Part shown: positions 1 to 64,000 of the stretch, piece after piece
Numbering within the stretch: the first letter of the stretch is position 1
How the letters are laid out: each line of letters opens with the position of its first letter
Source: Bugula neritina
Lineage: Eukaryota; Animalia; Bryozoa
Reading direction: 5' to 3'
NCBI GenBank assembly: GCA_964035545.1
Contig: OZ037765.1
Location: forward strand, 4,970,698-5,034,697
Length of the DNA: 64,000 bases
Made by a program: the position numbers and the translations under genes
The notes under the pieces: model-generated
Seen by the model: only the letters and a program-made list of their open reading frames with translations
Told to the model about the DNA's origin: nothing
Databases searched by the model: none

Positions 1-2736
1 TTGGATAGCTTTAAACCTGGTACGGAAACCACAATTGGGTAAGATTGCCTTCTTGCTACCTTTCATCTGGTTCTATCAATTGGACCACTGTGTGATGTAA
101 TTCACTCTTGTGGAAATTATTTAGAGATCTATGTAAGGGAAGTAATCACCAGTTCACCATATATTGGCCTCTGTATGACTGCTCATTGTTTCCATCTCTT
201 TTAGTTGCCTTCTCCTGTATGTGAGCACATTTAGCTTACTTGTTTACAATGTTGAAGGCTGCATTCTTCCATTAAATTTTTTTTTATTAAATTTGTCAAC
301 TCTGCAACTATTTACCCCAACAGCTTATTGGAATCATATTTACATTCATGTATTACAATATATTAATACACCATCTGCTGGCAGCTGGAAATATAAAAAA
401 ATAATGTTTCCACTAATAAAAATCATTGGTAGCTACTGTTGGTAAATCACTTGGGAACAGAATTTTTATCTGTTGTTTTAACTTTTTGGCGTATGAGATG
501 TTAAGCCCTGATTGAGATCTGGTGTTTTTGATGGGTTTATTGGCCTCAGCCTTGATAAAGCTCAGCTTAAAAGAGCTCAGTTTATGCTAAATAAACCTGT
601 ATCCATGTTTTAAGCTGGCTGCAGTCAAACTGAGGTGGATACATGAGTGAATGTTTCTTTTGGACTCTGCAAACTTCTTATTTTTTTCTGGAGCATGATA
701 TGAATTTACTATACATCACTGTAAATTTATGTAAGTTGTATCTCTGAAACTAGTGGTACATACTGCCAAAGCTAAACTTATTGTTATAACACTGTCCTCT
801 ATTATTGCTTTTTTAGAGCATCGTTTATGTCTAAAACCCTCCTGGTAGATGGAAAGTCGTACAGGTTTCAAATCTGGGATACAGCAGGTCAAGAGAAGGT
901 AACTACCACATCCTACTCACTTCCTGTCACATGACTCATCCCGAGTGAATTGTGTTTTGACATTCTGGATCTCTTTGCTAATGTACAGAAGGTTATCAGG
1001 AGTATTACTGCAAATATTTAGACTTTTAGAGTCTGATTGTTTTCAACTTTAAGAATGATGCAATCTTTCACTTTCAACTCATAGTGGTGCTGCTTGTCCA
1101 CTCAACTCCAACTCAAAACTCAAACAGAGAATTTGATTCTAATTAATACTGCAATGTAAGAAGTCACAGGTTCGATTCCCAGTAAAAGTCATTGGTGATG
1201 TTAGGAAAAGCATTCAGTCATAATTGCTCCTGTGTGTCATATGAATAAGTCCTTAGCTGCTTAAAAACCCTTTCCATCAGGTGTTTTTACAGGGATAGTG
1301 ACTATAAACTTACATGAGTTTTAATACTGCAGCATACGCCATAATGTATGCTCAGCCGATTGAGTTTGTAAGCCCTGCAGAATAACCAGTTAATAATTTA
1401 ACATTGTTATGTCTCTATTTGTAGTATCGGTCTTTAGCCCCTATGTACTACAGAGGTGCTTCAGCTGCAATTATCATGTATGACATCACTAAAGAGGTTA
1501 GTTACTGCTGGACTACAATAAATGCTATTACATACAAAGCTGCTGTTAATGCACAAAGAGCTATTATGAAATACCTAATCCTCGTTGGTTTACAAACCAC
1601 TTGCCATGAGGTGACGAGTGTAACGAAGCTTTAATATTTTGAGTAATTATACTCTGCAGGAAACCTTTAAAAGCTTAAAAAGCTGGATTAAAGAACTGAA
1701 AGAACGAGGTCCCAAGAATATTGTCATAGCCATAGCGGGCAACAAGAACGACCTTGAAGATGAGAGAGAGATCACTACTTCAGGTCAGCAAGAAAGAGTT
1801 TGTAAATTTTGTGTAATTAAACTGAGGATTGCTAAGTTGAAATTGTATGCTCTCCATGGGTGCATGTCCCTTATATTAAAGTATGTTTAAGCATGTCATG
1901 TTATGGAATATAACATGCTTTTTAATCCTGTTATGATTTAGTAATATAAACAATACTTTGAATAGTGTTTTTATGTTTTATTTATTTACTATCATATGTT
2001 CTATTTATTTATATAGAATATATTGCTAATACTTTGGTATGTTTTATTCATTTATATAGAGGCTGCGGATTATTGTAGTCAACTTGGTGCTATATTCACA
2101 GAGACGAGTGCTTTAACAGCTGTTGGGGTCAACGAACTTTTCACTCATATTAGTGAGTTTATCTTTATTCAACATTATTTAGAATAGGTATGGGACTGGA
2201 TAGTTTTTTTAGACTTTAGTTTTAATTATATATATTTCTGTCTAATTGTCGATAAAAAATGTGTAAGTTTATAAAAAGTATGAATGCAATGTACAGCATG
2301 TCATTATTTAAATATAATTTTTTATTGAAAAATTTCAGTAAAAAATAGAAGATGTAAACAATTTCTCTTCAAATTTTGCTTTAATACTGTATAAGGAGTT
2401 TCGATAAAAAATATCAACTTTTGCTTTTACTACTTCATCGTCAGATACAATATGGAGTAGGCGAATATTTATTAATCAACATGTTGTGTTTGTGTTTGTA
2501 AGTTAAGTGAAGATATGCGATTAATTATTAATTGGGTATAGTTATGTTTCTCACTGTAAGTTTTGGCTGTTTCCAAACTGTTAATTTATTATACTGTGTG
2601 ATAGTTTTAGGATATATGTATTTTGTTTGCAGGCCAGCAACTTCCAGGTCAAAGGTTGTCCATGATGCTAGAAACAGGCTCTAAAACTGTCCAATTAGAC
2701 AAGAGCAACGGTTCCAAAAAGGGATGCTCATGTTAA
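1..2736 (+). CDS. RAB22A: Rab22/Rab31-family small GTPase (Rab5 group), 5'-truncated by the window edge; exons 1-38, 817-898, 1425-1496, 1660-1783, 2060-2152, 2633-2736
   Basis: Phase-consistent GT-AG splicing gives ...TTIGASFMSKT...[33 protein letters not shown]...[10 protein letters not shown]...ETSALTA...KKGCSC*. It has the G2-G5 motifs, the Rab5-group IGASF and APMYYRG signatures and a CXC prenylation end. Rab22 versus Rab31 cannot be resolved, and an invertebrate gene would be a co-orthologue of both. Confidence 0.9.
1155..1325 (+). mobile_element. tRNA-derived SINE copy (5'-truncated) in a Rab intron
   Basis: B-box-like GGTTCGATTCCC followed by CATTGGTGATGTTAGGAAAAGCATTCAGTCATAATTGCTCCTG...AAGTCCTTAG...CCCTTTCCATCAGG...GACTATAAACTT, colinear with the fuller copy at 56737-56950. 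Confidence 0.75.
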
Positions 2737-3737
2737 TTTAGTTCTAGTCTTAGCTATTTATGCCAGCTGTATATTTTTGGTATTTCTATTGCAAGTACAC
2801 GTTTATCATATGTTAGTATCGCACATATAATGCTCATTAATTTATTATATAGATGTGATGACAGCGTCAATTTGTTATTGAAGTAATACACTGGTAAAGT
2901 TACAAGTCTATAATCATGTTTAGGTGTACGCCTGTATGTAGTAAAATATGTATCTGTTGGGCTAAAGACAGATACTAGAAATAAAGACATAATTGGTATA
3001 CTTGATTTGTTATTTATGTGCTACGTAACTTTTTACAAGTGTTGCTCAAGTTTTTGAGTTATAGGTAAATACTGAAAGAAACGAATTTTCATAATGTTAT
3101 AGTTAAGCATTTGTCCAAATATTGTTACACTTTTTACTTTATGTATTTTCATTCCAAGAAGTTTAATTAGAAGTATTGCTAAAAGTTTATCCACGCCTGT
3201 GCCTGCTTTATTTTTACTTACTTGTTTATGTCAAAAATAATGTATATTTTCTGCAATATGTGAGAGATTTCAAATACATTGCTGTATAATATGAAAATAA
3301 TGATACTTCCTCAGAAGACTAATAACGGGAATTGGTTATCAAATAAGAGTTGTTTTCTCCATAACTAAGAGCTGGCTAGTAGTTGAGCACTGCAAGATGC
3401 ACATGGCAGGCTGAATATGTTTTGACTGACAGATTTTAGCTCTAACTTAAATTTGTTTTATATCTATTGCATTTTGCAATATTATGCTAGTCCTCTAAAC
3501 AATTAAAAGAAATTCAATTAATGCTTCATAATCACAAAAACATTAGTAGATATTTGCTAATATACAGTTTTTTAAGATGCAGATCAATGATGAATATAAG
3601 ATTTATGAGTTTTAAAGTGCTTGCATAATTTAGAACTGCATGCAGAGATATTATGCAACACTTGATCTTATATAAAATATTATAACGCATTATTCACAGC
3701 TAATCTCCAGAATTCAGACCAGTTGTAATATTAGTAT

Positions 3738-4089
3738 TGTAGTGAGTAGTGCAAAGTACAAATACGGGAATCGCCCTCTCCCTACTCTTGGAATACTTAG
3801 CCCTTATGTAGCAACCAATTAGCAGCTCCGGAAGATATGCTTCCGATTCACGTGACACTTCCCGGGCTATTAACATTATATCACGTTGTTGTAAGCGGAG
3901 GCTTGAAGTAGTAACATGTGTTAGTAGTTGACTGATGTATAGGATAATTTGATGTGATGTTTGTTTTATGCTTTATTGTGGATAATAAATATAATTACTC
4001 GACAGCTACCCTAGTAATTGCTAGCAGAATAACCAGCTAACTATACGCAAGTAAATAACTCACGCTCAGTAATTGCACAAATTACTACA
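3738..4089 (+). repeat. 5' LTR
   Basis: TGTAGTGAG...ATTACTACA, with no difference from the 3' LTR seen by eye; AATAAA at 3984-3989. Confidence 0.95.
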
Positions 4090-4090
4090 G

Positions 4091-4108
4091 TGGTGGCAGC
4101 GGTGGGAT
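4091..4108 (+). promoter_or_regulatory. Primer binding site complementary to the tRNA-Leu 3' end
   Basis: TGGTGGCAGCGGTGGGAT lies 1 nt after the LTR and is the reverse complement of the eukaryotic tRNA-Leu 3' end (...AUCCCACCGCUGCCACCA). Confidence 0.85.
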
Positions 4109-4125
4109 CTTGCGTATAGCAGTCA

Positions 4126-5075
4126 TGGCAGAAGACGGCACGGAGCTACCCATTCCACTGAATGAAGGTGAGAGAGATAATGTTGATATACCTGTGGAAC
4201 CAGTGGTGTTAGATGAAGAAGTGAGAATTCTTAGAGAGCATGGTGAAGACAGATACCGGCTGAAGGCGCCCACCTTCACCGGCGAAGAAGCAGTGGAGCA
4301 GTTTATCCAAGAATTCCAAGATGTGATGGAGATTGCAGAGTGGCCACCAAGGGTGGCGTTGCTAAAGCTCAGGATGGCGCTGACGGGCAAAGCTAAGCCG
4401 TACGGAGCGGGACCTGACATAGACGGAATCTTTGCTTCTCTGCGGGCCCGTTTTGGCATCTCCCCCATAGATGCGCGGGCCCGTCTACAAAGGATGCGGC
4501 GTGATCCTCACACGTCGCTAGAAGAGCACGCTGCCACGGTGTACCCACTAGCGCAGATCGCGTTCCGCGATCTGCCTCCAGTACACCGTGAGAGGTATAC
4601 TTATGATGCCTTCGTGCAGTCCATCAACGACTTGGGGCTCCACCATCAACTCCAAGCGAGGGGAGTCACCACAGTCGAAGATGCACTTGCGGTGGGAGAA
4701 GCCTACCTCTTGGCGACTCATATGCACCGCAACCACGTGGCCTCCCGCCAGGTGACCACGGAGCACACTACTGCTCACGCCGAACCAAACGCGGAACCCT
4801 CCGCGGTGGCTAATGTGAACCAGATGTCACTAGCGTCAAAAGTCGCCCAGATGACTGACATGCTAGATAAACTGGTCACCACATTAGCTTCCCCAAGCCA
4901 GGTAGATACTGCCCGTGAGCCTTGCGGGCCGCAGGTACAATCACCAGGCATGGGGCACCACTTCTGCTGGGAATGCGGAAGGCCAGGACACTTCCAGAGG
5001 AACTGCCCTCAACTCCCACAAGAGTTAAACTACCACGGCCCGCAGATGTTCCCACCTCATGCGGGCCGTCTGTAA
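4126..5075 (+). CDS. gag: Gag polyprotein (capsid-like region plus CCHC zinc knuckle); first ATG at 4126
   Basis: ORF track 4110..5075; YRLKAPTFTGEEAVEQFIQEF is typical of gypsy Gag; CWECGRPGHFQRNC fits C-x2-C-x4-H-x4-C. Confidence 0.88.
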
Positions 5076-7282
5076 ATCACCCAGGGAGGCCCGCGCGTCT
5101 GTCGCCCCGCTGGGCGCCGCGCGGAGATGCTGTGAAGTGGCGACCCCCGCGGCAAGTAGGCTCAAGCCACTCGCCGCCTGGGTCCTCTACGCCACTCCAG
5201 CACCAACACGGAGCCGGCAGACGGTTGACCACAGAGCCTGCGAGGGAAACGGTACAGGCGCCGCAAGGCGTACCGCCCCAACCTCGGCAGCTGGTCAATA
5301 GTCGCCGCCAACCGTGGACCCCTCGACCCACAGCGAGGGAGGTGCAACCACGGCACACACAATTGCAGCCACACGGAAGTAGCTACTTCCTACCAGGAAA
5401 GCTAGCCGGCAAGCCTGCCAACTTCCTTCTGGACTCAGGCTGCACCACCAACCTCCTTAGCCGTCAGTTCTTTGACACCCTCAGCGCTAAGGTCAAGGAC
5501 GGGTTGGCACCGTATGAGGGGGATCATGGCACCCTGGCAGACGGGTCGTGCATTCCCTTCTACGGCATTATTGAGCTAACCGGTTACGTCCGTAACCAGG
5601 CCATCCAAGAGACGTTTATCGTCGGGCAGCTCAACGAGGATGCTATCCTCGGGATGCCATTCTTACAACGACACGGTTGTCGCATCGATTTCAGTAAATC
5701 TGCGATGATCATGGGCGACAAGGTGCTCGCTTGTGTCGATAAGTTTGGTCGTCTTCTAGCGGGAGCAGTGCAGGTAGTACGGAGCTGTACTATACCAGGC
5801 CACTCCCGGGCTACCGTCCGCTGCAAGGTAGACGGTGGCCAAACCTCTAAGTTGGGAGTTGTCAAAAGTACGCATTCAAGAGTCCAACTTGCCCATAGCT
5901 TTAGCCGGCTTACGGGACAAGGAGAGATCTCAGTGCAGTGTGTCAACCCCTTCTCAGAGACAGTAGACCTACCACCCAGATCCATGCTGGGTCGCTTCCA
6001 TCCTGTCCAGGAGGAAGCCATTGGGCCGTCGTCGGGAGCTATGACGGAAGGTCCTCAGCAGAGCCCGTCTCGAGGGCGGAGGACCGTCCCAACCCACGCC
6101 TCCCCTCCTCCAGGGACGCGTGGCTGCACAGGCAACGGGAAGCGCCAGGCTATGGCTAGGTTGCCACATGGGTACAGTGAGGCGTTCCGCCACACAGACC
6201 ACGGAGCCCGCCTAAATAGAGCAGGCTGCCGTGAGGTACCACGGGCGGCGAGGACCGCCCCTGCTCAGCTACTCCAACAGAGGGCTGACACGCCCCCGGA
6301 GGCTGTCCAGAGCCTCCGCGCCAAACCTGTATGGGCTGGTAACGTTAGGGAGCTGCCGAAGCTCCAGGAATGCCTTCCTGGGGTGGTAGCCGACGTGTAC
6401 CGAGCGAAACAGGAAGGGCGACGACCCAGTAGTAAACAACGGCGACAGGGATGCGCCGAGTTACGGCTGTACTGTCAACGTTGGAGCTCTCTGCGGGTCG
6501 GGCCAGATGGTCTGCTGACCATGACCTTGGCCGCCAACAGCAGACAGCCAGCCAGGAAGAGGGTTGTCTGCCCAGTTGCCATCCGCCGGAAGTTGATACA
6601 AGACACCCACGAGGAGACTCACGGAGGAGTCCAAGGGGTGGTCACCAAGCTACAACTCCGGTGGTACTGGCCCAACATGGAACGGGATATCCGACGCAGA
6701 GTGAGACGGTGCAAAGTCTGCCAGACCAACAAGCATAGCCGTCTCCCTGGTGAAGCGGGGCGGCAGACGCATTGTGCGAGAAGGTCTCGGCAGGCGGAGA
6801 CTGTCAACCTGGCCGGAAACACCTCCATGACACGTCAGGAAGACTTGGCGAGGCGAGAAAGGCCACTTCCGTCCTTGAAAGTGCGCCCACCGCCCCCAAC
6901 GTCAAGCCTGCCATCATCACCACTTCCGGAACCAGAAACAGGTCCGGAAGTGCAAAAACCCCCCGTGGGAGGGGCTCCGCAAGGAGATACCAACGTAGGA
7001 CCAGGACCACACACTAGGCAACTTCCAGCGTGTCTCAGAGACTGTGTACGTGACCGCGGTATAAGCGGCAGTAACGAAAGTCTAGAGAGGCCTCGCATGG
7101 GAAAACAGGCAAAGAGCCGTGGGAGTTGTGATCACCACGAGAATCTCAACTTTTGCCTCGGCGGAATCTCACACGAGATTCATTCGCTGGAAGTGAAAAG
7201 CCCTAGTCACGTTTCACAACCACGCTGTCCGGTCTTTTCCTATGTTGATGCAGTCGAGAGTAGACGTGCCAGTAAACAGTAA
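4922..7282 (+). CDS. pol: Internally deleted Pol: aspartic protease, spacer and integrase H2C2 Zn-binding domain, without RT/RNase H or the DDE core
   Basis: FLLDSGC...ILGMPFL is a retropepsin signature; HEETHGG...YWPNM...CKVCQ is the IN Zn-binding domain; no YxDD, RNase H or DDE motifs are visible in the 786-aa open frame. Confidence 0.85.
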   Translation: MRAAGTITRHGAPLLLGMRKARTLPEELPSTPTRVKLPRPADVPTSCGPSVNHPGRPARLSPRWAPRGDAVKWRPPRQVGSSHSPPGSSTPLQHQHGAGRRLTTEPARETVQAPQGVPPQPRQLVNSRRQPWTPRPTAREVQPRHTQLQPHGSSYFLPGKLAGKPANFLLDSGCTTNLLSRQFFDTLSAKVKDGLAPYEGDHGTLADGSCIPFYGIIELTGYVRNQAIQETFIVGQLNEDAILGMPFLQRHGCRIDFSKSAMIMGDKVLACVDKFGRLLAGAVQVVRSCTIPGHSRATVRCKVDGGQTSKLGVVKSTHSRVQLAHSFSRLTGQGEISVQCVNPFSETVDLPPRSMLGRFHPVQEEAIGPSSGAMTEGPQQSPSRGRRTVPTHASPPPGTRGCTGNGKRQAMARLPHGYSEAFRHTDHGARLNRAGCREVPRAARTAPAQLLQQRADTPPEAVQSLRAKPVWAGNVRELPKLQECLPGVVADVYRAKQEGRRPSSKQRRQGCAELRLYCQRWSSLRVGPDGLLTMTLAANSRQPARKRVVCPVAIRRKLIQDTHEETHGGVQGVVTKLQLRWYWPNMERDIRRRVRRCKVCQTNKHSRLPGEAGRQTHCARRSRQAETVNLAGNTSMTRQEDLARRERPLPSLKVRPPPPTSSLPSSPLPEPETGPEVQKPPVGGAPQGDTNVGPGPHTRQLPACLRDCVRDRGISGSNESLERPRMGKQAKSRGSCDHHENLNFCLGGISHEIHSLEVKSPSHVSQPRCPVFSYVDAVESRRASKQ
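5024..5069 (+). promoter_or_regulatory. -1 programmed ribosomal frameshift signal (G_TTA_AAC plus stem-loop)
   Basis: Heptamer at 5024-5030 is in the Gag frame; 10-bp perfect stem ACGGCCCGCA (5035-5044) pairs with TGCGGGCCGT (5060-5069); ORF2 lies in the -1 frame across this site. Confidence 0.75.
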
Positions 7283-7305
7283 TCATTTACCGCTCTCATT
7301 CCAAA

Positions 7306-8363
7306 ATGTCTTACTATTCTGGATCGAAGGGTGAGTTAATTATGTTTTTGGTACGATAACTAGACTGCATCAGTCAGCTTTAGCTACACTAGCTAGCGAG
7401 CTGGAGATTCGATAATGATAAACAGTGGTGGAAATACACGTCGACTTTGATTTTAAATAATCTGTCATAGCGAGTGTGTTCTCCATCAACTATTCATTAG
7501 CCTGAATCTCACGAGTGTAACTGAACAGAGTACCGGTCAGGCTGTACACGCCGACGGTACCTCAGTGTATAATCTTTAACACTGCTACTCTTTCAGATCA
7601 CACTCGAGTGACCACCTCCCGGTCACGGGACCAGCCAACCTCTCTGCCTATGGAAGAAGAGCCTGTAATGGAGAATGGCATACCCGTGGTGCTCCGTCGA
7701 CGACACCGTTGGGTGTCACCCACGACGGAAAGGAGAATTGAAGAAGCCTGGGGACCCAGTGGACCACACCGAACCTGCCAGGTCTGCTTTGAGGAGTGCC
7801 CGTCACACCGCTCCCTGCGTTTACATGTAGACGCCCATTTCCTACTCCACTTCTGTCCCTGCGGGTTCCATGACGTCTACCCGTATCCCGTGACAGTACA
7901 TAAGCTGAGCTGCTTCGCCGGAGAGAACCACACTGTTGATGAAGACAGTTTCCCCCTATACCTGGATGCCATCAAGCCAGTCATCAGGAAGGCTATCACC
8001 CTGGCCGCACTAGCGTCAGGGTTCCACGTACTGCTGCTATCCGCCCGCCATAAGTCCCCTATGGTTCAGGGCCCACCCCCTACCCCCGTCAACCCTAGCA
8101 ACACCCCAGAAGTAGAAGAAACAACAATACCCCCTCTAACGGAGACTACTACAACCCCACGAAGGCCTAGCCAGCTGGCTAATGTAGAAGAGCGGCTTGT
8201 AAGACTACAAGCCGAGTTCACACAACTTGCCCCTGATCTGCTGGATACGACGACAGGTCTATACCAGTTGAAGGACTCAGTGGGGCGACTGAAGAGGCGG
8301 CTACGTGCCCGACAGGCTCGACACAGAGCACGATCGCTACAAGAATCAGAGTCCACCCAATGA
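7306..8363 (+). CDS. Spliced accessory ORF3 of the LTR element, a zinc-finger plus coiled-coil protein; exons 7306-7330 and 7597-8363
   Basis: AAA-ATG at 7306, donor AGG|GTGAGT at 7331, acceptor CTACTCTTTCAG| at 7596; the join G+AT=Asp is in frame with ORF 7608..8363. Motifs: CQVC-x12-H-x3-H, then CPCG...H...C, then a C-terminal heptad (VEERLVRLQAEF...LYQLKDSVGRLKRRL). No signal peptide or TM segment. Confidence 0.72.
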
Positions 8364-8549
8364 GAATGCCTGGGGTAGGCACCTTCGTTGAGCTGTAACT
8401 CGTTTGGAAAGTGACGAGTGCTCCGACATTGGCCCGCGTGCTGGTAAGCACCCTCTCTCTTAATAGCTGACTAGATGTGTGTGATCGATCACCCTGTTGT
8501 CTTCTAATGTAAATGTTGTCGTGCTCAACTATTTCTCTTCTTACTCTTT

Positions 8550-9305
8550 CACAGGATAGTTAAGGGCAACCTTTTAGCTGCAACTGCCTTGCTGAGGTTT
8601 GCATTGTAATCATATAAGAATTCAGTACCAGTAAAATAAAATCTCACCTAATTGTGCTAGAGTCAAAATTTAAAAACTATGTTGTAGATCTTCTTTTTCT
8701 CCAGTGTAAGTTTTTTGGAAATTTCAATTTTCATTTTTTTTGCGAAGTTATAGACAAAAAACTGCCGAATTTTGGCCAATTTTGCCTGAAAAGCTGACTT
8801 TTCAGTACCAGTAAAATATCTCAGCAGCAAAGCATGATATCTGAATAAAAATTGCACTGCTGGAATCCTGAGATATTTCTCCAGTGTAAGTTTTTTTCTT
8901 TTTTCAATAACTCTGCTAGATTGCTCATAAATTGGTGATTTATACACTGAAAATGCCATATTTTCTCATAAGAAACTAGCAGCGCGCAGCACTTCACGCT
9001 TCACTGAGCACGTAGGGATGAGAAGATATTGGCGCCTACATAATAATTACAGGCTAGCTAGCTGGCAGGCTATAATGAATAGCTTGCTTTGTACTTTGTT
9101 TATGTAGCACCAATAATGGAATGTTGATAGATAACGCAGCCCTAACGAAGGTTGCTGCTTATTGGTTGTAGTTTAATCTTAGGCTAAACAATTACAAGTA
9201 GGCAACACGCATGCCACCCGCAGAGCAATATTATTCAAGAACCCGAACTACATTTTGAGAGAAATTTATGATATTCTTAGTAAGGATGCCCTTAACTATC
9301 CTGTG
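8550..9305. repeat. 19-bp perfect inverted repeat bracketing an AT-rich 756-bp segment inside the LTR element (nested MITE or long-range RNA stem)
   Basis: CACAGGATAGTTAAGGGCA (8550-8568) pairs with TGCCCTTAACTATCCTGTG (9287-9305); internal direct repeats spaced ~180 bp (TTCAGTACCAGTAAAATA at ~8621 and ~8801; TTTCTCCAGTGTAAGTTTTTT at ~8696 and ~8876). Confidence 0.7.
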
Positions 9306-9403
9306 TTGTGGGTTTACTTATGTATGTTTTTCTTTTTGGATTATTGTATAGTTTTTCATTATGTGTTTTTTTATTGTGTTATCAGAAAGTAGGGCTTTCT
9401 GCT

Positions 9404-9416
9404 GGGGGGGGGGCGG
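9404..9416 (+). promoter_or_regulatory. Polypurine tract
   Basis: G10-CGG immediately 5' of the 3' LTR. Confidence 0.85.
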
Positions 9417-9768
9417 TGTAGTGAGTAGTGCAAAGTACAAATACGGGAATCGCCCTCTCCCTACTCTTGGAATACTTAGCCCTTATGTAGCAACCAATTA
9501 GCAGCTCCGGAAGATATGCTTCCGATTCACGTGACACTTCCCGGGCTATTAACATTATATCACGTTGTTGTAAGCGGAGGCTTGAAGTAGTAACATGTGT
9601 TAGTAGTTGACTGATGTATAGGATAATTTGATGTGATGTTTGTTTTATGCTTTATTGTGGATAATAAATATAATTACTCGACAGCTACCCTAGTAATTGC
9701 TAGCAGAATAACCAGCTAACTATACGCAAGTAAATAACTCACGCTCAGTAATTGCACAAATTACTACA
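9417..9768 (+). repeat. 3' LTR
   Basis: Direct copy of 3738-4089, followed by the TSD GTAT. Confidence 0.95.
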
Positions 9769-10321
9769 GTATAACTAAAGCATATTATGTAGCTGTTGAA
9801 ATTGGTCAGCAGTTTTTATTGTGATCAATGTTATTTTTGTTGTTGTATATTTATATATAGAAAATGTCTTATATATTTCTAGATAATACATATATTATTT
9901 ATAATAGTAAACATGCATAGCAATTGATAATTAATTGCAAAAACAAATATTCACCATTGTAGCTCAACAGCGTTTTGTTTCTCATTGGAGTTGTCGTTAC
10001 AAAACGTGTTATATAAGGTGTTGTCTCCTCCATTAAAAAACGATGGCGATCGATTAACCTAAAATCCTAATTCTTGTTTGTCAAATTTGGAGACGTCGTA
10101 TAGGGCCGCAGTATGTTTGCTACTTTGGAATTATTGAGAACGCACACTATTAATTCTTGTTGTGAAACAGCTCCTCGCTACTTCGCCGTTGAGTTTAAGG
10201 CAGGCTAGTAATCGGTTGGAGTTTCGTATGGAATATTTTGTTAATTTGACTATCAATTGGCACTGATTTTATTACAATTTTTCATTTAATGGGACAATAA
10301 GTACTGGTTGTACTGAAAAGT

Positions 10322-13300
10322 ATGATCCAGTCTATGCTAGGATATGGTAGATCGTTAGCAAGAGCTCTAATCGCTACAAGTACTGGTACATCAACTTCTG
10401 AAAGCCAGACTTTTTCAACTCAGCTTCACAAAGCTAACCAGCCACACGTTCATTTGTTATCTGCTGTTGCAGGATTTTCAAAGCAACTGGACAAATCTAC
10501 TCAAAAGTCTAATTGGAGTTTCGGTGAAGATGCTTATTTCTTAGCTCACCACCGTAAAGCTAGTGTCATTGGTGAGTACCACTACCACTAGACGGAGACC
10601 TAGTACTACTACTACTACTACTAGTAGTAGTACTACTACTAGGTCCAGTACAACTAGTAGTAGTACTACTACTACTGTTACGGTATCAGCATGTACCTGT
10701 AGCTGTACTAAATGTCATTATTTGTTATTTTCATTAATGATTTTCATTTTCACTGAGTGATTATCATTATCATTATGATTATGAGCTCATTGTGATTGTC
10801 ATAATGATAATCATAATTGTAAACTGCTGCATTGCCAATATAAAATATTCATATTGATTTTCATATTCATATTGTATTGTTAACAGTTGCCTTACAGTTA
10901 TCGTGATACTCTATTGGTATTACATTTAGTTTTACTGACTCTTGGTTCTAACTTTGTTGATAATAATTCTATAAAATTATATGCTTAATTTTATTTTTAA
11001 TAGTAAAACTAGAGTGAAAATAATAACAATAGTACTAATTGATAAAGTAATGCTAATACCAGCAGTCAGCATCATGTTAATTTTGAATATGATATTCATA
11101 TTGGTCTATAAGTTGAAGTAGACTCAAAGTTAAAATTACATCTAACATCAAGATGAATGTTGATAATTAATGTGATACTCATAAATATAAATAATTAAAT
11201 GTGATACGCTGTTTGTGGCTAAATTGTTTTTAGTTTTCTACTTATAGTCTATAAATATGGCATTTCTATTAAAGTTAGAATGTTTCAATCACTGTAATAG
11301 TTGTAAATGTGATACATGACTCTTGGTCAGCGTGAAACTAAAGTGAATGTGTGATTATCCTATGATTATAGTCACATCCTTGCCTTCAATTATATTCATT
11401 AATTACATGAAACCAGTGTGATACTGGGTATCATCATAGCCACTAGTATGAATATAACTGTCATTGTGAGATTAAAACTGATCTAATTTTATTAATTGAG
11501 AAAACTTCTGCAAAACTTAAGTTTTCATATTAATTTGATTGTAATGGCTTTTCTTGTGGGGTAAAGTGCCGGTAAGCTTTAATAGTGATTTTTTTGTGCA
11601 AGTGGCTGCTGATTGCCGGTGAAAACCATAAGTGGATATAATGTGCTAGCTATTCAATCAATGTTTTAGTAAATATACTTCTTATATTTAATTAGTTATA
11701 GTTGATGTATTATCTTTGTTAAAGGATTAACATTAAAGTCCATTTATTAATTAAGCATATACAGTCTAAACTACTAGTGGCAATAGATCTAAATGAGAAA
11801 TGGCCGAAATGTCATATTAGGGGGGGGGGGTTCTTACAAGAATGGAGAAGTTAAATACAGATGACCATATAATATACATTTAGTAGCAGTGTCTACTGTT
11901 GGTTTTCTATTTGAGGGAGTGTCATGTTTGTAATGTAATCATGTCACACCATGACCCAGTAGTTCTGTCTCCCAATAATCATACTTGGCAGTGGCAAAGC
12001 ATCCTAATCTAACAACCAACCAGTACCAAAATACCTATGTGTATTTTGGTACTGGTTGGTCATTTGCTCCTTGCACCTCACAACTTGGAACTCATACATC
12101 ACATATAATTTGTTAGAGCATACTTTCTGAAGTCAATGTAATTTTCACAAAAGATTTGCCCACAAGCTGCCCTTTAAGTTTATAGAAAGTTGCAGAAAAT
12201 ATGGTATTGCAAGTCCAATGTATAAAATAATACACACATGGTGTGAACAGCTGGAAATCTGTCATACAATTCAACAACTAAATACCAACATACTTCTAAT
12301 CAATATATTATTTTAGAAGTCTTGTCTACTATGGTTGTATTGATTTTTTTATTAAGAATGTTGTAAAAATATAATATAATAAATTTCCCCTAAACTACCC
12401 ATTAAGCTAGAACAGTGTGTTGATGGTATGAAATATTTAACATATGCTTGCTTGTTTATCAGTTACAAAAATACTAGCAAGTCTTATTAAAATGTGACAT
12501 CTGTTGGTTTCTAGCCCTCTAATTGTATTTTGCTAAAATCTCAACCATTAATTTTGCCGACAACCTAATTATTCATTACACCAGTTTATTGTGCTGGTTA
12601 GTTATGTTTGTTCATTAAACTGTAAATGCTAATGTGCAGGTTAGTGGTTGTTTAGCTTAATAACAATGTCAAGATTTGTCCCTGCTAATTAATGAGTTTG
12701 GTGTGGCAATTAGACTTTAACAATAATAATAAACAGACTTGGTGTTTCCCAGATAAGCTAAAGACCTGGTGTTGTAGGTGTGGCAGATGGTGTGGGTGGG
12801 TGGAGAGAGTATGGAATAGATCCATCTCTGGTACCGCAGACTATAATGTCTTTGTGTGCTCGGCTGGTGGAGAGAGGAAAATTTTCACCCGCCTGTCCTG
12901 ATGAGCTGCTTGAAAACTCGTATGAAGAGGCGTTGTTATTGAAAAATGAGGCAATGGGTAAGAAATAGACAATTGGTTGAGAAGCATTTAATGTTTTGTA
13001 TATGCAATATATTTTATTAAAATACTACCATATAGATGATTAACTAAACCAATTAGCGTGTAGATGATTTCAAAAATATATATTGCACAGTTATTCTAAA
13101 ATCACTGTAAAGACTATGTCAGTTTGTGATGGTAGAGTTTTCCAAATTGAAATTTTCTGTAAGACGATTTCAAACAAATTTCGGGAAAAAGAATTGTATA
13201 AATGTTAAAATTGCAGTATAAATAATTTCGGTGGGCTCTGTAAATGTTATGATTAAATGACCTCTTGCACATGCATGAATCTAGTCTAATGAATATTAGT

Positions 13301-16300
13301 TTCTATGCTGGGAAGATTGATGATAGAGGTTAGTAGTGTTACATAGCTGTCAGTAACATGAAGGTGGGCTACATGAAGGCGGGCTACATGAAGGCGGGTA
13401 ACATGGCAATAAATTGGTGTTTCAGGGAGTACGACGGCCTGTATCATATCACTAGACACTGAAGCCAGTAAACTGTACACAGCTAACCTAGGGGACAGTG
13501 GCTACATGGTGGTGCGTAACGGCAGGATCTTAGCCAGGTCTCAGGAGCAACAGCACTACTTCAATTCTCCATTCCAACTCACTCTAGTTCCACCTGCTTA
13601 CCGAGGTCGTGTGCTCAGTGACAGGTATACAACTCACTCTAGTTCCACCTGCTTACCGAGGTCGTGTGCTCAGTGACAGGTATATAACTCACTCTAGTTC
13701 CACCTGCTTACCGAGGTCGTGTGCTCAGTGACAGGTATATACCTCACTCTAGTTCCACCTGCTTACCGAGGTCGTGTGCTCAGTGACAGGTATATACCTC
13801 ACTCTGGGAGGGGAGACAATCTGGTTTAATATGTTTATTGCTGATTTTATAATTAGTACAGTGCTCCCTGTATATCTCACGGTTCCATATTTCACAACAT
13901 TTCATAGGTCACCAAAAGGGCTTACACCCCTGTTTTGTGGTTTAACTATATGTGTGTATAGGGACAAAATGACCGAATTACATCTGGTATTCTGGTATGT
14001 CACCAATTGATGTTTAGGGACTTGTAGATTAGTGAGATATGGAGGGAGCACTGCATAACATGTGTGACAGTACTCTATGTAGTGCACTATGCAATACTTG
14101 GTATGCAGTGATCTGTGAAATGGATTCACTTGGCAACTACATAGCCATGGGTCCAGTATTACAGTAAATACTTTCCAGTCATCAATCAAAGCAACTCCTG
14201 ACATGGTTTAATTACTGAACAAAATATTACTTCATTTGGTGGGACTCAATTAATCTGTTTGATGTGAGGAATAGAACACTTAATGAGTTTTAGGAAATAT
14301 GTTTAGCTTATGCATGTAATAAACTTTCTTTTATACCTGCTGTGTATGTTATTATGAATACTAGAGAGTAGAGTATGTTGTAGAGTACATGTACTGGGAT
14401 AGCAGGTTAACCAGGGTTCAGATACCCCTAGTGATACAGTAGAATGCTTCCTATAGTAACTAGTATTTGTACATTAGTACCCAGCCTATCATCCTTCTTA
14501 GATCATTACCTCTTACCTTGCATATAATAACTTCAAATAGTTCATCAGGTAATGTAATGAAGTAATGCATGAACAACATAATTCTATACTTATAATATCA
14601 GGCTGTACATTAACTACAGAAGTAAACTGTATATATGTAGTGTAAACTTTAACTTGAATTAATTAATTATTGTGGTAAAAAGAAATCCTACCATAAAATA
14701 GTTTTATGTAACTGTTAGGTTAATGTTGTTCTGTTATATAATATGTATCTAATTAAACATAATACCAATCATGATTGCTTCCTCCATGGAAATCTGCTAA
14801 CGAAATGTTTTAAGGAATAAAATAATTATGTTGTACAGTATCTATAGCCCCTGGTAATTAGTTTATTGGTGCAGTAACTTGTTTGATCTTATCATTTTAT
14901 CTATTCTATCATTCCACTACCTGTCAGAACAATTATCTCAGGTGTGTTGCATAGGCAAATATATTCTCCTTTTTCTAATACTATACCTGGTGGACAGGAT
15001 TGAAATTTTAGATATAGGTATTAAAGTGTTTTGATATTCACTGACAATAGAGTTGCGTGTTGTTGTAAATAGATCTTCTATATAGCTGGTTGAAGATCTT
15101 CCAAGAAAAATATAATACTGTGCTTTCAAAAACATCTGAATCATTAGAAGTTTTTATTACATTGGTTGAAAAATTATCTATTTACAAGCAAAAATGTATG
15201 GTTCTTTACAATGTTTACTGTAAAAATGGTATAACAAAGAGTTTCAATTTTTTATTGAATACACAAACTTTCCAGAAAAAATCCCAATTTCATTTTTGTG
15301 TTTTCCGTAAAAATGTGGACAGGCTTTATGATGCTTCTATGATATCACGACAAGATAAATCTGTCACAGCAATTCACATAAATAACTGACTAAGTTAAGT
15401 ATAGGTAAAGAGTATCAAGTCACTCTTTCAGTATGTACTGTGTGCTGCTTGTAGCCCGTCACAAGCAGTTAAACAGTCGGTGAGTGTACTGGAAGGAGAT
15501 ATCATTCTAGTGGCAACTGATGGTCTGTTTGATAATATGACTGACTCCATGATACTCCAACACCTCACTGCAGTCAAGGTAATCTACTGTCAACTCTTGG
15601 CTCAGTACACTCGTTAGATGTGCTGTGACATGTTGGGGGGGGGGGTAAAGAGATAGAGGTTGTTCGTGTCCGTTTAATGCCCTTTGACTTGTGGATTAGC
15701 TGGGAGATAAATAGCAACATAACACTTTGCTAAAAGATAGCGGTAGTTTATTCTTACCCATGAGTGATTTGGCTACTGAAAAATGGAGGCTGCATCAAGT
15801 ATGTTGGTCAATTTGATTTCGTCGCACATACCTGTTGACTAATCACAGCTTCCTAAACATATCATGTCTGTATAGTGTACTAGTAGCACCTTGCTCTAGT
15901 GTCAAGTTAACCAGTGCCCAGCTACAACATAGAATATGTGACTATGGGTTGTCATAGTGTTTGTGAAACCCTTCCTTTAGCCTACTAGTTCTACTACTAC
16001 TAGTTCTACTACTACTACTACTAGTTCTACTACTACTACTACTAGTTCTACTACTGCTACTAGCTCAGAGAAGGAAAGGGGCCCACAGTTTTTAATCAAA
16101 CGTGCTGCAATATGCTAATATAGGATGCTTAGTGTAAATGTGTGTGCAAGATGTTGAAGTTTCTAATAATAATGAGTATATGATTTATGATTGTAGCATA
16201 GACAGAAGGACTCCATTCAATCTACGGCCAACATGATAGCTAGAGAAGCCAGAGACCTGTCCAATGACCCGGCCTATGATTCCCCTTTTGCAAAGGCTGC

Positions 16301-17204
16301 AGCTAGCAACGGCTATCACATGCAGGGTCAGTGGTCTGCCATATAAATTCTCTGTTTACACTATCTTTGACCATACAACCTAAGTTATGGGCTATTGGTA
16401 GCCAAGGTATGTGGAATCTGGTGATTTCATCCCACAATTTGACTGCATATTATTCTATCATTATCTTTAGTTTAGCCTGGAAATAGTGAAGGGATATTAA
16501 TTTCAGCTTTACTGAGCTGTTTCCATTCCAGACATAAACTTGTCACTACAATCTAACTAGCTCTCTCATTGGTCATCTCACCCACTCTATCACGGCAGTC
16601 CTACTGTACCACACTAGTTCCCACCCTCTTCATTCTTCCTAGTGTTTCAAGTACTCCTTTCTATGTCCATGCTTTATCTTGTCACATTAGAGTACATGGT
16701 ATTTAGTAAAGTAAGTGGGTAAATTATATTATACGAAAATCATTGACTAGAGGTTGATCTATATTGCGAATAAACCAAGACTCCCCTAGATTTCTTTGCA
16801 GTATCCCTGCAGAGGGGTTCAAGGGTGTTCGCCATGTGATGTACTGTGCTCCCTCTGTATCTCACGGTTCCATTTCTCAAGCAATTCCAAATGTCGCGAG
16901 AAGGCTTGGACCCTCATTTTGTGGCTTATGCATGTGTATAGGGACAAAATGGCTGAATTTAACAGATCCATGAGATAAATCTGGTATTTTATATGTCACG
17001 AATCGAGACTTTGGGATCCGCAGCTTAGTGAGATACAGAGGGAGCATTTTAGTAAGCTGGCTTGTCTCAAGATATATTTTACATGCTCAGTGTTAAGTAT
17101 TCTTCTGATTATTCTCGTGTGTAGGGGGAAAGCCTGATGACATCACAGTGTTGATAGCTACGGTCAACAGTGGAGAGTTTGGGGAGTTTTCTTCACCACT
17201 ATGA
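10322..17204 (+). CDS. PPTC7: Protein phosphatase PTC7 homolog (PP2C family); exons 10322-10571, 12778-12957, 13426-13624, 15455-15578, 16197-16326, 17125-17204
   Basis: Spliced product has [60 protein letters not shown] and GGKPDDITV; all junction phases agree; the N-terminus resembles a mitochondrial presequence. Confidence 0.95.
10577..10680. repeat. (ACT/AGT)n microsatellite at the start of PPTC7 intron 1
   Basis: actactactact...agtagtagt runs; a similar tract sits at 15984-16062. Confidence 0.85.
13575..13805 (+). repeat. 55-bp tandem repeat (~4.2 copies) spanning the PPTC7 exon 3 donor
   Basis: Unit AACTCACTCTAGTTCCACCTGCTTACCGAGGTCGTGTGCTCAGTGACAGGTATA(C/T) starts at 13576, 13631, 13686 and 13741. 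Confidence 0.95.
13859..14053. mobile_element. Tc1/mariner-type MITE
   Basis: TA|CAGTGCTCCCTGTATATCTCAC ... GTGAGATATGGAGGGAGCACTG terminal inverted repeats; second copy at 16844-17050. Confidence 0.75.
16844..17050. mobile_element. Tc1/mariner-type MITE, second copy of the 13859-14053 family
   Basis: TA|CTGTGCTCCCTCTGTATCTCAC...GTGAGATACAGAGGGAGCA; internal sequence colinear with the first copy (GTGTATAGGGACAAAAT, ATCTGGTATT). Confidence 0.75.
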
Positions 17205-18023
17205 TGTAACTATGTCAGATAGGTTTGCTATTGTAGTAGTACAACACTAGCATTTGTACATAATATCTAGTTTGTAAAGTGATCAGCGTGCTGTTGCCGT
17301 GCATAGGATAGGATTTCTAAGATATCAAAACCATGTTGAGTGATGCAACATGTTATGCATATTGTTGAGTTGGTTTTTATTGTTATACAATGTAATAGGA
17401 AACTAGGCGAGTGGACAGGAGTGATTCATGTAACTTCTTTAACTTACACCAATTGTTATACTTTTGCTCATTGTACTTCTTACCGAATGCTAATACATGT
17501 TGATTTTACTGCAGTATTTCATTGTTGTAGGAAGTTTGATGCAGTTTATATTATTATCAAATGTATTTCTTAATATAAATTAGTAAAGGAAATGAAACCC
17601 AGCCAAAGTTGAGCAGCACCTGCAGTATATAATCAGAGTAAACATGGTAATGAAATGGCAAGTTGGCTTGATTGTTCTTCTTTGACTTGATTTCCTTTTC
17701 TTTCCTGATTATCAGATTTGTGCCAATAATTATGAGCTCATATTGACAAACTCTAACCACACTCATCTACATAATCTTTTATTGTAATGTATTTTTACCA
17801 AAGAATCTACTAGTTTAATTATTTTATTTTAAAAATAATTTGATAACTTTTTATAAAAATAAAACAAAATTGTACAAAAATAAAACTGTATTTCAACTCA
17901 GAACTGAATTTATGCACAACTAGTAAAATGTGAAAAAATAACTAACTAAAATATCAACAGTAGGTGATAAATCTATAATACAATGTCAGTGAGCATGCAT
18001 GTCAGTTTGGTAACAGGTTTTGT

Positions 18024-21000
18024 TCAGTCATCTTCACTATCTTCAGCTAATATTTCATCTAAAAATGCCTGAGATTTTGATTGGGTCTTTACTGAAGGTG
18101 TCTTGTTGAAAAATAACAACTTTGCCTGTAAAAAAAATATTGCGAAAGAACCAAACAGATGAATGGTGTTTGTAAACACTCCAGTCTGCTTTATTTGTCA
18201 TTATGACAAGGGAATTGCAACTTGGCTGATTGCCCATATTCATTACTAATCCTGATAGTATGGGTTCAAAGTGCACACATAATACTGTGAAATATTATTG
18301 GGAGTTGTCTATGAAATAAAACTGGTAAGCAGAGGAAAGGCAAGTTGACAATAAATTGTCAGTTTCAAATTTATTGTCATTTTGCAAGACTTTGAAAAAA
18401 AATTGTGCCAAAGCAATGAATTAAATTTTATCCATATATAAATTCATAATGATTATAATTTGTTTATTAGTCATTACTGTGATCACATGCAACTTTCACG
18501 CTCAACTCTTCTAGAAATACAAACCGACAGTGTAATTTCGAGGCTATAGCAGTGTTCACTTTTACAACATGCAACCAACTCAAATGTCCAGCTATGTGAC
18601 AAGCCTTACTCATTAACTTAGAATTCACAAGAAAAAGAAGATAATTCCAGGATCCAATAAGAATAGTATATTTACATACCTTTTTCGTTAAAGGTTCTAT
18701 AGTGCTACTATCATCAATCTCCTTTATCAATTCATCAATATCATCCGGAGGCTAAAATAATATATTTTCAACTTATTAGTATAATTTACAGCACCAATAT
18801 CAAACAATAAGAATGCTGCATAGAGACAAGGGGAGACAAACCTTGGATGTTGTAGCTTTGCTATTAGTGTCTAGTAGAGTGATAGATGTATCATTCATGA
18901 GAGAGTTGAGTTTTGGCTTGACTTTTACTTCAGAAGTTGAGTGAGATGGAAGTGATGTTGGAACTTTACTAGAGATTTTCCTGTTTTCTTCCTTACTAGT
19001 TCTATTACACGAATCACAATGATAGTATTTAACTTCAGCATTCTTTATAATTTAGTTACTTGCAGTTAATATAACTTGGCTTTCTTTAAAAAATGTCTTT
19101 TCAACCATTAATTATAATTTTTTAAAATAAATCAGTGATAAGTACAACTTTACAAAAACTTCAGTTACTTTCAAATTTAATAAATTATACATGTTATACC
19201 TGTCAGCAGGAAATAGAATGGAGTCTATGGGTCCGGCATTTGAAGAAATTCTACCAATAAATTTTTGGTTAACTGTTGAAGGTTTAGTACTACTTGTTGA
19301 AGGCTTGGTATTACTTGTTGAAGGCTTGGTATTACTTGTTGAAGGCTTAGTGTAGTTGGAGTTAGAATTAACTTTATCACGAATGTTGGAAACATTTGAT
19401 ATGGTGGAGGTATTGGCAGCAGCCTGACAGCTGCCAACACTGGATTGAGATAAACTCTCAGAAATCGTAGATATTATGAAGACCATTTCGAATGTAGGGT
19501 CACTGTCCATGTGAAGAAACATTGGTCTAAAAATACACACAGGCAGCACGTGGAGCAACTGATATGTATTGCAAGAAGAGGACCAAAAGTTCTGCGTTAC
19601 AAGATGTTTACACGATAATTTCACAGCAATGACATCCGTTTAGCTTTTGACTATTCTCGCAACTGTTTCAAGTGCAACAGCTAGAATGTAAACTTTGAAA
19701 GAATACTTGGTCAAAATAAAAACATTTCGGTGCAAATTCTAATATAGTGAAATAATTTTGAAAATATTTACAAGAGAAGACAACTAAACACAGGCTACAT
19801 ATTAGTACAATTATAGACTGAAGACCATTGGCAGAACAAGGACTGTCACTAAAGCTTCTAATCTTAAAGTTAGGCAGTGGTTTGCTGATAAATTCTAGTC
19901 ATAACTACAAAGTTGGTTAGTAAACAGGCCTTTGACCCTGTATAGAAAGAGTTGTATATTACGTAATAACAAATAAAATTAATAAATCAAACAAACTGCA
20001 GATAAATGACTCACTTCCCTGCTTCATCAAAGTATATTGAGAGACTCAAAGCTATAAACTCAGCGAAAGCCAGTGCTGCCTAAAAAATTATACAAAAACA
20101 TGATCACATGAGCCCACCACATAGTATAAACAATCACTTGCCAGTAGCACAGTTAAAAGATGTTTGGTGAACACAAAGTTGCATCATTTATAATTTTTGT
20201 TGCAGCAGTCATTCAACAGAGATGAGAGCTTTTAACTGTCGAAAAACAGAATAGCAAAAAACAAAAATCATATTGAAACCAGCAAAACAACAAATTATAT
20301 AGATTTATCTTCTCCTGTTTCAAAGAGTGGAGTTTTGAAACGCCGCGATGCCTGTACCTTAACTTCCCGTAAATTGAATGAAACGGCCACCTCCAGGGTA
20401 ACTTTGAATTCTTCAAACTCATCACAATTCAAGTTCATTGTTGTGTTGATGTTTTTAAGGGGATCCACTGTGAGACAGACAGACACATGGGCAGTATGAG
20501 TATTATACAGATATACCGACTAGTACCGAAATGTCCTGAAACTTTTCATGCAGACAGACGATTCAATAAAATAATAAAAACATCAACATTGTATACAGGC
20601 ACTGCAGAAACATTTGAAAAGTATTTGTGCTAACTTTTTACTTACCAGCTAATCATGAAAGGTGGTGCAAATCAATCCATCAGCAATCATTCAGAGTGCA
20701 TTGATAAGCATGATTGTACCATGTATATTTTGAACAGTAACCAGTGGTAAATAGAATAGGACATAAACTACACAACATACACACACGCAAATACCACGCA
20801 TGTACACATATATATATTATATAATCTCACCTACATCACCATCTATATAGTTCCTAACAGAAAGGCCTCCTGGTTTAGCTGTTAGAGTTAATTCAGCCAG
20901 ACTGCTAGGAAAACTAGACAAAATATCCATGTATAATCTACAATAAATAAATATAGCACTTCACTCAACATGTAAGCAACGAGCAGTCAAGGCAAAACAT

Positions 21001-23391
21001 CATCTAATCCAGTACAGAGTCACTGGCTTCACATGAATATCAGTTTGACTGTGGACAATTTGACCCGCATTATGCTGAGTATGACTTCATCACTTTGAGC
21101 TTACATGGTTATTTGTTCATATGTAAGAGTGACAGATTATGAAGTGTTAAATCACCTGTCTACAATGTTGAAGGCTACATTCATCACGTCTTTTGATTAA
21201 ATTGATCAAACTACAAATTTTTCTTCTGTTTCAAAAACTTATTGTAATCTTGAACACGCATTACAATGCTAATACAACACTTTGCTCTGCTGGCATTGAA
21301 AATAGTAAACTTGATTATTCAATGCAAATACTGTGTACACTAACAAAAAACTTAATTTTACTATTTTTTTATCACAACTACTTTGTCACTCAACAACTCA
21401 ATTTAAGCTTTCATTGGCAGCCCAATTTTTCAACCTCAACCAGTGAGGGTGACGTCCTTTTCCAGGTACACACATTTCTTGAAAACAATGTTACATTACC
21501 TGTGATTGGCTTTCACCATGTTAGCACACGACCCTTTGGACAATGTACAAATGAGGGGATCTTCTTCCATGTATGTAAGATTATACACCTTTACAATACC
21601 TGCAACACAGTATATGAGTAGTAACCAGAGTGCTAGAATAACCTGCAACACAATATATAGGTAGCAATCAGCATGCTAGAATAACCTGTAACACAATTTA
21701 GTAAGTAAAATAAAAACCTAATAGGATGTACAGGATGGGTGTGTTTGGTGTGACTCAAAATAAAAACTAAAAGAAGTGCAGAATTGACATCGTATTCTAT
21801 AAACAAACACAACATATAGTTTTTGACTGGCTGCATGAATAACACCTCAAATGATGAGTAAATTATACTGAATAACGTAACAAGAACCAGTCTCAAAAAA
21901 CAGATACGCCAGCTTAACATGCACTATGCTCATTCCTGTGAATATAACAATTCTACAATAACTATCTCTCAAAATTCTTGAAACACACTAAAATATAAGT
22001 CATATAACTGAAACATTCAAATTCTATAAAATGAATAGATAAACCAATGAACTTACCCTGTTTGCAGTGTACTGAGAAGACAATGCGAGAGCCGGATTCA
22101 TTGAGTTTGATTACACAGTGCTCAACCAGCTTGTCCATGGAGTTGAGAGACTTGAATACGTTTAAACAGCACTATAATATAAGTATATTATATATACATA
22201 TATTATATATACATATATTATATATACTTATATAATATATATACTTATATATCATATATATAAGTACTTCACAACATTAGTGAAAGCATAAAACTGACTC
22301 TTTTTTATATATTTACAGCCACACCACCTGTGATTACATTTGGGATCGGTAATTACAAAATCTTAAATGTATATGAAACGGGGTAACGGCATTTTTAAAA
22401 GTTGCTGATTGAAAATTATGAAGAAATCAATATTCAATAAATAAACTTTAGATATTGAAAAATGTGTCTGCATATAATGTATTGGCTAGTTACCAAAAAT
22501 GTACAAAGTCTAAAGTCCTAAGTAGCCCAAAATAATTGGGAACCGCAAACACTATATGTTTTTTCACTGAATTATAAAATGCAAGCCCAATAAGTCTGAA
22601 GTTGCCCACCTTTTATGGTTACCACCGTATGATTGGATAACAGTAAACAACTTCTTAACTCTATCATAGCTGCTTTTGCAGAGTTCGAGAATTTTCTGAG
22701 AATCTAACAAGCAGTACCTTTGCGGAGAGGCGGTATCTCGGCGTAGAGTTCTGCTCCACAGGCCTCGGCGAGCCGTCGTCATAGTGATGGAAAAACCTCG
22801 ATTTGAAACAGTAGTATGCCATGCAGCTCTTTGTGGAGTTGACGGCCTTCACCAACAGCTAGACAATACGTAAAGTTTAAAGACATAAGAACAGATTACA
22901 CTGGCTGATACTATATTATCACGTTAGAAAAAGAGCCGCTCATCATGGCATCCTACCTCATCTAAGGTTGGCTCAATGCTGATTTCATCTCCAATTTTTG
23001 CCAAAGATTGGATAGCTTTTCCAAACACTAAAATCAAACAAAAAACTATAATATACTTTTCAACGGCCGATGATTTTTATTTCTCATTTTGAATAAGCAA
23101 GGATTGAAATACAAAAAGCAAAAATAAATAATTATAATGGAAAATTGAATAAAGTAGTTTTGTAGTTATTTTACTCTAATTTTTCATAAATATCTTGCAT
23201 AATAACTATTTAGTTAATAAGTATTTTGTTATAACACAATACTAAACATGTTGAAAGAAGCTACTATCTTGAAGTCATTGTATTATTTCTTTGCCAAGTA
23301 TGATTTAATTATTGTTAACATAAAAATAGGAGACACATTATCACAATGTTGACACACCTTTAATGTTCAAAGCTGGAATCACGCACTTCAT
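18024..23391 (-). CDS. RAD9A: RAD9 checkpoint clamp subunit (9-1-1); exons 23391-23358, 23027-22957, 22858-22718, 22171-22057, 21599-21500, 20937-20831, 20467-20358, 20079-20015, 19526-19200, 19001-18842, 18751-18680, 18125-18024
   Basis: N-terminus MKCVIPALNIKVFGKAIQSLAKIGDEISIEP...LLVKAVNSTKSCMAYYCF aligns with RAD9; FNLREVKAALAFAE...IYFDEAGKP is present; the C-terminus ILAEDSEDD* matches the RAD9A LAEDSE motif (CK2 site bound by TopBP1); phases are consistent across 12 exons. Confidence 0.92.
19270..19352 (-). repeat. Coding 21-bp tandem repeat (TKPSTSN x4) in the RAD9 tail
   Basis: TTGTTGAAGGCTTGGTATTAC-type units; translation TKPSTSNTKPSTSNTKPSTSSTKPST. Confidence 0.85.
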
Positions 23392-24993
23392 ATTTATTCT
23401 TGAAAATAAACTACAATGGTATACAATGATATAGAAATATAAATACAAATGCATGAATACACAGAATGCTACACTTAAAACGTCAATGGGCAACCCTGAA
23501 ATGTTATGTATAGAATAAAAATATAAAGCATAGGTACAAACATGAATTAAACTATTAGCTGAAACAATTTGAATCTTGGTTTTACCATACTAATAATAAT
23601 TGATTCACATTATCTTTGCAGTTGCAAGTACAAAATTTATTATTGAAACAGAATAAGTGAACTTAAAAAAATAGCCAAAATTTTTTTACATATTCATTTT
23701 CATTAGAACCAATGAAAGTAAAGTGAAAATCAAGAGTGTCAACAACTTTCAAACAGCACTTATACTGCTAAGATTTGTAAAGCAAATCATTTAGATTACT
23801 ATTAGTACGCTATAGAAATAAATGTGAATTTAAGTACTGATCAATTGATTATTTATGAATGCAGCAACTGCAAGTAAACGTAATAGGTATGCCCATCAAG
23901 TCTAAAACGTTTTTTCAGTTTTGAACCAGCAGAACTGAGAGAAATGTATTGAAAACAAGTTTTGTCTAGAGTAGGACTTGAATTTTATGATAATAAACTG
24001 CTTAGCTTTTTCATTACAGCACATGTTTATGTTGACTAAACACTGAACCTGAAGAAGTTAGAAGAACTGATATGCTGTAAAAGCCTAGGTCTATTCACTA
24101 AATTTAATAACTATAATATTTTTTCCAATTAGAAGTATAACATTTTGATTTAGTTTCACTATAAGTATAACTATTAGTATTACTCAACTATTACTATTAG
24201 TAATAAAAATTTAGGTAGAAGAGTTATATTAATCCAATGCATACTAATTCTAAGTCAAACTAAAAACCAAAATTGAATCAATATTGATAATTGAAGGATT
24301 AATGCTTTAACTTTAAGTTTAGGTTTAATTATAAAACTAAAAATTAAATACTAAATAGAAATACTAATAATTCAAATTATAATATAAATACTATCAGTTG
24401 TGAGTTAGACTTAGTGTTATCACTCTACAAGTCTACTCGATTACAATTTAAATGTGAATAACTATAACTATAAGTATAACATTAAGTTTAACTAGTAGTA
24501 GTATAAGTATAACACTGTGATTAGCTATAAAACACTAACAGAGACATGTTCATATTCATATTGTTGATATTGATTAATACCAATAGCAATAGTATTAATA
24601 ATACTTATACTAATACGGTAATAGTAATACTAATTATATCACTCATTATCAGTCATACTGAGAACATAAGTCTCGACTATTAAACAATAAACTCCTAGAG
24701 GTTGTATTATAATTATTTTAATGTGAGAATTATAATTTGAATATATATAAAAGACGTCTCAATAATGATACATACAGTAACAGGTTTGAACATTTATTGT
24801 AAAATCATTACATTTTTAATGAGAGATCATAAATAAAGTGAACCAATAAGAACTCAATTTATATCTTCAAAAACGTTTTTAGTTTAATTGGACAGCAATA
24901 CATAGCGAAGCTTTATTCGTCAAATTAGGTTTGTTTAACTAATACCGATCGAGGTACTTGAACACCACCACTCTTAAAACAGGAAGCCCCAAG

Positions 24994-26955
24994 ATGGTAG
25001 GCGTACTTTGAAATATTTACTTAGATGTTTTTTTATGTTTCGTTCACATTTCAATAGTAAATTTACCTGGTATAAAACAGCTAAGGTTTAATCTTTATTT
25101 GGCATTTTATTATTTGGATAATAGTTTTATTTTTTTGTTACCAGTGGCAGTTGGTTCAGGCTGTACTCTTGTAAGTTAAAGTTGTAGTTGAAAAATTTAA
25201 ATTGCCATTAACTTTAAGTGATTAACTTAAGTTTCATTTTAAACTTTGAGTTTAAAGTGATTGATTTATAATTTAATTTGAAATTAAAACATTTTTGTCA
25301 TTATAATAATTATTATTATTATATGAGTATCAGTATGATTATGAATCATGAATTTCATCATGATAATCATCATTAATGATTACCATTATTATTATATTTA
25401 TAAATATAATTATTATTAATTATTTTGGACTTGATATTTCAAGCTGTACCACTAGGTCTAGTAGTAGTACTAGTAGTAGCACGACTATCATTACGAGTAT
25501 CAGCATTAGCTATTACTATTAGTATTAGTATTCACTTTAAGTTCCAGTCCATTTATTATAGTTATACTTCGTTACACTTTTTTAAAACTAATAAACATTA
25601 CTTATGTGCCAGGTTCTTAACTTTGGTTAATAAGCTTTCAGATTTTAGCTGCAATATTTTAATTTTTAGTTGTTTATTAAAATATTCATATAGTGTTGAC
25701 TATTTGTCTTTTTGCTTTTTTATGCTGAATTACTAGCTTTACAATTTCAACTCATGGTACCACCGTTTTAGGATGTTATTGTATTAATTTTAGTTTAGAG
25801 TTAGGAAATAATTAAATCATTTTGAAATATTCAGATTAGCATATTGATTTACTTAAAATTAAAAACATTAAAAAAATATGTTGATATTAGAAAAACTACC
25901 ATTTATGGTCAGTAGATTAATGTCTGCACATAATATCTGTATGAATATAGTGTTTTACAGATTGTTTTGTTTTGTTTCAGCTAGTTCTAGTACTCGGTGA
26001 TCTGCATGTGCCCCATCGGACAAATAGTATTCCCCCAAAGTTCAAGAAATTGTTAGTTCCTGGCAAAATACAGCATATTCTGTGCACGGGGAACCTCTAT
26101 GCTAAAGAAACATATGACTACCTCAGATCTATTGCAAATGATGTGCACATAGTCCGAGGAGACTTTGATGAAGTAAGACAAGTATAAATTATGATCAATT
26201 CTTTTTATTTGATACATTTTTGTAGTCTATGATTCAAAGCTGATTCTTTGCTCTGTAAATATTCCATGGTTTTAGTGTGATTTTTCAGGACTGCTCTCAA
26301 GTATTAATACGAATGCAGTTATCTTTATATCACCTGATGGCAAATATGCGTTTTTATAACATTTGAAATTGATAAAATTTTTCTGCCTAGTAGTTACATT
26401 CAACATGCTTGCATTTTATGTAGAATACAAACTGGCCTGAACAAAAAGTAGTCACAGTGGGCCAGTTTCGTATTGGGCTGTGCCATGGCCATCAGATTGT
26501 ACCGTGGGGCGACACCGAGAGTTTAGCCATGCTACAGCGTCAGCTGGATGTAGATATTCTCATATCTGGCCACACCCACAAGTTTGATGCCTTTGAGCAT
26601 GAGAAGAAGTTTTACATAAACCCGGGATCTGCCACTGGTGCTTACCATCCGCTGGACACGTAAGTGAAGCGCACCTCCCTTGATGCTATGACACCATCAA
26701 AGTTTTCAGAGCATAAATGCGCTCAAAACTTACAACAAAAGTTTCTACTGCAAAATTATTTTTCCACTAACAATAAGTCAAAAATATTGTTAGCTTCACA
26801 TGCCTATCTTTAATCTTGTTACATACTTTACTTGTAGAGACGTTACTCCATCATTTGTCTTGCTAGACATTCAGCAATCTTCAGTTGTAGCTTATGTTTA
26901 CAAACTCCAGAAAGATGAAGTGCAAGTCGAAAGGATAGAGTATAGCAAATCCTAA
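24994..26955 (+). CDS. VPS29: Retromer subunit VPS29; exons 24994-24996 (ATG only), 25981-26172, 26424-26659, 26838-26955
   Basis: M|[13 protein letters not shown]...[20 protein letters not shown]...HIVRGDFDE...[13 protein letters not shown]...DILISGHTH...[11 protein letters not shown]...PSFVLLDIQ...VERIEYSKS*. Confidence 0.97.
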
Positions 26956-27732
26956 GTTTTATTTTGTCAAAACACTTAGCAATAATATATAAGTTATTTG
27001 ATGACGTTATAGTATGTATATTTAGCAATTTTTGCTATTAAGATTTTTCACTTCATTACAATATTTCTCAGATATTTTTTGCAAAAATAAAACAATATAC
27101 CATTATGTGCACCAAGCTCAATTTTTTGCCTACAAATCTGATTTCCTTTTTGAATTGTCTAAGCCTTGGTGTTAACATAATTTGAGGTTGAAACTAGCTT
27201 TAAAAAAATTAAAATATTGCACAAAAATTGCAAATAGATTATATCATATAAAACTTTGAGCTAATACATAAAAAACAAGTCATATAAAAATGTCAACAGT
27301 TATAGAGAACACCTGTATCACGTTGACACAAGTATTGGCCTGGCCACAGGTAACCCGATCAAATTTGTGCTGAAAAAAACTGATGGTTGAAGCTAGTAGT
27401 ACTAGACAGCTCTTGTACTTCAGACTTAGAGATGATTTTCAGCTCAAGCATATTTAAATTTTAAGTTGGTTTGACAATATGGGCAGAGTAGTCAACGGAT
27501 GTAAGCTCCAAGTCTAGAGTGGGGAGTGTCTTGTTAATAGATTAGGTAGCACATGAAGTTTACACTGCAACTATCTTGTGTTGATGTTACAACTATCAAA
27601 AATATACAACATGCAATAACTTCAGATCTGAAAAGATCAATCTATGGCAAACTTTAAATAAAATCTAAAACCAATTTCAACTTGATTCTTTAAAATGACT
27701 AAAGCTGTTCTTGCCAGCATATTTTAATAAAA

Positions 27733-41768
<14,036 letters not shown>

Positions 41769-42251
41769 GTTACATAATAACAATGAACACTGAAAGTGGT
41801 GAGAAATCTGGATTAAAGGAAGATAAGAGCTAGTATTGATTTTCTGTTAATAGGCAGGTAATTAGAGCTCTCAAGTAATAAACCATATTAAATCGATGTT
41901 GTACATATATTAAAGAGGGTATTTATAACTAATAAAATCTTTATTAACTTGATATACTTTGGTGATAGGAAAAGCCAAGATTTCAACACAATTTGTAGAC
42001 TTTGTAGACTACAAGCTAAAAACTGCACGTTTGTATAATTAAAAAAGCAAAAAGCAAGTTTATGACTATGCCGATGTAGCAAAGAATTAAAAATTAAATT
42101 CATAAGAAAAAAACTGAGATTACATCTCTCCAAATTGTAGCTAAAATATAAAACTTTTTTTCAATAAAAAAGTAGAGAAAACTGAGCTATGACTAAGAAT
42201 TTGCACGAGTAGCAAGTTTGGTGGCTGACAGGAGTAAACAACTCCTCGTAT

Positions 42252-45200
42252 TCAATGACATCCAAGATGTGGATACTCTTCAGGTAACAGTGTATTAGAT
42301 CGACAGAGCGGGCAACTCCTGTCTCCTTCTTTGGCAACCCACTTCTTTAAACACTGCAACATACAATATCTGATCACTTGAAATGCTATCCAACTTTTTT
42401 AAATAATTAAAATGAGAGCCTCTATAATTATTTACCTAAAAATATCCATCAATATTAATAATTAAACTAAAATATGTAATTTCCTGCAGTATATCTTAGA
42501 AGAACTCCTCTTGACTGATGGAGTGCCTACCTTATAATGAAACGCATCATGACCACATTCGAGTTTCTGCCGAGAGTTCTGCGACATCCTATCTAAGCAT
42601 ATTGAGCATTCTTCTCCCAGAGGCTGAAAAAGCCGACAAGAGTTTAATGTGCATCATTAACAGGTGTAATGCATTTAATTAAACTAAACAATGGTACCTG
42701 ATGTCAACCATACCTAATTAACACTATTAGAAGCACCTTAAACTCAGTTGCTAAGCAAGCATTGGAAATCAAGTGATATGATGGTGATGATATAAGGTTA
42801 TTGGTATTATATTGTAAATTAATAATGTGTAATCCTGTTTGCTGACAATATGTAGAAAACACCAACACTGAGATGTCATGTGTCAGAGGAATAACAGTGA
42901 CATGACATGTCAGTGTTGGTACTGTCAGAGAAATAACAGTGACATGACATGTCAGTGTTAGTACTGTCAGAGAAATAACAGTGACATGACATGTCAGTGT
43001 TAGTACTGTCAGAGAAATAACAGTGACATGACATGTCAGTGTTAGTACTGTCAGAGAAATAACAGTGACATGACATGTCAGTGTTGGTACTTTCACAAGA
43101 ATAAAAGTGACATGACATGTCAGTGTTGGTACATGAGCTGCACCAGATAATCATAGTTCTGATAATGAGTATTTATAACTGATGAATTTGGATAAACAGA
43201 ATGACACTTGAAATAGCTGACCACAATTTTAATCCAAAAATTGAACAAAAATAATTGCGAAATATAAAGAATTTAAGTAACTGTTTTACCGCATGGGCAA
43301 ATAAGCCATTTATCACACCAGAAAAGTTTAATGTAACAAAAAATTCACGTTGTTAAGCCAATAAACACACACATACTCCAGCCATTAACTCATTCATACT
43401 GATTTGAGAATCATCAAAGCCTTGTGAGAAATGACTAGACTGAATTTTATGAGAGATCTTGCAATAATAGAAACACGAGGAAGGCTATGTACTCATGTAT
43501 CATCAGATCAACGACTCCCATATCAATCAAGAATCAATACTGCACTTTAGTTCAGAAACAGTCAAAAGTCAAACCCAACTGTAGATAGTAATACATCCGT
43601 TCACTAGAAGTATAGATATTGAAGGAATTTGAGTGCAAACCATGTGCACTATTTCCTCCAGTTTGTACACCAAATGCTTGAGGCCCAGTTTCATTAGCCT
43701 AGTTTCTTACCCCAAAAATAACTAAGCTATTCATGCTTATATATTATACAGTTAAACACCCATCAATGCTAAGAGATGTTGAACCAAGGTGAGAAAAATA
43801 TCCAACTAGAAACACTGGTTAAAATTTAATTTTTTTTGTGAAACTAGCCTTACTAAAACCAAAACACATTTAGTTGCAGACTAAAGTACTTAAACCTCTT
43901 CAATGATGCTGTAACGAAAAGCATGCTGCCCCAATGTACTCACATCTATATCAGACTCTAGTAGAGATAAATCTTCCTGAGGGGGCTTCTTCTTATCTGG
44001 AATAGCTTTCTTCTGTTTTGTTTTGATATATTCTAGTGTACTCACTATTGGTCGATTCTTTAGCTCTGATGCACCATGGGCATAAACACACTGTAAACAG
44101 ATGTCATGTAACATTTGCAGTGACAGAAATTATCAATAGTTACATCTGTATTAACAAGAAAATAGTTAGGTAAAGTTTACTTAAAATAAATATATCTCCA
44201 GATAAGAAGTGAATAACTTCACAAAAATATTGAGACACATTACTAGGTACTTTTCACTTCTACTAAAGAGGTGTTCGGGTTTGCTGCTAATCGTGCATGA
44301 ACAATGAGGAGCTAGTAGTGACTTTAACTGCTACTTTGTAGTAGATTCAAGTAGTGACACATTACTAGTCACTCTCACTAACTATATCTGCACATTTCAT
44401 GAATTTTATGTTTAGGAAGTTTTCTGCAGGAGCTCAAAAACACCAAAGTTACTCTATTAGATTATAGGGTATAGGAAACTACATAGCATTCTGCTAAGGT
44501 TTAATGCTTTAGAAATCCTTGTTTCTTAAAATTTTCACCCAATACATTAACGAAATTTTTTCCAATGATTTGATTCAACTGTTCAATATCATGACATACA
44601 TGATCATTAGAACTAATAGTTTTCTACCCTATTGCAGCAAAAAAAGCTAAAAAAAATTAAAAGTAACTTTAGAAATTTTTTGATGAGAAGTTTAAACTGA
44701 TATATAATAACAGTGGAAACTTGAAAAAAAAACCTTACGAATTCAATTTTTACTGTATCTTTTACGAAAGCACAAAAACATACTTTTATATCTCTGCAAT
44801 TAATTTCACAACTAATAAACAGCATTTAGCTTTTCCGTCTAGCTACCACTAACCCTTCTGTTATTGCACTTCCCCTCTAGATATCTTTCGCATAACTCAT
44901 CTTTTGGCAGAGGGCGCTTCTCACTTTCGCCATGAGCGTATACACAACTGCCGGGCTTCATGTGACATCTACCAGTGGTTTGGTAAGAGAGACATAACTC
45001 AGTACGATACTTGAGCTGTTTCAACCTGGCAGGACAGAGCTGGTTCTCACAGGGTTCTTCGTGGTCGGGTACTGCCTAAAGCAAAACTCTCTGGTCTAAT
45101 ATTGCTCAATCATTGCTGAATCGTACATACATGCAGCTCTGTTCCTGGGCTCCAAACCAGATGTGTGAACGAATATATTTATAGATTGATTTTTGCACTT

Positions 45201-48200
45201 GATGTAATCATGTAGAATAAAGGCTGCCAACTGGTGACAATTCAATAGGGGGAAAGGGTGCACACACAGTAAATTATTGAGAGCCTAAAATTTCACTTTG
45301 ATAGCATCGAATGCAAAGTTGAGCATTTCTAAAATATGATTTTAAAGGATTGCTCTATCTTGTCTAATAAATGGCCATTTAGGTCAAACACACATAATAT
45401 TGTGTTTTTCTAAGCATGCATTGACAAAAAGCATTTGACCAAAAGTAGAAAAAGTTAGTTGAAGTTGAGGGTGTAGATTGGTAACAGCCAAAACGCCGAT
45501 TTTGAAATGAGCTGGGAAATGTGACGTAACAGCGCCAGCATTCCTGCTGGTCACGTGACTATACAAATGAATAACTATAGAAATATGACTGTGAGATGTG
45601 ATCTTTCAGCTCGTAATTTGTATATTTATAGAAGTGCAAATGTGAATTATCTCAATCTATAGTTTTTTGACATGTTAAATAACATGTATGTGATAACATT
45701 AGGCCATATTTTGCTTGTAAACATAGAAAAAAGCATTGCAAAAACATGCATTCTTTAGGATGAATGCCTACGATCGATCTAAACTAGGTCAGATTGTGCA
45801 ATATTACGGGCGCACCAAAGCTGACCTATATAACGCACTGTAACTGCTTGAGCGTTATTGGTTGATGTTGTGCTCAGCAACCTTGAATACTAGCGTTATA
45901 GTTAGCACGTGCAGCATAGTTACTGGCGTTCACACGTCACGTATTAGGCTATTCTTTTTCATGGCTGAAAATTTTACCTCCCTCAAAATTGGAATTTTGA
46001 AAAGCTGTTTTCTAGGCATATATCCCTTTGCAAAGTCACAATTGTTTGCATACACATTAGATTATAGTTCATAATTATAATGTGATTGTAATAAACTAAG
46101 ATAGAGCAATCCTTTAAGCCTGTATGACCAAATAGCTAGCCCTAGGCCTTAATGTATGCAGAGGGGTGCCAACCTTAGCACGGGCTGTTAGCGAGGCTGG
46201 TTTAAGGATGTTCTTGTTCTTAGAGAGTAATCTCTCTGTGTCTTTCACAAGCTCTGTGAGAGGGATATTCATATCACCATTGCGCTCCTGTCTGACAACC
46301 TGTAGTGCAGCAATAACTTCCGGCCTGCAAGTACACAGAACGCTACTCACCACTACTGTGTACACAACTTGTACTACAACACTGAGTCACTCAAAGCAGA
46401 AAACCAGCACAGAAATACAATATAATACAACTCCAACACACTCTGCTGCTAAAAAAAGAAGTTGACAAATCTAACTACACTCTATATCTGTTGGGACATT
46501 ACATGAGCTTGGAAAGCTTTTCCTAATTCATTATAGCTTTTCATACATTATTACAGCCATGTTAGCTACATTATGCTTTTCCCATAACAATTATGGCTAC
46601 TACACAATAGCTAACTTTTTAGACTGGTATAAAAACCCAGCATTTTCACTTATCTTTTTACTTGCAACTTGCACTTATAACTTAACTTTTTCACATTGCT
46701 ATTTTCGTTCAGTCTGCGACAAACATACATATCTATGTATTAAAACACAATATCAAAATTATACACTAATAGAAATATTTGGCCACAAACCTGAACTCAA
46801 CTGACATACCTGGAGAGCATATACTTTTCCTGTAGCACTGACACCATAGTCTCGAAATTGGAGCTGTTAGTGAGAGGGGAATGAGGCTGAAGAATGGACA
46901 GGTGGTTGAAGGACTGACTCATCTGCTGGTAGGAGGGTGGGCGGGGCTTTTTGCTTCCTACGGCTTGCCAGTCTCCGTCTCCTGCTACACTATCCGTCCC
47001 GCCAGCAGCTGAACAGAGTATACAAGTAACTATACAGAGTAGAGTATCAATTATACAAAACAGAGTACCAACTATACAGAGTAGTGTACTAACTATACAG
47101 AGTAAACTACTAACTATACAGAGTAAACTACTAACTATACAGAGTAGACTACTAACTATACAGAGTAAACTACTAACTATACAGAGTAAACTACTAACTA
47201 TACAGAGTAGAGTATCAATTATACAAAGTAGAGTACCAACTATACAGAGTAGTGTACTAACTATACAGAGTAAACTACTAACTATACAGAGTAAACTACT
47301 AACTATACAGAGTAGACTACTAACTATACAGAGTAGACTACTAACTATACAGAGTAGAGTACTAACTATACAGAGTAGACTACTAACTATACAGAGTAAA
47401 CTACTAACTATACAGAGTAAACTACTAACTATACAGAGTAGACTACTAACTATACAGAGTAGACTACTAACTATACAGAGTAGACTACTAACTATACAGA
47501 GTAGACTACTAACTATACAGAGTAAACTACTAACTATACAGAGTAAACTACTAACTATACAGAGTAAACTACTAACTATACAGAGTAGACTACTAACTAT
47601 ACAGAGTAAACTACTAACTATACAGAGTAGACTAATAACTATACAGAGTAGACTACTAACTATACAGAGTAGACTACTAACTATACAGAGTAGACTACTA
47701 ACTATACAGAGCAGACTACTAACTATACAGAGTGGACTACTAACTATACAGAGTAAACTACTAACTATACAAAGTAGACTTCCAACTATACAGAGTAGAC
47801 TACTAACTATACAGAGTAGACTACTAACTATACAGAGCAGACTACTAACTATACAGAGTGGACTACTAACCTATCTGAGACCACTTCTGATGGGAAAACT
47901 TCTTTTGAATAGGAGTGCTGAAGTCAAGATCTAAGCTATCCAACCCCATTGAGCCTAAACAAACACCACAATGATAAACACAGACTCACAACAAATTTTA
48001 GGAAACAGAAATCAATGCCTCACTGAATTTCTCCACATTTAGTAGCCATGATTGCCCAAGGAGTTGTTTCCTCTCAAAGTGATTGTCTTGTTTTTTAATT
48101 TCGAGTTGGAGAATAGTTTAAATATACTATTCCAACCACTACTAGTCTGAAGGCACACTTTTGCACTGCTAATGGTAGTAATGTATGGTATGTATAGCAT

Positions 48201-49886
48201 GGTAGTAGTGGCAACCATGCTAACAGTGCAAAGGTATTCTTTCAGACTGGAAGTGATTAGAGTTGTGGTTACCTGAAGAGCTGGGCGAGGAGGTTGTGTT
48301 ACGGACTAGTGTATTGGGTACTACGTCGGGTGGGCGGGCAAAAGCGGAACTGTTTAAAGGATTTGAGCAAGAGATTCGAAAAGCATTAGTTTGCTGACGA
48401 CTGGCAGCACAATCTAGACCAGCGAATTCCTCAGATCTGACATCACGGTGAATATTAAAATCATAAGGTGTATGAGAAGCACCAAAGGGGAGAGAAGGCT
48501 GGCCGGCCTAAAAATATGTATATCACAATAAGCTGTGCACCTAGCACCATGGATATATCTATAACCATACTTTACTGAATGTTTCTGCTCTGGTGACATG
48601 TTGACATACTTTAGTATAAACATCCTAAAGACAGTTAAAATGTTCAGATAGCTACTAGGTCAAGGTGAAAATAAGGTGAAATTCCTTATAAACAGGTTAT
48701 GGGGTCTGCTACTAGACTGAGTGAATGATGATTAATAATGAATGTAAAATTACCTCCTTAAATATGCCAGCTGTAGGATGGTCGAAACCATTCATTAATG
48801 TGTTTGAACTATTCAATACCATATTTTGATTAGAACCTGCAAAAGTTTAATAAAATGAATGTCAAAGAGTGGTCATACTTTTAGCATATAAACTAGAGCT
48901 TTTCATGTGAATAAAGCCACTAGTATTCTACTCTCAACAAATTTAACTAAAAGCTATACTCTTACTCTAACCAAAGCTGCATAAATAGATGAATACAAGT
49001 GAAAAGTCACATAACAAATAATATACAACTATTAATATACATTAATAATAAATATAGCAAAGCAACAATTTAAAAATTAGAGAAAATTCAGATAATACAA
49101 TTAGGTTCCAGCAAGATATGCCCTTTTTGTTTGGCAAGTAATATTAACTTTCATCATCAACAGTTCCACCATAGAGGTATAGTTAATGAATTATCTCATT
49201 GAAATGTGGTGATGCGGGGTGAAAAATAATGCTACATAGTATCAGCTATAGGGACATAATGTAAAGAGAAGAAAGAACATTACACCTACCCGTAGCACCA
49301 AAAAATGAGGAATAATTAACAGCATTTTCCTGCGTTTCTGGAAGATAAGGTAAAAATAATGGTTGCCCAGGGACGCCAGCTAATGTGGGTGTGACTGGAC
49401 CCAGACTAAATGTCGTCAGGTCAACTGTATCATCATCAATAAGTGGCAACTCGCTCAGCTCATGTCCGTCGTTGAGGGCACGCAGATTGAAATCCAATAT
49501 ATCCTGAATTGTAAAACGTGAAAACACAGTTCGAGTGAAGTAGAAAAAAAGGAGCCTCATCATATTTATAAAAAGTGAAACGATTTTGAAAAAATACAGG
49601 AAACGCCTAAGAGCCCATGAACGAGAGTGTAATTTTCACAAATTCTATAAACTTAATGTACACAAATTTTTCAAGAATTTTTTACACAATACTTCATTGC
49701 AAGTGTAAAATAGGGGAGAGACAGTCAGAGGGTGGAAGCTAAAGAGACGAATAGCAAGTGTCAGCGATATTGTGCAGAAAATTAAGATATATTTCAAATC
49801 AATGTGATTGGCTCATCATTTTCAACACTCACACGAGCTTTTTTCTTGAGATGTTCAGTGAGCATTGTTTGCGCCTGAAAATCCAT
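42252..49886 (-). CDS. TTC3/DZIP3-like RING-H2 E3 ligase with tandem CCCH zinc fingers; exons (49886?)-49833, 49503-49290, 48836-48754, 48507-48273, 47954-47871, 47008-46810, 46324-46174, 45075-44854, 44090-~43944, unresolved exon(s) ~43700-43376, 42623-42531, 42353-42252; start codon uncertain (alternative ATG at 50400)
   Basis: CCCH1 KYRTELCLSYQTTGRCHMKPGSCVYAHG; CCCH2 KDELCERYLEGKCNNRR|CVYAHG; RING-H2 CSICLD...ECGHDAFHYK|CLKKWV...CPLCR followed by TLLPEEYP (DZIP3/TTC3-type C-terminus); a helical segment FETMVSVLQEKY...ALQVVRQERNG...LTELVKDTERLL; phases agree for the listed exons. Confidence 0.78.
42874..43135. repeat. 42-bp minisatellite (~6 copies), intronic
   Basis: TGTCAGAGAAATAACAGTGACATGACATGTCAGTGTTAGTAC units. 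Confidence 0.92.
45346..46113. mobile_element. Kolobok-type non-autonomous DNA transposon (TTAA TSD, AG...CT ends)
   Basis: TTAA|AGGATTGCTCTATCTT ... AAGATAGAGCAATCCT|TTAA: 16-bp perfect TIR, TTAA at 45342-45345 and 46114-46117, no transposase ORF. Confidence 0.8.
47012..47870. repeat. 21-bp minisatellite (~40 copies) filling an entire intron
   Basis: ACTACTAACTATACAGAGTA(G/A) units; the repeat explains the spurious 327-aa TIQSRLL ORF. Confidence 0.95.
48143..48248. repeat. Imperfect inverted repeat (possible decayed MITE)
   Basis: AGTCTGAAGG...TTTGCACTG versus CAGTGCAAAGG...TTCAGACT. Confidence 0.45.
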
Positions 49887-51539
49887 TTGAAGTTGTCTGT
49901 ACTTGTCAGGGTCATAGCTGTACAGGAGCAGCTTACTACTTGTTTCCTTCTCGTTCTCTTTTAAATTTGAATCCAGATGATGAAAATATTGATCTTTCCG
50001 CAATGTCAACAGAGCAGTCTGAAAATGAAGACGATTTACAAACCTGAATATGTGCATTAAACTGCCTACCAGATTTCTTTAAACATTTGTAAGTGCAGTC
50101 GTCATAATTAGTGATAAGCCTTGGCTCTATACAACAACATAACTTTCAAACTATAACAAACTCAATGTATGAGCATCTAGATTCTAGAAGTTGGGCTTAT
50201 CAAGAGAACACAACTTTGGTATTCACACAAAAGAGTTTTTAGCATTGGCTTCAATATCACTGTCTAGGAATGTTTCGACTGTACCAGATACTTAATAACG
50301 AGTTACTAACCTCCGCTCTGAAAGCTCTAGATTTGTAATAAAACACATCATGGGGCTCATGATCAGTCTGAGTCACAGAATCAACTCGAGTTTCTGCCAT
50401 TTATTGCCGACACTAAAGTAATTCCACACTTTGATAACACCAGCAGGGCAAGTAGCAAGTCACTGATCAACTACAGAAAATTTTCAACTATAATTGGCTA
50501 AATTTCACATTTCATTCTAGAACAAAACCCAGAGCTTGTGTACAGTGATATTTCTCCAGTGTGACTTTTAGAAAAGAACCTTCTGGAATTCAAAAAAGTT
50601 ATTTTCTGTCATGCATTTGATAAACCGTATTCATTGGAAAATAAAGACTTGAAGTTGATACAGCTAGTGCTATTTACTTTTATACAGCGGGAACAAATAG
50701 CAGAATTCAATCAACAAGATAATAATAAATAATAATAGTAAATATAACAGCAATAGACAAACTTACATTCACAGCAGTAAAGAAACTATCATCTATTTCA
50801 TGGTGTTACGCAGTCAAACTCAATGAGTAGTCACACAGCCTTAGGGCATGGACATACTTATTCAATTTGATATGACAATAGCTCAAACTGAAACTTGGAT
50901 TACAATATAACTACTATGATATAAGCATTATCAATATAATAACCAAAACATTACAGCAGTCAAAATAAGAACAGAAGTTGTTCATTTTTGAAATTATTGC
51001 TTACATTAACCTATATTTAATTTTACACTCAGTACTCACCCATAACGGTGACCATAAGCATGTCTTTCACTGTGGTAGTGTACCAGTACCACAAGTGGCT
51101 AAAAGTAATATACTACTTTACTATAACTAGGTCTAAACCTCAGAGAGCATAAATGTAACTACTACTAATACTATAGTAAATATTCTATTAGTATAAGCAT
51201 AAAACTAAGTATCACACATTTAATTTTACACTTACAGTATCTAATAACAAATAATTACATTTACAGTTTACTACAAACTACTAGATCTATATTAATTATT
51301 TAATATACTGAAACTCAAACTTAGTCTTATAGTTATACTTAACAAGTTAACTTACTCTTAATCTTATACTTGGATTATAGTTTAACTTTAAGTTATCATT
51401 ATGATTATGATTATGGTAATCAGTATCACTATGACTATCAGTACCAGTATGACTATGAGTATTACCTAGTCCTATGGCTATACTTATAGCTACAGTAACT
51501 GTAAGACTAATTGTAATACCAATAGTATTAATAATACTT

Positions 51540-51860
51540 ATACTAATAGTAATAGTAATACTCACTAATAGTTACTAAGAGTATTGAGTAATAGTAACAG
51601 ACTAATACTAATACAGTAATACTATTAGTATTACTATTAGTATTAGACTTAGTATTACTATTAGTATTACTATTACTATTAGTCTTGTTAATACTAATAC
51701 TTAATTATAAACTTAATACTAATAGGCCTAGTAATACTAATACTAATAGTAATAGTAATACTAATAGTAATAGTAAGTCTAATACTTAATAGTAATAGAC
51801 CAATAGACTACTACTACTACTAGTACTACTACTAGTACTAGTAATAGTAGTAATAATAAT
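51540..51860. repeat. AT-rich (TAA/TAC/TAG) low-complexity tract
   Basis: tactaatagtaatagtaatact... runs. Confidence 0.8.
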
Positions 51861-54122
51861 ATATTCATATTGTACGAGCTTGTTATTTTTCCAAACGTAA
51901 AATTAAAACAAAGTCAAGTAGCATAATTTTTCAACTTGAATATTACTAAAAAAATAGCAAATTTAGATGTGACAAAAAATAAATATCACTTCAGCTTTAT
52001 CTCAACATTTGTCAAGTCTACACATGTAAGGATTTCACAATGACAATGAGACAACAGGATCGTTGATTCGAGCATGGTGTAATCTTATTGGTCACACAAA
52101 TAGTCTTAGATACTGTTGTGATACAAAGATGTCTGTTAGCGTACTGAAGCATACAATATGATAGATAAAGCTAAGGGAGATAACTATGACTTATAGAGTA
52201 GGAAGTATAGCATTCTTGGACTAAGGCTAGCCTATAAAAGGTCAACTCGCTTAGAAAAATAGTTAGAGTTGCAAAGTTACATTATTGACCTATTTAATGT
52301 AACTACTATGCATCATCGAATATATGTATATAGGGTAAATAGGGGTTTCTCACTTTGTCCTTGTTGAACCTTGTTTCAAGTCGAGCAAAGCGAATTGAAA
52401 AACTTTAATCTAAGTGTAAAATCACTAAACTGAAAGAAGCATCTTCATCTTGCGAAAATCTGCACTTTTTGCTACTTGGATTATTTTTAGCTGTTTCACT
52501 TTGTAATAATATTAGCAAGTGTCAAATGAGTATAATGTTCTATAGCAACTGTAATAAATATCATTTTAATATCAGGCTACTTTTAGTTTTACTTTTGGTT
52601 TAAGTTTTACATTTTGATTTAGTGATTTACTGTTTAGTATTTACTTGTAGTTATATTCAGAGTCACATTGAAAGTTGTTCATGGTGACATTGACACTGAG
52701 TCTGACAGTTGACAATGACAATGACATTCGGTTTCCCCGTTGACGTTGACATTGTGATTGAGTTTGACGTTGTACATCAACTTCAACTTGTAGTTCAACT
52801 ACTACTTGTACTTGCAGTGATTTTATTTTAAGTTTAAACAGGAAAAATAAAATTCAAATTTATGTAGAACTAAAACTAAAAGTAAAAGTAAATACTGAAG
52901 CTTAAAAGCAAAAACTAAGTAGTATTAGTTGAATAATACTACTTCATACTTGAATAAAATCAATGAAATTATTATTATCTTAAAGTTAATTTTTATCTTA
53001 TAAATATATTCATATTCATTATTTTCATATTGCTAATATTTATCATTATGTTATAACAAATATGTATTACTATTAGTTATTACCTATTTGAGTATTAGTA
53101 TTACTATTAAATTTACTATTAACTTTAAGTTTAGTGTATAATAATTTTATTAATTTTAAGAATGTCAATCACTTGAGTCAATGTGAATGTCATAATTTTG
53201 GTTTGATAATTATAATTGTATTTTATAATTCTTATATTTTTCATGACAATGGATTTACCACATTGTTGTTTATATTCTTGTCATTTTTCATCTTAATTTG
53301 ATATTATAGAGGATTAATATTAATATAAGTATAGTGTAGTATAAGTATAACCATATTTTTAATTGTGACATTGATAATTTCATCAGCTAGTAGCAATAGT
53401 GGTAATTATGATGGTAATGAGTATATTGATATAAATTTATATATATTCTAGGTTAACTATCAGCAATGTAAAGTTAGCTCATGTTGAAATTATAGTTCAC
53501 CAGTTTGCTTACTTGTAAGGTGCCAAGTATTTTTCAATTTTAAACCAGCATCTACACACAGCTGCACAAGGTTCCAAAGCAGTCCCTGTTTAGTTCTAAT
53601 TTGATATTTTATCATATATGTTTCATCCAAATTATTGGTATAATTTTTATCACTTTGCTTGAAAACATTAGCTGAATTACTCTGCACCTTTTGTTAAACA
53701 GATTTATTTTAGTGCCTGAATTTTAACGTATCTTTCTCATCAAGTAAAGATAAGTTACTATTGTAATATATCATTGCCTAAAGCTCTTATGTAATTAGAA
53801 TCAACTAAGCTTGTCATAGGTACTACTTTACCCATACAAAAAGTAGGAGTTACTATTCTAAAGTTGGAAATGGTCATAGAAACACTCTACATTGTTTTAT
53901 GTCACTCTGAATGAGCTGTTACTTGTAATTTTCATTCTAAACAGAGCATTGCTAGTTCAATGAACTGACTAATTTCTAAGATCAAGTACCCCTGTATATG
54001 GCACTACCCACTGGTAGAAAGCAATACATGGATAATATCAGTGTATATTATACAGGCCAAGTCTGCACATTTACACAGCCACTAATCTGTTGATGAAGCG
54101 TATATAATTGAGACCAAAGACC

Positions 54123-62416
<8,294 letters not shown>

Positions 62417-64000
62417 GTAGGTGCCCATAACTCCTAGTTTTAGTGACTCACTGAGTTATCCCCCTCCCTAAAGACGGTTTCTATGGGTCATTGTAACTCT
62501 ATTGCTGTTATTTAAAATATCTTCAGCCACCTACAACTTTTTCATATCATTAGAAAGCTGAGGATTTTAACTAAAACTGTAAAAATAAGCAAAAATAAAC
62601 GGCACGTATAATTTAATGATGTGTAATGTATTCATGGGATGCTTTCCTTTTTAAGAAATTTATTTTTCTGATGTACATGTCTTTATAAATTCAGTACTAC
62701 TCTAATAGTTTAAAGAAATCTTAGTAAGTCTCCAGCCTTCTAACTGCGTAGTAAGTATTGTTTTAACAACATGTACTTTTGAAATAGTTGTTGATAATAA
62801 TTATTGTTCATATTAAATAAATTCCTGTAAACTATCAGATGTATGATAAGGGATGCCTTGGGCAATAGTATTTATAATGAGTCATGCCTTCGTCTCACTG
62901 AGATCGTATCTGTACTCACAATTAACTCTGATACGCTAGTAATTTGTAAAAAGAAGGATGCAGGCATTAGTTAAAGCAGCATGTAATGGCAAACCTTGTA
63001 ATTCATTAGTCCCTTTATACCTACTCCTTAACATTAACTTGTTCTTATTATTTCATTGTTTGTAGAGATGTGCTCCCTTAATAGTAGGTGTTTATGGGTT
63101 TACAATTATATATTTAGCATACTGTATGCTTTGTTTGTGTGTTTGAGTACTCTACAGTGATGTGCTGCATTGTATTTTATAACCAGGAATGGGTTAGGCT
63201 GGTCAGAGAGAAGAGGGCTGCTGCAGTATGTGCATATAGTAGGCTGTGTGGGCAATCTGCCAAATTTCACGCTGATTTTAACAAATTGAAATGTTTGTCA
63301 ATCAAGCTGTTCAAAATTACGAAAAGTATCTAAAAATTTAGTTAAACCATTCTGGATGCTGAATTGACAGCAAACTGAGGCTTTGGAATTTTGTTTCATT
63401 TCTTTGTGTATGAGAAAAATCTGCTCTGTTACGATTCTTAGAACTAAATTATTTTGAAAGATATGGTATTTCTGCAGGCCAAAAGTAAATTACTGAATTT
63501 GAGACGAAAAGTAATAAAATATTTCCGAATTTAATTGGAAAATAACTCATATTTGGCCAGTATTTTTGTATAAAGCTATTTTGAACAGATACACGCAGCA
63601 TAGTAAGCTGTAAAAGTCTAAGAAACTAGAACGGCACATTTCAAATCTAAACAAAGAACCCAAAGTTAGCACAAAATGCACATCTCTGTACTTAATAATA
63701 CTAATTTTGAGTTAATATCTCTCAAATACTTTGCTTATAGTACTAACTCACAATTTTTTCATATATCAATAATTGAGTTTTCTACTAGTATAAGCATAAT
63801 TGCCTAATCTTCTAAATGAATGCCAGTGGTATTCAAATTGATAACTCAAATAGCTGATTTGCTCTTTGTGTGATTGCTGATGCTACAATGTAGAATATAT
63901 TCTGAAGCTGATTTTGCAATAGCTGCTAATGAGTTGTGTTTTTCTCTGATTCTTTCAAGGAGTGGGTGAGATTAGTAAGGAAACGTGAAGCAGTAAGTTG

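What the first reader, a model, noticed from the sequence alone, without database searches (positions are those of the whole stretch)
3738..9768. Very young LTR element with Gag, protease and IN Zn finger but no RT/RNase H or integrase core, both losses in frame
Seen: apparently identical 352-bp LTRs, intact TSD, PBS and PPT, and a 786-codon open pol frame. The frame jumps from the decayed pre-RT segment (...REVPRAARTAPAQ, ~6265) to the linker normally found after RNase H. It then jumps from the decayed start of the IN core (...QAETVNLAGNTSMTRQ, ~6835) to a Pro-rich tail. Inference: the residues next to the deletions have drifted while the frame stayed open and the LTRs stayed identical, so the deletions probably predate this insertion. 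That implies a mobile non-autonomous lineage that makes its own capsid and protease and borrows RT and IN in trans from a helper element.
Basis: partly seen in the sequence, partly recalled or inferred. Interest (0 to 1): 0.82.

Follow-up and report, generated by a model that had tools for sequence, protein, structure and literature searches.

The report
Helper-dependent gag-protease retrotransposon in a bryozoan
This is a recently inserted copy of an old, multi-copy jumping-gene lineage in the bryozoan Bugula that lost its reverse transcriptase and integrase core but keeps working-looking capsid, protease and a third gene, so it must borrow the missing enzymes; similar cases are known in wheat and mice.

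Summary
Window 3738-9768 is a Ty3/gypsy-type LTR element with two identical 352-bp LTRs, a 4-bp target duplication (GTAT), a PBS and a PPT. It has a 316-codon gag with a zinc knuckle and a 786-codon -1-frame pol carrying only a protease and the integrase HHCC zinc finger. A six-frame Pfam scan finds no RT, RNase H or rve.

The host is not human. Relatives come only from Bugula neritina-associated data.

Both deletions predate this insertion. Five other loci share junction 2 to the base and the right edge of junction 1. All 11 deleted copies form one clade (support 99) nested among RT-bearing copies. The window's sublineage carries a further in-frame loss of about 105 nt at junction 1.

dN/dS shows purifying selection on gag (0.12-0.23) and protease (0-0.26). 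The remnants next to the deletions score 0.35-0.84.

RT/IN-bearing relatives with similar LTR ends, PBS start and PPT exist in the same host. All three examined are broken, so the helper is inferred, not found. A 756-bp MITE sits inside this copy.

The kind is known: wheat "semi-autonomous" GAG-Pro elements and mouse IAP 1Δ1.

The parts
3734..3737 (+). left target-site duplication GTAT
   Evidence: Same 4 bases at 9769-9772.
3738..4089 (+). 5' LTR, 352 bp, TGT...ACA
   Evidence: 100% identical to 9417-9768.
4091..4108 (+). primer binding site (18 nt starting TGG, one base after the LTR)
   Evidence: Read. Identical in L001 and, to within its last base, in L002 and L008; in the RT-bearing L003 only the LTR-proximal ~11 nt match, followed there by a short tandem repeat. 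Complementarity to the 3' end of a tRNA-Leu is from memory, not tested.
4125..5075 (+). gag, 316 aa: helical capsid-like core plus one CCHC zinc knuckle (4965-5006)
   Evidence: zf-CCHC. A profile hits retroviral nucleocapsids in the PDB. The AF2 core (aa 50-205, pLDDT 70-90) has top Foldseek hits to PNMA2, dArc1, Copia and HIV capsids, but E>=0.07. dN/dS is 0.12-0.23, p 1e-6 to 1e-16.
4922..5075 (+). gag/pol overlap (-1 frame); candidate slip site GTTAAAC at 5024-5030
   Evidence: Frames. The heptamer is conserved in 5 of 7 copies. It is not a canonical X XXY YYZ site, so frameshifting is inferred.
4922..7282 (+). truncated pol ORF, 786 codons
   Evidence: P(no stop by chance) is about 9e-9 for the post-PR part.
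5393..5671 (+). aspartic protease domain, DSG at 5432-5440
   Evidence: Asp_protease_2 and gag-asp_proteas. dN/dS is 0-0.04 against the young copies and 0.18-0.26 against the old deleted copies.
6270..6271 (+). junction 1: RT and RNase H missing (about 1.25 kb of L003, ~6925-8175, plus a further ~105 nt lost only in the window/L001/L009 sublineage)
   Evidence: DNA alignments. Protein alignment.
6272..6571 (+). linker that lies between RNase H and integrase in full-length relatives
   Evidence: Aligns to L003 8200-8688 and to P0027 aa 901-1090. dN/dS with the Zn finger is 0.35-0.46.
6572..6739 (+). integrase N-terminal HHCC zinc-binding domain (H563, H567, C597, C600 present)
   Evidence: Integrase_H2C2, E 9e-15. 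Motif positions.
6838..6839 (+). junction 2: integrase catalytic core and part of the C-terminal domain missing (about 885 nt of L003, ~8760-9645)
   Evidence: The junction sequence is identical in window, L001, L002, L005, L007 and L008.
6839..7279 (+). Pro-rich C-terminal tail of pol (homologous to the end of the full-length pol)
   Evidence: Aligns to L003 9686-10151. dN/dS is 0.73-0.84, not different from 1.
7650..8363 (+). ORF3, 237 aa from the first ATG (GTG at 7608): C2H2-like CxxC...HxxxH, an FCPCG motif, a Pro-rich spacer and a C-terminal coiled coil
   Evidence: 98 relatives, all from Bugula-derived data, with no Pfam domain. Alignment. Present in RT-bearing L003. dN/dS is 0.10-0.14. 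AF2 pLDDT is 59, with only the finger and the long helix confident.
8550..9305 (.). nested 756-bp MITE-like DNA transposon (not part of the retrotransposon lineage)
   Evidence: 24-nt terminal inverted repeats, 96% complementary. TT is duplicated on both sides and the site is empty in L001 and L009; the old copy L008 also has a short interval here that leaves no room for the insert. A partial relative lies in L010.
9384..9416 (+). polypurine tract region ending in a G10 run plus CGG
   Evidence: Conserved in L003 and L008.
9417..9768 (+). 3' LTR
9769..9772 (+). right target-site duplication GTAT

Best explanation
The element is a recently integrated member of an old, amplified, helper-dependent ('semi-autonomous') sublineage of a Ty3/gypsy-type LTR retrotransposon family of the bryozoan Bugula neritina, or a very close relative.

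An ancestor lost RT and RNase H in one deletion, and the integrase core with part of its C-terminal domain in a second. Both losses left the pol frame open. The deleted form then spread and split into subfamilies. The window's subfamily lost another ~105 nt in frame at the first junction.

The element still encodes Gag (capsid-like core plus zinc knuckle), an aspartic protease reached by a -1 frame change, a protease-linker-HHCC-tail fusion, and ORF3. Its RNA carries a PBS, a PPT and LTR ends of the family type.

Inferred mechanism: its RNA is packaged into particles built at least partly from its own Gag and cut by its own protease. RT/RNase H and integrase come in trans from a co-expressed RT/IN-bearing relative. 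The cDNA is integrated with a 4-bp duplication.

Shown: the anatomy, shared junctions, single origin, multiple independent insertions, and purifying selection on gag, PR and ORF3. Inferred: frameshifting, particle assembly, and the identity and present activity of the helper.
For: - **Anatomy and missing domains:**
- **Host:** all close relatives are on JGI contigs named after the B. neritina mitochondrial accession.
- **Shared junctions:**
- **Single origin:** the deleted forms are one clade, SH-aLRT 99, with one change on the tree. They are nested within RT-bearing copies. The tree used only columns upstream of junction 1.
- **Independent insertions:** window TSD GTAT with LTRs 100% identical; L008 TSD ATAA with LTRs 95%. 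The sister copy L001/L009 is 97.7% identical, lacks the MITE and has different flanks.
- **Selection within the deleted clade (NG86):** gag 0.12-0.23, PR 0-0.26, ORF3 0.10-0.14, all p<=2e-4. Wrong-frame controls gave 1.2-1.4.
- **gag tracks the deleted lineage:** 75-79% aa to the deleted copies L005, L007 and L008, against 50-68% to the RT-bearing L003, L010 and L011.
- **Family-type cis signals in an RT/IN-bearing relative:** TGT..ACA ends, the same LTR-end/PBS junction, a similar PPT and a 4-bp TSD.
- **Abundance:** the deleted form was found in 4 of the 4 loci first picked by gag similarity.
Against: - No intact helper was found. The three RT-bearing loci examined (L003/L004, L010, L011/L012) all have a fragmented pol.
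- The search could not have seen an intact pol of about 1,500-1,600 aa, because of the length window.
- Only metagenome fragments of the host were available, so copy numbers and age distributions are unknown.
- Divergence between the two young copies is uneven: about 1% in the pol remnant against dS 0.09-0.14 in gag, PR and ORF3. This points to recombination, so part of the low dN/dS could be imported.
- The capsid fold match is weak (E>=0.07, TM 0.4).
- The slip site is non-canonical.
- No expression data are available.
Confidence: 0.8

Rival explanations
1. It is a passive deletion derivative. The lineage is mobilised entirely in trans, including Gag and PR. Its ORFs look conserved only because its RNA repeatedly recombines with co-packaged RNA of autonomous elements whose genes are under selection.
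For: Divergence along the window/L009 pair is uneven. The lineage-specific pol remnant is about 1% diverged, while gag, PR and ORF3 have dS of 0.09-0.14. ORF3 dS against the old copies is about three times that of gag. Both suggest mosaic histories.
Against: The window's gag is closer to the gags of other deleted copies (75-79%) than to any RT-bearing copy seen (50-68%). PR plus post-PR of all deleted copies is monophyletic. No RT-bearing protein exceeds 62% identity to the window's PR region. Low dN/dS also holds in comparisons among deleted copies only.
Confidence: 0.12
2. It is a one-off defective copy or an assembly artefact. A full-length element would have lost RT and IN at this locus by local deletion or mis-assembly.
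For: None beyond the a priori frequency of such events. Identical LTRs could in principle come from assembly collapse.
Against: The same junctions occur in independent contigs from other samples, at 75-98% identity, with different flanks and TSDs.
Confidence: 0.02
3. It is a dead relic family. The deleted lineage amplified in the past and is now only decaying. The open frames reflect the youth of this one copy, not function.
For: Old copies carry stops and frameshifts: L005, L007 and L008 have 1-4 stops per segment. Every RT-bearing copy seen is broken.
Against: 352/352 identical LTRs with an intact TSD mean a recent integration. A MITE-free sister copy at 97.7% exists. The excess of synonymous over non-synonymous change between the young copies (gag 17-19.5 against 7-8.5; PR 6-8 against 0-1) shows selection acted within the sublineage that carries the secondary ~105-nt loss.
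Confidence: 0.06

Closest known systems
Wheat/barley RLG_Sabrina_SA, a 'semi-autonomous' gypsy element encoding only GAG-Pro, proposed to be mobilised by RLG_Wilma (PMC9744471)
   Same: A Ty3/gypsy LTR element whose whole population lacks RT and INT but keeps an intact Gag plus protease ORF. It is high in copy number and long-lived, and depends on a related autonomous partner recognised through LTR termini and PBS.
   Different: It is a plant family with almost no sequence similarity left to its partner. Here the host is an animal (a bryozoan). The deleted lineage is still 72-78% nt identical to RT-bearing relatives and nested among them. The integrase HHCC finger and pol tail remain fused in frame to PR, and a conserved ORF3 is present.
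Mouse IAP 1Δ1 proviruses (PMC6466679)
   Same: An internal deletion leaves an open frame that encodes a fusion protein. Transposition is non-autonomous and needs proteins in trans. The deleted form nonetheless accounts for most new insertions.
   Different: IAP is a class II endogenous retrovirus. Its single 1.9-kb deletion removes part of gag and pol but leaves RT and IN. Here gag is whole and RT, RNase H and the IN core are gone. Cis action of the fusion protein is shown for IAP and untested here.
TR-GAG elements of plants (PMC4350172)
   Same: Non-autonomous LTR elements that keep a gag ORF and appear active without enzymatic domains.
   Different: TR-GAG elements are under 4 kb with gag as the only ORF. 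This element is about 5.3 kb without the MITE and has gag, PR-HHCC and ORF3.
ETn/MusD, VL30/MLV and LARD/TRIM-type non-coding non-autonomous LTR elements (PMC6466679; LARD/TRIM from general knowledge)
   Same: They depend on a helper's RT and IN, and share LTR, PBS and PPT signals with the helper.
   Different: Those elements have no conserved coding capacity. Here three ORFs are under purifying selection.

Membership tests
LTR retrotransposon, Ty3/gypsy type (Metaviridae-like) | Direct LTRs ending TG..CA, a short target-site duplication, a PBS next to the 5' LTR and a PPT next to the 3' LTR | tested here: met
   The 4-bp TSD is also seen in L008 and, with one mismatch, in L003.
LTR retrotransposon, Ty3/gypsy type (Metaviridae-like) | pol domain order PR-RT-RNase H-IN in the family | tested here: met
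   The full-length relative L003 has PR, RVT_1, RT_RNaseH, then the H2C2 region, rve and SH3_Tf2-1 in that order. P0027 and P0028 have the same order. The window copy itself keeps only PR and H2C2, in that order.
LTR retrotransposon, Ty3/gypsy type (Metaviridae-like) | Gag with a capsid fold and a CCHC nucleocapsid knuckle | tested here: inconclusive
   The knuckle is met. For the capsid fold, the top structural neighbours are retroelement capsids, but at E>=0.07 and TM about 0.4.
Non-autonomous / 'semi-autonomous' GAG-Pro LTR element | No RT, RNase H or integrase catalytic core anywhere in the element | tested here: met
   Six-frame Pfam scan at E<=1.
Non-autonomous / 'semi-autonomous' GAG-Pro LTR element | Intact gag and protease reading frames kept by selection | tested here: met
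   ORFs. dN/dS is 0.12-0.23 for gag and 0-0.26 for PR, with wrong-frame controls. Caveat: recombination may contribute.
Non-autonomous / 'semi-autonomous' GAG-Pro LTR element | Many copies with the same internal structure at different genomic sites | tested here: met
   Window, L001/L009, L002, L005/L006, L007 and L008, plus P0003, P0004, P0005, P0007, P0010, P0011 and P0014.
Non-autonomous / 'semi-autonomous' GAG-Pro LTR element | A coding-competent autonomous partner with compatible LTR ends and PBS, active over the same period | tested here: inconclusive
   RT/IN-bearing relatives with matching termini, PBS start and PPT exist. All three examined are broken. The host genome could not be searched.
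Non-autonomous / 'semi-autonomous' GAG-Pro LTR element | Actual mobilisation in trans | not testable with these tools
   Needs a transposition assay or insertion-polymorphism data.
TR-GAG | Short (<4 kb) element with gag as the sole ORF | tested here: not met
   About 5.27 kb without the MITE, with three ORFs.
LARD / TRIM | No protein-coding capacity in the internal region | tested here: not met
   gag, PR-HHCC and ORF3 are open and constrained.
IAP 1Δ1-like in-frame deletion derivative | An internal deletion that leaves one open frame encoding a fusion protein | tested here: met
   PR, linker, HHCC and tail lie in one 786-codon frame across both junctions.
IAP 1Δ1-like in-frame deletion derivative | The fusion protein promotes the element's own transposition in cis | not testable with these tools
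   The only indirect hint is a dN/dS of 0.35-0.46 for linker plus HHCC.

The most novel reading that the evidence does not exclude
The retained protease-linker-HHCC fusion and ORF3 are not leftovers but adaptations of a parasite-of-a-parasite. On this reading the integrase N-terminal zinc domain, which mediates multimerisation in retroviral integrases, lets the truncated protein dock onto the helper's integrase or Gag-Pol. That would draw helper enzymes into particles built from the element's own Gag. It would give the deleted lineage a cis advantage and explain why it outnumbers full-length copies. The evidence does not exclude this: linker plus HHCC has dN/dS of 0.35-0.46, with the four zinc ligands kept in the window, P0002 and P0014.
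Probability: 0.15. Interest if true: 0.7.

Novelty: new member of a known kind. Interest (0 to 1): 0.45.

Why it matters
It gives a well-documented animal example of a gag-protease 'semi-autonomous' Ty3/gypsy lineage. Until now such lineages have mainly been described in cereals.

The evidence is clean in three respects. The deletion junctions are shared to the base, the deleted forms have a single origin, and deletion 1 can be seen to have happened in two steps. There is also codon-level evidence that the parasite keeps its structural genes.

It also flags an unannotated ORF3 family that is under strong constraint. This family is found only in Bugula-derived data, in both autonomous-type and deleted elements.

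Practically, a repeat annotation of bryozoan genomes that asks for RT or IN would miss or misclassify what appears to be the commonest form of this family.

Tried and rejected
- **Metagenome scans.** Two scans of metagenome contigs, one with a protein-profile pattern and one with an LTR-end/PBS DNA pattern, returned nothing. That collection evidently lacks the Bugula samples, so copies had to be fetched one protein at a time.
- **Rfam and tRNA scans.** Both scans of the window found nothing.
- **Other copies in the window.** There is no other copy of the LTR or the element in the 64-kb window.
- **ORF3 annotation.** No Pfam hit, and only insignificant PDB profile hits to C2H2 fingers and coiled coils. 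The AF2 model has pLDDT 59, so I did not run a fold search on it.
- **gag.** The profile matches PDB entries only through the zinc knuckle.
- **PR dN/dS.** The protease row was computed out of frame (stops, omega >1) and is void. It was redone in frame, which agrees.
- **L001 as a nested insertion.** I first read the start of L001 as a nested insertion into an inverted copy. L009 shows that the same sequences can be joined differently, so that flank may be an assembly artefact. I do not use it for a TSD.
- **The big representative-protein search.** Not used. No claim here rests on the absence of relatives, and the word searches and family scans had already settled what the proteins are.
- **Host check.** The contig is not human: GC is 35%, CpG o/e is 0.40, and all relatives come from B. 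neritina-associated samples.
Full report
**Observation**

The region 3738-9768 is bounded by two 352-bp direct repeats that are identical at every base and begin TGT and end ACA. The four bases GTAT flank both ends.

One base after the 5' LTR lies an 18-nt primer binding site starting TGG (4091-4108). A purine-rich tract ending in a run of ten G abuts the 3' LTR (9384-9416).

Inside are three ORFs:
- **gag** (4125-5075, 316 aa) with a CCHC zinc knuckle.
- **pol** (4922-7282, 786 codons), which overlaps gag by 154 nt in the -1 frame. It carries an aspartic protease domain (DSG at 5432-5440) and the integrase HHCC zinc-binding domain, and nothing else recognisable.

I translated every stop-to-stop piece of at least 40 aa in all six frames of the internal region and scanned all 63 against Pfam at E<=1. 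There is no reverse transcriptase, RNase H or rve hit. From base composition, the 533 stop-free codons downstream of the protease have a chance probability of about 9e-9.

**Host**

The window is AT-rich (35% GC, CpG o/e 0.40) while the element's coding part is 57% GC.

Every close relative of its three proteins comes from two JGI samples. The contigs in those samples are named after accession AY690838, which papers cite as a mitochondrial genome of the bryozoan Bugula neritina. I therefore take the window to be from B. neritina or a very close relative. It is not human.

Because this is a retrovirus-like element of an animal, I compared copies and noted where they are broken.

**Are the deletions older than this insertion?**

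Yes. A full-length relative, L003 (L004 is the same locus in the second sample), has 98-99% identical LTRs and runs gag, PR, RT, RNase H, HHCC, rve, SH3-like and ORF3.

- **Junction 1.** The window skips about 1.25 kb of L003 at 6270/6271 (L003 ~6925-8175: RT and RNase H).
- **Junction 2.** It skips about 885 nt at 6838/6839 (L003 ~8760-9645: the integrase core and part of the C-terminal domain).
- **Sharing.** The junction-2 sequence is the same in the window, L001, L002, L005, L007 and L008. The right edge of junction 1 is likewise shared.
- **Two steps at junction 1.** The older deleted copies keep about 105 nt more on the left side. This is a remnant of the RT N-terminus read in a shifted frame. 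The window and its 98% sisters L001/L009 have lost that piece as well, again in frame. L007 has its own larger loss there.
- **Other contigs.** Further proteins from other contigs also cross junction 1 without RT (P0003, P0004, P0005, P0007, P0010, P0011, P0014). P0002, P0011 and P0014 cross junction 2.

**One origin, then spread**

I built a maximum-likelihood tree of the protease and post-protease region only, so the deleted columns themselves play no part.
- All 11 deleted copies fall in one clade (SH-aLRT 99, one change of state).
- That clade is nested among RT-bearing Bugula copies.
- Its internal branches are long, including a branch of 0.24 leading to the window plus P0001.

The lineage therefore kept replicating and diversifying after the loss.

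Independent integration is shown by different flanks and duplications. The window has GTAT with LTRs 100% identical. L008 has ATAA with LTRs 95%. L003 has CTGG/CTAG.

The four loci I first picked only by gag similarity on longer contigs all turned out to be the deleted form. Three loci with more distant gags were RT-bearing.

**Does it keep its own genes?**

Nei-Gojobori dN/dS was computed in the window's frames.

| Segment | vs young sisters (L001/L009) | vs old deleted copies (L002, L005, L007, L008) |
|---|---|---|
| gag | 0.12-0.13 (17-19.5 synonymous vs 7-8.5 non-synonymous changes, p about 1e-6 to 2e-7) | 0.19-0.23 (p down to 1e-16) |
| protease | 0-0.04 | 0.18-0.26 |
| ORF3 | 0.14 | 0.10-0.13 (L005 and L008 only) |
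| post-PR segment | - | about 0.4 |
| linker plus HHCC | - | 0.35-0.46 |
| codons next to junction 2 | - | above 1 (L002 only) |
| Pro-rich tail | - | 0.73-0.84, not different from 1 |

Reading gag in the two wrong frames gives 1.2-1.4, so the method behaves. The protease row was out of frame and is superseded.

The window's gag is closer to the gags of other deleted copies (75-79% aa) than to those of RT-bearing copies (50-68%). It has therefore evolved with the deleted lineage.

An AlphaFold model of Gag has a confident all-helical core (aa 50-205). Its best structural neighbours are retroelement capsids (PNMA2, dArc1, Copia, HIV CA). The scores are weak (E>=0.07), so this is only consistent, not proof.

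**ORF3**

ORF3 is a protein of about 245 aa. It has a C2H2-like CxxC...HxxxH motif, an invariant FCPCG stretch, a Pro-rich spacer and a C-terminal coiled coil.

It has 98 relatives, all in Bugula-derived data, and no Pfam domain. It is also present in RT-bearing L003. Profile and structure searches gave nothing significant. Its function is unknown. A nucleic-acid-binding accessory protein is my guess.

**Helper**

The element has no polymerase or integrase core, yet it carries the marks of a recent integrase-mediated insertion. The enzymes must therefore have come in trans.

RT/IN-bearing relatives in the same host share several features with it:
- the TGT..ACA LTR ends;
- the LTR-end/PBS junction;
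- a similar polypurine tract;
- the 4-bp duplication.

However, the three such loci I could inspect all have a pol broken into several frames. The word search could not have listed an intact pol of about 1,500-1,600 aa, because of its length window. Both scans of the metagenome contig collection came back empty. The helper is thus inferred and not identified.

**An unexplained point**

Between the window and L009, the near-neutral pol remnant (about 6000-7340) differs by only about 1%. Synonymous sites of gag, PR and ORF3 differ by 9-14%, and the LTR by about 4%.

That unevenness suggests template-switch recombination between sublineages. Part of the selection signal could therefore be imported. 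This keeps alive the rival that Gag and PR are also supplied in trans. The gag and PR phylogenetic affinities argue against recent import from any RT-bearing copy seen so far.

**Nested element**

The AT-rich 3' part is mostly a 756-bp insertion (8550-9305). It has 24-nt terminal inverted repeats, and TT is duplicated at both sides. The site is empty in L001 and L009, and the old copy L008 has a correspondingly short interval there. A partial relative occurs in L010. It is a MITE-like DNA transposon. It entered either this copy or its immediate source.

**Comparison with what is known**

In mechanism and architecture the closest described case is wheat RLG_Sabrina_SA. This is a gypsy element that encodes only GAG-Pro, is called 'semi-autonomous' and is thought to be mobilised by RLG_Wilma (PMC9744471).

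Mouse IAP 1Δ1 is the closest animal parallel for an in-frame deletion derivative that outcompetes its full-length parent. Its fusion protein acts in cis (PMC6466679).

Plant TR-GAG elements keep gag only (PMC4350172). The element fails the TR-GAG and LARD/TRIM definitions.

I file it as a new member of the known kind 'helper-dependent LTR retrotransposon that retains structural genes'. It is notable for four things: its host phylum, the base-level evidence for a stepwise in-frame reduction, the retained HHCC finger and ORF3.

**Verdict**

Interest is moderate.

Noticed in passing
window 8550-9305: A nested 756-bp MITE-like DNA transposon inside the retrotransposon's 3' untranslated part. It has 24-nt terminal inverted repeats starting CACAGG, and TT is duplicated on both sides. 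Sister copies have an empty site. The 2-bp duplication and CAC... termini recall CACTA/Mirage-type elements; that comparison is from memory and untested.
   Followed up: partly
window 7650-8363 (GTG at 7608); L003 10475-11231; L005 9446-10102: ORF3 is a conserved protein of about 245 aa with a C2H2-like zinc finger, an FCPCG motif and a C-terminal coiled coil. It has 98 relatives, only in Bugula-derived data, and no Pfam family. It has the strongest purifying selection in the element (dN/dS 0.10-0.14). In the window, the upstream ATG used by many copies reads GTG.
   Followed up: partly
P0092, P0149: Other deletion derivatives exist in the same family. One protein joins a gag-like N-terminus to RNase H domains, and another joins gag-like sequence to rve. 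The family has therefore produced several internally deleted forms.
   Followed up: no
window 3738-8549 vs L009: Divergence between the two young copies is uneven: about 1% in the pol remnant and 3.5-5% in gag, ORF3 and the LTR. There is also an indel of about 85 nt at window ~7474-7558. This suggests a recombinant (mosaic) ancestry.
   Followed up: partly
L001 1-184; L009 1-1689: L001 starts with an inverted copy of the 3' UTR plus the first 26 nt of the LTR, directly before the 5' LTR. L009 runs ORF3, LTR, gag, pol. These are either head-to-head or tandem copies, or repeat-induced assembly joins.
   Followed up: partly
L003 4917-4960: In the RT-bearing relative, the PBS region is followed by a short tandem repeat (GGCAGCAGT units) that replaces the distal half of the PBS seen in the deleted lineage.
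   Followed up: no
window 46951-47934 (+): A 327-aa ORF with coiled-coil-type Pfam hits (Snapin_Pallidin at E 6e-10, above that family's cut-off but with no single stretch passing on its own; weaker Nup54 and MscS_porin hits). It may be an exon-rich host gene or a low-complexity coiled coil.
   Followed up: no
window 10000-64000 vs 4125-8360: Host flanks are strongly CpG-depleted (o/e 0.40, GC 34%). The element is GC-rich (57%) with CpG o/e 0.78. Many amino-acid differences between copies are of the CpG-decay type, such as R to W, Q, C or H.
   Followed up: partly
L008 10465-11349: A tandem array of 117-nt units (six overlapping 300-nt matches) lies inside a 384-aa ORF downstream of the old deleted copy. 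It is unrelated to the element.
   Followed up: no
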